Of a stretch of DNA of 64,000 nt, positions 1-64,000 are shown one piece after another. A model generated the notes under the pieces. The model did not search any database, was not told the DNA's origin, and saw only the letters and a list, made by a program, of their open reading frames with translations. The position numbers and the translations under genes are program-made. The DNA is from Bacteroidota bacterium (GTDB lineage Bacteria > Bacteroidota > Bacteroidia > Chitinophagales > Chitinophagaceae). Position 1 is the stretch's first letter. Each line of letters begins with the position of its first letter. The DNA is taken from the NCBI GenBank assembly GCA_023386045.1, contig JAEWKK010000008.1, positions 34,653 through 98,652 of the forward strand, given 5' to 3'.

Positions 1-100
1 GCCATATGCTATAAGCCATAAGCCATGAACCATAAGCCATAAGCCATCTGCCATACGCTATATGCCAAAGCCATGAACTATGAACCATGAACTATGAACT
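1..100. repeat. Heptanucleotide tandem array, about 14 units, + strand consensus RCYATGA (GCCATAA / ACCATGA / ACTATGA); runs off the window start
   Basis: Splitting bases 1-100 into 7-mers gives gccatat gctataa gccataa gccatga accataa gccataa gccatct gccatac gctatat gccaaa gccatga actatga accatga actatga. There is one 6-nt unit. Confidence 0.9.
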
Positions 101-104
101 CCCA

Positions 105-139
105 CAAAAAAGCCCTGCAAACAAATCTGCTTACAGGGC
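105..139 (-). terminator. Intrinsic terminator of the tRNA-like RNA gene
   Basis: GCCCTG (112-117) pairs with CAGGGC (134-139), plus 2 further inner pairs. On the minus strand the hairpin is followed by TTTTTT (rc of 105-110). Confidence 0.75.
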
Positions 140-167
140 ACTACACACATGAAAATGGAGACAAATG

Positions 168-347
168 CTGTAGGGGGAGGATTCGAACCTCCACGGGGCA
201 GTTAGCAACAACACAAAGAGTAGTGGTCAATCCTGGTCGGCTGACTCCCGGATATGCCGGGATACGTCGGCTCTATGTTGCGTTTATCCTGTTTCCCCAC
301 CCCCGAGACAAGAGGGCATGTCTGCCTAAGGTTTCATCACCCCACAG
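168..347 (-). ncRNA. Unclassified structured RNA with a tRNA-like / tmRNA-TLD-like architecture
   Basis: Read on the minus strand, the T-arm is GGAGG-TTCGAAT-CCTCC (176-192). An 8-bp closing helix CTGTGGGG/CCCTACAG joins 340-347 to 168-175. A 5-bp helix GGCAG/CTGCC (322-326 with 197-201) lies 13 nt after the 5' acceptor strand and 4 nt before the T-arm. There is an internal hairpin TCCCGG-n5-CCGGGA (246-262). The terminator lies about 28 nt downstream. The only ORF here (94-378, +) is on the opposite strand and looks non-protein-like. Confidence 0.55.
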
Positions 348-427
348 TATGATCGGAGTTGTGCAGAAAGTGTTTTAATCCTTTGATCCTGCTTACTCCT
401 GTAAAAGAACTTGACAGGTCAAAAATA

Positions 428-478
428 GAATGGAATAAACAATATTCAATCAACATTCAAAAACTTTAGATTCCATTC
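428..478. promoter_or_regulatory. Inverted repeat GAATGGAAT-n33-ATTCCATTC plus three ATTCAA direct repeats upstream of the Lrp/AsnC gene; candidate operator
   Basis: The 9-bp perfect inverted arms are at 428-436 and 470-478. ATTCAA occurs at 444-449, 455-460 and 475-480. The site is 47 bp upstream of the ATG at 525. Confidence 0.3.
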
Positions 479-524
479 AATATCTTAGCATATCAATGAA
501 TTAAATCTAAAACCAATCGTTAAA

Positions 525-1001
525 ATGGCCGCTTCTTTGAATATTGACAAACTGGATCTTAAGATCATTCAGCAGCTGGCCCATGATGCCAGCCCTTCTT
601 ATGCTGAATTGGGAAAGAAATTATTTGTTTCGGCAGGCACCATCCATGTGCGCATCAAAAAATTACAGGACGCGGGCATTATAAGTGGCATGCGCTTCAC
701 GGTTGACCTGAAAAAACTGGGCTATGATGTAATTGCCTTTATTGGAATTTACTTAGAGAAAAGCTCTCTATACGATTCCGTTGCAAAGGAGCTCAAAAAA
801 ATTCCTCAGATTGTTCGTATGAATTATACCACTGGTAATTACAGCATTTTTGCAGAGATCGTGTGCAAGGATATTGCCCAACTTCGTTCTATCTTACACG
901 ACGAACTGCAAAAGATCAAGGGCATTGAAAGAACGGAAACATTCATCTCCCTCGAGGAGAGCCTGAACCGAAGCCTCAGTGTTGCCACCAATGAATCATG
1001 A
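525..1001 (+). CDS. Lrp/AsnC family transcriptional regulator
   Basis: 158 aa. The N-terminal HTH (DKLDLKIIQQLAHDASPSYAELGKKLFVSAGTIHVRIKKLQDAGII) and a C-terminal RAM-like domain are typical of the AsnC family. Confidence 0.9.
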   Translation: MAASLNIDKLDLKIIQQLAHDASPSYAELGKKLFVSAGTIHVRIKKLQDAGIISGMRFTVDLKKLGYDVIAFIGIYLEKSSLYDSVAKELKKIPQIVRMNYTTGNYSIFAEIVCKDIAQLRSILHDELQKIKGIERTETFISLEESLNRSLSVATNES

Positions 1002-2401
1002 AAACTTCGGCATTTTTCAAAGGACTATTCTCTCTGATCCTTCTCAACCTGCTGGTAAAACCGGTATGGATGTTCTTTATCGACAGGGAAGTGCAGAACA
1101 TCGTGGGTCATGAAGAATACGGCCGCTATTTCGCCGTACTCAATCTTTCCTATGTACTGTTTTTTTTGTCCGATGCTGGTCTGAGCAACATGATCAATCA
1201 ACGTATTGCTAACGGACAAAAACTGAACATCCCGCAATTACTTCGCATGAAAATGCTGATGCTGTTGTTATATGTAGCGGTTTGCCTGCTGGTAGGTTGG
1301 CTCACTGGTATTACTCAATGGTCCTACCTTTTTTATGTGCTGCTGATCCAGGTTTTTACTTCTCTTTTTATTTTTTTCAGGAATATCATTACCGGTCACC
1401 AGTTGTTCAATACAGATGCCTGGCTTTCTATTATTGATAAAACGCTGATGACAGTTTTTTGCGGAGCGATACTGTATACTTCTTTTTTTGGCAGCATCAA
1501 CCTGGTTTTGTTTTTACAGGTGCAGGCCTTGTGTACTGGCATTGCCTGTCTCAGTGCATTTCTAATGATGAGAAAGAAAGGATTGGTGCAGGAAGCAGAA
1601 ACCATCATTCCCTCACGTATTATCAGGATGATCCTTCCCTTTGCCATCATCATCCTGCTCATGTCTGTTCATTACAGGATCGATGGTTTCCTCCTGGAAC
1701 GTATCCATCCCGATGGAGCCATGCAGGCCGGTATCTATGCATCGGCTTACCGTTTATTGGATGCCAGCAATATGGTAGGCTATCTTACCTCATCTTTCCT
1801 GATCTCATTTGTAGCCAGGCATATCAACGATCGTGCGTTCATTGATGATGCCGTGATCAATACAAGGCATGCCCTACTTTTTTTTGTGACCGGTGTTGTT
1901 TGTTTCACACTCATGTTCACTCCCTGGATCCAGCAATTGCTCTATCATTCAAATGATTTTTACCATTCCCAGGTGATCAGGTTTTGCATTGCTTCCCTCC
2001 CGGGTTATTTCCTGGTGCATATTTATGGCTCTGTGCTGACCGCCACTGGTAAATTCAAAACATTTATTACCATATTGATAATTTGTGTTTGCCTGAACCT
2101 GTCATTGAACATCTTATTCATTCCGGCTTATGGCGCATTGGGTTGCTGCTATTCCGCCATTGCCAGTCAATACCTCTGCGGACTAGCCTGCATGTTCATC
2201 ACAACAAGAAGTTTCAACTTAAGGCTTCACTATCCTTCGCTGTTGGTTTACCTCCTTCTTGCTGTTTTATTGCTGGGATTCTTTTATTTTGCCAATAACT
2301 GGGGCATCAATACCTGGATGGCAGGAGCCATTGCAGCATTGGGTACCTTATTGCTTTTGCTCACACAGGTCAAGAAAAAATATTTTATTACACTGCGTTA
2401 A
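998..2401 (+). CDS. Polysaccharide/oligosaccharide flippase (Wzx-like, MOP superfamily)
   Basis: 467 aa with about 12-14 hydrophobic helices. The layout is typical of polysaccharide biosynthesis proteins. The start overlaps the regulator stop (ATGA). Confidence 0.7.
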   Translation: MKTSAFFKGLFSLILLNLLVKPVWMFFIDREVQNIVGHEEYGRYFAVLNLSYVLFFLSDAGLSNMINQRIANGQKLNIPQLLRMKMLMLLLYVAVCLLVGWLTGITQWSYLFYVLLIQVFTSLFIFFRNIITGHQLFNTDAWLSIIDKTLMTVFCGAILYTSFFGSINLVLFLQVQALCTGIACLSAFLMMRKKGLVQEAETIIPSRIIRMILPFAIIILLMSVHYRIDGFLLERIHPDGAMQAGIYASAYRLLDASNMVGYLTSSFLISFVARHINDRAFIDDAVINTRHALLFFVTGVVCFTLMFTPWIQQLLYHSNDFYHSQVIRFCIASLPGYFLVHIYGSVLTATGKFKTFITILIICVCLNLSLNILFIPAYGALGCCYSAIASQYLCGLACMFITTRSFNLRLHYPSLLVYLLLAVLLLGFFYFANNWGINTWMAGAIAALGTLLLLLTQVKKKYFITLR

Positions 2402-2409
2402 GCTTAATT

Positions 2410-3249
2410 ATGCCTGATCTTTTACACGTATTTATCAGAAGATGGAAGATGATCCTCTTCCTTACCTTACTCGCGGGGATTATTGCTTTTATTTTTTCTC
2501 TTTTAAGTCCTAAAGAATACCTCTCCACTGCCACAGCCCTGCCTGTGAATGTGATGGTAAATGAACGGTCAAGGATCTTCAGCAATAATATCCAGGTTCT
2601 TTATTCCGATTTCGGCACACCTGATGAACTGGATAAGATTGAAGGAACAGCCGCGCTGGATACCATTTTCATTGCAACAGCCGAGGAATTAAACCTTGCA
2701 GAACATTACAATATTCACGCGGGCAGTGAAAGTATTTATAATGCCGCTTTGGCGCTGAGAAAAAACAGTAAGATCAGCAGAAGCGGTTACGGTGAATTGA
2801 AAGTAAAAGCCTGGGATAAGGATAATGCAATGGCCGCAAAGATGGCCAACAGCCTTTTGCAGAAAATCCAGCAATTGCATCAGCGATTACAGAATGAAAA
2901 CAGCAAACTGGTTTTGGAAAGACTGAAGCAGGATTACCAGGCCAGGCAGCAGCAATTTAAAAGCCTTTCTGATTCCGCAGCTTCCTTTGCCGGCGCGGAT
3001 GCAGAATTATGGTCTGCAAAAAAAACTGCCATGCTGCAACAGGTACAGCAATATGAAAACCTTATCGATCAATACCAGATCAGCATCAATTCCAATCCAC
3101 AGGTTTTACTTACAGTGGAAACTGCAAAGCCTTCACCATGGCCCGATAAGCCGAAGCCTTTACCTACTTTGCTATTGGCTGTTTTTGCCACATTCATCTT
3201 TGCTTTTCTTCTTGCCTTATTTATTGAAAGCAGAAATAACAGGGGTTGA
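2410..3249 (+). CDS. Chain-length determinant (Wzz/PCP-like) protein without a kinase domain
   Basis: 279 aa. It has an N-terminal TM helix followed by PKEYLSTATALPVN (a Wzz-type motif), a long Q/E-rich coiled-coil, and a C-terminal TM helix. Confidence 0.65.
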   Translation: MPDLLHVFIRRWKMILFLTLLAGIIAFIFSLLSPKEYLSTATALPVNVMVNERSRIFSNNIQVLYSDFGTPDELDKIEGTAALDTIFIATAEELNLAEHYNIHAGSESIYNAALALRKNSKISRSGYGELKVKAWDKDNAMAAKMANSLLQKIQQLHQRLQNENSKLVLERLKQDYQARQQQFKSLSDSAASFAGADAELWSAKKTAMLQQVQQYENLIDQYQISINSNPQVLLTVETAKPSPWPDKPKPLPTLLLAVFATFIFAFLLALFIESRNNRG

Positions 3250-4673
3250 TCAGTAGTTATAACAGGACAATTATTTTTTTCTTCAGTGTTTTTATGCTGT
3301 TGATAGCAGGCTTGTTTGCCTACTACCAGGAGCCCTTGTTCTTAGCAGCACCTTTGGTAATTGTTGGTGGCATATTGTTGTTGCAGCATCCAATTTGGCT
3401 TTTATATGCTCTCATGCTGACCATTCCCTGGAGCATTGAATACAATTTCACCCCCAGCCTGGGTACCGATCTTCCCGATGAACCACTGATGCTGCTGGCT
3501 TCTCTGGCAAGCCTGATCCTGTTCATTACACAAAGAGGAAAGATCAATGCTGTCAAATTCCTTCATCCGTTGGTGATCATTGTGATTTTGCAATTTATCT
3601 GGTCAGGATTCACCCTGATCACTTCTACGGAAAAATTATTATCGCTAAAATATTTACTGGCAAAAGGCTGGTACCTCTTATCATTTATAGCACTTCCGCT
3701 TTTCCTTTTTAAAGATGAAAGAACCATAAAGAGGGCTGCCGCCATGCTTTGTTTTTCCATGCTGGTATTTATGTTTTATGCCATTGCAAAGCACAGTCAG
3801 TACAACTTCACCTTTGAAAAAATCAACCTTGCACTGGAACCTTTTTACAGGAACCATGTAAACTATTCTGCCATGCTTGTATTTACTGTTCCAATTCAGG
3901 TGGCAGCAATACAACTGGTGAAGCCTGGCAAACTAAGAATGCTTCTCATTTTTGTATTTGTGATTTGCCTGGGTGCTCTTTATTTTTCATATGCACGTGG
4001 TGCATGGCTTGCGTTGATCGTAGCAGTTGCAGGTTACTGGCTCATCAGAAAGCGATTGCTTTTTGCCAGTTTTTTAGTTTTTATATTCCTTACACTAGGA
4101 GCGGTATTTTGGTTGCGTGCCAACGACAACTACCTGAAATTCTCCCACGATTTTAAATCAACTGTTTTTCATACCAATTTCCGTGAACACCTGGCGGCTA
4201 CTTACCAGTTCAAAGATGCTTCTACAGCAGAACGTTTCTATCGTTGGGTAGCAGGAGTCAGAATGATTGAAGACAGCTGGAAAACAGGCCTCGGACCTAC
4301 CAGCTTTTACCATCGCTACAGGAGTTATACGCAACCTGCTTTTAAAACCTGGGTGAGTAATAACCCCGAAAAATCAACGGTGCACAATTATTTTTTACTG
4401 ATGATCATCGAACAGGGTGTGATCGGGCTTGTATTATTTGTTGTGCTTCTTGCAGTATTATTCTGGTATGCGCAAACCATTTACCATCGCACAGGTAACA
4501 GGTTCTGGAAGATCACCACTGCAGCAGTTGCTGCGATATTATTGATGGAGTGCGTCATCAATTTTCTAAGTGATATGATAGAAACCGACAAAGCGGGTCC
4601 TGTATTTTATTTGAGTCTGGCCATATTGGTCATTGCTGATCTCAGAACAAAAAACGAAAAGAAACCAGCTTAG
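3246..4673 (+). CDS. O-antigen ligase / polymerase family membrane protein (Wzy-like)
   Basis: 475 aa and polytopic. The YARGAWLALIVAVAGY segment is typical of the O-antigen ligase (Wzy_C) domain. A TTG start overlaps the upstream stop (TTGA). Confidence 0.7.
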   Translation: MISSYNRTIIFFFSVFMLLIAGLFAYYQEPLFLAAPLVIVGGILLLQHPIWLLYALMLTIPWSIEYNFTPSLGTDLPDEPLMLLASLASLILFITQRGKINAVKFLHPLVIIVILQFIWSGFTLITSTEKLLSLKYLLAKGWYLLSFIALPLFLFKDERTIKRAAAMLCFSMLVFMFYAIAKHSQYNFTFEKINLALEPFYRNHVNYSAMLVFTVPIQVAAIQLVKPGKLRMLLIFVFVICLGALYFSYARGAWLALIVAVAGYWLIRKRLLFASFLVFIFLTLGAVFWLRANDNYLKFSHDFKSTVFHTNFREHLAATYQFKDASTAERFYRWVAGVRMIEDSWKTGLGPTSFYHRYRSYTQPAFKTWVSNNPEKSTVHNYFLLMIIEQGVIGLVLFVVLLAVLFWYAQTIYHRTGNRFWKITTAAVAAILLMECVINFLSDMIETDKAGPVFYLSLAILVIADLRTKNEKKPA

Positions 4674-5755
4674 ATTCTCCCCCGGACATTCAATGCATCG
4701 CGCAGTCCATTTCCCAATAAATTAAAAGATAGAACCAGTAACATAATGGCAAAGCCAGGTGCCAGTGCCAACATGGGATTTTGTGTGATGATAAAATTAT
4801 AATTCTCCTTGATCATCAATCCCCAGCTGGGTTGTGGAGGTTGCACACCAACACCCAGGAAACTCAGGCCTGCTTCAATAACAATGGCTGAAGCAAAATT
4901 GGCTGCAGCAATCACCAGTATGGGACCGAAAATGTTGGGAAGAATATGCCTTGACATAATGCGAAGACTGGAGAACCCCAGGGCTTTGCCTGCTTCTACA
5001 TACTGCAGTTCTTTTGTTGCCATCACCTGTCCCCGCACCAGCCTGGCCACATTCACCCACATGGTAAGACCAACAGCAATAAATACCTGCCAGAAGCCTT
5101 TTCCCAACAAAAGAGTAATGGCAAAGACCAGCAGGAGTGTAGGTATGCTCCAGATCACATTGATCAGCCACATGATGATATCATCGGCTCTTCCCCTGAA
5201 ATATCCGGCAATGCTTCCAAGTATAATGCCCACTGTAAGTGAGATCAAAACCGTGATCAGGCCAACACTAAGACTTACTCTTGTGCCGATGATCAGGCGG
5301 CTCAGGATATCCCTGCCATATTTATCGGTACCAACCAGAAATTTTTTTGTCTCAAGAGGTTGATCAGCTAGTGCGGTTTTATGGAAAGCGATTCTTTCTG
5401 TTACACCTTCATCAATAAATTTTTGCGCTACAATACTATCAGCTTTTATTTCTGATGATGTAATGGGCAAATAATCATAAGCATCAGGTCTGCCGGAAAA
5501 TAATCCGCTCATGAAGGATACAGTCTGGGGTTCTGTTTTTTTTACAACCAGGAATTGTTGTGAGAACCCCGGTTTGGCGCCACCAATTTCCAGGATAATC
5601 CGGTTGGCATAAGGCGAAGGGTCAGGAGCAATCACATAACTGAAAATGGCAACCAGTACTGAAAGAAGGATCATCACCAGGCCTGCCATGGCGCCTTTGT
5701 TTTTCTTTAGGCGGCGCCAGGCCGACTGCCAGAAGGTGGGTGATGATTCATTCAT
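4670..5755 (-). CDS. ABC transporter permease, DppC/OppC-like, with no partner genes in the window
   Basis: BPD-transporter inner-membrane fold (DKYGRDILSRLIIGTRVSL...EAGKALGFS...ILPN). I chose the internal Met (MNESSPTFWQ, cat at 5753-5755), which leaves 17 nt after the GT2 stop. Confidence 0.85.
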   Translation of the reverse strand: MNESSPTFWQSAWRRLKKNKGAMAGLVMILLSVLVAIFSYVIAPDPSPYANRIILEIGGAKPGFSQQFLVVKKTEPQTVSFMSGLFSGRPDAYDYLPITSSEIKADSIVAQKFIDEGVTERIAFHKTALADQPLETKKFLVGTDKYGRDILSRLIIGTRVSLSVGLITVLISLTVGIILGSIAGYFRGRADDIIMWLINVIWSIPTLLLVFAITLLLGKGFWQVFIAVGLTMWVNVARLVRGQVMATKELQYVEAGKALGFSSLRIMSRHILPNIFGPILVIAAANFASAIVIEAGLSFLGVGVQPPQPSWGLMIKENYNFIITQNPMLALAPGFAIMLLVLSFNLLGNGLRDALNVRGRI

Positions 5756-5771
5756 GGCAGAAAGATAAATT

Positions 5772-7013
5772 TTATTTGCTTCTCCTTCCTTTCCATTCAT
5801 ACTTACCAAGCTGGCTGCTCAAGCCTGTATAAACCGTATAAAAAATGTGAACGGGTTGAAAGAATAAAAAATAGCGCAGCAGTTTTTTTTCATTGTAAAA
5901 ATCAGCAACGCTTGATACAAAAGGAAGCTCGATCAATGTTTTTAAAACCAGGTATCCGGCAAGCAGGCACCAGTTAAATGGATTTAAAAAAGAAGCGCAC
6001 AGTAATACAAAAAACAGGCAGTTGAAAAAATAAACAAATCCCAATACATAAATGATGCGATTATCATCATAAATAAAGGTCTTGCTGGCCCAGCGTTTCC
6101 GCTGCATAAAAAAATCCTTCCATCGAGGCATGGGTTCCGTGCTAACAATGGCTTCCCTGCTTTTTAAATAAAATACTTTGGCCGGTTCCTTTTTCCAGAT
6201 CTTGTGCATTAACAACATGTCATCACCGGTAGCCACCTGGTCTATTCCTTCAAAACCATTTACGTCAATAAAGGATTGTTTTTTATAAGCCAGGTTGGCT
6301 CCATTGCACATGTTGTGAAAATTTGAGGAAACACTTGCAGCTGTAATTCCCTGTAAAACCAGGAAATCAATGGCCTGGAAAACCTGGAGGAAAGAATGAT
6401 CGTAAGAAAATTTTACCGGGGCTGCAATCAGTGAAGCATCATGTTTTCTGTAAAAAGAAGCAATGGTGCTAAGCCAGGAAGAACCCGGCACACAATCAGC
6501 ATCCGTGGTAACAATCAATTCTCCTTTTGCCTGATGAATGCCGGCTTCAATGGCTTTCTTTTTTGAAGAATCTTTCTCTTCAACTTTTGGCTGGATCAAC
6601 AGACAATTGGAAAGATCTTGCTCATTCACTACGCTTGTGGTACCATCGGTTGAATAATCATCTACAACGATTAATTCAAAAAACTGTAGAGGATAATCCT
6701 GTTTTTTGATGGCATTCAACAGGTGGCTGATACGCCCTGCTTCATTTCTTGCAGGCACGATCACAGAAATGAACACAGGAGAAAAACCATTTTGACTTGA
6801 ATAAGTTGCAGCGGCCTTCCATTCCTTTAGGTAAAAGAAAATCAGGAATGAGTAAAGCAGCAAAAAGATGATGGAAACCAGCAATAGCACGAGCAAATCT
6901 AAGGAATGTCGAATATCGAACAGATGAACAAGGAATGTCGAAGGGAAAGATTGAACACCAAATCTTTGTGACCCTTGTGAAATCTTTGTGGCCTTTGTGA
7001 TACGGCTGTTCAT
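5772..7013 (-). CDS. Family 2 glycosyltransferase, processive type (D, DxD, GDD, QxxRW)
   Basis: Motifs VIVPARNE, VVDDYSTDGT, TDADC, TGDDMLL and QRKRWA, with TM helices at both ends. The start is uncertain. It could be ATG at 7013 or TTG/GTG at 6896/6890, directly before the first TM helix. The ORF-track start at 7085 runs through non-coding repeats. Confidence 0.85.
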   Translation of the reverse strand: MNSRITKATKISQGSQRFGVQSFPSTFLVHLFDIRHSLDLLVLLLVSIIFLLLYSFLIFFYLKEWKAAATYSSQNGFSPVFISVIVPARNEAGRISHLLNAIKKQDYPLQFFELIVVDDYSTDGTTSVVNEQDLSNCLLIQPKVEEKDSSKKKAIEAGIHQAKGELIVTTDADCVPGSSWLSTIASFYRKHDASLIAAPVKFSYDHSFLQVFQAIDFLVLQGITAASVSSNFHNMCNGANLAYKKQSFIDVNGFEGIDQVATGDDMLLMHKIWKKEPAKVFYLKSREAIVSTEPMPRWKDFFMQRKRWASKTFIYDDNRIIYVLGFVYFFNCLFFVLLCASFLNPFNWCLLAGYLVLKTLIELPFVSSVADFYNEKKLLRYFLFFQPVHIFYTVYTGLSSQLGKYEWKGRRSK

Positions 7014-7143
7014 CCCCGCTCTCGCTCTGTTTCTCGCTCTGATTTTTTTAGGAGCACTAAGGCCATAAAGAACCACGAGGATCACAATAATATCGAACAG
7101 AAGAACAATCCTTGACAGGATGACATCCTTAACAGGATGACAA
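6901..7143. repeat. Mosaic of short tandem or direct repeats upstream of the GT2 gene
   Basis: AAGGAATGTCGAA occurs twice (6901-6913, 6930-6942). A 20-bp unit AATCTTTGTGRCCYTTGTGA occurs twice in tandem (6961-7000), which puts CTTTGTG (CACAAAG on the gene strand) 4 times at 10-bp phasing with one base differing in one copy. TCTCGCTCTG occurs twice (7020-7029, 7032-7041). A 17-bp unit ATCCTTRACAGGATGAC occurs twice in tandem (7108-7141). TATCGAACAGA occurs twice (6914-6924, 7091-7101). Confidence 0.85.
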
Positions 7144-7153
7144 AGCTGTCAGC

Positions 7154-7183
7154 ATATGAACTATGAACTATGATCTATGAGCC
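7154..7183. repeat. Heptanucleotide array, family A (NCTATGA, about 4 units), abutting the stop codon of the minus-strand gene at 7187
   Basis: Sequence is atatga actatga actatga tctatga gcc. The array ends 3 nt from the TAG stop (7187-7189). Confidence 0.85.
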
Positions 7184-7186
7184 ACC

Positions 7187-8431
7187 CTACCTCAACTTCA
7201 CAAATCTTGTGGCATCCACATTTCCATCTGTTGTACTGACCTGGACGATGTATTCGCCAGTAGCTATTACGGCGAGGCTGATAGTTAGCAATTCTTCTGC
7301 AGACTTTAATTGATAGCTTCCCTGGTAAACCATGCCTCCGGAAATGTGAAAGATGCGTAATTGCGCATTTTTGTTACCCATCGAAGAAATTTTCAGGGAT
7401 AACTGCTCACCCGAAATGATTGCCTGGTTTATAGCCAGTTCTTTTCCTTTATTTTGAATTACAACAACATCAGAATAAAAGCTCCTGTTATTCTCCGAAA
7501 TTTTTAAGCGATAAAATATTTTTCCAGCTGGCGTATGATCATCAGTCCAGCTATAAAAATTATTATCCTGTCCCTTTCCATTTACCTCTCCCACTGATTG
7601 AAAAATAGTTCCCTCGCTGCTTCTCTGGATAATAAATCTCGTTTGTGGTTCTTCATCAAAGCTTTCCCACCAAAGTGTGGCTTTGTTGTTATTTAATGCA
7701 GCTTTGAAATTTTTTAACTGTAAGGGCAAAGGTGCATTGGAAGGAAAGAATTCTTTTTCAACCGCCTTCTGGAAAAGCAGGCGATGACCCAGGTCGTTAA
7801 CATGGATGCCATCCACATTCACTGCAGAACTAATATTGTACTGTCCATCATTACTCACCAGGTCCGACCAGAAATCTATGGCATACATTCCAAAATTATT
7901 ATTGATTGAATCAACCAGTGTTCGCAGGCTATCCCTGCGTGCAAAATCAGCAAAGTTTCTGGGTTGGGTTGTCGTGATATAGACTTTCTTACCTGCATTG
8001 ATGATTTCAGTAAACAACAGACGGAAATTGTCCATGGTTTCCTTCTTGCTAAACCCCCAATCCGTATCATTGGAAGGCAGGTTGATCACTATAATATCCG
8101 GGTTCAGGCTTAATGCCATGGTTACATTACGTGACTGGTCAGGTAAAGGTTTCCCATTGGGTGTAACATAAGTTGCTGAAGGTGCCGGCATCACATGATA
8201 AGTTGTAAATCCCCCCAGGGCCAGGTTTGTCACAACAGTATCCGGGTTGCCAGGGGTTGTATTTTTCCTGTAATAGCCCTGGAGCCTCCAAACCCAGGCA
8301 GAATCGAGGGTGGAAGGACCCGTTCCGGCAGCAGTAGATGATCCCAATACCACAATATGTTTTTGCTGGGCATTCGACAGGGTAGATAGCAGTAACCCTG
8401 CAACAATAAATAGTAACAGTCTTTTTTTCAT
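7187..8431 (-). CDS. SGNH/GDSL hydrolase with a T9SS C-terminal sorting domain
   Basis: Signal peptide MKKRLLLFIVAGLLLSTLSNAQ. Block I is VVLGSSTAAG and block V is DGIHVNDLGH. The C-terminal approx 80-aa beta-rich domain ends in TRFVKLR, which is Por-secretion CTD-like. The start was moved to the Met at 8431. Confidence 0.75.
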   Translation of the reverse strand: MKKRLLLFIVAGLLLSTLSNAQQKHIVVLGSSTAAGTGPSTLDSAWVWRLQGYYRKNTTPGNPDTVVTNLALGGFTTYHVMPAPSATYVTPNGKPLPDQSRNVTMALSLNPDIIVINLPSNDTDWGFSKKETMDNFRLLFTEIINAGKKVYITTTQPRNFADFARRDSLRTLVDSINNNFGMYAIDFWSDLVSNDGQYNISSAVNVDGIHVNDLGHRLLFQKAVEKEFFPSNAPLPLQLKNFKAALNNNKATLWWESFDEEPQTRFIIQRSSEGTIFQSVGEVNGKGQDNNFYSWTDDHTPAGKIFYRLKISENNRSFYSDVVVIQNKGKELAINQAIISGEQLSLKISSMGNKNAQLRIFHISGGMVYQGSYQLKSAEELLTISLAVIATGEYIVQVSTTDGNVDATRFVKLR

Positions 8432-8582
8432 AATAAATCTGGTTAGCAGCCGGTTGTTGGTAGAGAGTTTACGGGGGTAGGGAGAAAGAATACCTAAGTT
8501 AAGCTGATGACATTTATTATCAGAATTTTTTTGGAAATCGGGAAAAGAGGTATTAAATTTACTTAGTTGCATAAACAACTAT

Positions 8583-9029
8583 ATGCCAAACAACCATTTT
8601 AAGAAAGGCGAGTTATACAGCTTTATCACCGGCAAGGCTTCAACAGCCATTGCCAGGAGGCTGCAGAAAAAATTCAATGGCGCCAGCATCAACCTCACCA
8701 TTGAACAATGGAGTGTTCTGTATCATTTATGGAAAGAAGATGGTAAGAGCCAGCAGGAATTGTGCAATGCTACGTTTCGCGACAAGCCCAGTATCACCAG
8801 GCTGATTGATAACCTGGAAAAGTTGAATCTTGTAAAAAGGGTTTCTGATGAAAAAGACCGCAGGATCAACAAGGTATTTCTCACCAGGGCTGCCCAGAAA
8901 CTTGAAGAAGAAACCATGCAGCTGGCAGAAGAAACTTTGAACGAAGCTCTGGATGGTGTGCCCGCCGACCAGGTGGAGTTGTGTAAAATGGTTTTGCAGA
9001 AAGTGTATGATAACCTGAACGGATCCTGA
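8583..9029 (+). CDS. MarR family transcriptional regulator
   Basis: 148 aa with a winged HTH (LTIEQWSVLYHLWKEDGKSQQELCNATFRDKPSITRLIDNLEKLNLVKRVSDEKDRR). Confidence 0.9.
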   Translation: MPNNHFKKGELYSFITGKASTAIARRLQKKFNGASINLTIEQWSVLYHLWKEDGKSQQELCNATFRDKPSITRLIDNLEKLNLVKRVSDEKDRRINKVFLTRAAQKLEEETMQLAEETLNEALDGVPADQVELCKMVLQKVYDNLNGS

Positions 9030-9063
9030 TCACAAACTTAACCTTAAACTTAAAAATTAATTT

Positions 9064-10842
9064 ATGGAAGCACTGACAAAACAATCCCTGATGGGTGGTG
9101 AATGGCTGATCAGGGAAAGCGAGGCCGCAGACAGTTTTATCCCGGAAGAATTCTCCGAAGAGCAGCGCATGATACGTGATATGTGCGAGCAATTTCTTCA
9201 GGCAGAAGTGCTTCCCAACCTCGACCGGATTGATAACCTGGAACCTGGTCTTATGAAATCATTGCTGCAGAAGGCTGGCGAGCAGGGACTGCTTTCTGTA
9301 TCCTTCCCCGAAGAATACGGTGGTCTTGGCAAGGACTTCATCACCTCCACCATCATCAACGAATACCTGGGCGCGGGACATTCCTTTTCTGTAGCCATCG
9401 CTGCACACACAGGTATCGGCACACTTCCCATACTTTATTTTGGAAACCCCGAACAAAAACAGAAATACATTCCCAAATTGATCACTGGTGAATGGGCCGG
9501 CGCCTACGGACTTACGGAACCCAATAGCGGCAGTGATGCCTTAAGCGCTAAAACATCAGCGAAACTGAGTGATGACGGAAAATATTACCTGCTCAATGGA
9601 CAAAAATGCTGGATCACCAATGGAGGCTTCGCGGATGTATATACCGTTTTTGCAAAAGTAGATGGAGACAAGTTCACTGGCTTTATAGTAGAAAGAGGTT
9701 TTGAAGGATTTACCCAGGGACCCGAAGAACATAAAATGGGCATCAAGGGTTCATCCACAGTGCAACTTTATTTCCAGGACTGTAAGGTTCCGGTTGAAAA
9801 CGTGTTGGGCGAAATTGGCAAAGGACATAAGATCGCCTTTAATATCCTTAACATCGGCAGATTGAAACTTTGTGCTGCAACAACCGGTGGCGCTAAAAAA
9901 ACGATCACTGATTCTATTGAATACGCCATCACAAGAGAGCAGTTCAAACAACCGATTGCCAACTTCGGTGCTATCAAGCACAAGCTCGCAGAAATGGCCA
10001 TACAGTGTTTTGCCTGCGAGAGTGCCTTGTACAGAACAGCAAAACTTATTGATGATAAAGAAAAGGAACTGGCAGAAAGTGGTAAGCCTTTTAACGAAGC
10101 ATTGTTAGGAGCTGCTGAAGAATATGCCATTGAGTGCGCCATTCTTAAAGTGAATGGAAGTGAGATGGCTGATTTTTGCGTGGATGAAGGAGTTCAGATC
10201 CATGGTGGAAACGGATATAGTGCGGAGTATAATATTTCAAGGGCTTACCGCGATAGTCGCATCAACCGAATTTACGAAGGCACCAATGAGATCAACCGTC
10301 TGTTAACGGTAGATATGACGCTCAAGCGTGCCATGCAGGGAAGACTGAATATCATGGGTCCTGCCATGAAAGTGTCTCAGGAATTAATGAGCATACCTGA
10401 ATTTGGAGATGAAGATGAAACAGCTTTTGCTGCAGAAAGAAAGCTTGTCAGCAATTTCAAAAAAACCATTCTGCTGACTGCAGGTGCGGCTGCTCAAAAA
10501 CTGATGATGAAACTCGAGCAGGAGCAGGAGGTCCTGATGGCTATTGCGGATATGTCTATTGATACTTTCCTTGCTGAAAGTCTTTTGCTGCGAGTGATGA
10601 AACTGGAAGGGCATCAAAACTTTTCTCTTTATAAGGATATACTGAATTGCTTTTTGTACGATGCCGCAGATCGCATTCACAAAAATGGCAAGGACGCTAT
10701 TAATGCCTTTGCTGAAGGCGATGAGCAGCGCATGATCCTGATGGGACTGAAGCGTTTTACCAAGGCAGCACCTTTCAATAGCAAAGAAGCCAGAAGAAGG
10801 ATTGCTGACTACCTGATCAGCGAAAAGCGCTATAGTTTGTAA
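9064..10842 (+). CDS. Acyl-CoA dehydrogenase (long form, about 590 aa)
   Basis: ACAD N, middle and C domains (GLTEPNSGSDA, CWITNGG, QIHGGNGY, YEGTNEI) plus a C-terminal extension. Confidence 0.9.
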   Translation: MEALTKQSLMGGEWLIRESEAADSFIPEEFSEEQRMIRDMCEQFLQAEVLPNLDRIDNLEPGLMKSLLQKAGEQGLLSVSFPEEYGGLGKDFITSTIINEYLGAGHSFSVAIAAHTGIGTLPILYFGNPEQKQKYIPKLITGEWAGAYGLTEPNSGSDALSAKTSAKLSDDGKYYLLNGQKCWITNGGFADVYTVFAKVDGDKFTGFIVERGFEGFTQGPEEHKMGIKGSSTVQLYFQDCKVPVENVLGEIGKGHKIAFNILNIGRLKLCAATTGGAKKTITDSIEYAITREQFKQPIANFGAIKHKLAEMAIQCFACESALYRTAKLIDDKEKELAESGKPFNEALLGAAEEYAIECAILKVNGSEMADFCVDEGVQIHGGNGYSAEYNISRAYRDSRINRIYEGTNEINRLLTVDMTLKRAMQGRLNIMGPAMKVSQELMSIPEFGDEDETAFAAERKLVSNFKKTILLTAGAAAQKLMMKLEQEQEVLMAIADMSIDTFLAESLLLRVMKLEGHQNFSLYKDILNCFLYDAADRIHKNGKDAINAFAEGDEQRMILMGLKRFTKAAPFNSKEARRRIADYLISEKRYSL

Positions 10843-10862
10843 ATATGTAGTCAATAATAAAA

Positions 10863-10896
10863 ACAGGGCTGTCTTACCAGGCAGCCCTGATTATTT
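10863..10896 (+). terminator. Intrinsic terminator after the acyl-CoA dehydrogenase gene
   Basis: CAGGGCTG (10863-10870) pairs with CAGCCCTG (10881-10888), followed by ATTATTT. Confidence 0.55.
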
Positions 10897-11187
10897 CCCA
10901 GAGTTTATTTCAATTATTCAATAAGAATGTAACCCTTGGATTTTTTTGTAACTGTTAGTTTGAGATTAAATAAGTGGAGAGGCTATTTTCTTTCTATCAG
11001 TATATTTTCCATTCTCAAAATCGAATTCATTATTGTCCAGGCATAAGTACTACTATCTTCTTCTCTTGTGTCACTCTCTTCTACGTTCTGTAATTCTATT
11101 GAGCATAAGTGATACTTTCTAACTGCTATCAACATTTCCACTCCCAAATACTCACCCCTCGTCCGCCATAGCATAAGCGCAGGCGGG

Positions 11188-11248
11188 ACTCACCACTCAC
11201 TACTCACCACTCACAATAACTCACCACTCACCACTCACCACTCACCAC
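11188..11248. repeat. Heptanucleotide array, family B (ACTCACC on + strand, GGTGAGT in the sense of the adjacent minus-strand gene), about 8 units
   Basis: Sequence is actcacc actcact actcacc actcaca ataactc accactc accactc accactc accacaa. It ends 3 nt from the TGA stop at 11252-11254. Confidence 0.9.
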
Positions 11249-11251
11249 AAA

Positions 11252-11944
11252 TCAGTTTCCAAAAAACAAAGCCAGCTCCTTCCTCGTCGTCCGCAGTGCA
11301 GTAAGTTCTCTCATTCGCTTGCGCATCATATGGAGTCCTACAGACATTAAGATGGCAGACAATCCAGAAGCAATGAAATACAACATGATTGTATCAGCCT
11401 TGAATGGCGTTCTCAGGATGTAAAAGAAATAATAGATAAATCCATAGCAGGCATACATAAAGAATATGGCAGCCAGCATCAATGTGCGTCCCTGGTTTTT
11501 TCCGTGCATGATGGAAAACTTTACCTGCCTGATAAAAAGAAACAGGGAATAACCCAGCAGGATCAATATACCTGGTCCCATTACATAAATAATGGCTTTT
11601 GGATTAAATCCATAAATACTGATAATGACGATTTCATAAACAACAAATGCCAGCGTCAGGTAGCGGACAACGCCCTGTTTTTTCCTGTTAGGACAAAAGA
11701 AAAGCAAGGCAGTAAGCATCAATGGGATGTCAAGGAAATTATTTAAAACGCCAAAATAGGTACTGAATGAAGCAGAAACAGGTATGAAGCCCTGGGCCAT
11801 TATGTTGTCTATGGCAGTAACACTATAGTAAATCATCAGTGCAGCCAGGCTGCGGTGATGATAGAAACGGTTATATATGATGGCTGCAACAGGTAAAGTG
11901 AAAGATAGTATGCAAGCAACACCAAGCGTGGCATTCAAGCTCAT
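11252..11944 (-). CDS. Hypothetical 6-7 TM membrane protein
   Basis: 230 aa, strongly hydrophobic, with a basic C-terminal tail (MRKRMRELTALRTTRKELALFFGN). I recognised no family. Confidence 0.6.
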   Translation of the reverse strand: MSLNATLGVACILSFTLPVAAIIYNRFYHHRSLAALMIYYSVTAIDNIMAQGFIPVSASFSTYFGVLNNFLDIPLMLTALLFFCPNRKKQGVVRYLTLAFVVYEIVIISIYGFNPKAIIYVMGPGILILLGYSLFLFIRQVKFSIMHGKNQGRTLMLAAIFFMYACYGFIYYFFYILRTPFKADTIMLYFIASGLSAILMSVGLHMMRKRMRELTALRTTRKELALFFGN

Positions 11945-12098
11945 AGGATTCGGTTTAGGATATTGGATCCAGTCTTGCGACTGTGGATTTAAAGTAAAAA
12001 TAATTTGCAGATCTGTGATTTTTTAGTACTGCAAAAAAATCAGGTACTACCCCTTTGGTGCTAATTAGTAGAATTACTAAATCTGCCAAAGTATTTTT

Positions 12099-13277
12099 AT
12101 GCTCTATCTTGGTAAAATGAAATGGTTTTCCCTTTTGACCTGCCTTTTATTGATTAAAAATCTTCATGCACAGGAATTTTTTGCCGGCAGGTCCACAGGA
12201 CAGCTGCCTTACATGGAATATGGTCTTGGTGATGACCGGCTGGGAGGAGCAAAAATGACTTATCTCGATACAGGCATCGCTTTGAAAGTGGTAGACAGCT
12301 TTCAAAATGATTATAAGGTGCGCCTTTCAGAAAGACATTTTGCCTGGATGCCAAAAACACAAATAAAGGCAGATACTTCTCTTCAATTCCAGCCTTTTTA
12401 TCTCAGTTCAAGCTGGCGTGTTTTTGGCGATGAAAAATATGACTACCTCTCTATAAACCTCTCTGAAAAACTTCCTTACCGCAGTTTTCAGGAAGTCAAT
12501 CCATCAAGGATCATCGTGGACATTTTTGGTGTAACCAGCAACACCAACTGGATCACTCAGTTGAAAACAGTAAAAGAGATTGGCAATGTTTGGTATGAAC
12601 AAATTGAAGATGATGTATTCAGGGTGATCATAGAATTGAAACACAGGCAGCACTGGGGATATGCTATCTATTATAATAAAAATGCCCTGCAGGTTCGCAT
12701 TAAAGGACAGCCATCTCAATTAAAAGCAAAGAAACTTACTGTAGCCATTGATGCCGGTCACGGAGGTTCAAACAGCGGTGCAACTGGACTGAATTCAAAA
12801 ATTAAGGAAAAGGATTACACTTTATTAATGGCAAAAAGACTGGAGAGATATCTCAGGTGTAAAAAATTAAAGGTCATTATGACAAGAACTGAAGACACAG
12901 ATCTTTCAATGATTGACAGGACATTGCAATTAAGAAAAGAAGATCCTGATATACTCATTTCCATACATCTCAATTCAGCTTCCAATCCTGGGGTAAAAGG
13001 CACCAGCACTTATTATCGTTATATCGGCTTTCGTTCTTTATCGCAGAAAATACTGGACCGTATGCTTGAATTGGGACTCAATAATTATGGAAATATCGGA
13101 GCTTTTAATTTTTCATTGAGTGGTCCAACCGAATATCCCAATTGCCTGGTTGAAGTAGCTTTTTTAAGCAATGCTGAAGATGAACAAAGAATCCTGGATC
13201 CTAAGTTTCATAAGGAAGTATCAAAGAAGATCTATAAGGGCATTAAAGACTGGCTGAAGCATTGTAAAAAGGGCTAG
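12099..13277 (+). CDS. N-acetylmuramoyl-L-alanine amidase (Amidase_3 family)
   Basis: C-terminal catalytic domain with VAIDAGHGGSNSGATG, ISIHLNS and VEVAFLSN. A signal peptide is present. An alternative start is ATG 12117 (MKWFSLL). Confidence 0.9.
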   Translation: MLYLGKMKWFSLLTCLLLIKNLHAQEFFAGRSTGQLPYMEYGLGDDRLGGAKMTYLDTGIALKVVDSFQNDYKVRLSERHFAWMPKTQIKADTSLQFQPFYLSSSWRVFGDEKYDYLSINLSEKLPYRSFQEVNPSRIIVDIFGVTSNTNWITQLKTVKEIGNVWYEQIEDDVFRVIIELKHRQHWGYAIYYNKNALQVRIKGQPSQLKAKKLTVAIDAGHGGSNSGATGLNSKIKEKDYTLLMAKRLERYLRCKKLKVIMTRTEDTDLSMIDRTLQLRKEDPDILISIHLNSASNPGVKGTSTYYRYIGFRSLSQKILDRMLELGLNNYGNIGAFNFSLSGPTEYPNCLVEVAFLSNAEDEQRILDPKFHKEVSKKIYKGIKDWLKHCKKG

Positions 13278-14143
13278 CCTATTGCAAGTCTCACAAAGAA
13301 CCACACAAATACAGCTGCAAAAAGAAGTGAATCAAAACGATCGAGGAACCCGCCATGGCCAGGCATGATGCTGCCACTGTCCTTTACACCGGCCATTCTT
13401 TTTAATTTGCTTTCAAACAGGTCGCCAAAGGTTCCGCTAACAGCTGCGATGGCAGCAATAATGGCTGCCTGTGTCATGGATAATTTTTGCGTGAAATAGG
13501 CAAGGACCGCTATTACTACGATGGTGAGAACCACGCCGCCTGTAGTCCCTTCCCAGGTTTTCTTTGGCGATATTTTGGAAAGAGGTGTCTTGCCAATCAA
13601 TGATCCAACGATATAGGCCATGGTATCATTGATCCAAAGCGAAAAAATAATGGTCAATGGAATAACAAGTCCAAGGTCAGCCTGACCAGTGGAAGTCCAG
13701 TCATGAGTTCTCAGTTCCACCAGCAGGGCAAGTGGTAATGAGATATAAAGCACTCCGAATATTGAGTATAGGATATTGCTGAAAAAAACCAGCTTTCCTT
13801 CTACCCACATCACCAGTGGCAGAAGGATCATTAAAAGGATTCCTAACCAAAAACCGGCTTCTGTTAATGAAAGACCGGCAATTTTTAATTCATCATTGGT
13901 AAAAAATAACATGAGGCACCAGCCAGCAATCATCACCACATACTGGTGTAAAAGAGAAACTTTTTCATAAGCAGGATTGAATTTTTTTACCAACTTTTTG
14001 TATTCATTCCAGCCACCAAAATGCACGATTGAAAACAATAGGAAATAAGACCATTCATTCCATAAAAGGCCGGCCATCATCACTACAACAAATACCACTG
14101 CTGTAGTTGCCCTTGTTTTAAATGTCTGCCAGTTGAATGCCAT
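13274..14143 (-). CDS. cdsA: Phosphatidate cytidylyltransferase
   Basis: CTP-transferase signature SKLKRMAGVKDSGSIMPGHGGFLDRFDS in a polytopic protein. The start was moved to the Met at 14143 to avoid overlap with the upstream stop. Confidence 0.9.
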   Translation of the reverse strand: MAFNWQTFKTRATTAVVFVVVMMAGLLWNEWSYFLLFSIVHFGGWNEYKKLVKKFNPAYEKVSLLHQYVVMIAGWCLMLFFTNDELKIAGLSLTEAGFWLGILLMILLPLVMWVEGKLVFFSNILYSIFGVLYISLPLALLVELRTHDWTSTGQADLGLVIPLTIIFSLWINDTMAYIVGSLIGKTPLSKISPKKTWEGTTGGVVLTIVVIAVLAYFTQKLSMTQAAIIAAIAAVSGTFGDLFESKLKRMAGVKDSGSIMPGHGGFLDRFDSLLFAAVFVWFFVRLAIG

Positions 14144-14147
14144 GTGC

Positions 14148-15104
14148 TTAGAATGTAATTTGATTGGAAGGCGGCTGGTCATCCTTATATATTTCTGCGT
14201 AGGAAGTTGCTGAATTTCTTTTCATCTGCCAGAGAATATATAAAGTGGCTGCCAGGCTTATTGTAGCCACCAGTATTAAATAAGCAGGATTGACCATTGG
14301 TGTTTCGGGGTTTTTGATCATTTCAGGATTCAGGTATACCAGCACAATGATCAGCCCATCATAAATAAAATGCGCCAGTATGGCCGTCCACAAACTACCG
14401 CTATACCAGTAAAGGGCCCCCAGTAAAATGCCAAGAGCAAATCTTGGAAAGAAACCAAAGAACTGGAAATGAAATCCGGAAAAAATTGCAGCGGTAATGA
14501 TAATTCCAGCCCAGGGACTTTTGAAAGCCCTGATGAAGATTCTTTGCAATATGCCACGGAAAAACAATTCCTCACCTACGCCAGCAAATACAGCAATAAA
14601 AATAAGATTCAGTACCAGTTCGGAAATGGTATGCTTGCGAAGCATGAACTGGATCTGTTTGGCTGCATCCTCTTCCATTCCCTTCATCCATTTTTGAGTA
14701 TCCGCATCAAGATTGATCTTCTGGTTCAATACACCGAGGTATTCAACAAAAGGAATGGCAACTACCAGTATCATAATACCAAGGATCCAGTAAACAGGCA
14801 GCCAAGGTTTTTTTAATCCCAGGTATTCACGCGGTGCAGGATCAGCGAAATATGAATAAAGCAAAGAAGGGATCACAAATAAACCCAGGAATTGCATCAG
14901 TAACATGCCGCGCATAAAATAGATCATGTTAGGATTATTGTAATCCCAGTTTTCTATGTTTTTCAGCTCACTCATGCCGATGCCTGTAAGACTGGAGAGA
15001 ATCATCATACCGAAAACACTCAATATGAAAAAGATCCCGAATGCCATTCCTATGAACATGAGCAATTGGATCCAGGCTGGTCTTGTTTTAAGATATGTTT
15101 GCAT
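14148..15104 (-). CDS. CPBP family intramembrane glutamic endopeptidase (CAAX protease-like)
   Basis: Motifs EELFFRG, FSGFHF and AHFIYD in a polytopic protein. The start was moved to MQTYLKTRPAW (cat at 15102-15104). The 5' part of the ORF-track ORF overlaps dusB in antisense. Confidence 0.85.
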   Translation of the reverse strand: MQTYLKTRPAWIQLLMFIGMAFGIFFILSVFGMMILSSLTGIGMSELKNIENWDYNNPNMIYFMRGMLLMQFLGLFVIPSLLYSYFADPAPREYLGLKKPWLPVYWILGIMILVVAIPFVEYLGVLNQKINLDADTQKWMKGMEEDAAKQIQFMLRKHTISELVLNLIFIAVFAGVGEELFFRGILQRIFIRAFKSPWAGIIITAAIFSGFHFQFFGFFPRFALGILLGALYWYSGSLWTAILAHFIYDGLIIVLVYLNPEMIKNPETPMVNPAYLILVATISLAATLYILWQMKRNSATSYAEIYKDDQPPSNQITF

Positions 15105-15186
15105 AGTTCCTTCCTTTCTTCGGTATATTTTTGTGCATCCTGTGCGAGCTGCAAGATAAGCAGCGATTAAAGAACAGGCATTTCTT

Positions 15187-16221
15187 TTGGTAAATATTGA
15201 CAACATAGCATTACCGGATTTCCCGCTCCTTCTTGCTCCCATGGAAGATGTGAGCGATCCGCCATTCCGTGCGGTTTGTAAAGCCAATGGTGCCGATCTC
15301 GTATATACTGAATTTATCAGCAGCGAAGGACTGATCAGGGATGCCATTAAAAGCAGGCAAAAGCTTGACATCTTTGATAATGAAAGACCGGTGGGTATTC
15401 AGATATTTGGTGGTGATGAAGAAGCCATGTCCATGAGCGCCCGCATCGTTGATACAGTCAACCCCGACCTGCTCGATATTAATTTTGGCTGCCCGGTTAA
15501 AAAAGTGGTTTCCAAGGGCGCCGGTGCGGGGGTATTGAAAGATATTGATCTCATGGTTCGATTGACAAAGGCTGTTGTCAATTCTACTACTTTGCCTGTT
15601 ACCGTAAAAACCAGACTGGGTTGGGATGATGACAGTATCAATATTGAAGAAGTTGCCATTAGGTTACAGGACGTGGGTATCAAAGCTCTATCCATTCATG
15701 GCCGTACCCGTTGCCAGTTGTACAAAGGTGTGGCCGACTGGGAACCCATCGCAAGAGTGAAAAACAATCCTGCCATTAAAATTCCCATATTTGGAAATGG
15801 TGATATCGATTCACCCGAGAAAGCGCTTGAATATAAAAACCGTTATGGTGTTGATGGCATCATGATTGGCCGTGCTGCCATTGGCTATCCCTGGATCTTT
15901 AAAGAGATCAAACATTTTATTGCTACAGGTGAACACCTTCCGCCGCCCGGCATCGAACAAAGAGTAGCTGTGATCAGGGAGCACCTGCACAGATCTGTTC
16001 AATGGAAGGGGATCAAGGCAGGCGTTAATGAAATGCGCAGACATTATACCAATTATTTGCGTGGACTTCCCAATATAAAAGAATATCGTACAAAGCTTGT
16101 GACCATCAATGATACCTATGAAATTGATGAAGTGCTGAAAGAGGTGGAAGCAAAGTATAAAGGATATGAATTTCAGCCAAGAAACATTGACATGAATGCT
16201 CTCTCTTATAGCTGCGATTAA
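15187..16221 (+). CDS. dusB: tRNA-dihydrouridine synthase
   Basis: LAPMEDVSDPPFR, INFGCP and HGRTR motifs of the Dus family TIM barrel. TTG start. Confidence 0.9.
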   Translation: MVNIDNIALPDFPLLLAPMEDVSDPPFRAVCKANGADLVYTEFISSEGLIRDAIKSRQKLDIFDNERPVGIQIFGGDEEAMSMSARIVDTVNPDLLDINFGCPVKKVVSKGAGAGVLKDIDLMVRLTKAVVNSTTLPVTVKTRLGWDDDSINIEEVAIRLQDVGIKALSIHGRTRCQLYKGVADWEPIARVKNNPAIKIPIFGNGDIDSPEKALEYKNRYGVDGIMIGRAAIGYPWIFKEIKHFIATGEHLPPPGIEQRVAVIREHLHRSVQWKGIKAGVNEMRRHYTNYLRGLPNIKEYRTKLVTINDTYEIDEVLKEVEAKYKGYEFQPRNIDMNALSYSCD

Positions 16222-16547
16222 TGCGCAGAAACAAATTTCAATCCTACGATAGAGGCGATCAGTGTTGTAATGAAGAAAAGTCTCCAGAAATCTGCAGGTT
16301 CTCTGAAAAAAATTATTCCTATCAATACAGTTCCAACAGCGCCGATTCCCGTCCAAACGGCATAGGCAGTTCCAATGGGCAGGGTTTGCGTGGCTTTGTA
16401 AAGCAGCAGCATACTTAAACTGAGGCTGATAAAAAATCCAATGATCCACCAGGTGAATGTGGATCCGGAACTTTCTTTTGCTTTAGCCAGGCAGGTAGTA
16501 AAGCCAACTTCAAATAAACCTGCAATGATCAGTAGTAGCCAGTTCAT
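16218..16547 (-). CDS. sugE: SMR family quaternary-ammonium / multidrug efflux protein (SugE-like)
   Basis: 109 aa with 4 TM helices. MNWLLLIIAGLFEVGFTT carries the conserved Glu, and GTAYAVWTGIGAVGT is also present. Confidence 0.85.
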   Translation of the reverse strand: MNWLLLIIAGLFEVGFTTCLAKAKESSGSTFTWWIIGFFISLSLSMLLLYKATQTLPIGTAYAVWTGIGAVGTVLIGIIFFREPADFWRLFFITTLIASIVGLKFVSAH

Positions 16548-16577
16548 GAAAATAGTTTTATTAAGAAAGATAAATGA

Positions 16578-17183
16578 TCAATGGTGGGTCGCAGATAAAA
16601 AACTTTCATCCACAGGTGAGATGCCCGCATCAAAGTAATGAGAAAGAATGCCATCTTCACTGATAAGATATTTTGAAAAATTCCATGATGGCGGTTGATC
16701 ATTCCATCCATTCAATTCTTTATGACTCAGCCAACGGTAAACAGGATGTTGTTGCACACCTTTGCTTACGGATGTTTTTTTAGTGATTGGAAAGCCCAGT
16801 CCATAATTTACCGCACAGAATTGCGCGATCTCTTCATCATTTTTCTTTTCCTGTTCTTTAAAATCATTGGAAGGAAAGGCAATGATCTCCAGGTCTTCAC
16901 GCAGATGCCTGTATAGTTTCTGCAGTTCTGCATACTGGGCGGTGTAACCGCAATTGCTTGCCGTATTTACCAGCAGTATTTTTTTCCCACGCAGGCTTTG
17001 CATGGAAAGAGTTTTTCCATTGTTTAATTCTACAGAAAGCTCATAGAAGGAAACGGGAGGTAGAGTTTTATTTTCATTCACGAGTTTCTTTTGCCGCCCT
17101 GTCATTTTATGCAACAACATCAGCCAGGGATAAAAGAATTTCAATATTTTTTGCTTCAGGTTCATTATGCTGTATTCAGACAA
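16578..17183 (-). CDS. Glutathione peroxidase (Cys type)
   Basis: LLVNTASNCGYTAQY, FPSNDFKEQE and WNFSKYL motifs, with an N-terminal approx 40-aa hydrophobic extension. Confidence 0.9.
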   Translation of the reverse strand: MSEYSIMNLKQKILKFFYPWLMLLHKMTGRQKKLVNENKTLPPVSFYELSVELNNGKTLSMQSLRGKKILLVNTASNCGYTAQYAELQKLYRHLREDLEIIAFPSNDFKEQEKKNDEEIAQFCAVNYGLGFPITKKTSVSKGVQQHPVYRWLSHKELNGWNDQPPSWNFSKYLISEDGILSHYFDAGISPVDESFLSATHH

Positions 17184-17340
17184 AGATCAGATGATTGATC
17201 AACTAAATCTTATTTCCTTTTTTACGAAAATAATTACGAAGTGTAAAGCAGTAATTATACTCTTGCGACTGCCTTTAAATTGAATTTACTTTGTTCTTGC
17301 TGGTTATGTTTTTAAAAGCTGATCAGAACAACCCTTACCA

Positions 17341-17478
17341 ATGAAAACACCTAAATGCATATTCTTCCTTAACGGCCGTTGCAAGGGGACAAAATCAATC
17401 CTTTTAATTACTGAACAATTACCCGGCCGCATGCTAAAGCATTTCCATCAGCAAATAAATCCTGTGCTGCATCACTGA
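17341..17478 (+). CDS. Candidate small basic protein (45 aa), unannotated by the ORF track
   Basis: ATG..TGA ORF translating to MKTPKCIFFLNGRCKGTKSILLITEQLPGRMLKHFHQQINPVLHH. A strong + strand terminator follows 35 nt downstream. I recognised no homology. Confidence 0.25.
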   Translation: MKTPKCIFFLNGRCKGTKSILLITEQLPGRMLKHFHQQINPVLHH

Positions 17479-17513
17479 AAATGATTTCGCATGTTGGTTA
17501 TAGTTCTGTCGGG

Positions 17514-17544
17514 GCGGCTCCTTTCAAGGAGCTGCCTTATTTGA
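17514..17544 (+). terminator. Intrinsic terminator (+ strand) inside the 590-bp gap
   Basis: GGCGGCTCC (17514-17522) pairs with GGAGCTGCC (17529-17537), giving 9 bp including one G-T, followed by TTATTTG. Confidence 0.6.
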
Positions 17545-17733
17545 ACTGCATAATAAAGGATAAAGGATAAACCGTCAAGCGATAAACGTGAGACGGCAAT
17601 TGAAAATGTTATCAGTTAGGAATTTTTCCTCTTACAGACCGGGTGTAATCAGGAGTTGACATTTGTCCAATAGCATTCCTTCAGTACAAGTGAGTGACAC
17701 AGCAGAAGCTGATAGTAGTAATGGTGTTTGAAA

Positions 17734-17774
17734 CCCATATGCTATCAAATATGAACCATGAACTATGAACTATT
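17734..17774. repeat. Heptanucleotide array, family A, abutting the stop codon of the minus-strand gene at 17775
   Basis: Sequence is cccatat gctatca aatatga accatga actatga actatt, followed immediately by the TAG stop (cta at 17775-17777). Confidence 0.85.
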
Positions 17775-18380
17775 CTACTTGATCTCTATCGCAAGCGATA
17801 CCGAAGTATTTTCCCAGGCAATTACCAGGTTGGCGCCTTTGTCGGCTTTGGTGAAGGTCATACTGAAAGGTTCAACGGGCGTGGAAAGTTTTGTAACAGG
17901 AACATCGGCCCGGACCACATCTTTTTTTGAATCATAAACAAAAGCTCCCCAGCAATCAGTGTCTTTATTAATGATGAGGGTCCATTGTGTTTCATTGGGA
18001 ATAGCATAAAGCGTATATCTTCCTTTAGCTATTTTTTTGCCGTTAACCACTGCTTCTTTAAAAAACTCGATCTCCGTTGCTTCATTGGCGCCAAGTCTCC
18101 AGACTTTTCCATATTCAATGAGTTCACCAAAGATGATACGTTCATCGCGTTGCGGACGGCTGTAGATCACCCTGGCAAGAGGCGGCTGACTGGTTTTATT
18201 CTGTGTTTTGATCATGGGATAGTCGGCAGGGAAGTAAGACATATCCATTGGTGATTTATCAAGTGCAGGAAGCTTGGTCACAGTTGTCGCGTTGCTTGCA
18301 CCGGAAGTTGAAGCATTGGTTTGTGCAAAAGCTATTACACTGAACGCAGTACTTAACAGGATCAAAACAGTCTTTTTCAT
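17775..18380 (-). CDS. DUF2911 family secreted protein
   Basis: Signal peptide MKKTVLILLSTAFSVIAFAQ. The YSRPQRDERIIFGELIEYGKVWRLGANEATEIEF and YTLYAIPNETQWTLIINKD segments are typical of DUF2911. The start was moved to the Met at 18380. Confidence 0.7.
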   Translation of the reverse strand: MKKTVLILLSTAFSVIAFAQTNASTSGASNATTVTKLPALDKSPMDMSYFPADYPMIKTQNKTSQPPLARVIYSRPQRDERIIFGELIEYGKVWRLGANEATEIEFFKEAVVNGKKIAKGRYTLYAIPNETQWTLIINKDTDCWGAFVYDSKKDVVRADVPVTKLSTPVEPFSMTFTKADKGANLVIAWENTSVSLAIEIK

Positions 18381-18436
18381 ACAATCGAATGGTTTGCAAA
18401 AATATCGGTTATTAAATTGCGGGATCTTACCGGTTA

Positions 18437-19024
18437 TCAAAGAAGACTTTCCAGCTTTCCTTTTGCGAATAGTTTAACATCTTTAAAGAAATCATGGAAG
18501 CATTCATCCAGATGAACGTAATGTTCAATGAACAAATTGTAAGCTGTGTCGGTTTCGGTCAAAAATGATGAACGTCTTACAAGACCTCCAAGGCTTTTGC
18601 GAATTCCATATTCATATTTATAATGGTAAAGCCAGTTCTCGGATTTCATATAGGTAAATGCATGCAGGAAACGGATAGGAAGCGCGGAAGCGTTGTTTTC
18701 AAGATGTTTATATGTTTCTTCTGTAAAGCGCATTAGGGTTTCATCGTTGAAAGATTCAGGATCATTGGCCAGGAAATGATCATAGAGGATGTCAATGATG
18801 GGTGAGCTGTATAAACGATAGTCTTTTTTAAAAACTTCCCTTGCTCTTTTTGTTGCCGGATGGTTGTCGGTGAATTCATCAATGCTCCGATGCAGCATAA
18901 TTCCTTTTTGGATATTACCGTTGAACCCAAACCGCGCCTTCCCTTTTACGAAATCAGACACCATGTTTCCTACCAGTATTTCCGGTTGATTATACGATAG
19001 GTACGCATGACCGAGGTAATTCAT
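18437..19024 (-). CDS. acpH: Acyl carrier protein phosphodiesterase
   Basis: MNYLGHAYLS...GNMVSDFVKG at the N-terminus and approx 195 aa overall are characteristic of AcpH. Confidence 0.75.
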   Translation of the reverse strand: MNYLGHAYLSYNQPEILVGNMVSDFVKGKARFGFNGNIQKGIMLHRSIDEFTDNHPATKRAREVFKKDYRLYSSPIIDILYDHFLANDPESFNDETLMRFTEETYKHLENNASALPIRFLHAFTYMKSENWLYHYKYEYGIRKSLGGLVRRSSFLTETDTAYNLFIEHYVHLDECFHDFFKDVKLFAKGKLESLL

Positions 19025-19193
19025 CCCGACAAAATTACAATTCGTCCGTGTTAACAGTTTTACAACCTATGTTAAGGCGTTTAACAGCACGATCCAATCG
19101 TCACAATTGCCTTGTTGCAGGCTGTAACCATTTCTACTTTTGAATCGTCAAACGATCAATAACAAAATTTAAAACCAAATAAACCATCTTATT

Positions 19194-19643
19194 ATGAAAC
19201 GTTTATTATTCACCATGGCGCTGGCACTGAGCTTTATCAGTTTTAGCAGCTTCGCAGCAGATGATGATACAGTTGTATCAGAAAATGTGATCAGATCTTT
19301 TAATTCTTCTTTTAAATCAGCAACTGAAGTTAACTGGACAGTTAGCGACAATTTCTATAAGGCCAGCTTTACTTTGAATGGCCAGTTTGTTGCCGCTTAT
19401 TATGATGCCAATGGCGATATGATCGCTATGACAAGGAATATCAGCTCAACACAATTGCCGATTGCTTTACAGGCAAGCCTGAAAAAAAGCTATGATGGCT
19501 ATTGGATCAGTGACCTGTTTGAATTGGCCAACGAAGAAGGAACCAATTATTATATCACGCTCGAGAATGCCGACAGCAAGCTGGTATTGAAGTCGACTTC
19601 CGACGCTGAATGGAGCAATTTCAGAAAGCAGCGTAAATCGTAG
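19194..19643 (+). CDS. Secreted PepSY-like / beta-lactamase-inhibitor-like small protein
   Basis: 149 aa with a signal peptide. The repeated beta-rich modules (VNWTVSDNFYKASF, YYDANGDMI, NYYITLE) resemble Bacteroidota PepSY-like proteins. Confidence 0.5.
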   Translation: MKRLLFTMALALSFISFSSFAADDDTVVSENVIRSFNSSFKSATEVNWTVSDNFYKASFTLNGQFVAAYYDANGDMIAMTRNISSTQLPIALQASLKKSYDGYWISDLFELANEEGTNYYITLENADSKLVLKSTSDAEWSNFRKQRKS

Positions 19644-19667
19644 TTAGTTTTAGTGTGTGTAAACTGT

Positions 19668-19708
19668 CCCGTTCTTTCGCTTCGGCGGAAGGCGGGATTT
19701 GTTTTTTT
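19668..19708 (+). terminator. Intrinsic terminator
   Basis: CCCGTTCTTTCGC pairs with GCGGAAGGCGGG around a TTCG loop (12 bp with one bulge and wobbles), followed by ATTTGTTTTTTT. Confidence 0.75.
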
Positions 19709-19742
19709 AAAGGACTATTTTTGCCCACTAATTTGAAAACTT

Positions 19743-20717
19743 ATGAATAAAGGTCCGGTTTCACAATTTATAGCACATCACTACAGGCATTTTAATTCGG
19801 CGGCGCTGGTAGATGCTGCCAAAGGCTATGAGCAGCACCTGCTTGAAGGCGGTAAAATGATGATCACCCTGGCAGGAGCCATGAGTACGGCAGAGTTGGG
19901 TATTTCACTGGCAGAAATGATCAGGCAGGACAAAGTGCATATCATCTCCTGTACCGGCGCCAACCTAGAAGAAGACATCATGAATCTTGTTGCGCATAAT
20001 CATTATGAAAGACTTCCCAACTGGCGCGACCTCACGCCGGAAATGGAATGGGATCTTTTGGAAAGAGGATTAAATCGTGTAACGGATACCTGCATACCTG
20101 AAGAAGAAGCTTTCAGGAGAATACAAAGACATATTCACCAGCTCTGGAAAGATGCCAATGATAAAGGTGAAAGATATTTTCCTCACGAATACATGTACAA
20201 ACTACTGAACAGTGGCGTGATGAAGGATGACTACCAGATCGATCCTAAAGACAGCTGGATGATAGCTGCGGCTGAAAAGAACCTTCCTATTGTAGTTGGA
20301 GGATGGGAGGACAGCACCATGGGAAACATCTTTGCTTCTTATGTTTATAAAGGTGAGATCAATGCAAGCACCATGAAAAGCGGAATTGAATATATGGTTT
20401 GGCTGGCTAATTATTATAAGGATAATTCCAATGGAAAAGGTATAGGATTCTTCCAGGTGGGCGGCGGCATTGCCGGTGATTTCCCCATCTGCGTGGTTCC
20501 CATGATGTACCAGGACCTTGAGATGCACGAAATTCCTTTCTGGAGCTATTTCTGCCAGATCAGTGATTCCACAACTTCCTATGGATCTTATTCAGGAGCG
20601 CATCCCAACGAAAAGATCACCTGGGGAAAGCTGGATATCAAAACTCCAAAATACATTATTGAAAGTGATGCTACCATTGTGGCGCCCCTGGTCTTTGCCT
20701 GGGTTTTAGGATGGTAA
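19743..20717 (+). CDS. Deoxyhypusine synthase family protein (bacterial DHS-like)
   Basis: 324 aa. The LAGAMSTAELG and ISCTGANLEEDI segments and the overall DS-fold layout support the call. Confidence 0.8.
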   Translation: MNKGPVSQFIAHHYRHFNSAALVDAAKGYEQHLLEGGKMMITLAGAMSTAELGISLAEMIRQDKVHIISCTGANLEEDIMNLVAHNHYERLPNWRDLTPEMEWDLLERGLNRVTDTCIPEEEAFRRIQRHIHQLWKDANDKGERYFPHEYMYKLLNSGVMKDDYQIDPKDSWMIAAAEKNLPIVVGGWEDSTMGNIFASYVYKGEINASTMKSGIEYMVWLANYYKDNSNGKGIGFFQVGGGIAGDFPICVVPMMYQDLEMHEIPFWSYFCQISDSTTSYGSYSGAHPNEKITWGKLDIKTPKYIIESDATIVAPLVFAWVLGW

Positions 20718-20727
20718 AAAAATGATC

Positions 20728-20753
20728 ACCCCGCAAACAGCGGGGTTTTTTTA
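20728..20753. terminator. Bidirectional intrinsic terminator shared by convergent genes
   Basis: ACCCCGC-aaaca-GCGGGGT is flanked by A-runs and T-runs on both sides. Confidence 0.85.
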
Positions 20754-21200
20754 TCCCAGTGCCGCCAGGTTTTCCTTTGCGATAGCTGCATCTTTTGCAT
20801 GATTATAACCTGAGATCAAAAGATATACAACAACTGCTTTTATTAGGATTCCCTTAAAAAGACTGCTACCGCCATAAGCAATCACATTAATAGTGATGAT
20901 ACCTGCAAATAGAATCATGGCAATAACAATAGCCAGCATTGGATTTTTCCTGGCAAGGAACCCCAGTCCCATAAATATCACAGGGAAAAAGATGATGTAA
21001 ATAAAAACCATTCCGGTGAACTCAGCACGTGATGAAAAGCTGCCAATCAGGTCGCCGATAAAAAAAATGGCAGCGATCATGAAAATTGCTTTCATGGTCC
21101 GGCCTCTTGAATAGGTTAGGTTATCCAGGTAAACTTCCTTATCATAACTATTGGCAAACAGGGAAGTTTCAGTTTCAGCAGTGTTGGTTTCTAAGTTCAT
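20751..21200 (-). CDS. Hypothetical 4-TM membrane protein
   Basis: 149 aa with an acidic N-terminus followed by 4 hydrophobic helices. I recognised no family. Confidence 0.55.
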   Translation of the reverse strand: MNLETNTAETETSLFANSYDKEVYLDNLTYSRGRTMKAIFMIAAIFFIGDLIGSFSSRAEFTGMVFIYIIFFPVIFMGLGFLARKNPMLAIVIAMILFAGIITINVIAYGGSSLFKGILIKAVVVYLLISGYNHAKDAAIAKENLAALG

Positions 21201-21249
21201 ATCTAAATTTTCTGGAAGATATCTTTTGTGCTTCAGATATGCAAATGCT

Positions 21250-21273
21250 TAAAAAAACCCGCTCTACGCGGGT
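21250..21273 (-). terminator. Intrinsic terminator of the M28 peptidase gene
   Basis: ACCCGC-tctac-GCGGGT. On the minus strand it is followed by TTTTTTT (rc of 21250-21256). Confidence 0.8.
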
Positions 21274-21286
21274 CTTTACATTTCAG

Positions 21287-22762
21287 TTACCTGGTCAAGG
21301 AAGCGGGATCCAATGGAATGTCTCTTTTCAGCATTTCATTGCGGTTGGCCATTTCCCATGCGGTATAAAATACCAGCTGTGCGCGCCTTGCCAGTAAATT
21401 ATAATTGATCTTGTCAGGTGTATCAGTAGGCTTGTGATAATCGCTTTTCAGCATGCCGTCATAATAAAAAATGATGGGCACACCTTTCTTCGCAAAATTA
21501 TAATGATCGCTTCTGAAATAGATCCTGTTGGGGTCTTTGGGATCATTGAACTTATAATCCAGTTGAAGGCGCGTGTATTTTTTGTTGATGGATTCACTGA
21601 TGGGTCGCAGATCACTGCTTAATTTATCATCACCTACCACATAAACATAGTTCAAAGTATCGCCCTTTCTTTCAGCATCGCTGCGGCCTATCATATCAAT
21701 ATTGAGATTGGCAGTGGTTTTCTCCAAAGGATAAACAGGATGTGAAGAATAATAATCAGATCCCCACAAACCTTTTTCCTCACCACTGACCGTCATAAAA
21801 ACTATTGTACGCCTTTGGGGTTTGCCGGCTGCTTTTGCTTTTGCAAATGCTTCTGCAATCTCAATGACACTAACCGTACCAGAACCATCATCATCTGCAC
21901 CATAATAGATCACGGAGTCACCGCGCTTGCCAAGGTGGTCATAATGCGCTGTAATGAAGAGGTACTGGTCTTTCAGATCGGTGCCTGGTAAAATTCCTAT
22001 GACATTGCTGCTTTCTGCTGTGAGCGTGGTCTTTTTTGTCTGCAGCAACACCTGCGCCTGGTAAACCTGAACACTATTGGCTTTTGTTTTTTCAGTTCCG
22101 ATAATTGATTCCAGCACCTGGTTGGAAACTGTGTATTGCTGTGGTGTGATGTTTCTTCTGAAAAGACTTACCATCTGGTTGCCCTTTCTAGAAGAACCAG
22201 GCCTGGGATAATTGGATTGCACAAACAGGATGGCTCCGGCTCCTTTATTCTGAAGCACTGAAAAAACCGGGCTGCCGCTATTCCTTCCCTGTGGGGCATT
22301 TCCGCTGAATAAAATAAGTTTACCTGTGAGATTCATATTCCTTACACTGTCTGCGGGTGTATTGGCCGGAATGTAAACTGCTTCACTAAATCGTAGTGTG
22401 GCATCCAGGTTGGATGCAATGGATGGATTGAAATCCCTGTCCAACTCAAAACTTTTTCCATTGACTTCAAGCGTTGCTGACAATAAGGAGTCCTGGTACA
22501 CAGGAAAATTGATCTGGTAGCTGCCATTGTTTCCCGGCTGCAGTCCAATGGATCTGAACTGCGCTTCAATATAGGCAGCTGCTTTTTTTTGTCCCGGCGT
22601 TGCTGTTTCTCTTCCTTCCATTTCAGCACTGGCAACTATATGCAGATGCCTGCTCAGGTCTGCAGGTGTGATAGTCTTTGCAAAAACACCAGGCTTTGTT
22701 TTCTTTTGCGCAAAAACATTCAGTGTACTTATTACAAGTACAAACAATAAGCATTTTTTCAT
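21287..22762 (-). CDS. M28 family metallopeptidase (aminopeptidase) with a PA domain
   Basis: HYDHLG, GADDDGSG, EEKGLWGS and DHYNF metal-ligand motifs plus a signal peptide MKKCLLFVLVISTLNVFAQ. The start was moved to the Met at 22762. Confidence 0.9.
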   Translation of the reverse strand: MKKCLLFVLVISTLNVFAQKKTKPGVFAKTITPADLSRHLHIVASAEMEGRETATPGQKKAAAYIEAQFRSIGLQPGNNGSYQINFPVYQDSLLSATLEVNGKSFELDRDFNPSIASNLDATLRFSEAVYIPANTPADSVRNMNLTGKLILFSGNAPQGRNSGSPVFSVLQNKGAGAILFVQSNYPRPGSSRKGNQMVSLFRRNITPQQYTVSNQVLESIIGTEKTKANSVQVYQAQVLLQTKKTTLTAESSNVIGILPGTDLKDQYLFITAHYDHLGKRGDSVIYYGADDDGSGTVSVIEIAEAFAKAKAAGKPQRRTIVFMTVSGEEKGLWGSDYYSSHPVYPLEKTTANLNIDMIGRSDAERKGDTLNYVYVVGDDKLSSDLRPISESINKKYTRLQLDYKFNDPKDPNRIYFRSDHYNFAKKGVPIIFYYDGMLKSDYHKPTDTPDKINYNLLARRAQLVFYTAWEMANRNEMLKRDIPLDPASLTR

Positions 22763-22772
22763 TGATGATTTT

Positions 22773-23228
22773 TTATACGCAGGCAATCTTACCTACTCGT
22801 TTTTCATGACGGCCACCTTCAAAAGCAGTATTTAAAAATACATTCACCATTTCTTCTGCCTCAGGTGTGGATACAAATCTTGCAGGTATGCAAATAATAT
22901 TCGCATTGTTATGTTGCCTTGCCAGTGCTGCTATCTGGGTTTGCCAGCAAATAGCAGCCCTGATGCCCTGGTGTTTGTTAGCAGTGATAGCTACTCCATT
23001 GGCGCTTCCGCAGATCAATACACCAACGCCAGAATCGCCCTTTTCTACGGCTGAAGCTACAGGGTGTGCGAAATCCGGATAGTCAACGGAATCCATACTA
23101 TAAGTGCCGTAATCTTTTACGGTAAAGCCTTTATTCTTCAATAAATCGATGATAACGGTTTTATATTCAAAGCCTGCATGGTCTGCACCAATGGCAATGG
23201 GTTTGGAAAGATCAAAACTTGAGTTCAT
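22773..23228 (-). CDS. rpiB: Ribose-5-phosphate isomerase B
   Basis: IAIGADHAGFEYK and GVLICGSANG are motifs of the RpiB/LacAB family. 151 aa. Confidence 0.9.
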   Translation of the reverse strand: MNSSFDLSKPIAIGADHAGFEYKTVIIDLLKNKGFTVKDYGTYSMDSVDYPDFAHPVASAVEKGDSGVGVLICGSANGVAITANKHQGIRAAICWQTQIAALARQHNNANIICIPARFVSTPEAEEMVNVFLNTAFEGGRHEKRVGKIACV

Positions 23229-23287
23229 GCTGCTGTTTTTACAAATTTAGCCTATTGAAAGAAGTTGTGGATGAATGAAGCTAAAGC

Positions 23288-24139
23288 TTAACTCCACTCT
23301 TTATCGGCAATGGCTCTTTTCCTGTCCACCTTTGCTGCCAGAAAAATGCTGATAACATATAAGAGTAAAAGTGGAATGGCAACGGCAAGCTGGCTCACCA
23401 CATCAGGACCTGGCGTAATCACACCAGCAACAATGAAAATGATGACTACGGCGTATTTAATCATTTTCCTAAGATATGCTGCAGTTACCAGGCCGATCTG
23501 TGCAAGGAAATAAATCACCAGAGGTAGCTGGAAAGCAAGGCCGCTACCCAGTACCAGTGGCAGCATCATGTCTATATAACTATTGATGGTCCAGATATTC
23601 TCTACCATTTCATCCAGCTGGAAATGAAAAAAGAAATTGATGGCGTAAGGAGCCACTACAAAATATCCAAAGAGTACACCGGTAAAAAAAAGAAAAGACA
23701 CCCAGAAGATGACACCCCTGGTTCTTCGCAGTTCTTTCTGTGAAAGTGCCGGCCTGATGAATTTCCAGAATTGATAAAATACATAGGGAAAGGCAAGGAT
23801 CAATCCACTCACAAGGATCACGGTAAACCACATGCTGAACTGTCCGGATACCTGGGTACTTTGGAGTTTCAGCGATATGCCTCCCATGCAAAGGGCTTCC
23901 CCGAGATTGAGCGATCGGCCCAGCCTGCAGATGACACCATAGGTAGGGAAGTCATTGTGTGTAGGACCAAGAAGAATACTCTTGATGATGAATTTATTGT
24001 AGATGCCGGCAACAATGGCACCGATGGCTATGGCCACCACACTGCGGAATAAATGAGCGCGAAGTACTTCGAGATGATCTATAAAGGACATCTCCGCTTT
24101 TTCGGCATTTTCTCTTTTCTTCAGGAAACTCAGGGCCAT
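23288..24139 (-). CDS. tatC: Twin-arginine translocase subunit TatC
   Basis: MSFIDHLEVLRAHLFRS at the N-terminus, 6 TM helices and approx 280 aa. Confidence 0.9.
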   Translation of the reverse strand: MALSFLKKRENAEKAEMSFIDHLEVLRAHLFRSVVAIAIGAIVAGIYNKFIIKSILLGPTHNDFPTYGVICRLGRSLNLGEALCMGGISLKLQSTQVSGQFSMWFTVILVSGLILAFPYVFYQFWKFIRPALSQKELRRTRGVIFWVSFLFFTGVLFGYFVVAPYAINFFFHFQLDEMVENIWTINSYIDMMLPLVLGSGLAFQLPLVIYFLAQIGLVTAAYLRKMIKYAVVIIFIVAGVITPGPDVVSQLAVAIPLLLLYVISIFLAAKVDRKRAIADKEWS

Positions 24140-24201
24140 GTTTTAAAACTGGGGCAAAGATAACCGCTGATCAAACCTCTTTCCCCGGAATCTCAGGCAG
24201 A

Positions 24202-25455
24202 TCATTTTAATAGTTTCATTTTAACCATTTCGATACGGGTATCGCTGACGCTGAGAATATCGAATTCAAAATCATCGATGATGATCCTTTCTTTTTGCTT
24301 GGGGATGGTTTCGTGCTGGCTGATGATATATCCTGAAAGTGTTTCAGAATCATTATCGGGGAATTCCAGCTCGTATTTCTTGCAGAGATAATCCAGTTCC
24401 AGCCTGCCCGAAAAAATATATTCATCTTCAGCCAGTCGTTTTTCAACAAACTCCTCGCTGTCGTATTCATCATGTATCTCACCAAAGATCTCTTCCAGCA
24501 CATCTTCCATAGTTACAATGCCCGCTGTTCCTCCAAATTCATCCACCACCCAGGCAATGCTTTTTCTTTCTTTGGAAAAACGGCTGATCAGGTCTGTGGC
24601 ACTCATGCTTTCCGGAACGGCAGGAATGGGTAAAAGAATGGATTGGATATTCTCAGGATTTTTGAACATATCCAGCTGGTGCACATAACCCAGGATGTGG
24701 TCAATATTATTTTCATAGACGATCAGCTTGCTAAGCTTGGTCTCAATAAATTTTTCACGCACCTGCTCAATGGAAGATTTTACTTCAACGCCTATGATCT
24801 CTTTTCTGGGAACCAGGCACTGGCGCACCTTGGTATGATGCAGGTTCAGGGCATTGTCAAACAGGTCCGTATCTATTTTTTGCTGTACAGCATCATCATC
24901 CGAGTATTGCTGGAATAGTGTATCCAGAATGCTGCCGCTGAAAACCTCCTTGGATTCCTGGAGCCTTACATTAAAAACATATTTAAGTGTCCAGTCCGAA
25001 AGACTGATGAACATGGTTCCTATTGGCTGAAGTATCTGGTAAAAAAGATTGATAACCCATACCAGTTTGGTCAGGATAAAATTGCTGTGTGCCCTGAAGA
25101 TGGCCCGCGGAATAAATTCGGCAAAGATCAGAACAACAAAGGTGGCGATGAGTATGTCCAGTAAAAGGCGGGCGATATCATTTTCAAGCCCGATCTTTTT
25201 CCAGAGCGGAACGGTTACTTCGCTGAAAAGAAGAATAAATGAAACCAGGAATAAGGTAAAGCCTACGAGGGTGGTGCTGATAAATAACTGGGGATTTTCA
25301 ATAAAGCGGGAAAGAATGATTCCGCTTTGCCTGCCCTGTTTCTTTTTTAATTCGATCCCGAAACGGTTGGCACTGTAAAAAGCCATTTCGATGCCTGCAA
25401 AAAAACCCATCATCAGGATCGTGACAAAAAACCAAACCAGTGTCGTTGCTATCAT
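24202..25455 (-). CDS. CNNM/hemolysin family protein (DUF21 + CBS pair + CorC_HlyC)
   Basis: An N-terminal 4-TM DUF21 domain, a CBS pair and a C-terminal transporter-associated domain. Confidence 0.85.
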   Translation of the reverse strand: MIATTLVWFFVTILMMGFFAGIEMAFYSANRFGIELKKKQGRQSGIILSRFIENPQLFISTTLVGFTLFLVSFILLFSEVTVPLWKKIGLENDIARLLLDILIATFVVLIFAEFIPRAIFRAHSNFILTKLVWVINLFYQILQPIGTMFISLSDWTLKYVFNVRLQESKEVFSGSILDTLFQQYSDDDAVQQKIDTDLFDNALNLHHTKVRQCLVPRKEIIGVEVKSSIEQVREKFIETKLSKLIVYENNIDHILGYVHQLDMFKNPENIQSILLPIPAVPESMSATDLISRFSKERKSIAWVVDEFGGTAGIVTMEDVLEEIFGEIHDEYDSEEFVEKRLAEDEYIFSGRLELDYLCKKYELEFPDNDSETLSGYIISQHETIPKQKERIIIDDFEFDILSVSDTRIEMVKMKLLK

Positions 25456-25482
25456 CCCGGTAAAGATATAAAAACTGAGAGC

Positions 25483-26067
25483 TTATCCTATGAAGGCCTC
25501 AACTACTTTTTCCGCCTGCTGACAGGCATTGGTAAGGTTATCGTTAAGGATGATATGATCAAAAGAATGCTTGAATGAAAGTTCATAAGCGGCTTTATTT
25601 ACCCTGGCATTCAGCGATTCTTCGCTTTCTGTTCCCCTGGACTGAAGCCTTCTTTTTAATTCATCAACGCTTGGGGGTTCAATAAAAATGGAAAGCGTTG
25701 TTTCCGGATATTGCTGTTGCACATGGATCGCACCTTTAACATCAATATCAAGCACAGGGATCCTGCCTTCATTCCAGATCCTGTTCAGTTCAGATTTAAG
25801 TGTACCATAATACTTTCCTTCATACACCATTTCCCACTCAACAAATTCCCCATGCTGGATCTTATTGGTAAAATCTTCGAGTGACATGAAATAATAATCT
25901 TTTCCAGATTTTTCATTTCCCCTTGCCGAACGTGTGGCAGCGGAAATGGAAAATTCAAGCATGTTGGAAAATCTTTCCAGCAAATGCCTGGTAATGCTGG
26001 TCTTGCCGGCACCAGACGGCGCCGTTATAATGATGATCTTTTGCTGGTTGTTGATGGTCATAAACAA
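25483..26067 (-). CDS. gmk: Guanylate kinase
   Basis: P-loop APSGAGKTS with the guanylate kinase fold (YYFMS, EWEMVYEGKYYGT). Confidence 0.9.
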   Translation of the reverse strand: MFMTINNQQKIIIITAPSGAGKTSITRHLLERFSNMLEFSISAATRSARGNEKSGKDYYFMSLEDFTNKIQHGEFVEWEMVYEGKYYGTLKSELNRIWNEGRIPVLDIDVKGAIHVQQQYPETTLSIFIEPPSVDELKRRLQSRGTESEESLNARVNKAAYELSFKHSFDHIILNDNLTNACQQAEKVVEAFIG

Positions 26068-26162
26068 GCGCTAAGTTACCGAACAGCCTAAGAAAAAGTG
26101 AAATAAAGAAATGGTGATCGTAAGAAATTGCTGTCCATCACCGAACTGATTAACTTTAGTGA

Positions 26163-27011
26163 GTGCAGCATGTAGAATTTTTTCATCCCGAGCATTTCGA
26201 GACCCGCTATCATCGCAGGAAAGCGAAAAAATCACTTGCACGGTTCATCGACTTCTTCTGGGAAACCAATTTCGATGAGCTTTATTCAAAATATCCTTCA
26301 GGTTTTTCAGACGCCCTCTTTCCCAATGTAGGTTATACTTATCTCATCAACCTCGGGACCAGTTTTGTGATGCAGCTGGAAAATGAAAGCTTTGAAATGA
26401 AGTCGGATGGATTCCTGCCCAGGCATAAAAACATGGTCTGCCATCATTCCGAAGGCAACAGGATCTTTGGCATCAAGTTCAGGGTATCACCTGTCATCTT
26501 CGAAAAGAAAGTCAACTTCTACGAGTATCGGGAATATATTTTTCCCCTGGCCTATCTCATCGATCGGAGGATCATAGAGGACGTCAAAAAAGCTGGTTCG
26601 TTTGAAAAAAGAGTGCAGCTTCTTTCTGAATATTATGACAGGCTGGTTGAAAAACATGCAGGTTCGCTAAAACAGGTAGATATTGTTACAAAGATTTTGC
26701 GTGAGTGTTCTGATAAGCATCAATATGATGTTTCTATTGAAGAACTATCAAAGCAAAACAATATCAGCTCAAGAACCCTTCAACGTTATTTTGAAGCTAC
26801 TACCAGCATCACCAGCAAGCAGGCCTTGCAGATCCTGCGCATAAGGACAGCCATTGAAAGACTCACTTCGGATCCAAAGCATTTTCACTTTCGCGATTTT
26901 GGTTATTACGATTACAGCCATTTCTACAAGCACCTCAAACAATTTCTCAACACAAACACTATTGAAATCATTCAACCCCACCTGAGGTTATTGGAAGCCG
27001 GAGTAAAATAA
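26163..27011 (+). CDS. AraC family transcriptional regulator
   Basis: The C-terminal double HTH reads IEELSKQNNISSRTLQRYFEATTSITSKQALQILRIRTAIERL. GTG start. Confidence 0.85.
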   Translation: MQHVEFFHPEHFETRYHRRKAKKSLARFIDFFWETNFDELYSKYPSGFSDALFPNVGYTYLINLGTSFVMQLENESFEMKSDGFLPRHKNMVCHHSEGNRIFGIKFRVSPVIFEKKVNFYEYREYIFPLAYLIDRRIIEDVKKAGSFEKRVQLLSEYYDRLVEKHAGSLKQVDIVTKILRECSDKHQYDVSIEELSKQNNISSRTLQRYFEATTSITSKQALQILRIRTAIERLTSDPKHFHFRDFGYYDYSHFYKHLKQFLNTNTIEIIQPHLRLLEAGVK

Positions 27012-27013
27012 AA

Positions 27014-27040
27014 AGCTCCCTGGAAAAGGAGCTTGTATTG
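27014..27040 (+). terminator. Weak intrinsic terminator
   Basis: AGCTCC (27014-27019) pairs with GGAGCT (27028-27033), followed by TGTATTG. The T-run is poor. Confidence 0.4.
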
Positions 27041-27080
27041 AGGACATGCACATGAGAAAAATTACATGTTGAATTGAAGT

Positions 27081-29549
27081 TTAATTACCTCCCGCTCTTT
27101 GTCTTTCTTCTTCTGAAGCCGTTGTTCTGCGACGAGCCTGTTGTACTTTGTTATTGCCAAAGCGGAAAGTGAAAGAAAGATTTACTGCACGTGTTTCCCT
27201 GTAAGCATGCCAGTTCTCCACGTAACGTCCTTCATAAGTAACTTTTGCTTTTGGAAGATTGGTCCAGAAGATATCTGTCACATTCATTCTAACAATACCC
27301 TTTCCCTTTAAGATGGTTTTTTGTGCGCCAACTGTGAGACCCCAGTTAGGATACATCACCATATATCCTCCTCTGGAACCTGTGTTCAGGTTAGCATTAA
27401 GTTCCGCTGACCAGCCTTTTGAAAAACTGAAATTGTTATTGGTCCTGATATTGGCTGCAGGCTTGCCATCATTCAATGAAACGTTTCCAAGATTTCCATT
27501 GAATTTGCTGTAAAAGAGATTGAAATTATTGATCATGTTCCACCATTTGTTGATCCTGATAGGAGTGGTGGCCGTTAGTCCAATATAATCAGAAGAAGAA
27601 AGATTTACTGGTATCTGTACGGTTATGTTTTCTGACTGACCTGGCTGGATCACGAAGTCGGGAAATATATCTTTTATTCTTGCCAAAACTGTGGATTGCA
27701 CATCTGTAGTATGACTGTAGCCCACTGTAAAATTCAGGTTCCTGACAGTATAACTCATTTCATAAGACCAGGTCATTTGTGGCTTGAGCAGGGGATTGCC
27801 ACTACCGTAAATAGTTGGATCTATCTGTGCCAGAAATGGATTCAGCTGGTTGTAAGATGGGCGGTCAATCCTGCGACTAACAGAAACTCCCAGGGTCTTG
27901 TCTTCTTCCAACTTATAATTGAAGAAGGCACTGGGGAATAAACGCAGGTAATCATTCTTGTTTCTTTTATCACCCTGCACCTGTCTTGTATCATTAAAGG
28001 TTTGTTCACCACGTAATCCCAACTGGAAATTGAATTTCTTATACTCCTTACTAAAGTTGACGTAAGCTGCATAGTTATATTCCTTGTAGAAGAAACGATT
28101 GGTTTTGCCACTGTCAACAACTACCTGGTTGGGCAGCACATTATAAAACCTGGCGTCGTTATCAGAATAAACATAACTTCCTTTCACCCCCGCTTCGAAC
28201 CTTGCGCCATTCTTAAGCGGTTGGATATAATCTGCTTTTGCTGTTTTGAGATAGAGATCACCACGCTGGTCTCCATCCAAAATTTCATCCGGTGATTTAG
28301 GAAGACCATTCATATCATAAAAGCTGCTGGAGGTTCTTGTAAGTGAAGTATTTTTAAAAATTCCATAGTCCAGGTCAGCATTGATCTCCCTGCCTGTACT
28401 GTCAAATTTGTGTTTGAAGTTGATATTGGCCACTACATTACTGAAATGATCATTGTTGGTGCCCACTGAAAAGAACTGGTAATCAGCCTGTCCATTTTCA
28501 TCTTTTACTAGTGTGGTCATGTCTGCCTTTCTCTGGAAATGATTAAAGCTTCCGTTTACAACAAATCCTACAATGGTTTTTTGAGAAGGAAAGAAGTCTG
28601 CACCTATCCTTGAAGTATGTGTGCCAAAAGGCATGATGGCATAGTTATCCTTATCATCTGAACCAATGAATACACCGTTGTCGTAAAAGTTACGGTTGAT
28701 GATCAGGTTATTCAACATCTTGCGGTAAGCATAATTGTAATTGCCAAACAGGTTCATTTTTTTATCGCGGTAATTAAAACTACCACCAGCATTTGCTTTT
28801 GGATAGATGCCCTGTCCATAGCCTGCATTGAGTGTTCCATTAGCTCCCATTCTCTGGTCTTTTTTCATGCGGATATCAATAATGCCGGCATTTCCTGCAG
28901 CATCATATTTTGCAGAAGGGTTGGTGATGATATCAATTCTTTCGATTGCGTTGCTGGGAAGACCTCGCAGATAGTTACCCAGGTCGGCACCGCTCATGGC
29001 TGTTGGCTTTCCATCGATCATGATGATAACACCGGCTCTTCCACGAAGACTGATGGCATCATTCTGATCTACGGTAACACCGGGGGATCTTTCAAGGATC
29101 TCCAGCGCCGAGCTTCCCGCACTTACAATGCTGTTCTCCACGTTCACTACAATACGATCGCTCAGTTTTTGGATGAATGGCTTTCTTGCCGTAACAGTAA
29201 TTGCCTGCAGCTGGTTGGCCTGTTTGACAGTCATACTTACCGGTGATTGATAAACTGGGGAGGATTCATTCAATTCAAAAGCAGGAATAAAGCTGGTAGC
29301 ATGCTCCAGGGCTGATACTCTCAACAGATAGTTTCCAAAAGAAACCTGGTCCAATTCAGCCTGCCCGTTTTTATCAGAGAGCGCGGTTTTAACCAGGCTG
29401 GAATCTTTTGTATTTAATAATTCAACTGTAGCATTTTCCACCACAGATTTTTGATCGTTTTGAATGGTAAGGATGATCCTGCCCTTTTGTTCCTGTGAAA
29501 AAGCTATGGTACTAAAAGAAAGCAGGCAAACCAGGAAGATATTTCTCAT
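27081..29549 (-). CDS. TonB-dependent-receptor-like outer membrane beta-barrel protein with a CarboxypepD_reg N-domain
   Basis: 822 aa with a signal peptide, a carboxypeptidase-regulatory-like N-domain, a plug region (ITVTARK...VVNVENSI...LERSPGV) and a beta-barrel with aromatic residues near the C-terminus. Confidence 0.85.
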   Translation of the reverse strand: MRNIFLVCLLSFSTIAFSQEQKGRIILTIQNDQKSVVENATVELLNTKDSSLVKTALSDKNGQAELDQVSFGNYLLRVSALEHATSFIPAFELNESSPVYQSPVSMTVKQANQLQAITVTARKPFIQKLSDRIVVNVENSIVSAGSSALEILERSPGVTVDQNDAISLRGRAGVIIMIDGKPTAMSGADLGNYLRGLPSNAIERIDIITNPSAKYDAAGNAGIIDIRMKKDQRMGANGTLNAGYGQGIYPKANAGGSFNYRDKKMNLFGNYNYAYRKMLNNLIINRNFYDNGVFIGSDDKDNYAIMPFGTHTSRIGADFFPSQKTIVGFVVNGSFNHFQRKADMTTLVKDENGQADYQFFSVGTNNDHFSNVVANINFKHKFDSTGREINADLDYGIFKNTSLTRTSSSFYDMNGLPKSPDEILDGDQRGDLYLKTAKADYIQPLKNGARFEAGVKGSYVYSDNDARFYNVLPNQVVVDSGKTNRFFYKEYNYAAYVNFSKEYKKFNFQLGLRGEQTFNDTRQVQGDKRNKNDYLRLFPSAFFNYKLEEDKTLGVSVSRRIDRPSYNQLNPFLAQIDPTIYGSGNPLLKPQMTWSYEMSYTVRNLNFTVGYSHTTDVQSTVLARIKDIFPDFVIQPGQSENITVQIPVNLSSSDYIGLTATTPIRINKWWNMINNFNLFYSKFNGNLGNVSLNDGKPAANIRTNNNFSFSKGWSAELNANLNTGSRGGYMVMYPNWGLTVGAQKTILKGKGIVRMNVTDIFWTNLPKAKVTYEGRYVENWHAYRETRAVNLSFTFRFGNNKVQQARRRTTASEEERQRAGGN

Positions 29550-29710
29550 TGCTTGAACATTTCTTCAAAAAACAGAAGAAAGCAAGAGCCAAAACAGCTA
29601 AAACTGTATTAAGGCTGGCAGACGCTTTTTAAAGGGAAGAATGGTATTATGTACGAAAACTATCGTGTCAGAAATTTACATGGTTTAAAGATAGTTTCCG
29701 GGATAAAGGA

Positions 29711-30319
29711 ATGAAAACGCAATTTTGCGGCATGCAATACAATGTAGCAGAGATCAATCATTTGATCAGGAACAGGCGATCGGTATTTCCCAAACAGTTT
29801 GTTGAAGGCAAGAAAGTCAGGGATGAGATCATTCATGAAGTGCTGGAAAATGCCACCTGGGCTCCCAGCCACGGGAATATCCAGCCCTGGAAATTTGTGG
29901 TATTTACAGGCGAAGGTTTGCAGAAGCTGGCTAAATTTCAAAGTGAATTATACAGGGAATCTGCAGGAGAAAAGTTCAAGGAATCAACTTTTGAAACCCT
30001 GAGTACCAACCCGCTTAAAGCATCACATGTGATAGCGATCTGTATGAAGAGGGATCAGAATAAAAAATTCCCGGAGATAGAAGAGATCTGCGCTACAGCT
30101 GCAGCGGTACAGAATATTTATCTCACCATTTCAGCTTATGATCTGGGTGGTTACTGGACTACAGGAGGTATTACCTATAATGAAAAGGCCAAACCTTTTT
30201 TTGGATTGGGTGAAGATGACAAACTCCTGGGCTTTTTTTATATAGGTGAAGTAGCAGTGCATTCGCCTTCGAAATCAAGAGCAAAGCTGGAAGACAAAAC
30301 AGAATGGGTTAAGCAATGA
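29711..30319 (+). CDS. Nitroreductase family protein
   Basis: IRNRRSVFPKQF and WAPSHGNIQPWKFVVF motifs. An alternative start is the Met 7 codons downstream. Confidence 0.9.
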   Translation: MKTQFCGMQYNVAEINHLIRNRRSVFPKQFVEGKKVRDEIIHEVLENATWAPSHGNIQPWKFVVFTGEGLQKLAKFQSELYRESAGEKFKESTFETLSTNPLKASHVIAICMKRDQNKKFPEIEEICATAAAVQNIYLTISAYDLGGYWTTGGITYNEKAKPFFGLGEDDKLLGFFYIGEVAVHSPSKSRAKLEDKTEWVKQ

Positions 30320-31666
30320 TCAGATTCTTCTGATATCCGCGCCCAGTTGCTGCAGTCTTGTATCTATATATTGATATCCCCGGTCTATCTGGTCGATATT
30401 CTGTATGATGCTGGTTCCTTCAGCGCTCAGTGCTGCAATCAGCAGTGCCACACCGGCGCGGATATCAGGAGAGCTCATTTTGATACCTCTCAGTTTTGAT
30501 TTTCTTTCAAGCCCGATCACAGCAGCACGGTGAGGATCACATAAAATGACCTGCGCACCCATTTCAATGAGCTTGTCAACAAAGAAAAGGCGGCTTTCAA
30601 ACATTTTCTGGTGAACCAGCAAAGAGCCTCTTGCCTGCGTAGCTACTACCAGGATAATACTCAAAAGATCGGGAGTAAAGCCAGGCCAGGGATGGTCATA
30701 AATAGTTACGACTCCTCCATCGAGATAAGACTGTATCTCGTAGACTTCCTGTGAGGGTATATGAATGTCGTCGCCAATGATATTGATCTCTATTCCAAGC
30801 TGACGAAATTTATCGGGGATGATGCCCAGGTATTCCACACTGGCGTTTTTGATAACCAGCTCACCCTGTGTCATGGCAGCCAGTCCAATGAAAGAGCCGA
30901 TCTCGATCATGTCGGGAAGGATGCGATGCGAAGTGCCGTGGAGTTTATCAACACCCTGGATCACGAGCTGGTTACTTCCGATGCCATCAATATCGGCACC
31001 CATGCGATTGAGCATCTTGCAGAGTTGCTGGATATAGGGCTCGCAGGCTGCATTATAAACTACCGTACAGCCTTTGGCCATTACTGCAGCCATGACAACG
31101 TTTGCCGTTCCGGTAACTGAAGGTTCGTCCAGCATCAGGTATTTTCCTTTCAGGCCATCAGTGGTGAAATGAAAAAATCCTTCTTCCTGGAAGTATTCAA
31201 AGCTGGCTCCCAGTTTTTCAAATCCTATTATGTGAGTATCCAGTCTTCTGCGGCCGATTTTATCACCACCGGGTTTGGGTATGTAAGCTTTTTTGAAGCG
31301 TCCCAGCATGGGCCCTGCCAACATCACGGAGCCTCTTAACATGCCGCTTTTGCTTTTGAATTCTTCGCTTCGTAAATAATCAAGGTTCACCTCATCAGCC
31401 TTGAATATGCAGGTATGGCGATCCACCCGGTTCACCTTTACATTCATAGCAGCCATAAGGTCAATCAGGTTGTTGACATCAAGAATATCAGGGATATTGC
31501 TGATAGTTACTTCTTCATCGGTAAGCAATATGGCGCTGATCACCTGCAATGCTTCGTTCTTGGCGCCCTGTGGAATGATCTCACCTTTTAGTTTCTTACC
31601 GCCTTTTACTTCGAACACCGAAGTTGGCAAGCTTGTATTGAATCTGTTTGAATTTGAATCCTGCAT
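30320..31666 (-). CDS. murA: UDP-N-acetylglucosamine 1-carboxyvinyltransferase
   Basis: EPSP-synthase-fold enolpyruvyl transferase with the KGEIIPQGAKNEALQVISA N-terminus and PGGDKIGRRRLDTH. Confidence 0.92.
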   Translation of the reverse strand: MQDSNSNRFNTSLPTSVFEVKGGKKLKGEIIPQGAKNEALQVISAILLTDEEVTISNIPDILDVNNLIDLMAAMNVKVNRVDRHTCIFKADEVNLDYLRSEEFKSKSGMLRGSVMLAGPMLGRFKKAYIPKPGGDKIGRRRLDTHIIGFEKLGASFEYFQEEGFFHFTTDGLKGKYLMLDEPSVTGTANVVMAAVMAKGCTVVYNAACEPYIQQLCKMLNRMGADIDGIGSNQLVIQGVDKLHGTSHRILPDMIEIGSFIGLAAMTQGELVIKNASVEYLGIIPDKFRQLGIEINIIGDDIHIPSQEVYEIQSYLDGGVVTIYDHPWPGFTPDLLSIILVVATQARGSLLVHQKMFESRLFFVDKLIEMGAQVILCDPHRAAVIGLERKSKLRGIKMSSPDIRAGVALLIAALSAEGTSIIQNIDQIDRGYQYIDTRLQQLGADIRRI

Positions 31667-31744
31667 ATGATAAAGCTGTGTTGCAAAAAAACAACTTATT
31701 TAATGGTTAGAGCAAGAAGGATGTCTGATGTCTAAAGGAAAACG

Positions 31745-31777
31745 TAAAAAGAAAAATCCTTCCTGATGGAAGGATTT
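31745..31777 (-). terminator. Intrinsic terminator after the DUF4290 gene
   Basis: AAATCCTTCC-tgat-GGAAGGATTT (31754-31777). On the minus strand it is followed by TTTTTCTTTTT. Confidence 0.8.
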
Positions 31778-31800
31778 TATAAGTTGAATTTTATTGTTGA

Positions 31801-32493
31801 TTAATATCTCTTCTTACCGAATTTGCCACCGCCGCCGCGCTTGTCATTTCGGTTCATGCCGCCCCCACTACCGCCACCGCGGTTCTGGAATTTTCCACCA
31901 CCTCGCTGGTTTCTGCCGTAACCGCCACGATCTCTTTCGCGTTCCTGCGAAGGACGGTAAGCCTTAACATAGGGCGTATTGGTGAACTCCAGTTGTCCCT
32001 GTGTGATATTATTTAATTCGCTTTGAATGGCATCATCATGCACCTGGTCTTTATGCCAGTTGTTATAAGCCAGCTTCATATAATAGGCAATGGCATTGGC
32101 AAAACCCTGGCGTTTTTCCGGGCTTTCTTCTTTCAATGCTTTATTGATCACCAGTTCAAGGTTCTTACCCAGGTGTGAATACCTTGGATGTCGCTTGGGA
32201 TAGGGAAGCGCTTTTGGCTTGGCCTTATAGGTCTCTTTTTCGGGGATTGGATAAGGGCTATCCACATCCAACTTGAAATCGCTGATATAAAAAAGGTGAT
32301 CCCACAGTTTATGTCTGAAGTCCTCCACGTTTTTTAAATGGGGGTTCAGGAAACCCATCAGTTCAATTACGATCTGTGCCTGTTGCTGACGATGCTCTTT
32401 GTCCTCGATCTTTTGCACATGTTCCACCATTTTCTGGATATGGCGGCCATACTCCTTCATGGTCAGGTGGTTCCTGGTAGTATTGTATTCCAT
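31801..32493 (-). CDS. DUF4290 domain protein with an Arg/Gly-rich (RGG) C-terminal tail
   Basis: The N-terminus MEYNTTRNHLTMKEYGRHIQKMVEH is typical of DUF4290, and the position upstream of murA is usual in Bacteroidota. The last approx 45 aa are RGG/KFG repeats. Confidence 0.75.
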   Translation of the reverse strand: MEYNTTRNHLTMKEYGRHIQKMVEHVQKIEDKEHRQQQAQIVIELMGFLNPHLKNVEDFRHKLWDHLFYISDFKLDVDSPYPIPEKETYKAKPKALPYPKRHPRYSHLGKNLELVINKALKEESPEKRQGFANAIAYYMKLAYNNWHKDQVHDDAIQSELNNITQGQLEFTNTPYVKAYRPSQERERDRGGYGRNQRGGGKFQNRGGGSGGGMNRNDKRGGGGKFGKKRY

Positions 32494-32672
32494 CACGACA
32501 AATGTAATTAAGGATTATCAGAGTTTTAAACCGGGATTGTAGAAAGATAACAGAATATAGGGATTTAGCGGGGAATCACAGATGGCACTGATTATTTATC
32601 TCAGAACAAAAAAGACAATTGGGTAAAGCCAGTATTTAATTGGGATTAATCCTTCAGAATCAAATAATCTGT

Positions 32673-32707
32673 GATAAAAGAAAGGGGCCCCGAACCAAGG
32701 CCCCTTT
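32673..32707 (-). terminator. Orphan strong intrinsic terminator (better T-run on the minus strand)
   Basis: AAAGGGGCC (32681-32689) pairs with GGCCCCTTT (32699-32707), a 9-bp stem. The minus-strand tail is TTTCTTTTAT. No CDS on either strand ends here. Confidence 0.7.
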
Positions 32708-33006
32708 TACAAGCCACCATCCTCTTCCACCTAAGAGGTCGTTTATAATAAGGTTTCGGGCAGGTTAAGGGTAAAGCCCGTAGGTCGAATTCTGTTTCTA
32801 AAACACAAACATGATACCAATTCTAAATAACCCCCCGATGTCTTATTTAACTGGAATAAATTGCTTTTTTCTGCCTTAATTTCCTGTATAAAACCCCAAA
32901 TAGTGGAAAAAATATCACATCCTTCCCCAAATAAAATTCCCCGAATCCTTATTCGGAATCTTTATTAACTCATACTGGATCATATCAATATACTTGTAAG
33001 ATTAAA

Positions 33007-33792
33007 ATGCCATACCAAAAAATGAAGGCTGGCTCCGGGTCTTTACCTTTGTTGGCTTACGTGATTGTAATTAAAAACATACTCAGGCAGGCGGCAGGTA
33101 TTCTGCCTTTTTCTTTCACAAAGAACCAGCGCTACGACCGGCTCACTAAAAAGATCATCCAATCTCATCTTCACCACAACAGTAACTGTATTGACGTGGG
33201 CTGCCACAAAGGAGAAATCTTTGACCTTTTTTTGAAATATGCACCTGGTGGACATCATTTTGGATTTGAACCGCTTCCTCATTTGTATAAAAAGCTGAAA
33301 GAAAAATATGCCGGTCACAACTGTACCATCTTACCCCTGGCCTTGTCTGATAAAAAAGGCCCCAGCAATTTTAATTATGTCATAAGCAACCCGGCTTACA
33401 GTGGTTTGCTGAAAAGAAAATATGACCGACCTGTTGAAAAAGATACCAGCATCAGGGTAGAAACCGACCTGCTCGACAATCTTATCCCGTCACATCTTCC
33501 TATTGATCTTATCAAAATTGATGTTGAAGGTGGAGAGTTTCAGGTATTGAAGGGTGCAACAAGGATCCTATCATCTTATCATCCCCTTATAATTTTTGAA
33601 TGTGGACTGGGTGGCAGTGATATTTATGGCACCACTCCTTCGGGGATTCATACATTTCTTTTGGATCATCATTACCAGGTTTCTTTGCTGGATGATTTTT
33701 TGAAGCGTAAGCCAGCGCTTGATCTCAGCGAATTTGCCAGGCAATTTGAAACCGGTGCCAATTACTATTTTATAGCACATGCAGAGGAATAG
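33007..33792 (+). CDS. FkbM family methyltransferase
   Basis: IDVGCHKGEI (SAM motif I) and IDLIKIDVEGGEFQVLKGA are FkbM hallmarks. Confidence 0.85.
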   Translation: MPYQKMKAGSGSLPLLAYVIVIKNILRQAAGILPFSFTKNQRYDRLTKKIIQSHLHHNSNCIDVGCHKGEIFDLFLKYAPGGHHFGFEPLPHLYKKLKEKYAGHNCTILPLALSDKKGPSNFNYVISNPAYSGLLKRKYDRPVEKDTSIRVETDLLDNLIPSHLPIDLIKIDVEGGEFQVLKGATRILSSYHPLIIFECGLGGSDIYGTTPSGIHTFLLDHHYQVSLLDDFLKRKPALDLSEFARQFETGANYYFIAHAEE

Positions 33793-33806
33793 TATTTTTG
33801 GCCTTC

Positions 33807-34934
33807 ATGATCATTGCGGTTAACACCAGGTTTTTACTGAAAGATAAACTCGAAGGATACGGCTATTTTACCAGGGAGGTTTTTCTGAGAATGGCGATCG
33901 ATCACCCGGAGCACCAGTTCGTATTTATTTTCGACAGGCCTTACCACCTGGATTATGTTTTTCCATCCAATGTGCAAACCCTTGTGGTTACTCCTCCTGC
34001 AAGGCATCCCATACTTTGGAAATATTGGTATGATATCAGGTTGCCGCAACTGTTAAAAAAAATCAGGGCTGATGTATTTGTTTCTCCCGATGGCTATTGT
34101 TCTTTATTGACAAAACTACCACAGTGCATGGTAGTTCATGACCTTGGGTTTTTACACTATCCGGCTGCTTATAAAAAATCACATTTGGTCTATTTGAAGC
34201 ATTATACGCCAAGGTTTATCAGGAAGTCTGTCAGAGTGGCCACTGTTTCCCAGTTCTCAAAAGACGATATCATCAAACAATATCACACCAATCCATCGAA
34301 GATAGATGTGGTGTATAGCGCCGTGAAAGAAAACTTTGGACCATTAAACCAGGAGGAGCAGGAAAAAACCAGGAATCAATACACAGATGGCAAAGCCTAT
34401 TTCATTTATGCAGGTGCCATTCAGCCCCGGAAAAATTTAATCAACCTGCTCAAAGCATTCTCCATTTTCAAGAAAAGGCAAAGGAGCAATATGAAGCTGG
34501 TGCTGGCAGGAAGAATGGCCTGGAAAAATGATGAATTCCTTCAATTGCTCTCAACCTATAAATACCGCGATGATGTTGTGCTCACAGGTTATATAGATGA
34601 AAAAGAACTGGCTGCATTGGTGGCTTCTGCTTATGCGTTGGTTTATCCTTCTTTTTTCGAAGGCTTTGGTGTGCCAGTGCTGGAAGCCATGACTTCGGGT
34701 GTTCCCGCTCTGACTTCTCAGAATAGTTCCATGCAGGAAATTGGTGGAGATGCTGGTTTGTATTTCGATCCTTCCAGTCACGAGGACATGGCTGAAAAAT
34801 TAATGCTGATCTATAAAGATGAACAGCTGCGAAATAATATGGTGGAAAAGGGATTGGGGATGGCTAAAAAATTTTCATGGAAGCATACTTCTGAATTGCT
34901 TTGGCAGTCTGTTTTAAAAACTGCAGGGAAATAG
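33807..34934 (+). CDS. Glycosyltransferase family 4 (GT-B, GT1 clan)
   Basis: EGFGVPVLEAMTSGVPALTS (E-x7-E region). The N-terminus MIIAVNTRFL is typical. ATG 33807 is preferred over TTG 33798 because 33793-33800 is a TATTTTTG -7 box. Confidence 0.88.
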   Translation: MIIAVNTRFLLKDKLEGYGYFTREVFLRMAIDHPEHQFVFIFDRPYHLDYVFPSNVQTLVVTPPARHPILWKYWYDIRLPQLLKKIRADVFVSPDGYCSLLTKLPQCMVVHDLGFLHYPAAYKKSHLVYLKHYTPRFIRKSVRVATVSQFSKDDIIKQYHTNPSKIDVVYSAVKENFGPLNQEEQEKTRNQYTDGKAYFIYAGAIQPRKNLINLLKAFSIFKKRQRSNMKLVLAGRMAWKNDEFLQLLSTYKYRDDVVLTGYIDEKELAALVASAYALVYPSFFEGFGVPVLEAMTSGVPALTSQNSSMQEIGGDAGLYFDPSSHEDMAEKLMLIYKDEQLRNNMVEKGLGMAKKFSWKHTSELLWQSVLKTAGK

Positions 34935-35042
34935 GAAGGAACTTCATGAATCTCCATAGGGTGAATCAACATCTTTGAGATGTAATTTGCTTTGTCAAGT
35001 TCAACATGCCGATTTCTTACCTTCGCCGCATAAAACTCAAAG

Positions 35043-35396
35043 ATGAAAAATTCAAGTATAGTGATTGATGTGGAGCTGGATGAAAACAGGATTCCCCAAA
35101 ATATCCAATGGAAGGCTTCTGAAAGTACCGCAGAAAATGCACAGAAGGCAAAGGCAGTCATGCTCTCTTTGTGGGATGGAGCAGAAAAGACGGCATTGCG
35201 CATTGACCTGTGGACACAACAAATGATGGTGGATGAAATGGCTGATTTTTATTACCAGACCTTCATGACCATGGCAGATACCTACCTGCGCGCCACCAGG
35301 CAAACAGAACTTGTGGAAGACATGAAAACCTTTGCCCGTGATTTTTATAAGAAATTCCAGGAGATCCAGGCTAAGGAAGGAAAACAATCACAGTAA
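35043..35396 (+). CDS. gldC: Gliding motility protein GldC
   Basis: 117 aa. IVIDVELDENRIPQNIQWKASES...MLSLWDGAEKTALRIDLWTQQMMVDEMADFYYQTF matches, from my recollection, the Flavobacterium johnsoniae GldC pattern. Confidence 0.8.
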   Translation: MKNSSIVIDVELDENRIPQNIQWKASESTAENAQKAKAVMLSLWDGAEKTALRIDLWTQQMMVDEMADFYYQTFMTMADTYLRATRQTELVEDMKTFARDFYKKFQEIQAKEGKQSQ

Positions 35397-35445
35397 GATG
35401 TCATTGGTCTATTCTTAATCATTCATCAACCTTCAATACAATTAT

Positions 35446-35898
35446 ATGAACCTCGAGCAAAAAATAATGGCGGAAATGAAGGATGCCATGAAATCAAAGG
35501 ATGAAGCCAATTTGCGTGGGCTTCGTGCTATAAAAGCGGAGATCATTAAAGCCAAAACAGAACCAGGTGCTGGCGGAGAAATTTCTGCCGACAAAGAGAT
35601 CAGCCTTTTGCAGAAGATGGCCAAGCAGCGCCGCGATTCTTTGGAGATCTACCAGCAGCAGAACAGGCCGGATCTGGCACAGAAGGAACAGGAAGAACTC
35701 ACCCTGATCGAAAGGTTTTTACCACAACAACTTTCTCCTGAAGATTTAAGAAAAGAAATTGAACAGGTCATCAGTGAAAGCGGTGCCAGTTCACCTGCCG
35801 ACATGGGAAAGGTAATGGGACTGGCTTCAAAAAAACTGGCTGGAAGAGCAGACGGTAAATCCATTGCTGCTACAGTAAAAGAATTGCTGTCGAAATAA
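35446..35898 (+). CDS. GatB/YqeY domain-containing protein
   Basis: MNLEQKIMAEMKDAMKSKDEANLRGLRAIKAEI is the typical YqeY N-terminus. 150 aa. Confidence 0.85.
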   Translation: MNLEQKIMAEMKDAMKSKDEANLRGLRAIKAEIIKAKTEPGAGGEISADKEISLLQKMAKQRRDSLEIYQQQNRPDLAQKEQEELTLIERFLPQQLSPEDLRKEIEQVISESGASSPADMGKVMGLASKKLAGRADGKSIAATVKELLSK

Positions 35899-35938
35899 TT
35901 TTGCCTTCATGCAAAGGAACCTTGATTAATCATCGCCA

Positions 35939-36475
35939 ATGATCATTGATGTAATTGTGTTGATTTTGCTTGCGCTGGCTATTTACAGGGGATTTACAAA
36001 AGGTTTGGTGGTTGCTCTTTTTTCCTTTCTGGCATTTATGATTGGATTGGCCGCCGCATTAAAACTGTCGGCATTAGTGGCAGGATATCTATCCGAATCA
36101 ACCAATATCTCTCAAAGATGGCTTCCGGTACTAGCCTTTATCATTGTATTTTTTGTAGTGGTATTGCTGGTAAGACTGGGTGCAAAAGCCATTGAAGGTA
36201 TTTTACGGATTGCCATGCTTGGATGGATGAACCGGCTGGGAGGGATCCTTTTTTTTGTACTGCTCTATTTAATGGTCTTTAGTGTGATTCTTTTCTATGG
36301 TAGAGAGATAAATCTCATCAAGCCTGAAACTGTAAGCGCCTCTGTAAGTTATGCTTATATCCAGCCCCTGGGTCCTGCCATGGTGGAAGGCCTTGGAGTG
36401 GTCCTGCCATTTTTTAAAAACATGTTTACAGAGCTGGAAGGTTTTTTCTCAGATCTTTCTCAAAAGGCAGCATAA
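35939..36475 (+). CDS. cvpA: CvpA family membrane protein
   Basis: MIIDVIVLILLALAIYRGFTKGLV start, 4 TM helices and 178 aa. Confidence 0.8.
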   Translation: MIIDVIVLILLALAIYRGFTKGLVVALFSFLAFMIGLAAALKLSALVAGYLSESTNISQRWLPVLAFIIVFFVVVLLVRLGAKAIEGILRIAMLGWMNRLGGILFFVLLYLMVFSVILFYGREINLIKPETVSASVSYAYIQPLGPAMVEGLGVVLPFFKNMFTELEGFFSDLSQKAA

Positions 36476-36695
36476 GAATTTTCCATTAAAAATCACCTGG
36501 GCATGTTCCAGTTTCGAGACATGATATCAATTCATTATTTTGGTAAGCTTATTGGTTTATAAGATGTTCCCGAAGCGGTTTTTGTTTAAGTCAGCTGCCT
36601 CTGTATGAGGATAAAGCTGAATGGATTAAGAGACTGGTTCGGGTGGCTTTTGCAGCAAAACGATTATTTTAGCAAAAATTAATCATAGCCTACTG

Positions 36696-37472
36696 ATGCA
36701 ATATTCGATCAAAGAGGAAGGAAAGTTCAAATACATAGAAGAAGGTGAGGGAGAACCGCTGATGCTGTTGCATGGGCTTTTCGGGGCATTGAGTAATTTC
36801 AAGGACCTGATCGAGCATTTCCGCCATACACATAAAGTGGTGGTGCCCATGCTTCCATTGTTTGATCTTGATATTTTACATACTTCTGTTGGCGGACTGG
36901 CCAAGCATGTATATAAATTCATTGAACTTAAAGATTACAGGAATATTCATTTATTGGGTAATTCCCTCGGTGGTCATGTTGGCCTTGTTCATGTGTTGAA
37001 ACATCCTGAAAGGATCAAATCACTCATTTTAACTGGCAGCTCAGGACTTTTTGAGAATGGCATGGGAGATACTTATCCCCGTCGCGGCGATTATGAATAC
37101 ATCAGGAAAAAAACAGAAGTCACATTTTATGATCCCAAAACCGCAACCGAAGAACTGGTAAATGAAGTATTTGAAATTACCCGTAACAGGTTGAAGGTCA
37201 TAAAGATCATTGCACTTGCCAAAAGTGCCATCAGGAATAATCTTGGCGAAGAATTAAATAATATCCAGCAACCTACGTTATTGATCTGGGGAAACAACGA
37301 TACGATCACACCGCCATTCGTGGCACGCGAATTTCACAGGTTGATCCCAAAGAGCGAACTTCATTTTATTGATAAATGTGGTCATGCCCCCATGATGGAG
37401 CAACCACAGGAGTTCAACGTGATTTTGGACAAATTTTTGAAAAAACTAAATGAGCCTGCAACAGTTGCATAA
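36696..37472 (+). CDS. Alpha/beta hydrolase
   Basis: HG oxyanion motif (LLHGLFG), nucleophile elbow GNSLGG, and a C-terminal His (CGHAPMME). Confidence 0.88.
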   Translation: MQYSIKEEGKFKYIEEGEGEPLMLLHGLFGALSNFKDLIEHFRHTHKVVVPMLPLFDLDILHTSVGGLAKHVYKFIELKDYRNIHLLGNSLGGHVGLVHVLKHPERIKSLILTGSSGLFENGMGDTYPRRGDYEYIRKKTEVTFYDPKTATEELVNEVFEITRNRLKVIKIIALAKSAIRNNLGEELNNIQQPTLLIWGNNDTITPPFVAREFHRLIPKSELHFIDKCGHAPMMEQPQEFNVILDKFLKKLNEPATVA

Positions 37473-37504
37473 GCTCAGGTGTCTTTTACCAGGGAACCGT
37501 TACT

Positions 37505-38161
37505 ATGTTAACCCGTGATCTCATATCGAACTCTATTCCATACCTGCATAAGGACGATAAAGTCTTTCATGCACTACAGCTCATGAACGACTACCATGTG
37601 GCACATCTCCCGGTAGTAGAGAACGAAAGTTACCTGGGTATTATCAGCGAAGAACAACTCCTTCAAAGTGATGATGAAAAAACCATCAAACAGTTAAATG
37701 TTACCGATGGAACCACATCGGTACAGGCACGGGATCATTTTCTGAAAGCCATTCAAACTGCCGTCATCAATAAACTCAGCATCGTACCGGTTGTGGAAGA
37801 AAAACAACTGGTTGGGATAGTTACCTATAATGATCTGCTCCGCAACGCTTCTGAATTTCTCAACCTCAATGAACCAGGTGCACTGATTGTTCTTGAACTT
37901 GATAAGAATAATTACTCATTCAGTGAGATCAACAGGATTGTTGAATCCAATGATGCACAAATCACGCAGCTGAATACTTTTACAGATCCTGAAACCGGAC
38001 TTACACAGGTTACCATCAGGTTAAGTAAACTCGAAGTTTCAGATATCATTGCCACTTTCCAGCGCTACGAATACAATGTCAAATATTATTTTGGTGAAGA
38101 GCTCTATGAGAATGAAATGCGCACCAACTACGATAATCTTATGAATTATCTTAAGATATAG
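37505..38161 (+). CDS. CBS domain-containing protein
   Basis: A tandem CBS pair (HLPVVENESYLGIISEEQL, IVPVVEEKQLVGIVTYNDL) plus an ACT-like C-terminal domain. Confidence 0.75.
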   Translation: MLTRDLISNSIPYLHKDDKVFHALQLMNDYHVAHLPVVENESYLGIISEEQLLQSDDEKTIKQLNVTDGTTSVQARDHFLKAIQTAVINKLSIVPVVEEKQLVGIVTYNDLLRNASEFLNLNEPGALIVLELDKNNYSFSEINRIVESNDAQITQLNTFTDPETGLTQVTIRLSKLEVSDIIATFQRYEYNVKYYFGEELYENEMRTNYDNLMNYLKI

Positions 38162-38241
38162 CCTTCCTTTCTATTCTATTCTTTCCTTTTTTTAAACCGG
38201 GTATCATTTTTTAGTAATTATTGTTGAAATTGTGAGGATTG

Positions 38242-39702
38242 ATGAGGATTGCCCGAAAACATGCTTGCTTCTTCCTGTTCCTTGGATTCTGTAAATCCGG
38301 CCTTTCGCAGCTCGCTGGCGATCACACGATCTATTCTACCAGTGAAACCATTCAATACAATCAACATACAGTTTCTGATACCAACAATGTAAGCCAGGAT
38401 CTTATTATCCGCAGGATCATTGTCACAGGTAACAGAAAAACAAAACCTGATGTTATTCTTCGTGAATTACCCTTCCAGGTAGATGAAGCCTATTCACTGG
38501 AACTTATCACGGAAAACTTTCAGAAAGCCAGGAAAAACCTGATGAACTCAGGGCTGTTTCAGCAGGTAGTGGTTTCCCTGCAATCAATGAATGGAAATGA
38601 AGTCTATGTTCATGTGGAAGTAAAAGAAAAATGGTACCTCTGGCCAAAGCCTTTTCTGAAAACAGTTGACAAAAATTTTCAACAGTGGTGGAAGGAAGGC
38701 AATGGAGATATGAATCGCGTAAACTATGGCATCAGGTTAACGCATAATAATTTCACCGGCCGTAATGATAAGCTCAACCTGGCTGTCATGAATGGTTATA
38801 CCAGGCAGATCAGCCTTCAGTACTATGGCTTGTTTCTCGATAATGAATTGAAATGGTCTGTCAATGGTGGCTTCTCGTTGGGAAAGAACCGCGAGGTAAA
38901 TTATATGACCAGGGAAAACAAGCCTGTAGCTGTTCGCAATAATTCCTATCTGCGCTCTTATCTTACATGGTTTGCTGAACTTAGTTACAGACCTGCCATC
39001 AAAACCAAGCACACAGTTGGTATTGGTTATAGTTTTGAAAAAGTAGATGATACGATTGCCAAGCTCAATCCTTATTTTTCTTCCAGTGAAAGCCGGATAC
39101 GTGTTCCGGAACTGAGTTATAAGATGAACTATTTTGATGTGGACTTCATTCCATATCCAACCAAAGGATATATTGCCGAACTCAGTTTAAAAAGAAAAGG
39201 TTTTAGTGATCCTGTTAACCTCTGGCAGTTTACAGCAAAGGGATCGGGTACATGGCCTGTTCATAAAAATTACTTCTTCAACCTGAGTGCTGTAGGTATG
39301 GTAAAACTTCCATTCAGGCAACCCTATATCACCAACCAGTTCATTGGGCATGACAACCAGTTCCTGCAGGGCTATGAAAATTATGTGATCGATGGGGTGG
39401 CAGGAGGATATTCAAAAGCCACGCTCACGAGGCAAATTCTGAATACACATATCAGGATACCATCTAAGAAGATCGAAAGATTAAATGCCATTCCACTGAA
39501 AGTTTTTGCGAAGACCTTTATCAATGCAGGATATGTTTATTCTCCACATGCCGGATACAATCAGTTGAACAACCAGTTTGTTTATTCAGGAGGCCTTGGT
39601 CTTGATATTGTAGCCTTCACCGACTTTGTCATCAAAATAGAATGGAGCTTTAATCGTTTAGGTGAGAATGGGCTATATTTACACAAACGCAATTATTTCT
39701 AA
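38242..39702 (+). CDS. BamA/TamA family outer membrane protein (single POTRA + Omp85 barrel)
   Basis: POTRA segment RRIIVTGNRKTKPDVILRELPFQVDE followed by a beta-barrel with a terminal aromatic residue (NYF). Confidence 0.75.
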   Translation: MRIARKHACFFLFLGFCKSGLSQLAGDHTIYSTSETIQYNQHTVSDTNNVSQDLIIRRIIVTGNRKTKPDVILRELPFQVDEAYSLELITENFQKARKNLMNSGLFQQVVVSLQSMNGNEVYVHVEVKEKWYLWPKPFLKTVDKNFQQWWKEGNGDMNRVNYGIRLTHNNFTGRNDKLNLAVMNGYTRQISLQYYGLFLDNELKWSVNGGFSLGKNREVNYMTRENKPVAVRNNSYLRSYLTWFAELSYRPAIKTKHTVGIGYSFEKVDDTIAKLNPYFSSSESRIRVPELSYKMNYFDVDFIPYPTKGYIAELSLKRKGFSDPVNLWQFTAKGSGTWPVHKNYFFNLSAVGMVKLPFRQPYITNQFIGHDNQFLQGYENYVIDGVAGGYSKATLTRQILNTHIRIPSKKIERLNAIPLKVFAKTFINAGYVYSPHAGYNQLNNQFVYSGGLGLDIVAFTDFVIKIEWSFNRLGENGLYLHKRNYF

Positions 39703-39765
39703 CCAGTTCATGCGTTTTGCAGCTTAAAAAATCTGCAAATCCGTAACCGGTGAACGTTTATCAAG

Positions 39766-40644
39766 ATGAAGGTAGCCATTTATAGCAGGGTGCTGGAATC
39801 AACCCAGCAAAAGGATGTACAGCTTTTTTTTGATGAACTGGACAAGGAAAAAATTGTTCCGGTAGTCTTTCAATCATTCCTTAACGATGCAGGCCATCAT
39901 CTTCAATTGCCTTCTTCCACTGAAACATTTTCATCTCACGAAGACCTTACAGAAGAAATAGATTTCGTGATCAGCCTGGGTGGCGATGGAACCCTGCTCG
40001 ACACAGTTACATTGGTGCGCGACAAAAAAATTCCCATCGTAGGTATCAACTTCGGCAGGCTGGGGTTTCTTGCCAGCATTGGCCGGAATGAAATGGCAGA
40101 AGCAGTAAAGGCACTGGCAAGGCGTTCTTATATCATTGATAAAAGAGCGCTCATTCACCTTGATTCCAACATTCCACTTTTTAATGACGTGCCCTATGCC
40201 CTGAATGAATTTGCCATTCATAAAAGAGATACGGCACCCATGATCAAGATCCATACTTACCTGAATGGTGAGTTGCTGAATACTTACTGGGCAGATGGAC
40301 TGATCCTGTCCACGCCTACAGGATCTACTGGTTATTCACTGAGTTGCGGCGGCCCTGTGGTTTTTCCTGATGCCTGCAGCTTTGTACTCACCCCAATTGC
40401 GCCACATAACCTGAATGTGCGTTCTATTGTAATACCAGACAATACCATTGTTTCTTTTGAAGTGGAAAGCCGTTCAGATGATATTATCTGTTCCCTGGAT
40501 TCTCGCAGGGAAATCGTTGATAAGAATGTGCTGCTGGCTGTACGCAGGGAAAACTTCATGGTGAATCTTGTCAGACTGAACGAAAATAACTTCCTGCAGA
40601 TGCTGAGGAATAAGCTTTCGTGGGGATTGGATAAGAGAAACTGA
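39766..40644 (+). CDS. nadK: NAD kinase
   Basis: GGDGTLL, NFGRLGFL and STPTGSTGYSLS motifs. Confidence 0.92.
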   Translation: MKVAIYSRVLESTQQKDVQLFFDELDKEKIVPVVFQSFLNDAGHHLQLPSSTETFSSHEDLTEEIDFVISLGGDGTLLDTVTLVRDKKIPIVGINFGRLGFLASIGRNEMAEAVKALARRSYIIDKRALIHLDSNIPLFNDVPYALNEFAIHKRDTAPMIKIHTYLNGELLNTYWADGLILSTPTGSTGYSLSCGGPVVFPDACSFVLTPIAPHNLNVRSIVIPDNTIVSFEVESRSDDIICSLDSRREIVDKNVLLAVRRENFMVNLVRLNENNFLQMLRNKLSWGLDKRN

Positions 40645-40695
40645 GTGATGGTGAATGGTGAGTAGTGAGTGGTGAGTGGTGAGTGGTTTGGTTTG
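40643..40695. repeat. Heptanucleotide array, family B (GGTGAGT, about 7 units), starting inside the nadK stop codon
   Basis: Following the tGA stop comes gtgat ggtgaat ggtgagt agtgagt ggtgagt ggtgagt ggtttgg tttg. It lies between the convergent genes nadK and the FGE-like gene. Confidence 0.9.
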
Positions 40696-40711
40696 AATAG
40701 TTCTTTTGTTT

Positions 40712-41581
40712 TTATTGGTTAGAGTTAGAATTGTCTTTCTTCTTTATGATAATGATGGGCCGGAAACCAATTGTGGGAGAAGGTTGATCATAACTTGCTT
40801 CGGCACGGATTTGAATATTTCCTCCATAATCGTCAAAGCTTCCACCTACAGCCTTTCCTTTTTCCTGAACCATTTCCGCTGCGTTGCCGCACATATTGTA
40901 TAATCCAAAATCGTTGGGAGGGAAACTTTTTATGGTTGATGTATAGGTTCGTGTGCCTATCGGTTCAGCAACTTCAACCTTGCCAGTACTGCGACTCCTG
41001 TAAATGTACTGGTCCTTCACTACCTTAAAATTGCACATGGGTTCTCCTTTTTTATTACGCAGGTAATATTGTCCCCACGGAAACATTGCCTGGCTTCGTC
41101 CTCCCATTGCAGCCCAGATCCATTCATTGCGGGAGGGAAGCCTGACTTCAATTTCAAATTGAGGATTGTTAACCTGGATTTTTTCCTCTAACCACTTGCA
41201 ATAAGCTGAAGCGCCTTCATAACTTATATTGACCACAGGATACTGATCAAATGCCGGATTGCTGAAATAATGTGCTTTCATAGGATCGGCATCTTTAAAT
41301 TCCCTCGACCAGCCCGCACTGTCACAGGCAATGGTTGCCTTTTCAGTTGCATTCATATGCAGGGAAACCTCCTTAAAGAATTCACGGTATTGGCGGTTGC
41401 TGACTTCAAATTTTGACATGTAAAAGGAAGCCACTTGTATCCTGTTTGTGTCGGGGGTGAGCATGAACCTACCTTCTGGTATGCGTACAAAATCAGTTGG
41501 AAGCTTTAGCTTGTCTTTAGGCCCGCTTTGAAATGAAACCAGGATCAGAAAGAACAGGGCAAAGAGGTTATAAGTTCGCAT
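40712..41581 (-). CDS. Formylglycine-generating-enzyme (SUMF1) fold family protein, secreted
   Basis: FYMSKFEVSNRQYREF, YNMCGNAAEMV and IGFRP motifs of the FGE-sulfatase domain, plus a signal peptide. Confidence 0.8.
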   Translation of the reverse strand: MRTYNLFALFFLILVSFQSGPKDKLKLPTDFVRIPEGRFMLTPDTNRIQVASFYMSKFEVSNRQYREFFKEVSLHMNATEKATIACDSAGWSREFKDADPMKAHYFSNPAFDQYPVVNISYEGASAYCKWLEEKIQVNNPQFEIEVRLPSRNEWIWAAMGGRSQAMFPWGQYYLRNKKGEPMCNFKVVKDQYIYRSRSTGKVEVAEPIGTRTYTSTIKSFPPNDFGLYNMCGNAAEMVQEKGKAVGGSFDDYGGNIQIRAEASYDQPSPTIGFRPIIIIKKKDNSNSNQ

Positions 41582-41752
41582 GAGCAGTTTTCAGATAAAC
41601 GCTACTTATTCATTTTTTATTATATAGTTTGGCATAGCTTCCCTGATCCATTGCAGGAAGCCTTTACACATGGGCTTCATTTAATTCTTGCCCATCATAC
41701 CAAATACTCCTATTTTGCGTTACAATCCAGAGCTAAATATTATTTTGCAATT

Positions 41753-42592
41753 ATGAGAAAGTTTTTGGCAGCGACATTGATCTGCTTACCGGCATTTGTA
41801 TTTTCACAAAATGCCATTGTTCAGGAAGGTGAATTTGGTGTTGGTATTGGTGCCGCCCATTATTTTGGCGACCTTAATACAAGGGCAAAACTTAACAGGC
41901 CCAAGCCCGCGGCCAGCATCTTCTTCCGTAAAAATTTCGGCAATTATATCGCCCTTCGTGTAGCTGGCAGCTTTGCCATGCTGGGTTATTCAGATGTTTA
42001 CAATACGCACAATGAAACCATGCGCCGCCGAAACCTCAGCTTCAATACCAATGTCTGGGAACTTGGTTTGCAGGGAGATTTCAACTTTTACCGCTTCATG
42101 CCCGGCGATCCTGATTTCAGGTGGACGCCCTACGTTACTTTGGGAGCAAGTATTTTCAACTACAATCCTTACGCTTACCTGAATGGTGAAAAACATGACC
42201 TGCGTCCCCTGGGAACAGAAGGCCAGGGACTGGATAGCAGCGGCAAACAACCTTACAGTTCCATGGCCCTTGCCATACCTTTCGGTGTGGGTATAAAATA
42301 TTCCATCAATGAAAGGATCAACGTAGGTTTCGAGATCGTTCACCGCTATACCGGAACAGATTACCTGGATGATGTGAGTACTACTTATGCTGATAAATCA
42401 CTTTTCCCTCCTAATCCTGACGGCTCACCAAGCGCCGCTTATCTTTTATCGGACAGGTCCTATGAAACAGGAGATCCTATCGGTATCAAGGGAAGACAGA
42501 GAGGTAACAGCAAGAACAAGGACCAGTTTGTAACTGCCCTTCTTTACATCAGCTTCAACCTCCAGTCTTACAAATGTCCTTCAGCCAATTAA
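41753..42592 (+). CDS. Outer membrane beta-barrel protein (DUF6089-like)
   Basis: Signal peptide MRKFLAATLICLPAFVFSQ followed by alternating beta-strand pattern. Its position upstream of uppS-bamA is as in other Bacteroidota. The start was moved to 41753. Confidence 0.65.
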   Translation: MRKFLAATLICLPAFVFSQNAIVQEGEFGVGIGAAHYFGDLNTRAKLNRPKPAASIFFRKNFGNYIALRVAGSFAMLGYSDVYNTHNETMRRRNLSFNTNVWELGLQGDFNFYRFMPGDPDFRWTPYVTLGASIFNYNPYAYLNGEKHDLRPLGTEGQGLDSSGKQPYSSMALAIPFGVGIKYSINERINVGFEIVHRYTGTDYLDDVSTTYADKSLFPPNPDGSPSAAYLLSDRSYETGDPIGIKGRQRGNSKNKDQFVTALLYISFNLQSYKCPSAN

Positions 42593-42622
42593 GAACTTAG
42601 TTGAAAGAAATAAAAACATTGA

Positions 42623-42647
42623 AACACGGCAGGTCCGTGTTTTTTTA
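42623..42647 (+). terminator. Intrinsic terminator
   Basis: AACACGG-caggt-CCGTGTT followed by TTTTTTATT. Confidence 0.85.
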
Positions 42648-42748
42648 TTGACTTTAAGTTGGGAGAATTGAAAAGGACTCGAGGCAACGTTCCTGGATGA
42701 ATTCACAGTGGCTGTTGCATTTTTTCTGATGCAGCACCAAAGGAATCT

Positions 42749-42756
42749 TATTTTTG
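42749..42756 (+). promoter_or_regulatory. Bacteroidota -7 promoter box TATTTTTG upstream of uppS
   Basis: An exact TAnnTTTG match ends 9 nt before the ATG at 42766. Confidence 0.35.
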
Positions 42757-42765
42757 CCGCAAGCT

Positions 42766-43515
42766 ATGACAGACCTATTGCCACAAATTGATAAGAGCCG
42801 GCTACCGCGCCACATCGCCATCATCATGGATGGCAATGGTCGTTGGGCCAAGGAACAGGGCCAGGACCGTTTGTTCGGCCATTACCATGGAGTCGAAAGT
42901 GTGCGTGATATTGTGGAAGGCTGCGCGGAACTGGGTATTGGTTATCTGACACTCTATGCCTTCTCCACCGAAAACTGGGACAGGCCTCAATATGAAGTGG
43001 TAGGCCTGATGGAATTACTGGTGACCACCATCCGCAATGAAGTGGAAAGCCTTGATAAGAATAATATCCGCCTGCACGTGATTGGTGACCTGAACATGCT
43101 TCCCGATTATGCCCGGAATGAATTGCAGGAAGCACTCGAGATCACCAGCAAGAACACCGGACTGAATCTGATCATGGCCCTCAGTTACAGCGGCCGATGG
43201 GAGCTGCTCAATGCTGTGAAAAATATTGCCTGGGAAGTGCGTGAAGGCAAGCTTGCAGTTGAAGAGATTGACCAGGATACACTACAACGTTATCTCTGCA
43301 CAAGCGCTTTTCCCGATCCTGAATTAATGATCAGGACCAGTGGTGAATACAGGATCAGTAATTTTCTGCTTTACCAGCTGGCCTATGCCGAGCTGTATTT
43401 TACCAATGTGCGCTGGCCAGATTTCAGAAAACAAAACCTTTACGAAGCCATCCTGGATTTTCAGAACCGTGAAAGACGCTTCGGAAAAACCAGCGAGCAG
43501 GTACAAACGGTATAG
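42766..43515 (+). CDS. uppS: Isoprenyl transferase (undecaprenyl diphosphate synthase)
   Basis: HIAIIMDGNGRWA, FSTENW and RTSGEYRISNFLLYQ motifs. ATG 42766 is preferred to TTG 42754. Confidence 0.92.
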   Translation: MTDLLPQIDKSRLPRHIAIIMDGNGRWAKEQGQDRLFGHYHGVESVRDIVEGCAELGIGYLTLYAFSTENWDRPQYEVVGLMELLVTTIRNEVESLDKNNIRLHVIGDLNMLPDYARNELQEALEITSKNTGLNLIMALSYSGRWELLNAVKNIAWEVREGKLAVEEIDQDTLQRYLCTSAFPDPELMIRTSGEYRISNFLLYQLAYAELYFTNVRWPDFRKQNLYEAILDFQNRERRFGKTSEQVQTV

Positions 43516-43658
43516 CCAATGAATATTTTTGCCAGGATGAATGCCTGAATTTAAGGGCCTGAGAAGCCTATTTCTTTAACAAAACCGTTTGAAAATTACC
43601 TTTAATTTGCCCACCCAAACTGCGGTTACCAATTGCTTTATTGACTGAACTATTCAAC

Positions 43659-46403
43659 ATGCAACGATTTCTGTCCTTTTTATTCATCCTCATTCTCGGT
43701 GCTGTTACTTCTGTTTCATTTGCCCAGGATACCACAAAAGTAACCTCAGTAGATCCTGACCTTCTTGCCTTGCAGAATGCAAGAATACCAAAGGAGTATA
43801 CTATTCGCTCTATCAAAACAACAGGTGTTACTACGCTGGATACAGCCATCATTCTATCCATTTCGGGTTTACAACCTGGCGATAAGGTAATGCTTCCGGG
43901 TTCTGATGTTTTTGCTAAAGCGATCACCAATCTTTGGCGCCAGCGATTTTTCTCCAATGTGGAGATCTACATCACTGCAGTTCAGGAAGATTACATTGAT
44001 CTTGAATTAAATGTTGTTGAAAGACCCAAACTGGGAAATTTCAATTTTATAGGTATCAAGAAATCTGAAAAAGAAGACCTGATCAGCAAGATCCACCTGG
44101 TGAAAGGAACCATCATCACTGAAAACACCAAGCGCAATGCAAGGGAAGTGATTGAGAAATACTACCGCGATAAAGGTTTCATGAATGTGCAGATCGAGAT
44201 CGAAGAAAAGGCAGATCCTTCTTACATCAATGCAAATTCTCTTACATTTTTCATAGACAAGCGCAACAAAGTTCGTGTCAACGAGATCAACTTTTATGGC
44301 AATGAAACGGTTACAGACCTCAAGCTGAAAAAGCAAATGAAGGGTACAAAGGAAATGAGCAAATTCACGCTTAATCCTGCGGAAACACCTAGCCCTTATG
44401 GTAAAAATGAAAGGATGTCGTTTGGAGAATACATGAAGGACTGGGGCTTTTTATCTGTTACCAAAACAAAAAACCTGCTTGATCCTTACTTCCGTTTCAA
44501 ATTTTTCAGCGGAGCGAAATTTGACCGCGCAAAATATATCGAAGACAAGGATGCCATCCTTCAATACTATAATTCTCTTGGTTACAGAGATGCACAGATC
44601 GTCCAGGATACCCAGTACTATAATAAAGAAGGCAACCTGCAGGTGGACCTGAAGATCGATGAAGGAAATAAATATTATTTCGGCAACATCGCCTGGAGAG
44701 GAAACACCAAATACTCCGATTCACTTCTCACTGCCATTCTTGGTATTCAAAAAGGTGATGTATACAATATTGATGTGCTGAACAAAAGACTGGGTAAGCA
44801 GCTCAGTGCCGAAGGTGGTGACATCAGTGGTTTGTACATGGATGATGGTTACCTGTTTTTCCGTGTTGACCCTGTTGAGACAGCGGTATATAATGATACG
44901 ATCGATCACGAGATCAGGATTGTTGAAGGACCGCAGGCTCGTTATCGTACGATTGCCATCACTGGTAATGAAAAGACCAAGGACTATGTAATCCGTCGCG
45001 AGCTAAGAACACTTCCTGGTGAATTGTTCAGCCGTTCGGATCTGATCCGTTCCCAGCGTGAACTGGCTGCATTGAATTTCTTTAACCAGGAAAAAATCAA
45101 TCCGAATGTGGTTCCCAACCAGGAAGACGGAACGGTTGATGTAACCTGGGAGCTTGAAGAAAAATCTTCTGACCAACTTGAGCTTTCTGCCGGCTGGGGT
45201 GGTGGTGTAGGACTTACAGGAACACTTGGTGTGACCTTTAATAATTTCTCGATCAAAAATATTTTCAAGAGAGAAGCATGGGATCCATTGCCACAGGGTG
45301 ATGGACAGAAACTGAGCTTGCGTTACCAGTCCAATGGTCGTGCCTATAGCTCGTATAACTTTTCATTTACTGAACCATGGCTGGGTGGTAAGAAAAGAAA
45401 TTCTTTGACGCTCTCTTTATTCCGCAGCAAGTTTTCCAATGCTTACAATTTTGAAACGCAGCGTTTTGATAAAAGAAAATCAGATACTAATTATCTGAAG
45501 ACAACAGGCGTTACCGTTTCATTGGGCAAGCAGTTGAAATGGCCGGATGATTATTTCAGCCTGGTATATGCGCTGAATTTCACCCAGTACAACCTGCGCA
45601 ACTATCCTGGATTTTTCCGTTTGTCTGATGGTACGGAGCTCAGTACGGGTAAATCAACCACGGTGAGTTTGAAACTGGGTCTGCAACGTTCATCTGTTTT
45701 TGATCCTACTTTCCCAAGGTTTGGTTCCAACATTGTTGCAAGTGTGCAGTTGACGCCACCATATTCCTTATTGAATCCAAGCCTGGTTGATTCCAAGAAT
45801 CCATACAAGAATCCTGAATATCATAAATGGCGTTTCAATGCTGAATGGTTTGTACCAATAGGTAAGCCTATGGGTGCTGAAAAGAACAGGCAGTTTGTTT
45901 TGAAGATGGCAGCTAAATATGGATTCATGGGTCGTTATAACAGGAAGCTTGACTTCTCACCATTTGAACGCTTCCAGGTGGGTGGTGATGGTCTGACCAA
46001 CAGTTTTGGTTTGCTGGGGTATGATATCATTTCACTTCGTGGTTACCCGGTGTTTGATTATTCTGATCCATCTGTTAATAATGCTGACCAGTCCAACGCC
46101 AGCAGGTATTTCACCATCTTTAACAAGTATCAGCTTGAATTGCGCTATCCTCTTGTTACCAATCCAAGCAGTACTATTTATGCTCTTACATTTTTTGATG
46201 CAGCCAATGGCTGGTATTCATTCAAGAATTACAATCCATTCCGCCTGAGAAGAAGTGTGGGTGTGGGTATGCGATTCTTCCTGCCGATGTTTGGTTTGCT
46301 TGGATTTGATTATGGTTTGGGACTTGACCGCATGCAACCAGGAGAAAGCAGGTTAAAGAATGCCACCAGGTTTACATTCATGCTTGGCTTTGAGCCCGAA
46401 TAA
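43659..46403 (+). CDS. bamA: Outer membrane protein assembly factor BamA
   Basis: Signal peptide, five POTRA-like repeats, an Omp85 barrel and a C-terminal F-x-F-type ending. Approx 914 aa from the Met at 43659. Confidence 0.92.
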   Translation: MQRFLSFLFILILGAVTSVSFAQDTTKVTSVDPDLLALQNARIPKEYTIRSIKTTGVTTLDTAIILSISGLQPGDKVMLPGSDVFAKAITNLWRQRFFSNVEIYITAVQEDYIDLELNVVERPKLGNFNFIGIKKSEKEDLISKIHLVKGTIITENTKRNAREVIEKYYRDKGFMNVQIEIEEKADPSYINANSLTFFIDKRNKVRVNEINFYGNETVTDLKLKKQMKGTKEMSKFTLNPAETPSPYGKNERMSFGEYMKDWGFLSVTKTKNLLDPYFRFKFFSGAKFDRAKYIEDKDAILQYYNSLGYRDAQIVQDTQYYNKEGNLQVDLKIDEGNKYYFGNIAWRGNTKYSDSLLTAILGIQKGDVYNIDVLNKRLGKQLSAEGGDISGLYMDDGYLFFRVDPVETAVYNDTIDHEIRIVEGPQARYRTIAITGNEKTKDYVIRRELRTLPGELFSRSDLIRSQRELAALNFFNQEKINPNVVPNQEDGTVDVTWELEEKSSDQLELSAGWGGGVGLTGTLGVTFNNFSIKNIFKREAWDPLPQGDGQKLSLRYQSNGRAYSSYNFSFTEPWLGGKKRNSLTLSLFRSKFSNAYNFETQRFDKRKSDTNYLKTTGVTVSLGKQLKWPDDYFSLVYALNFTQYNLRNYPGFFRLSDGTELSTGKSTTVSLKLGLQRSSVFDPTFPRFGSNIVASVQLTPPYSLLNPSLVDSKNPYKNPEYHKWRFNAEWFVPIGKPMGAEKNRQFVLKMAAKYGFMGRYNRKLDFSPFERFQVGGDGLTNSFGLLGYDIISLRGYPVFDYSDPSVNNADQSNASRYFTIFNKYQLELRYPLVTNPSSTIYALTFFDAANGWYSFKNYNPFRLRRSVGVGMRFFLPMFGLLGFDYGLGLDRMQPGESRLKNATRFTFMLGFEPE

Positions 46404-46439
46404 GTACGGTTGATATTAAATCATATAAACCTCATAAAT

Positions 46440-46952
46440 ATGAAAAAGATCTTTTTGCTTGCCGCCTTCTGTCTTGCAATGGCTGCTGTGGGTAATGCCC
46501 AGAAGTACGCTGTTATTGATACCAAGTATATCCTGGACAAGATGCCTGAATATAAACTGGCACAAAAGCAACTCGATGATTTCGCTACTCTCTGGCAAAA
46601 AGAGATCGATGGCAAGCAAAAAGACCTGGACAAAATGTACCGTGAGTTTGAAGCAGAGCAGGTGATGCTGAGTGAAGAACTCAAGAAAAAAAGAGAAGAC
46701 CAGTTATTCATCAAGGAAAAGGAAGTGAGGGATCTTCAGCGCCAGCGTTTTGGTTTTGAAGGCGATCTATTTAAAAAAAGACAGGAGCTTGTAAAGCCGG
46801 TACAGGACAAGGTTTACAATGCTGTACAAAAGCTGGCAGTGCAAAGAGGATATGATTTTATCCTGGATAAAAGTGAAGGAATTACGGTTATATTTGCCGA
46901 CCCCAAACTGGAAAAAAGCGATGATGTGCTGAAAGAGCTGGGAGTTAAATAA
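46440..46952 (+). CDS. OmpH/Skp family periplasmic chaperone
   Basis: Signal peptide MKKIFLLAAFCLAMAAVGNAQ followed by a coiled-coil K/E/Q-rich body. It lies downstream of bamA. Confidence 0.88.
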   Translation: MKKIFLLAAFCLAMAAVGNAQKYAVIDTKYILDKMPEYKLAQKQLDDFATLWQKEIDGKQKDLDKMYREFEAEQVMLSEELKKKREDQLFIKEKEVRDLQRQRFGFEGDLFKKRQELVKPVQDKVYNAVQKLAVQRGYDFILDKSEGITVIFADPKLEKSDDVLKELGVK

Positions 46953-47034
46953 GCAAAACATTTGTAAAAGCCATTTGTAAAAGGCAACCTATCATAACAA
47001 AAACGTATCATTACCTAAACATCTCAAAACAATC

Positions 47035-47568
47035 ATGAACAAGTTCAAATTTTTATTGGTGGCAGCATTCATAACGGTATCTACCGCTGCCCTGGCTCAA
47101 AAAACAGGATATATCAGCGTAGACCAGGTGATCTCCATTATGCCTGAAGTAATTAAAATTGATTCCCAGTTACAAAAATTCCAGGCAGATACAGTGAATG
47201 CAGAATTTGCCAGCCTGATTGAACAATACAACTACAAAGACAGCATTCTTAATAAGACAGATACTTTGAAAATGCCGGCTTCTCTTCGTAAGCAATACCG
47301 TAACGATTTGGAAGGAATTGCATACCAGGTACAAAACTGGCAGGCGATTTCACAACAGGCGGTTCAAAACAAACAGAACCAGTTGCTGGCTCCTCTTTAC
47401 AGGAAAGTGATGGCAGCCATCCAGGCTGTGGCAAAAGAAAAAGGATATACTTATATCTACGACAAATCTGTGCTCATCCTGGGTCCGAATGCAGATGACC
47501 TTCTGCCAGCTGTAGCACAAAAACTGAAGATCACTATTCCTAAAGACATGCAAATTGGTTTGCAGTAA
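47035..47568 (+). CDS. OmpH/Skp family periplasmic chaperone (second copy)
   Basis: A signal peptide and a coiled-coil body, in tandem with the first skp-like gene. Confidence 0.85.
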   Translation: MNKFKFLLVAAFITVSTAALAQKTGYISVDQVISIMPEVIKIDSQLQKFQADTVNAEFASLIEQYNYKDSILNKTDTLKMPASLRKQYRNDLEGIAYQVQNWQAISQQAVQNKQNQLLAPLYRKVMAAIQAVAKEKGYTYIYDKSVLILGPNADDLLPAVAQKLKITIPKDMQIGLQ

Positions 47569-47585
47569 ATAAAAAATTTTAATTG

Positions 47586-47617
47586 AAGCCTCCGTATCAC
47601 GGGGGCTTTTTTATTTT
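47586..47617 (+). terminator. Intrinsic terminator
   Basis: AAGCCTCCG-tatca-CGGGGGCTT (9 bp including one G-T) followed by TTTTATTTT. Confidence 0.85.
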
Positions 47618-47680
47618 CTGCCCTTTCTTGTTAGAAAGAATTTCAACTATCTTCTAACTTCGTCAACATAATTATTTTTA

Positions 47681-48496
47681 ATGGGACCGATAGGAGTTTT
47701 TGATAGCGGATATGGTGGACTTACGGTACTGAAAGAGCTGGTCAGGCAACTGCCGGATTATGATTATCTCTACCTGGGTGATAATGCAAGGTCGCCTTAT
47801 GGAACAAGAAGTTTTGAAACCGTTTATCGCTATACATTGCAATGTGTGAAGTGGTTACTGCAACAGGACTGCCCATTGGTAATTCTGGCATGCAATACTG
47901 CATCAGCAAAGGCTTTACGTACCATACAGCAAAAGGACCTTCCGGTGCTGGGCACAGAGTCACGTGTGCTGGGTGTAATCAGACCTACAACAGAAACCAT
48001 CGGGAAGTATACCAAAACAAACAGCATAGGAATTCTTGCCACTAACGGTACTGTGCAATCGAATTCTTATCCCATTGAAATTGAAAAATTCTTTCCTGGT
48101 ATTCACATCAGGCAGGAGGCCTGTCCTATGTGGGTACCCCTGGTTGAGAACAATGAACATGAAAGTGAAGGAGCTGATTTTTTTATCAGGCAACACATCG
48201 ATCATCTTTTTGAACAGGATCATGATATTGATACCATTCTATTGGCCTGTACGCATTATCCCCTGTTAAAGGAAAAGATCCAGAAATATCTTCCTCAAAA
48301 TGTTCAACTCTTATCGCAGGGAGAAATAGTATCGGAAAGCCTGCAGGATTATTTATCACGCCATCCTCAAATTGAAAGCAGGATTTCCAAAAACAGGAAA
48401 AGAATATTCTATACAACGGATTCACCGGAAGATTTCAATAATAAAGGCTCACTATTTTTTGGCGCACCTGTTCAATCCAGTCATGTTGATCTTTGA
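47681..48496 (+). CDS. murI: Glutamate racemase
   Basis: IGVFDSGYGGLTV, ACNTAS and ACTHYP motifs with the two catalytic Cys. Confidence 0.92.
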   Translation: MGPIGVFDSGYGGLTVLKELVRQLPDYDYLYLGDNARSPYGTRSFETVYRYTLQCVKWLLQQDCPLVILACNTASAKALRTIQQKDLPVLGTESRVLGVIRPTTETIGKYTKTNSIGILATNGTVQSNSYPIEIEKFFPGIHIRQEACPMWVPLVENNEHESEGADFFIRQHIDHLFEQDHDIDTILLACTHYPLLKEKIQKYLPQNVQLLSQGEIVSESLQDYLSRHPQIESRISKNRKRIFYTTDSPEDFNNKGSLFFGAPVQSSHVDL

Positions 48497-48504
48497 TGAA
48501 CTTT

Positions 48505-49797
48505 TCAAACATCCCTGGTTTCTGCTATCAGAGGCTCGGTAAGAGGTGCAGTATACTTTTCTCTCCTGCTCAATAATGGCAGTCTTTTTCCGTAGGTTAA
48601 CTGTCTCCATATCCATTCAACAGGTCCATATTGAAAATACTTCAACCACAGGTGGCTGAGGACAACCTGTATGAAATAAATAACAATTGCAGTAAGAAAC
48701 AAATAAGTCAAACCGAATTTCTGGCCAAGACCCAGGCCCATGCGGTAAAAAATGAAAATGCCCAGAAGTGTTTGAGTCAGGTAATTGGTTAATGCCATCC
48801 TGCCAACCGGTGCAAAGAATTGAAGTATTTTTTTTCTTCCTTTCAACCAAACAAGAGCAAGAGCAGATGCATAGGCAAGAGAAAGTGGCGCAACACTCAA
48901 TGCATATGAAATGGTGTCTGCCATACCCCAGATATTTCCATACATGTATCTGCCGTCCATTTCAAACCAGCACATGGCGATGCTGAAAGGAAGACCTATA
49001 GCAAATCCATAAAGCATTGTTTTTTTCAATAGTGATTGATAGGTGTCAAGGTGAGCAAAGATCATTTTCCTGCCGGCAAAATAACCAATCAGGAACATGC
49101 CCAACACCTTTGGTATCCGGTTGGTTTGAAGAATATAAGCATATCGATGAAGGTATCCGGATTCCTGCCAGTTGCGCCATTCATTCCAGCCACTTCCATC
49201 CTTGTACAGGTAAAATGCAAAATTTTGATCAAGTGGAATTCCATTTTTTTTATCAATGCTAAATCCAAGGGTACTAAGAGGTTGCCCGGGGTCCCACTGT
49301 ATAAAGTATTTAATAAGATCGAGAAAAACAGGTGAGAGTATGAGTACAGTGGCCCAGGTCAAAAGTTGTTTATCGGAACAATTCCTGAACAAAGGCAGGA
49401 TCATGCCAATGACTGCATATAAAAAAAGAATATCGCCTTCCCAAAAGAAAAAAAGATGAACAGAACCTATCAGCAATAAAATAAAAAGTCTCCTGTAAAA
49501 AATACTCAGTGAATTCAATCCCTTTTTCCGGGTTCTGGTAAGTATGATCGAAAAGCCGATTCCAAACAATAATGAAAACAATGAATAGAACTTTCCTTCA
49601 ACAAAAATGATCTGCAGGTAGTTGGACACCCTGTCAATATTGTAAGTGTCGAATTGTTGTTTATTGGCTTCCGGTAAAAAACCATAACCTGAAAAACCAT
49701 AAATGTTATTCAACAGGATGCCCAGGATGGCAATCCCTCTAAGTATGTCCAGTATCTGCGATCTTTCTTCTTTTTGAACAGGTAATGATTGCTGCAT
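48505..49797 (-). CDS. DUF418 (YeiB-like) membrane protein
   Basis: ILDILRGIAILGILLNN, GRMALTNYLTQT and GPVEWIWRQLTYG motifs. Confidence 0.8.
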   Translation of the reverse strand: MQQSLPVQKEERSQILDILRGIAILGILLNNIYGFSGYGFLPEANKQQFDTYNIDRVSNYLQIIFVEGKFYSLFSLLFGIGFSIILTRTRKKGLNSLSIFYRRLFILLLIGSVHLFFFWEGDILFLYAVIGMILPLFRNCSDKQLLTWATVLILSPVFLDLIKYFIQWDPGQPLSTLGFSIDKKNGIPLDQNFAFYLYKDGSGWNEWRNWQESGYLHRYAYILQTNRIPKVLGMFLIGYFAGRKMIFAHLDTYQSLLKKTMLYGFAIGLPFSIAMCWFEMDGRYMYGNIWGMADTISYALSVAPLSLAYASALALVWLKGRKKILQFFAPVGRMALTNYLTQTLLGIFIFYRMGLGLGQKFGLTYLFLTAIVIYFIQVVLSHLWLKYFQYGPVEWIWRQLTYGKRLPLLSRREKYTAPLTEPLIAETRDV

Positions 49798-49817
49798 TGG
49801 TTAAGTATGAACAGGGT

Positions 49818-51149
49818 TTAAGTTGATTTTTTGGTCATCGGCTGTATCTGCCAGTAGGTAAGACTTCTCCAGGCCCATTCAAGGGGACCAAAGCGAAAAT
49901 ATTTAAGCCATATGTTGCTGAATATGATCTGGAAGATCCAGATGGCAGCCACCACGTAATAGAGTTCATGTCTTTCCAGCTTGCCATACATAGCAAAACC
50001 AAGGCTGGTAAATATCAGCGCACAGATCAGGGACTGCCCAAGATAATTGGTGAAGGCCATACGGCCAACAGGCTTCAGCATTTCAAAAAACCATTTAAAA
50101 ACTCCACTTCGATGCAGCAGCATAATTCCTCCAAATATTCCTATGGATCTAAGAGCCCTTTGCAGCTGGTAATAATTAAAGGAAACATTCTTCACATATT
50201 CAAAGCGGTTAAATTGGTATTGAATAAAGGGCTGCCAAAAAAGGTAACTGAGATAACATCCCAATCCAAGGCCAACGATGAGCATCCACCAATAAATTTT
50301 GGGTGGAGCATTTCCGGTAAGAATGCCCATTTTAAAAAATGCCATTCCCAAAAACATGAAAAGCAGCACATCCCATAATTCAAAATACAGGTAACGAACA
50401 AGCACATTGATGTAGCGCTGTGTTTGAGTTTCATAGAGATCTTCATAATTGCTGCTGGCTATTTTACGGATGTCGCTTTGTGCGTGTTCTCTTCTTTTTT
50501 CAACAGCGCTCTTTTCTTTAAATGCCATTAAATACTGAAGATCTTCTTTCTGGGCGGCACTCAGTTTGGAAACACTGGTATCCAAGGCAGCGGCAGCTTC
50601 CCCTTTTGCTATTTTGTTTTTTTCATGGTAAAGATCCCTGTTCTCTCTGGCAAGCATCAGCAAAAGGCAAACTCCGGCACAGATCAACAATCCTTTTGCA
50701 GGCAGATTGCGAAAAGTAAAAAGCAGCATACCATATAATGCATAGTCGAGTAGTATATCTCCAAACCAGAGCAAAACAAATACATCAATTAATGAAAAGA
50801 TAAGCAGCCAAAGTTGTCGCCGGAAAAAATAGTCAGCAGGTCGCATGCCTTCTGATTTTTTTTCGCTGTTGCGTATAAATAGAATAATTCCTGCACCAAA
50901 CAACATTGAAAAGAGTGCTCGCTGAGTACCATCTGGAACAAGGGAGATAAAGCGCCAGGTATTAAAATCTATCGCCGATTCATTCAATAGAAATGGATCG
51001 AAACTGGGATATCCAAATGCTGGCATGTTCATCAAAAGAATACCAAGAATTGCAATTCCGCGAAGGCTGTCCAGGATGGCTATGCGTTCGGTAGGTGCAG
51101 TGGGGCTGAGGCTCCGAAAGCTTTTGGGAGGGGTGGCTACCGCTTCCAT
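49818..51149 (-). CDS. DUF418 (YeiB-like) membrane protein, tandem paralog
   Basis: ILDSLRGIAILGILLMN, GRMAFTNYLGQS and GPLEWAWRSLTYW motifs. It carries an approx 80-aa charged insertion that is absent from the neighbour. Confidence 0.8.
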   Translation of the reverse strand: MEAVATPPKSFRSLSPTAPTERIAILDSLRGIAILGILLMNMPAFGYPSFDPFLLNESAIDFNTWRFISLVPDGTQRALFSMLFGAGIILFIRNSEKKSEGMRPADYFFRRQLWLLIFSLIDVFVLLWFGDILLDYALYGMLLFTFRNLPAKGLLICAGVCLLLMLARENRDLYHEKNKIAKGEAAAALDTSVSKLSAAQKEDLQYLMAFKEKSAVEKRREHAQSDIRKIASSNYEDLYETQTQRYINVLVRYLYFELWDVLLFMFLGMAFFKMGILTGNAPPKIYWWMLIVGLGLGCYLSYLFWQPFIQYQFNRFEYVKNVSFNYYQLQRALRSIGIFGGIMLLHRSGVFKWFFEMLKPVGRMAFTNYLGQSLICALIFTSLGFAMYGKLERHELYYVVAAIWIFQIIFSNIWLKYFRFGPLEWAWRSLTYWQIQPMTKKST

Positions 51150-51252
51150 GTTGGTTTTAGTTTCCTATTAAGTTATTCATATTTTCCCGTCCACATTGGA
51201 TTTCAGAAAAATAAAAGCTGAAAGGAAGCTCTATTAAGAATGTCCACAGCGG

Positions 51253-51765
51253 TCAGAAGCTTCCGTCAATACTGAATTGGACAAGTATCAGGGAATCGGG
51301 CGTATCCTTTATAATCACTTCGCGGCCATCATATAGTTTACTGGCTGTGTCACCACAATATTGTTCAAATTTTACAGGAGAATACTGTGTGGTATTGGTG
51401 GGTTTATAGGTTTGTTTGATCCTTGAATAAAATTTCTTGCAGTAGTTGCAATTGACCTTGACTGCTACAGCTCCCGGCATCAAACAGTGTTTCAAATGAT
51501 CCATGCCTTCAACTGATTTGTCTTTAATGAAAACCTGGCCGTTGACCATCCAGCAAAAAGTTTCGCCGCCAGCTTTGTAATAAGAACAGGATGCCGGATA
51601 ATGTGCTGCCATTTCCGCTTCGGTCTTATTGCAAACCATAATCGTTTCATTGCCCAATGCATCCACCAGTTGCCAGCAATAGGTCTGATCTTCTTTTTTA
51701 TCTTCTTTTTTGCAGGAAAGAATGATCAGCATGGCCATCAGCAACATCAGTATTAGTCGTAGCAT
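51253..51765 (-). CDS. Cys-rich hypothetical lipoprotein
   Basis: A lipobox-like LIILSC after a hydrophobic signal, a KKEDKKED linker and 8 further Cys. I recognised no family. Confidence 0.55.
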   Translation of the reverse strand: MLRLILMLLMAMLIILSCKKEDKKEDQTYCWQLVDALGNETIMVCNKTEAEMAAHYPASCSYYKAGGETFCWMVNGQVFIKDKSVEGMDHLKHCLMPGAVAVKVNCNYCKKFYSRIKQTYKPTNTTQYSPVKFEQYCGDTASKLYDGREVIIKDTPDSLILVQFSIDGSF

Positions 51766-51926
51766 AATAATGCATTAAAAAAGGAAAATTAACCCGCAAA
51801 ACAGAAAAAGGCAAAAAATGGAATGTATTTCTAAGATCCGGGCTGGGAGCAGCCTGAATCCTTCTGTTTACAAGGGATTTTAACAGCCTTCTCAAAATTT
51901 TCCCCTGATTTTTCGGCTCCGAACCT

Positions 51927-51934
51927 TACCTTTG
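51927..51934 (+). promoter_or_regulatory. Bacteroidota -7 promoter box TACCTTTG upstream of rpmH
   Basis: An exact TAnnTTTG match ends 104 nt upstream of the rpmH ATG. A near-identical TACCTTTA lies at 52301-52308, just before rnpA. Confidence 0.35.
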
Positions 51935-52038
51935 CCGTCCTTTCACAAAACCAACGGGTGTGGTGACCTGTAGGTAATAACTGAAACAAACCCGGTTCTC
52001 CACGGGGGATTTAGTAAACGTGAAAAAACTGATTAAAA

Positions 52039-52194
52039 ATGAAACGTACATTTCAACCACATCGCCGCCGCCGTAAAACAGTTCATGGATTCCGTAAGCG
52101 TATGCAATCTGCTAATGGAAGAAAAGTGCTGGCCAGCCGCCGTGCGAAAGGCCGTCACAAACTGACTATCAGCGACGAGAAGAAACTGAAATAA
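52039..52194 (+). CDS. rpmH: 50S ribosomal protein L34
   Basis: A 51-aa ORF below the ORF-track cutoff translating to [51 protein letters not shown]. This matches the L34 consensus and sits upstream of rnpA. Confidence 0.93.
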
Positions 52195-52223
52195 TAGCTC
52201 AGTACAGCTAATGACGATATTGA

Positions 52224-52254
52224 AGCTCTCAGCCTAAGGTTGGGAGCTTTTTTA
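52224..52254 (+). terminator. Intrinsic terminator between rpmH and rnpA
   Basis: AGCTCTCAGCC-taa-GGTTGGGAGCT (11 bp including two G-T) followed by TTTTTT. Confidence 0.8.
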
Positions 52255-52312
52255 TGAATCTAACCGGATTCTTGTCACAGTCTGCAAAATCCTAGGCACT
52301 TACCTTTACCTC

Positions 52313-52720
52313 ATGATCAAACGCTTTGGATTTGGAAGAAACGAGCGGCTGAAAAGCCGGAAGCGGATAGAAGAACTCTTTCTCCAGGGCCAGCGCTTGA
52401 ACCAGTTTCCTCTGAGGGTTACCTTCCAGTTTCTTCCGGCAGCAGGAGAACCTGGCGTACAGGCGGGTGTAACTGCCTCTAAAAAATTCTTCAAAAAAGC
52501 GGTTGATCGAAACCGTATCAAAAGACTGATGCGGGAGAGTTACAGGCTGCAGAAAAATGGATTGATAGAACTAATGAAGGAGAAAGACCTGAAAGGCCTG
52601 GTTTTTTTTATGTACAGCGATAAAACAATTGCCAGCTTTGAAGTGATCAAAGTGGCGATGCAGAAAGCAATCATGAAACTTCAAAAAGCAGCCATGCAGA
52701 CCAATGAAAACCCTTCTTAA
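52313..52720 (+). CDS. rnpA: Ribonuclease P protein component
   Basis: [13 protein letters not shown] plus an RNR-like basic motif ([13 protein letters not shown]). 135 aa. Confidence 0.9.
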
Positions 52721-52940
52721 AATACTGGCCCTGCCTTTTATAGGACTGATCAGGCTTTACCAGCTGATCATTTCTCCCTGGCTGGGACCCAAATGCCGCT
52801 TCACGCCTACCTGTTCCCATTATGGGATTGAAGCTTTCAAAAAACATGGCGTATTTAAAGGCTTCTGGCTTACAGTAAAAAGAATCAGCCGATGCCATCC
52901 CTGGGGTGGGCATGGCTATGATCCTGTGCCCGAAGATTAA
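52704..52940 (+). CDS. yidD: Membrane protein insertion efficiency factor YidD
   Basis: [31 protein letters not shown]...[17 protein letters not shown]. Confidence 0.92.
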
Positions 52941-53509
52941 GAAAGCTCCAAAAGCTTCTCCAGCTTAAGATATCCAAGGTGCAGGGAATCTTCCTTTCCG
53001 GATTCAGCCTTAGTCAATCGTACTCTATATTTTTCTTTATAGACCGAAGGCAGGATCTCCTCAATGGCATAAGCATCATCCACATCAACTCCATACTTAT
53101 CATCTACATGCGACGCAGCACCTTTGAAGCCGGTATGCATATAAAAAGCTGTCTGCTTTGCTTTTTGAAGTGCCGTGCTTTTGTCTTCCCCGACAGTCAA
53201 AAGCTTGTAATGGAATTCCTCAAATTCGTTTTGCTTATAACCTCCAAGATTGATAAAAAACAGCTGTTCTTGACCAACTGATTCATGGTTCTCTCTCGGA
53301 ACAATTTCAATTTTATAGCCCTCAACAAATTCAACAGTTCTCCAGGCATCAATATGGATCCGGCCTTTTGCTTCGGGCCAAAAATTGATCAGTTCTTCCC
53401 GAAGTGCTGAAAGCCCGGTGCCAATGCCAAAAAATATATCATGCTGTTCCGTGTTCCGGCCTTCTGGTCTACAACCCAGCAGGATCATGTAGAGTTTTAC
53501 TTCACTCAT
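52937..53509 (-). CDS. DUF1543 domain protein (two repeats)
   Basis: [23 protein letters not shown] is repeated as [21 protein letters not shown]. This resembles DUF1543 from memory. Confidence 0.55.
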
Positions 53510-53511
53510 GG

Positions 53512-53541
53512 TAAAAAAAGAACCACTTCAATTGAAGTGGT
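53512..53541 (-). terminator. Intrinsic terminator of the superoxide dismutase gene
   Basis: ACCACTTC-aatt-GAAGTGGT (53522-53541). On the minus strand it is followed by TCTTTTTTT. Confidence 0.8.
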
Positions 53542-53553
53542 CTCTCTCATTTT

Positions 53554-54156
53554 TTATTTAGCCTTTTCAAAATGTTCGGCCACTTTATTCCAGTTGATTA
53601 CATTCCAGATATTGGTTAAATACTCCGGCCTGCGGTTCTGGTATTTCAGGTAATAAGCATGTTCCCAAACATCAATGCCAAGGATGGGAGTTCCTTTTAC
53701 TTCTGCAACATCCATCAATGGGTTGTCCTGGTTAGGGGTGGAGCTAACTTCCAGCTTGCCATCTTTCACCAGCAGCCAGGCCCAGCCACTTCCAAAACGG
53801 GTGGCGCCCGCAGTGTTTACTTTTTCTTTGAGCGCATCAAGACTGCCAAATGTTTGGTTAATAGCATCAGCGAGTCTGCCTGAAGGCTGTCCGCCTCCTG
53901 GTGCCAGCAGCTCCCAGAAAAAGCTGTGGTTCCAATGTCCGCCGCCATTATTGCGAACTGCGGGAGAAATAGTTCCCGCTGATGCCAGTAATTGTTCGAT
54001 GGTTTTGTTCTCGTGCTCCGTGCCGGCAATGGCTTTATTCAGATTGTCTACGTAAGCCTGGTGGTGTTTACCATGGTGGATCTGCATGGTTTGCGCGTCT
54101 ATGCTTGGTTCCAATGCATCAAATGCATACGGTAATGGAGGAAGGGTAAATGCCAT
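53554..54156 (-). CDS. Fe/Mn superoxide dismutase
   Basis: [28 protein letters not shown] and DVWEHAYYL motifs. Confidence 0.93.
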
Positions 54157-54466
54157 ACAATTGTTTTTTAAGTTTTGAATTAATTTTTGCCTGTCGTTTC
54201 CTTAGGAAGCACAAATTTATTAAGGATCAAACTACCAAAACCATTTCTTCCTTTTTTCGAAAACGCAGATTCTTTAATTGCGTTTATTGCAGCTTTTAAG
54301 AGAAGTGACATAGAAATTTCCTTATTCTGGATAAAAAACTATAAAGGTTTGGTATGATTATGCTGTTTAATGCGTAATTTTTTGCAGTATTTTGCCGGTA
54401 TTGAAACGATTCTGTCCCCAACAGAAGACCCTGAGCTTGTATTACCAAACCAACAATAAAAATCAA

Positions 54467-57400
54467 ATGAGAAAATTAATCATGAAGGGATGGCTCCTTA
54501 TTCTGGTAGCCCTTCCTTTTTTGGCTTTTAGCCAGCGGCAGGTAACCGGCACTGTTACCAATGAAAAGGGTGAACCCCTGGCCGCCGTTTCCATCATAGA
54601 AAAAGGAACCAACAACGGTGTCACCACCAATGATAAGGGCGCCTTTGTCATTACCCTAACCACTCCTAACCCCGTTCTGCTGGTTACTTATGCCGGTATG
54701 AGTAATAAGGAGATCATTGTTAGCAGTTCCTCTAATTATAATATCAGCCTGAGCGAGAATGGCACCATGTCGGAAGTAATTGTTACTGCTCTTGGCATTA
54801 CCCGCAAGGACAGGTCTATTGGATATGCCAACCAGCAGGTAAAAGGCGAGAACCTTACCCTGACCAAGGAACAAAATGTTTTAGGATCCCTGGCAGGAAA
54901 GATCGCAGGTGTACAGGTGGTGGGTTCTTCCGGAGCCAGCATGGGTGGAACACAAAAGATCAAGATCCGTGGCGTCAATTCAGTTGGAGGTGGAAGCGAA
55001 CCCTTGATTGTTGTTGACGGTACGCCTATTTCCAATGCCAATTTCGCTGGAAGAAATGGTGGTGATTTTGGTAACCTTGCCCAGGACATCAACCCTGAGG
55101 ATATCGAAACCGTCAACGTACTGAAAGGTCCTGCGGCTTCTGCTCTTTATGGCATACGCGGACAATATGGTGTGATCCTGATAACTACCAAGAAAGGTTC
55201 AAGAGGAGCAAAAAAAATAAACGTTCAGCTCAATTCTTCTTTTTCAATAGAACAGGTCACCAACTTCATCCCCATGCAAAATCTCTATGGCGGCGGTTCC
55301 AGCCAAACCTGGAGAACACTGGCCAATGGTGATAAATATGTGGACATGGCTGTAGATGAAAGCTGGGGACCTAAAATGGACGGTACACTTGCCCGTTCCG
55401 TTTTTAGTTTTTACCCGCAGGATCCAGAGTACGGCCAGCTTACACCCTTTGTTGCCTATCCAAATAATATCAAAGACTTTTTTGAAACAGGCACAACATT
55501 GAACAATGGACTGACTGTAACAGGCGGTAATGAGAATTCCAATTACCGCATCAGTTTCAATGATACAAGGATACAGGGTATTGAACCCAACACCTGGCTG
55601 AAAAGAAACAACCTGGGTCTGAGCACTTCATTTGATCTTACCAGTAAATTGAATTTTGCCAGCAATATCAACATAGCAGTGAATTCGGCTCAAAGACCTT
55701 CACAGGGTTATGATGGCGGATCACGTTATCTCTTGCAATGGTTTCAGCGAAACGTGGATATGAATAAGTTGAAAGATTATAAATATCCCGACGGGACTTT
55801 TAAAAGCTGGAACCTGAACAGACCTAATTCTGCAGGTGTGATCAGCAGCTTCAGACCACTTTACTGGAACAATCCTTATTTCGAAGCTTATGAAAATCTC
55901 AATAATGACAACCGCGACAGGTTGTTCGGCGACATCAGTTTGAACTATCAATTGATGCCCGGTCTTAAGCTTAGTGGATTTATTCGTTCAGACCTCTACA
56001 CGCAAAATATTGAAGACAGGGAAGCATTTGGTAGCCGCTATACACCATTTTATTCTGTAGGCAAATACCAGAACCGCGATTTCAACTATGAATTCCTTGG
56101 ACAATACAATAAAAAATGGAATGACCTTTCGCTCAATGCCAACCTTGGCGCAAACGTGTACAAAAGAAAATACAGTTATATCCAACAGGCAACAGCAGGC
56201 GGTCTTTCAAGTCCAGGCTTTTTTAATATCGCAGCTTCGCGCGACAGGCCTGTTGTAAGCAATTATCTTTTGAGAAAAGAGATCAGAAGTTTGTATGGAC
56301 TGGTTTCATTGGGATATAAGGATACTTATTTCATTGATGCCACTTTAAGAAATGATAATTCATCCACGCTGCCAAAGAATAATAATTCCTATTGGTATCC
56401 ATCCATATCAGGAAGCTTTATCTTCAGTGAGCTGGTAAATTGGAAACCGCTTTCATACGGAAAAATCAGGTTGAGCTATGCTCAGGCAGGCTCTGACCTC
56501 AATCCTTACCAGACCACTGAAGCCTATGGTGTTGGTGGTATCTATAGCGGCATTAATACCCTTTACGTTCCGGATAATTTATACAATGCCGACATCAAAC
56601 CTTCATTCTCTAATTCATATGAAGCTGGACTTGAATTAAAATTATTCAACTCAAGGCTGGGAATGGATCTGACCTATTACATGCAGAAAAACAAGAACCA
56701 GATCATTAATCTTGATGTGTCGGGTACAAGCGGATTCTCATCCACTGTAATTAATGCAGGCCTGATAGAAAATAAAGGTGTTGAGCTTACGCTGACAGGA
56801 TCACCTGTTCGCACCAGGAATTTCTCATGGGATGCCACCTTCAATATCAGCCGTAATAAAAATGTTCTTAAAGAACTGGCACCAGGTATCAATGTTTACG
56901 ACCTTGATGTGAATACTTATTCCGGTGTTTCAGTTTATCTCAAATCTTTTGTAGGTGAATCTTTCGGAAGCCTGATTGGTAAAGCTTATCAGAGAGACAG
57001 TGCTACAGGAATGATCCTGCTGGGCACCAATAATCTTCCATTGTATACTGATGCCACGCATAATTTCGGAAGTGTTCTGCCTGATTATACCGGAGGCTTT
57101 CTGAATACTTTCCGGTTCTTTGGTTTTGATCTGAGTGCAATGATCGATTACCAGTTTGGCGGACAATTTTTCTCCTGGTCAAAAATGATGGCAGTAAAAA
57201 CAGGTCTGGCCGAAGAAACTGCAGCTATCAATGACCGTGGTGCCAATGTAAGGGATGCACTTGCAGATAATGGTGGTGTTCACGTCGTCGGCATCTCGGC
57301 TTCTACCAAACAACCGGTAGATACTTATGTTGATGCACGTGCCTATTTCAGAACCACACTTGGTACGCATGTTTACGAAGAATGGCTCTATGATGCTTCC

Positions 57401-57637
57401 TATATAAAACTCAGGGAGATCAGGCTGGGATATACTTTCAATAAACTGGGCAAGCTGCCATTTAAATCCATGAACCTTGCCTTTATTGCACGCAATCCGG
57501 CAATGATCTGGCAAAAAGCTCCGGAAGGACTTGATCCTTCAGAACTTTCTTCTGGTGGAAATTCTATCAGCTGGCTGGAAACAGGTCAATTGAATTCAGT
57601 TCGCTCATTTGGTCTAAACCTCAACATCAACTTTTAA
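54467..57637 (+). CDS. SusC/RagA family TonB-linked outer membrane protein
   Basis: Signal peptide, a CarboxypepD_reg domain, a plug with the TonB-box-like VIVTALG, and the conserved C-terminal FGLNLNINF. The start was moved to MRKLIMKG at 54467. Confidence 0.92.
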   Translation: MRKLIMKGWLLILVALPFLAFSQRQVTGTVTNEKGEPLAAVSIIEKGTNNGVTTNDKGAFVITLTTPNPVLLVTYAGMSNKEIIVSSSSNYNISLSENGTMSEVIVTALGITRKDRSIGYANQQVKGENLTLTKEQNVLGSLAGKIAGVQVVGSSGASMGGTQKIKIRGVNSVGGGSEPLIVVDGTPISNANFAGRNGGDFGNLAQDINPEDIETVNVLKGPAASALYGIRGQYGVILITTKKGSRGAKKINVQLNSSFSIEQVTNFIPMQNLYGGGSSQTWRTLANGDKYVDMAVDESWGPKMDGTLARSVFSFYPQDPEYGQLTPFVAYPNNIKDFFETGTTLNNGLTVTGGNENSNYRISFNDTRIQGIEPNTWLKRNNLGLSTSFDLTSKLNFASNINIAVNSAQRPSQGYDGGSRYLLQWFQRNVDMNKLKDYKYPDGTFKSWNLNRPNSAGVISSFRPLYWNNPYFEAYENLNNDNRDRLFGDISLNYQLMPGLKLSGFIRSDLYTQNIEDREAFGSRYTPFYSVGKYQNRDFNYEFLGQYNKKWNDLSLNANLGANVYKRKYSYIQQATAGGLSSPGFFNIAASRDRPVVSNYLLRKEIRSLYGLVSLGYKDTYFIDATLRNDNSSTLPKNNNSYWYPSISGSFIFSELVNWKPLSYGKIRLSYAQAGSDLNPYQTTEAYGVGGIYSGINTLYVPDNLYNADIKPSFSNSYEAGLELKLFNSRLGMDLTYYMQKNKNQIINLDVSGTSGFSSTVINAGLIENKGVELTLTGSPVRTRNFSWDATFNISRNKNVLKELAPGINVYDLDVNTYSGVSVYLKSFVGESFGSLIGKAYQRDSATGMILLGTNNLPLYTDATHNFGSVLPDYTGGFLNTFRFFGFDLSAMIDYQFGGQFFSWSKMMAVKTGLAEETAAINDRGANVRDALADNGGVHVVGISASTKQPVDTYVDARAYFRTTLGTHVYEEWLYDASYIKLREIRLGYTFNKLGKLPFKSMNLAFIARNPAMIWQKAPEGLDPSELSSGGNSISWLETGQLNSVRSFGLNLNINF

Positions 57638-57647
57638 AAACAAAACA

Positions 57648-59042
57648 ATGAAAGTCATTTATATTTTCTTTTTAATCGCGTTGGTGTCTGCAGGCTGTAA
57701 CAAGTTTGACAGCGATATCAACATCAATCCCAACCTGCCAACGCAGGCATCCAATACACAACTGATCGGGAATGCGGAATTGTATTTACCGGGACTGAGT
57801 TCTACACCTCAGGGTGAGTACAATGCACAATTTCTTTCCGAGACCCAGTATCCCAATCTCTCCCTGTATAACCAGGTGAGTTTTAGTTTTTATGACCTGT
57901 ACCAGGGGCCATTAATGAATCTTGAAAAAGTGATCAGGTCCAATTCATTTAATCTGTTAGAAGGACCTGCCGCCAATCAGCTGGCCGTTGCCAAAATTCT
58001 GAAAGCTTATTTCTTCTGGCATATTACCGATCGCTGGGGTGATGTTCCCTATTCGGAAGCGCTTCTGGGTTCTGTTGATTTCAGACCCAAGTACGATAAG
58101 CAGCAGGATATCTATGACAGTCTTTTCAAACTGTTGGATGAAGCCAATGCATCCATTGTTGCCGGAAACATCACCAACGATATCATGTACAACGGCGACA
58201 TGACGAAATGGAAAAAACTCGGCAACACCATTCACCTGCTCATGGCGCTTCGATTATCAAAGATCGATGCTACCAAGGGTGCTTCTGAATTCAATAAAGC
58301 ACTGAATGCGGGAATCATGACTTCCAACAACGACAATTTTGTTTTCAAACACCTGCCAGAAGCTGCCAACCAGAATTACTGGTATGGACAGATCTTTGGT
58401 TTGAATCGCCAGTGGTGGGCGCTGAGTAAAACCCTGGTTGATTATATGCTGCCTTTAAATGATCCAAGACTTCCTTTTTATGGTGAAAAAAATGCAGCAG
58501 GAAATTATGTTGGATTAACATTTGGTCAAACAACCGGTTTGAGTACCACGGCTTATTCACTCCTGGGAAAAAATATATGGAAGCAGGATGCACCTGTTTA
58601 CCTGGTTACTTACGCACAGGCACTCTTTGCCCTGGCTGAAGCTGCCAAGTTAACCTGGATTGCAGGCGGCGACGTTACAGCCAAAACCAATTATGACCTG
58701 GCTGTTACCAATTCAATTTTACAATGGACCGGTAGTACAGCAGGTGCTTCAACACTGTTGGGTACAGCAGGAGTAACCTACGATCCTGCCAATGCCCTGA
58801 AGCAAATTGCGGTGCAGCGATATGTTCACCTGTTCATGCATGGCTATGAAGCCTGGGCAGAATGGAGAAGAACCGGTTATCCTGATAACCTGGTGATGCC
58901 GGGTGGTAATGCCATTCCACGCAGGCAGGGTTATCCATCTCAGGAATATTTCAATAACACGGAAAATTATCAGGAAGCAATACAAAGACAGTTCGGAGGT
59001 CAGGATAACCTGGCTGGACGAGTGTGGTGGGATAAACCCTGA
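57648..59042 (+). CDS. SusD/RagB family nutrient-binding lipoprotein
   Basis: Lipoprotein signal LVSAGC. It lies immediately downstream of SusC and has a TPR-like helical body with RRTGYP near the C-terminus. Confidence 0.88.
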   Translation: MKVIYIFFLIALVSAGCNKFDSDININPNLPTQASNTQLIGNAELYLPGLSSTPQGEYNAQFLSETQYPNLSLYNQVSFSFYDLYQGPLMNLEKVIRSNSFNLLEGPAANQLAVAKILKAYFFWHITDRWGDVPYSEALLGSVDFRPKYDKQQDIYDSLFKLLDEANASIVAGNITNDIMYNGDMTKWKKLGNTIHLLMALRLSKIDATKGASEFNKALNAGIMTSNNDNFVFKHLPEAANQNYWYGQIFGLNRQWWALSKTLVDYMLPLNDPRLPFYGEKNAAGNYVGLTFGQTTGLSTTAYSLLGKNIWKQDAPVYLVTYAQALFALAEAAKLTWIAGGDVTAKTNYDLAVTNSILQWTGSTAGASTLLGTAGVTYDPANALKQIAVQRYVHLFMHGYEAWAEWRRTGYPDNLVMPGGNAIPRRQGYPSQEYFNNTENYQEAIQRQFGGQDNLAGRVWWDKP

Positions 59043-59060
59043 TGATCAAAATTTATTTTC

Positions 59061-59089
59061 AAAGCTGGCAATTTTTGCCAGCTTTTTTT
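59061..59089. terminator. Bidirectional intrinsic terminator
   Basis: AAAGCTGGCA-atttt-TGCCAGCTTT (10 bp) followed by TTTT. It is shared with the convergent gene ending at 59088. Confidence 0.85.
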
Positions 59090-59399
59090 ATGCCTGTTTT
59101 TTTAAGGCATGCATCTTCTTTCCTTTCATGGAAAAAACTTCAATGAGATCCCGCGTGTGCATATCATGCTTTACTGTAACAGCATACCAGCTGACAGAAC
59201 CGTCAAACCTGACTTTCTGTTCCTTGAAGTACTTCTTAATTCCTTCAACCAATTGAGTGTAGGTTAAAGGACCATCTTTTTTTAAGCTATGATAAATGGC
59301 TTTGGAAAAAAGATCATAAACATCTTTGTCAATGTTCATCCTTCGACCCGTATTGGGATTCAGGCATTCAACTTTTGATGACAGGGTTTTTGTTGTCAT
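59088..59399 (-). CDS. Hypothetical small protein (103 aa)
   Basis: A clean ORF 2 nt downstream of tadA, basic and soluble. I cannot assign a family with confidence. Confidence 0.55.
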   Translation of the reverse strand: MTTKTLSSKVECLNPNTGRRMNIDKDVYDLFSKAIYHSLKKDGPLTYTQLVEGIKKYFKEQKVRFDGSVSWYAVTVKHDMHTRDLIEVFSMKGKKMHALKKQA

Positions 59400-59401
59400 G
59401 G

Positions 59402-59839
59402 TTATCTTTTTTGTTTAAAAAAAGATTTCATGAGGGCGGCACATTCTTCATCCAGGATACCAGGTGTCAGTTCTGTTTTTGGATGAAAAGGTGATGTTTC
59501 TTTAGTGATATGAAGGTAGCCATTCTTTTCATCCGAAGCTCCATAAACAATGCGTCCGATCTTGCTCCAGTACAAGGCGCCGGCGCACATCAGGCATGGT
59601 TCCACCGTAACATATAGCGTAGCTTCGGGTAGGTATTTGCTTCCAAGAAAATTAAATGCAGAGGTTAATGCTATGATCTCTGCATGTGCTGTAGGGTCGT
59701 TTAATTTTTCAACCTGGTTATAACCCCTCGAAATGATCTTATTGTTGATCACCACCACGGCTCCAACTGGAACTTCATCTTCCTCAAATGCAATTTGTGC
59801 CTGGGCCAGTGCCTGGCGCATGAAATGTTCATCATCCAT
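59402..59839 (-). CDS. tadA: tRNA adenosine(34) deaminase
   Basis: CDA zinc motifs HAEIIAL and PCLMCAGAL. 145 aa. Confidence 0.9.
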   Translation of the reverse strand: MDDEHFMRQALAQAQIAFEEDEVPVGAVVVINNKIISRGYNQVEKLNDPTAHAEIIALTSAFNFLGSKYLPEATLYVTVEPCLMCAGALYWSKIGRIVYGASDEKNGYLHITKETSPFHPKTELTPGILDEECAALMKSFFKQKR

Positions 59840-59875
59840 GCTACGAAGTTAATTTCAATCGGGGAAGGGATACAA

Positions 59876-60295
59876 TCAAACAATACCTTCTTTTTTTCTT
59901 TGTTCCCTCAACAGAGCAGTACCAAAGCTTAGCTTTTTTGCTGCAGGTGATTTTTCACTGATCACTCTCCAGAAGGGTGTGATCTCTGATAAAGGTTTGC
60001 CTTTTTCATATTCTTCATAAGCAGCTTCCGCTGCAATGCGTACAAAAATACCGGTGGTGAGAGGACAGGTCACTTCTGCATGATACTCTGCTGCCAGATC
60101 CCTGCGCATGGTAGGTATATCAACTGTTTGACCTTTGGGTATCTGCCTGATGTAGGCATCCACCAGCCTGGGTGTGGGTATCAGCATCATTTGTCCAGCC
60201 CTGATTCCACCAAAATCCTTATCTACCTTTTCAATAACAGGTTTTCTGTCTATGTCAAGTTTCTCTTTCCAGGATTTTCTTTTGGTAGCCGCCAT
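59876..60295 (-). CDS. Hypothetical protein with an MGMT/Atl-like DNA-binding-domain signature lacking the acceptor Cys
   Basis: 139 aa. The C-terminal ...ITPFWRVIS resembles the P-C-H-R-V region of alkyltransferase folds, with Phe-Trp replacing Cys-His. This is a tentative call. Confidence 0.4.
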   Translation of the reverse strand: MAATKRKSWKEKLDIDRKPVIEKVDKDFGGIRAGQMMLIPTPRLVDAYIRQIPKGQTVDIPTMRRDLAAEYHAEVTCPLTTGIFVRIAAEAAYEEYEKGKPLSEITPFWRVISEKSPAAKKLSFGTALLREQRKKEGIV

Positions 60296-60389
60296 AAGGT
60301 TTCATTTATGATCTCAATTTACATTGATTGTATGATGGTCAAACTGATAACGATCACTTAATAAGGACAAGGGAAGTTTTAATAATCCA

Positions 60390-60929
60390 ATGCGACTTAA
60401 TAATTTTAAAGCGATGAGTCTGAATATTAGATATGCCAACCGAAATGATGCCCTGCTGATCGCCAACATCAGTCACCAGACTTTTTACGAAACTTTTGCC
60501 GACAGCAACAGGCCAGAAGACATGGATAAATTCCTTAACCAGCAATTCACAAAAGGCAAACTGATTTTGGAAGTAGGATCACCCGACAATATTTTCCTCC
60601 TGGCTTATGAAAACGAAGTGGTAGCAGGTTATGCCAAGCTTCGCGATGCAAGAGTTCCATTATCTATAGGTACAGATAATGCTCTTGAGATAGCAAGGCT
60701 TTATGCAATGAAGGAAAGGATCGGCAAAGGTGTTGGGGCAGCACTGATGCAAAAAAGTATAGAGATAGCAAGAGGGATGAAGAAGGATTACCTGTGGCTG
60801 GGAGTTTGGGAAAACAACCATAAAGCAATTGAGTTCTACAGGAAATGGGGCTTTGAAAAATTTGATGATACAGAGTTCCTGCTGGGAGATGATCTTCAAA
60901 ACGACTGGCTGATGCGATTGAAACTTTGA
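60390..60929 (+). CDS. GNAT family N-acetyltransferase
   Basis: The acetyl-CoA motif A region is RIGKGVGAALMQKSIEIA, and YRKWGFE is also present. The likely true start is ATG 60414 (MSLNIRYAN). Confidence 0.88.
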   Translation: MRLNNFKAMSLNIRYANRNDALLIANISHQTFYETFADSNRPEDMDKFLNQQFTKGKLILEVGSPDNIFLLAYENEVVAGYAKLRDARVPLSIGTDNALEIARLYAMKERIGKGVGAALMQKSIEIARGMKKDYLWLGVWENNHKAIEFYRKWGFEKFDDTEFLLGDDLQNDWLMRLKL

Positions 60930-60944
60930 TATTCTACAGGATCA

Positions 60945-62228
60945 TTAATATTCATCTTTCAGTTGCAAAATGAATTTCTCAACAGCCCTTCGAACTTCTG
61001 AAGCAGAAGCCTGGTGATTATTGACCAGCACTGAAAAGATCAGCATCCTGTTCTTTTTGGTAAATAAAAATCCACTGAGAGCAACAACACCCGACAATGT
61101 ACCTGTCTTTGCAAATATGGCTCCCTGTGCAGTTTTATAATAGTTGTTCAGAGTTCCTTCATTTCCTGTCGCAAAAATTTCCCTGATTCGGTCCATCCCA
61201 AATTCTTTTTGCATCTTATCCAGGATAGCTACCAGGTCCTGCGGTGAAAACAGGTTGTACCGGCTCAGTCCTGAACCATCTACCCATCTTGGTTTTTGAG
61301 GAAGGTCTTTGAAATCGGTTTTCAAAATCGTATCAATAATTGCCGCATCATTCATCATTCCCAGCATTTCATTACTCACCATGAGCAGGGATTGTTCTGC
61401 AAAAAAATTATCCGAGCGATGCATCATAGGTTTCAGTATGGAATCTGTTGGCTGGGAATGAATCAGATTATTGACAGAAAGTTTTTTGAAGAATGAATCA
61501 TGGGTTAAAACATTTTTATGAATGATGCTGCCCAGGCTCTGGCTTATAAAATTTGGATGGGTAACAAATGGTATTGCAGTTGGCGTAAATTTTCTTGCTG
61601 ATTCCACTGCTGTAAAGTTTCCTGCCAGGTCCCTTGTGATCCTGTAGCCCTTTGGTTCACTGGTAAATGTTGCCCTGTTGATGAAAATTTTTGGAGTGGT
61701 ATTAGCCGAATCCTTTATTGTAACGAGGTTACCATATATGGGAAATGCACTTCTTTCAGCCATATAATCCTGCATATAATCATTCCATGACCAGCCGCTG
61801 CCCAGTGCTTCATCTTTGAAATATTGATTGGTCCAGAAAATGGTATCAGCACTTTCATTTTTAAGGAAGTCAATCACCGGTTGCCTGGAAAAATCCGGGT
61901 GTAAAAAGCTGGGATCACCAGCAGGCAATACAAACAAAGAATTTCCCTGCCTGGTATACCTGAGACCAATTAAACTATCACCCAGGTACTTCATGGCTGC
62001 ATAGCAGGTAGGAATCTTGGTATTACTTGCCGGAACAAAATATTTATCCCCCTGGTAATTGTACCAGTACCTGCCTGAAGCTGGTTCAAATATGCTGATG
62101 CCCACATGAGCGGAACGGAGTGTCTTATTGTTATAGACATCTTTCCTGGCTGCTTTTCCAATTTGTTTTTGGGAGTTGCAGGAAACAAGAATCGAAATCA
62201 GTAGACCATAAAAAAATATAGAGCGCAT
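60945..62228 (-). CDS. dacB: D-alanyl-D-alanine carboxypeptidase/endopeptidase (PBP4, S13 family)
   Basis: SxxK (ASNTK), SxN (RSDN) and KTG (AKTGTL) motifs plus a signal peptide. Confidence 0.85.
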   Translation of the reverse strand: MRSIFFYGLLISILVSCNSQKQIGKAARKDVYNNKTLRSAHVGISIFEPASGRYWYNYQGDKYFVPASNTKIPTCYAAMKYLGDSLIGLRYTRQGNSLFVLPAGDPSFLHPDFSRQPVIDFLKNESADTIFWTNQYFKDEALGSGWSWNDYMQDYMAERSAFPIYGNLVTIKDSANTTPKIFINRATFTSEPKGYRITRDLAGNFTAVESARKFTPTAIPFVTHPNFISQSLGSIIHKNVLTHDSFFKKLSVNNLIHSQPTDSILKPMMHRSDNFFAEQSLLMVSNEMLGMMNDAAIIDTILKTDFKDLPQKPRWVDGSGLSRYNLFSPQDLVAILDKMQKEFGMDRIREIFATGNEGTLNNYYKTAQGAIFAKTGTLSGVVALSGFLFTKKNRMLIFSVLVNNHQASASEVRRAVEKFILQLKDEY

Positions 62229-62357
62229 AACTTAAGATGATCAATGAAAATAATGATTTCCCAAAGCTTTGCAATGAATAGATCATGCTGTCCACTTGCA
62301 GGAAAGGAACGAAACCTTTATTTTGTTGAACTTATTGAAACGAAGAAATCCGTCTAT

Positions 62358-63509
62358 ATGAAAAAACTGCTTCTTCCCGTATTACTGTGCTGCAATATTC
62401 TTCTTCATGCCCAGCAAATGAATTTCGAACAAACAAGGGCATTGATCAAAAAAACAATTGCCTGCTGCGCCATCCCTTTTTTGTCGGGAGATTCCATGAA
62501 AGTTTCCGGAATAGAAATTCAAAAGAACGGCGATGTGCAAATCTTTTATTCCAGTAAAAAAGGTCCACTTGCTTTCAACCTTTTTGATCTGTACAGCGAA
62601 GGCGGAGATGACAAGGGCATACAGACCGGTATTGGGAATTCGAGGCTTCTGTTATTTAATTTAAACCCTGAAAAAACAAGGACGATCCGTTTTGCTACAC
62701 ATGAAGATGCCAAAAAGATGGAGGCAGCCTTTACCAGGCTTCTTCAACTTTGTTCCAGAAGGTCGCACGATTCTTCAGTAACTGATTTTCCATCCCCTGA
62801 TCTGCAGTCGGCAAAACCTGAAGGAGCTTTATATTTTATAAATCGCAGGGCCATCGTGCATACATCCAATAATATGCTATTAAACAGCATTCGTTCTGCA
62901 GATAAAAAAGATGTGGGTGATACAACATTGTTGGTAATGAGTTCTGGTGAAGGCTGGCTGGATAAGGATTCATTACCCATTGGTGACTGGCAGTTTTTTA
63001 CTACTGATGCCAGTGGCCGTGAATATGTTTTTAAAAAAGGAAGTTATAGTCGTACCAGGGCGGATATGTTCGAGGTTTTGAATTCAGACAGCAACTGGTT
63101 GATGAAGAATCACCAGGTTTCCTTTGCTTCTCTTAAAGAAAATCATTCTGTGCTGGTTCCATTTATTAAATCAGATAACTGGGAGTATTATCATCCCAAT
63201 GGAAGGATATGGAAAACCGTCGGTTATCAATCAAGGCAGGTACCGGTCTACCTGGATATTATGATCAGTACAGATCCTCTCGGAAACGAAACTGGTTCAA
63301 CCATTATAACCCGTAGCAAGGAAGATGCTGATGAATGGATTGCCAGGGATGTAAAGGAATATGATCAAAACGGCATCCTCTTTAAAAAGCTGGAATACTA
63401 TTCATTCAGTGAGGTATTCAAAAAAACAATTTATGGTCCCAAAGGTGAGATCATTAAAGAAGAAAAAGCAAAGCCTTATGAAAGCATCGTGGATCCCAAT
63501 AATTTCTGA
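62358..63509 (+). CDS. Hypothetical secreted protein with MORN/YwqK-like repeats near the C-terminus
   Basis: Signal peptide MKKLLLPVLLCCNILLHAQ. DWQFFTTDASGREYVFKKGSY and NWEYYHPNGRIWKTVGYQ resemble MORN-variant repeats. The start was moved to 62358. Confidence 0.5.
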   Translation: MKKLLLPVLLCCNILLHAQQMNFEQTRALIKKTIACCAIPFLSGDSMKVSGIEIQKNGDVQIFYSSKKGPLAFNLFDLYSEGGDDKGIQTGIGNSRLLLFNLNPEKTRTIRFATHEDAKKMEAAFTRLLQLCSRRSHDSSVTDFPSPDLQSAKPEGALYFINRRAIVHTSNNMLLNSIRSADKKDVGDTTLLVMSSGEGWLDKDSLPIGDWQFFTTDASGREYVFKKGSYSRTRADMFEVLNSDSNWLMKNHQVSFASLKENHSVLVPFIKSDNWEYYHPNGRIWKTVGYQSRQVPVYLDIMISTDPLGNETGSTIITRSKEDADEWIARDVKEYDQNGILFKKLEYYSFSEVFKKTIYGPKGEIIKEEKAKPYESIVDPNNF

Positions 63510-63521
63510 TCGGCAGATGAA

Positions 63522-64000
63522 TTATATTCTTTCCTGCGCCCTGAGCCAGCGTTCGGGGATTTCATTGCTGCTTGCCAGTAAATAATCTTTATACGAGCAG
63601 GCAATGAACTGCTTATCCGGCAGCTGCATCCACCATCTCCCTGTTTTTTTGCTTTGAAGAAAAACAGTTTCTACTTCTGCAAAAGCCGTATGGTATTCAT
63701 TGAAAGATTCTCTTTCATCAATCAAAGCTTCTTTACTTCCCCTGCTTCTTCCATCCATCAGGTACCAAAGCATGTGGCTGATCTGTTTGGCAGTAAGATT
63801 TTCCACGTCTTTTTCGGGCCTGTAACCAAAAATTCCAATAGTTCGCATGTTGGGACTCATACCGGCATATTGCATCATGGTGCAAACTTCTTCACCGTTA
63901 AAACCGTTTGGTGTGAGATTGTTGGCAGGAGCAAAGGCATGTGCCATGCAGGAGATGTCGAATGAAAGAATGTGACAGTTCCTGATCACGGGCTCCATTT
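63522..64000 (-). CDS. Arginase/formiminoglutamase family protein, C-terminal part (gene continues beyond the window end)
   Basis: SFDISCMAHAFAPANNLTPNGF resembles the D-x-D...AP-G metal-site region of the ureohydrolase fold. The ORF is open at the window edge. Confidence 0.5.
   Translation of the reverse strand, partial: MEPVIRNCHILSFDISCMAHAFAPANNLTPNGFNGEEVCTMMQYAGMSPNMRTIGIFGYRPEKDVENLTAKQISHMLWYLMDGRSRGSKEALIDERESFNEYHTAFAEVETVFLQSKKTGRWWMQLPDKQFIACSYKDYLLASSNEIPERWLRAQERI

Follow-up and report, generated by a model that had tools for sequence, protein, structure and literature searches.

A family of tRNA-derived RNAs with a giant structured variable arm, encoded beside an AsnC-like regulator in Chitinophagaceae and in phage tRNA clusters

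U33 and a purine at position 37 are nearly universal in decoding tRNAs. YrlA, a bacterial Y RNA-like molecule, is non-coding, contains a tRNA-like module and also occurs in phages, and the RNA described here resembles it in these respects. Among the features by which aminoacyl-tRNA synthetases and related enzymes recognize tRNAs, the strong determinants of aspartate identity are G73, G34, U35, C36 and C38, with the G2-C71 pair as a minor determinant; the U1-A72 pair confers amidation of Asp-tRNA(Asn), and the G1-C72 pair of tRNA-Asp prevents it; and the A73 discriminator is the rule for leucine (PMC9976931). Our literature searches found no description of an RNA equivalent to the one reported below.

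The window (the whole stretch of DNA that was analysed, 64,000 nucleotides) contains one copy of an RNA gene, located on the minus strand at positions 167–346. U1 of the RNA corresponds to window position 346, the discriminator nucleotide G73 to 168 and C74 to 167, which gives a length of 179 nt to the discriminator. These limits are based on blastn searches with the RNA region, in which the conserved block covers exactly window 167–350 in ~78 loci, on an alignment of 80 copies, and on covariance model R1, which matches window 164–350 at 176 bits. The sequence of the window extends further in a 475-kb metagenome contig (L001), whose coordinates equal those of the window plus 9476. A conserved leader, A-Y-A-Y (347–350), lies directly before U1; among 143 bacterial copies, A is found at position −4 in 125 and at position −2 in 135. 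A GTTC[TA]T motif ends 5–8 nt upstream of U1 in 56 copies, and the leader and this motif are probably the promoter and start region. A scan for sigma-70 promoters, with a tool not suited to organisms whose promoters are of other types, gave no match. An intrinsic terminator described in a first-pass annotation of this DNA was found at 139–112 (a 12-bp stem followed by a T run), and a run of at least five T is present within 70 nt downstream of 127 of the 143 bacterial copies. The heptamer array that the annotation had also described was located at window 1–100. As judged from these signals and their recurrence, the gene is a separate, conserved and independently terminated transcription unit, in agreement with the earlier proposal of a stand-alone gene for a tRNA-like RNA of ~180 nt. 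No CCA is encoded at the 3′ end of the gene, and there is no tag reading frame or mRNA-like domain, both as first noted. ARAGORN made no call on the native window. Rfam 15 gave no match in the window at gathering thresholds, and in window 1–700 at E<10 it returned nothing relevant, with no match to the models for tmRNA, tRNA, Y RNA, 6S or RNase P. Neither Rfam nor ARAGORN, both of which the annotation had named as checks, offers a family or call that explains it. The family is absent from Rfam 15 and is undetected by ARAGORN.

The minimum free energy fold of the single sequence is unremarkable (z = −1.8), so the structural case rests on comparison with relatives. In an alignment of 80 distinct bacterial copies found through their protein neighbour (A1), nine helices are supported by RNAalifold and pair counting. 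In total, 97.4% of the cells are paired, and 20 pairs show compensatory changes, in 258 cells. These values were reached by 0 of 500 shuffles, and controls in which the partners were slid by 1–3 columns were only 43–59% paired. All stems also covary across 216 distinct members of the family. The comparison shows that the RNA is a complete tRNA cloverleaf in which a structured arm of ~104 nt occupies the variable-loop position, between U44 and U48.

In the acceptor stem, the 5′ strand UGUGGGG (positions 1–7; window 340–346) pairs with CCCUACA (175–169), which is followed by G73 and C74, so that the 3′ segment spans 167–175. Covariation is observed at 4:69, 5:68, 6:67 and 7:66, and the pairs U1-A72 and G2-C71 are invariant. 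An acceptor stem of 8 bp had been proposed between CCCUACAG (175–168) and CUGUGGGG (347–340); both strands are present, but covariation supports only 7 bp, as the eighth pair varies without compensation (C-G in 61 copies, U·G in 16, A/G in 3). The G-U pair that had been placed at 4:69 exists, but is not conserved in the family (G·U in 140, A-U in 68, U-A in 4 and G-C in 3 of the 216 members). Pair 3:70 is U-A in 214 of the 216 members, and G3·U70 is absent. The D arm (318–339, with U8 at 339 and G9 at 338) is paired in 100% of the cells of the 80-copy alignment. Its 3-bp stem is formed by A10, U11 and G12 (337–335) with C23, A24 and U25 (320–318); among the 216 members, 10:25 is A-U in 187, G-C in 9, G·U in 6, U-A in 2 and C-G in 1, and 11:24 is U-A in 192, C-G in 16 and U·G in 7. 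The D loop is enlarged (A14 at 333, A15 at 332 and G18G19 at 326–325) and in some species contains an extra GNRA-capped hairpin. G26 (317) is followed by an analogue of the anticodon arm (the two together at 300–317), composed of a covarying stem (316–312/304–300), with four pair types at 30:40 across the 216 members, and a 7-nt anticodon-type loop, UUGUCUC (311–305), in which G34 is at 309, U35 at 308, C36 at 307, U37 at 306 and C38 at 305. On the other side of the inserted arm, the linker G47-U48 (194–193) leads to the T arm (176–192), with a stem at 192–188/180–176 and the loop UUCGAAU at 187–181. This T arm, GGAGG-UUCGAAU-CCUCC, had been recognized from the single sequence, and its covariation is evident in the 80 Chitinophagaceae copies and in the 216 members; pairs 50:64, 51:63 and 52:62 all vary with compensation, and G53-C61 and the UUCGA loop are kept in 80/80 copies found through the protein neighbour. 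The nucleotides of the tRNA tertiary core are retained as well (U8, A14, A15/U48, G18G19, G26·U44 and G53-C61), with U48 formally pairing with A15 as a Levitt pair and G26 with U44. When the arm was deleted in silico, ARAGORN reported a tRNA-Asp(GUC) starting at U1 in 23–29 of 80 copies, the number varying with the linker used.

RNAalifold and pair counts show that the giant variable arm (298–195; 195–299 with U44 at 299) is built of two stacked helices that are joined by a conserved internal loop and end in a three-way junction. A 4-bp helix (H2a, 298–295/198–195), a bulge and a 3-bp helix (H2b, 291–289/201–199) precede the internal loop, which is formed by GAUAAA (288–283) and CUAA (205–202). 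It is followed by a 12-bp helix (H3, 282–271/218–206) and by the junction, which carries a variable, often GNRA-capped hairpin (H4, 269–238) and a conserved hairpin with the loop GGGUYGACCAC (H5, 235–221; GGAUUGACCAC in the window copy). Compensatory changes occur in 13 pairs of H2a, H2b and H3, and H2a covaries across all 216 members. The total length of the RNA ranges in the family from ~109 to 229 nt, and that of the arm from ~45 to 150 nt. The internal loop and H5 are conserved from bacteria to a phage of 636 kb; H5, with its consensus loop GGGUUGACCAC, is missing in a few phage copies and in short bacterial paralogues, in which the AUAAA/CUAA loop is retained.

The first-pass annotation had read the same segment as a tRNA-like domain of the tmRNA type, on the strength of a P2-like helix between GGCAG (326–322) and CUGCC (201–197). 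In this helix 34 cells are broken and 0 changes are compensatory, and the CUGCC columns covary instead with GGGG..CAG at 298–289. The tmRNA-like topology therefore falls with it. A D stem that covaries at 10:25 and 11:24 and an anticodon-type arm are present. What had been taken for a 13-nt analogue of a D loop makes up the 5′ half of a true D arm, and GGCAG belongs to the D loop, of which it forms the G18G19 part. The related description of a tRNA with a replaced anticodon arm does not hold either, as the 5-bp stem and 7-nt loop exist and the insert occupies the position of the variable arm. Of the three helices for which a covariation test in relatives had been suggested, the acceptor and T stems, which far exceed chance expectation, covary, and the P2-like helix does not. 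Several other candidate elements were considered and rejected. A pseudoknot between AGAC (323–320) and the GUCU loop would use C23, which pairs in the D stem, and changes to AAAC, AUAC and AGCC are uncompensated in the invariant loop. For a hairpin GGCA-GACA-UGCC, the change G26→A goes with the pairing of U44 and not with a change in C. A codon in cis, with GAC of the H5 loop facing the GUC loop, is disfavoured by copies L236, L253 and L268 and by short bacterial paralogues, which lack H5 and keep GUCUC. A two-codon reading frame of a miniature tmRNA (AAAC GNN NNN UAG/UAA), the sole candidate for a tag frame, has its codons in the covarying H3, where UAG→UAA belongs to a pair that changed with compensation; the motif is missing from the short paralogues, and the peptides it implies differ.

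Some of the invariances in the 216-member set are imposed by the patterns used for extraction. Sets that are unbiased in this respect are the bacterial copies found through the protein neighbour, the phage copies found with a 3′-only pattern (for the 5′ half) and those found with a 5′-only pattern (for the 3′ half). U1-A72, G2-C71, G73 and C74 are constant in these sets; G73 and C74 are invariant both in the 80 protein-neighbour copies and in the phage copies found by the 5′-only pattern. In the anticodon-type loop, positions 34–38 are invariably GUCUC, even in those phage copies that were retrieved with a pattern lacking this motif. Positions 32–33 vary (UU, CU, UC, CC, and CG in L267), which gives U, C or G at position 33; a U occupies position 37 in all copies.

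In bacteria, the RNA gene is linked to the divergent gene of an AsnC-like regulator, which in the window is located on the plus strand at 525–1001 and encodes Pfam AsnC domains. Its best NCBIfam model is the AsnC equivalog (160.6 bits versus 54.5 for Lrp), with a score below the curated cut-off of 227. A protein search with this regulator, restricted to one genome per species, yielded 80 loci; almost all bear the label Chitinophagaceae or Chitinophagales, and they include Flavisolibacter, Niastella, Sediminibacterium, Flavihumibacter, Paraflavitalea, Filimonas, Thermoflavifilum, Segetibacter, Puia and uncultured Chitinophaga. About 78 of the 80 loci were matched by blastn with the RNA region at 72–84% identity, always just upstream of the regulator and in divergent orientation. 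Six loci lack a full copy, and in all of them the sequence is interrupted by a contig end. Every Chitinophagaceae locus with enough sequence carries the RNA, which suggests a housekeeping role. Tandem pairs are present in several genomes: in Niastella and Flavihumibacter they consist of a short form of ~120 nt and a long form, and in Segetibacter and Puia of two long forms. The short paralogues retain an arm of ~45 nt. In the reverse direction, a metagenome scan with an RNA-only pattern covered at least 120 loci, and 83 of the 123 copies among the matches listed are located ≤700 nt from an AsnC homologue; 12 of the listed 123 are in tRNA arrays, and the others come from the edges of contigs or from phage-like DNA. 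Since the protein-first and RNA-first searches agree, the AsnC linkage holds in the bacterial setting whichever partner is used as the query. It could simply be synteny inherited within one family.

The RNA is also encoded by phages, in ~90 IMG/VR viral contigs and one GenBank phage of 636 kb. A pattern based on the anticodon arm detected it in 22 IMG/VR contigs, and a 3′-only pattern, with the anticodon loop unconstrained, in 74, from source contigs of up to 366 kb. Blastn against GenBank phages gave one match only, in an unannotated 636-kb uncultured megaphage. R1, which contains bacterial copies only, finds the 42 phage-type copies that were searched at 81–142 bits, over the full length of the model. 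The phage copies are flanked on one side by genes for a DnaB-like helicase and exonuclease and on the other by genes for the terminase large subunit and portal protein, and they often lie inside tRNA arrays, which indicates that the regions are genuinely of phage origin. Enrichment analysis of neighbouring genes in the phage loci returned terminase, portal, helicase and exonucleases only and no functional partner enzyme; no conserved nuclease, toxin or repair gene was found by this analysis near the phage copies. Ordinary tRNA-Asp and tRNA-Asn genes adjoin the RNA in the same phage contigs, with a canonical tRNA-Asp(GUC) in L104, L106, L153, L176, L197 and L219. Contigs L097 and L102 also contain a canonical tmRNA (75 and 67 bits with Rfam; ARAGORN tag ANEYAVAA in L097). 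The RNA is therefore neither of these two molecules. Altogether, the family comprises at least 216 distinct members from soil and freshwater Bacteroidota and from phages of up to 636 kb.

Scores with R1 point to the origin of the family. The best-scoring ordinary tRNAs are seven phage tRNA-Leu(UAA) genes (34–50 bits), and tRNA-Asp genes reach 31–37 bits. When the core was aligned globally, in a crude way, with co-resident tRNAs, the outcome was not decisive (19.4 for Asp versus 18.0 for Leu), and the covariance model is clearer. The RNA and class II tRNA-Leu of bacteria and phages share the D-arm motif UGAUGRAA..GGYAGACAUG with a 3-bp D stem (the D arm of a phage tRNA-Leu is UGAUGGAAUGGUAGACAUG), A15-U48 and G18G19, and in both the T stem is preceded by G-U and, before that, by a long arm. 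The R1 scores, the shared D-arm motif and the long arm followed by G-U therefore indicate that the family is a true tRNA homologue descended from class II tRNA-Leu.

For the role of the RNA, we put about even weight on a reading in which it undergoes tRNA-like maturation and is aspartylated, perhaps with subsequent amidation to Asn, and does not act as an ordinary decoder. From established tRNA biology, RNase P would cut at U1, and the 3′ end would be trimmed and receive CCA. AspRS would then aspartylate the RNA, given that the five strong determinants (G73, G34, U35, C36 and C38) are invariant. More speculatively, Asp might be amidated to Asn on the RNA by GatCAB, for which U1-A72 is the determinant. 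Ordinary decoding is unlikely because of U37, the variable position 33 and the bulky arm. Some features count against charging with Asp: G10, an aspartate determinant in E. coli, is absent from this RNA, as is G1-C72, which helps to place the 3′ end in E. coli AspRS. The class II body with G73 would also fit SerRS, and by analogy with U20a the enlarged D loop could be an antideterminant for GatCAB. A further point against this reading is that no conserved partner enzyme was found beside the phage copies, and a need of phages for a carrier of Asp or Asn is not obvious. In E. coli, asnA adjoins asnC, and the RNA gene holds that position beside the AsnC-like regulator. An extended form of the preferred reading, which we regard as a long shot, is that the RNA is a dedicated non-ribosomal carrier of amino acids, loaded by AspRS and amidated by GatCAB, and that it constitutes a route to asparagine, AsnC-controlled and scaffolded on RNA, that was also captured by phages. 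Here AspRS, even of the discriminating type, would load Asp through G73, GUC and C38; GatCAB, which has no obligatory role in Chitinophagaceae because AsnRS and GlnRS are present, would form Asn through U1-A72; and the giant arm together with U37 would keep the mischarged RNA off the ribosome. Two points of context favour the preferred reading: the regulator next to the gene is AsnC-like, and Chitinophaga pinensis and Niastella koreensis encode GatCAB despite having AsnRS and GlnRS (PMC4206432, Table S1). Pedobacter and Spirosoma combine the same enzymes; because other Bacteroidota share it, this combination is not specific to carriers of the RNA.

The invariance of GUCUC, G73 and the L-shape core, at the same time as the decoding positions U33 and purine 37 are not kept, would also suit a decoy or sponge, whose tRNA-Asp-type loop and acceptor bind AspRS, a modification enzyme, a tRNA-cleaving toxin or a defence nuclease without serving it. 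Such a molecule would be a counter-defence for phages and a regulator for the host, and its wide occurrence in phage tRNA clusters beside ordinary tRNA-Asp genes is consistent with this. However, no nuclease, toxin or repair gene is conserved nearby, the conserved 100-nt arm is left unexplained, and the RNA is conserved vertically in every Chitinophagaceae locus, which points to a housekeeping function; we consider a decoy doubtful, though it is to be taken seriously. The complete cloverleaf, its tertiary nucleotides and the location in phage tRNA arrays would be expected of a tRNA that works in translation, either an unusual Asp isoacceptor or a SerRS-charged class II tRNA that reads GAY, with the arm serving regulation or factor binding. 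Identity switches from Leu to Ser upon A73→G73, and Ser identity requires the variable arm and ignores the anticodon (PMC9976931). Nevertheless, the invariant U37 and the U, C or G at position 33 do not fit a decoding tRNA, serine at Asp codons would be mistranslation, and a branched arm of 104 nt is without precedent on the ribosome, so a translational function seems unlikely. It is very improbable that the arm is an intervening sequence whose removal from the variable region leaves an ordinary tRNA of ~75–80 nt. The acceptance of arm-deleted sequences by ARAGORN as tRNA-Asp would agree with it, but a covarying helix closes the arm and extends the tRNA core in the manner of a class II variable stem, the internal loop and H5 are maintained from bacteria to the 636-kb phage, Rfam gives no intron or ribozyme match, and the short paralogues retain ~45 nt of the arm; the product would moreover still have U37. 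We know of no bacterial intron of such size or position. The least credible reading, which the structural comparison already refutes and to which we attach hardly any weight, is that of the first-pass annotation, a ribosome-rescue RNA with the tRNA-like domain of tmRNA and no tag-coding domain. The acceptor stem and T arm on which it was founded are real, and forms of tmRNA without a coding sequence occur in organelles and in one mycobacteriophage (PMC11915505), which counts in its favour. Against it stand the refuted P2 helix, the missing G3·U70, the D stem and anticodon-type arm, the lack of any tmRNA model match at E<10, the canonical tmRNA in the same phage contigs and the one tmRNA annotated in a Chitinophagaceae genome (PMC11349053).

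The family indicates that tRNA genes are able to evolve into far larger structured RNAs that are missed by standard finders, which is a blind spot of annotation. Its mixture of signals (the body of tRNA-Leu, the determinants of aspartate and the determinant of an amidotransferase) is unprecedented and raises the testable question of whether an aminoacylated RNA works outside ordinary decoding. It also touches on the retention of GatCAB in bacteria that have AsnRS and GlnRS and on the purpose of non-tRNA genes in the tRNA clusters of phages.

When the RNA is compared with known systems, partial similarity to several of them is apparent. With tmRNA it has in common an acceptor stem and a canonical T arm that stack on each other, as well as a long insert inside the molecule and the presence in phage tRNA clusters. 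However, tmRNA has no D stem or anticodon arm, the latter being replaced by the insert, and it has G3·U70 and a tag reading frame, whereas the RNA has both of the arms and neither of the other two features. YrlA RNA has both its ends in the Ro-binding stem, and its acceptor-like stem is capped, so that its topology is permuted relative to that of the RNA, for which Rfam gives no YrlA match. The cloverleaf with U8, A14, the 15:48 pair, G18G19, G53-C61 and the T loop is that of canonical elongator tRNAs, but their U33, purine 37 and length of ~70–95 nt are not kept. G73, G34, U35, C36, C38 and G2-C71 are all shared with tRNA-Asp, and U1-A72 together with G73 is shared with tRNA-Asn. No canonical tRNA carries both a GUC anticodon and U1-A72, and the RNA differs from tRNA-Asp and tRNA-Asn also in U37 and in its class II body; tRNA-Asp has G1-C72 and the short variable loop of class I in place of the invariant U1-A72 and the 104-nt arm. 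The closest relative, class II tRNA-Leu, has A73, a crucial Leu determinant, where the RNA has an invariant G73, and G1-C72 with a Leu anticodon loop where the RNA has U1-A72 and YYGUCUC, and its variable arm measures ~15 nt, as opposed to ~45–150 nt in the family. Relative to the tRNA-Leu ancestor, the RNA has thus changed A73 to G73 and G1-C72 to U1-A72, altered the anticodon loop and expanded the variable arm.

The AsnC-like regulator gene, which is the constant bacterial neighbour of the tRNA-like RNA and is divergent from it, shares 4 nt with the beginning of a 467-aa ORF for which neither an NCBIfam match nor a recorded Pfam hit exists. This ORF is followed by genes resembling Wzz and O-antigen-ligase/Wzy (window positions 998–4673). 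Given this arrangement, the AsnC-like regulator may be the first gene of an envelope-polysaccharide operon. The intergenic region between the RNA and the regulator gene contains an inverted repeat, TTGAC-CT-GTCAA (window positions ∼397–421; 9873–9897 of L001, the 475-kb metagenome contig that continues the window), which is also found in locus L007. The repeat is a possible operator, and its TTGACC core also occurs in the RNA's conserved hairpin loop.

In some loci, tandem paralogues of the RNA are located upstream of the same AsnC-like gene, either as a short and a long copy (L021, L027, L068, L042, and L043) or as two long copies (L065, L076, L138, L141, and L206). The short form (∼120 nt) retains the cloverleaf and the AUAAA/CUAA internal loop, with one small hairpin in place of helices H3–H5 of the variable arm. 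On the other side of the RNA, directly downstream of its terminator, lies a ∼150-nt array of degenerate heptamers (GCCATAA/ATGAACT on the plus strand) that occupies window positions 1–100 and extends to approximately 9440–9576 of L001, and beyond it are ∼700 nt without a called gene.

In phage contigs, canonical tmRNA genes share tRNA clusters with the new tRNA-like RNA (L097, 278–665, with the tag ANEYAVAA*; L102, 3222–3582). Huge-phage contigs also contain 88–90-nt tRNA-Asn(GUU) calls (L253, 4756–4845; L105, 2249–2336) in which the variable arm is long and resembles that of class II tRNAs, an unusual feature for tRNA-Asn.
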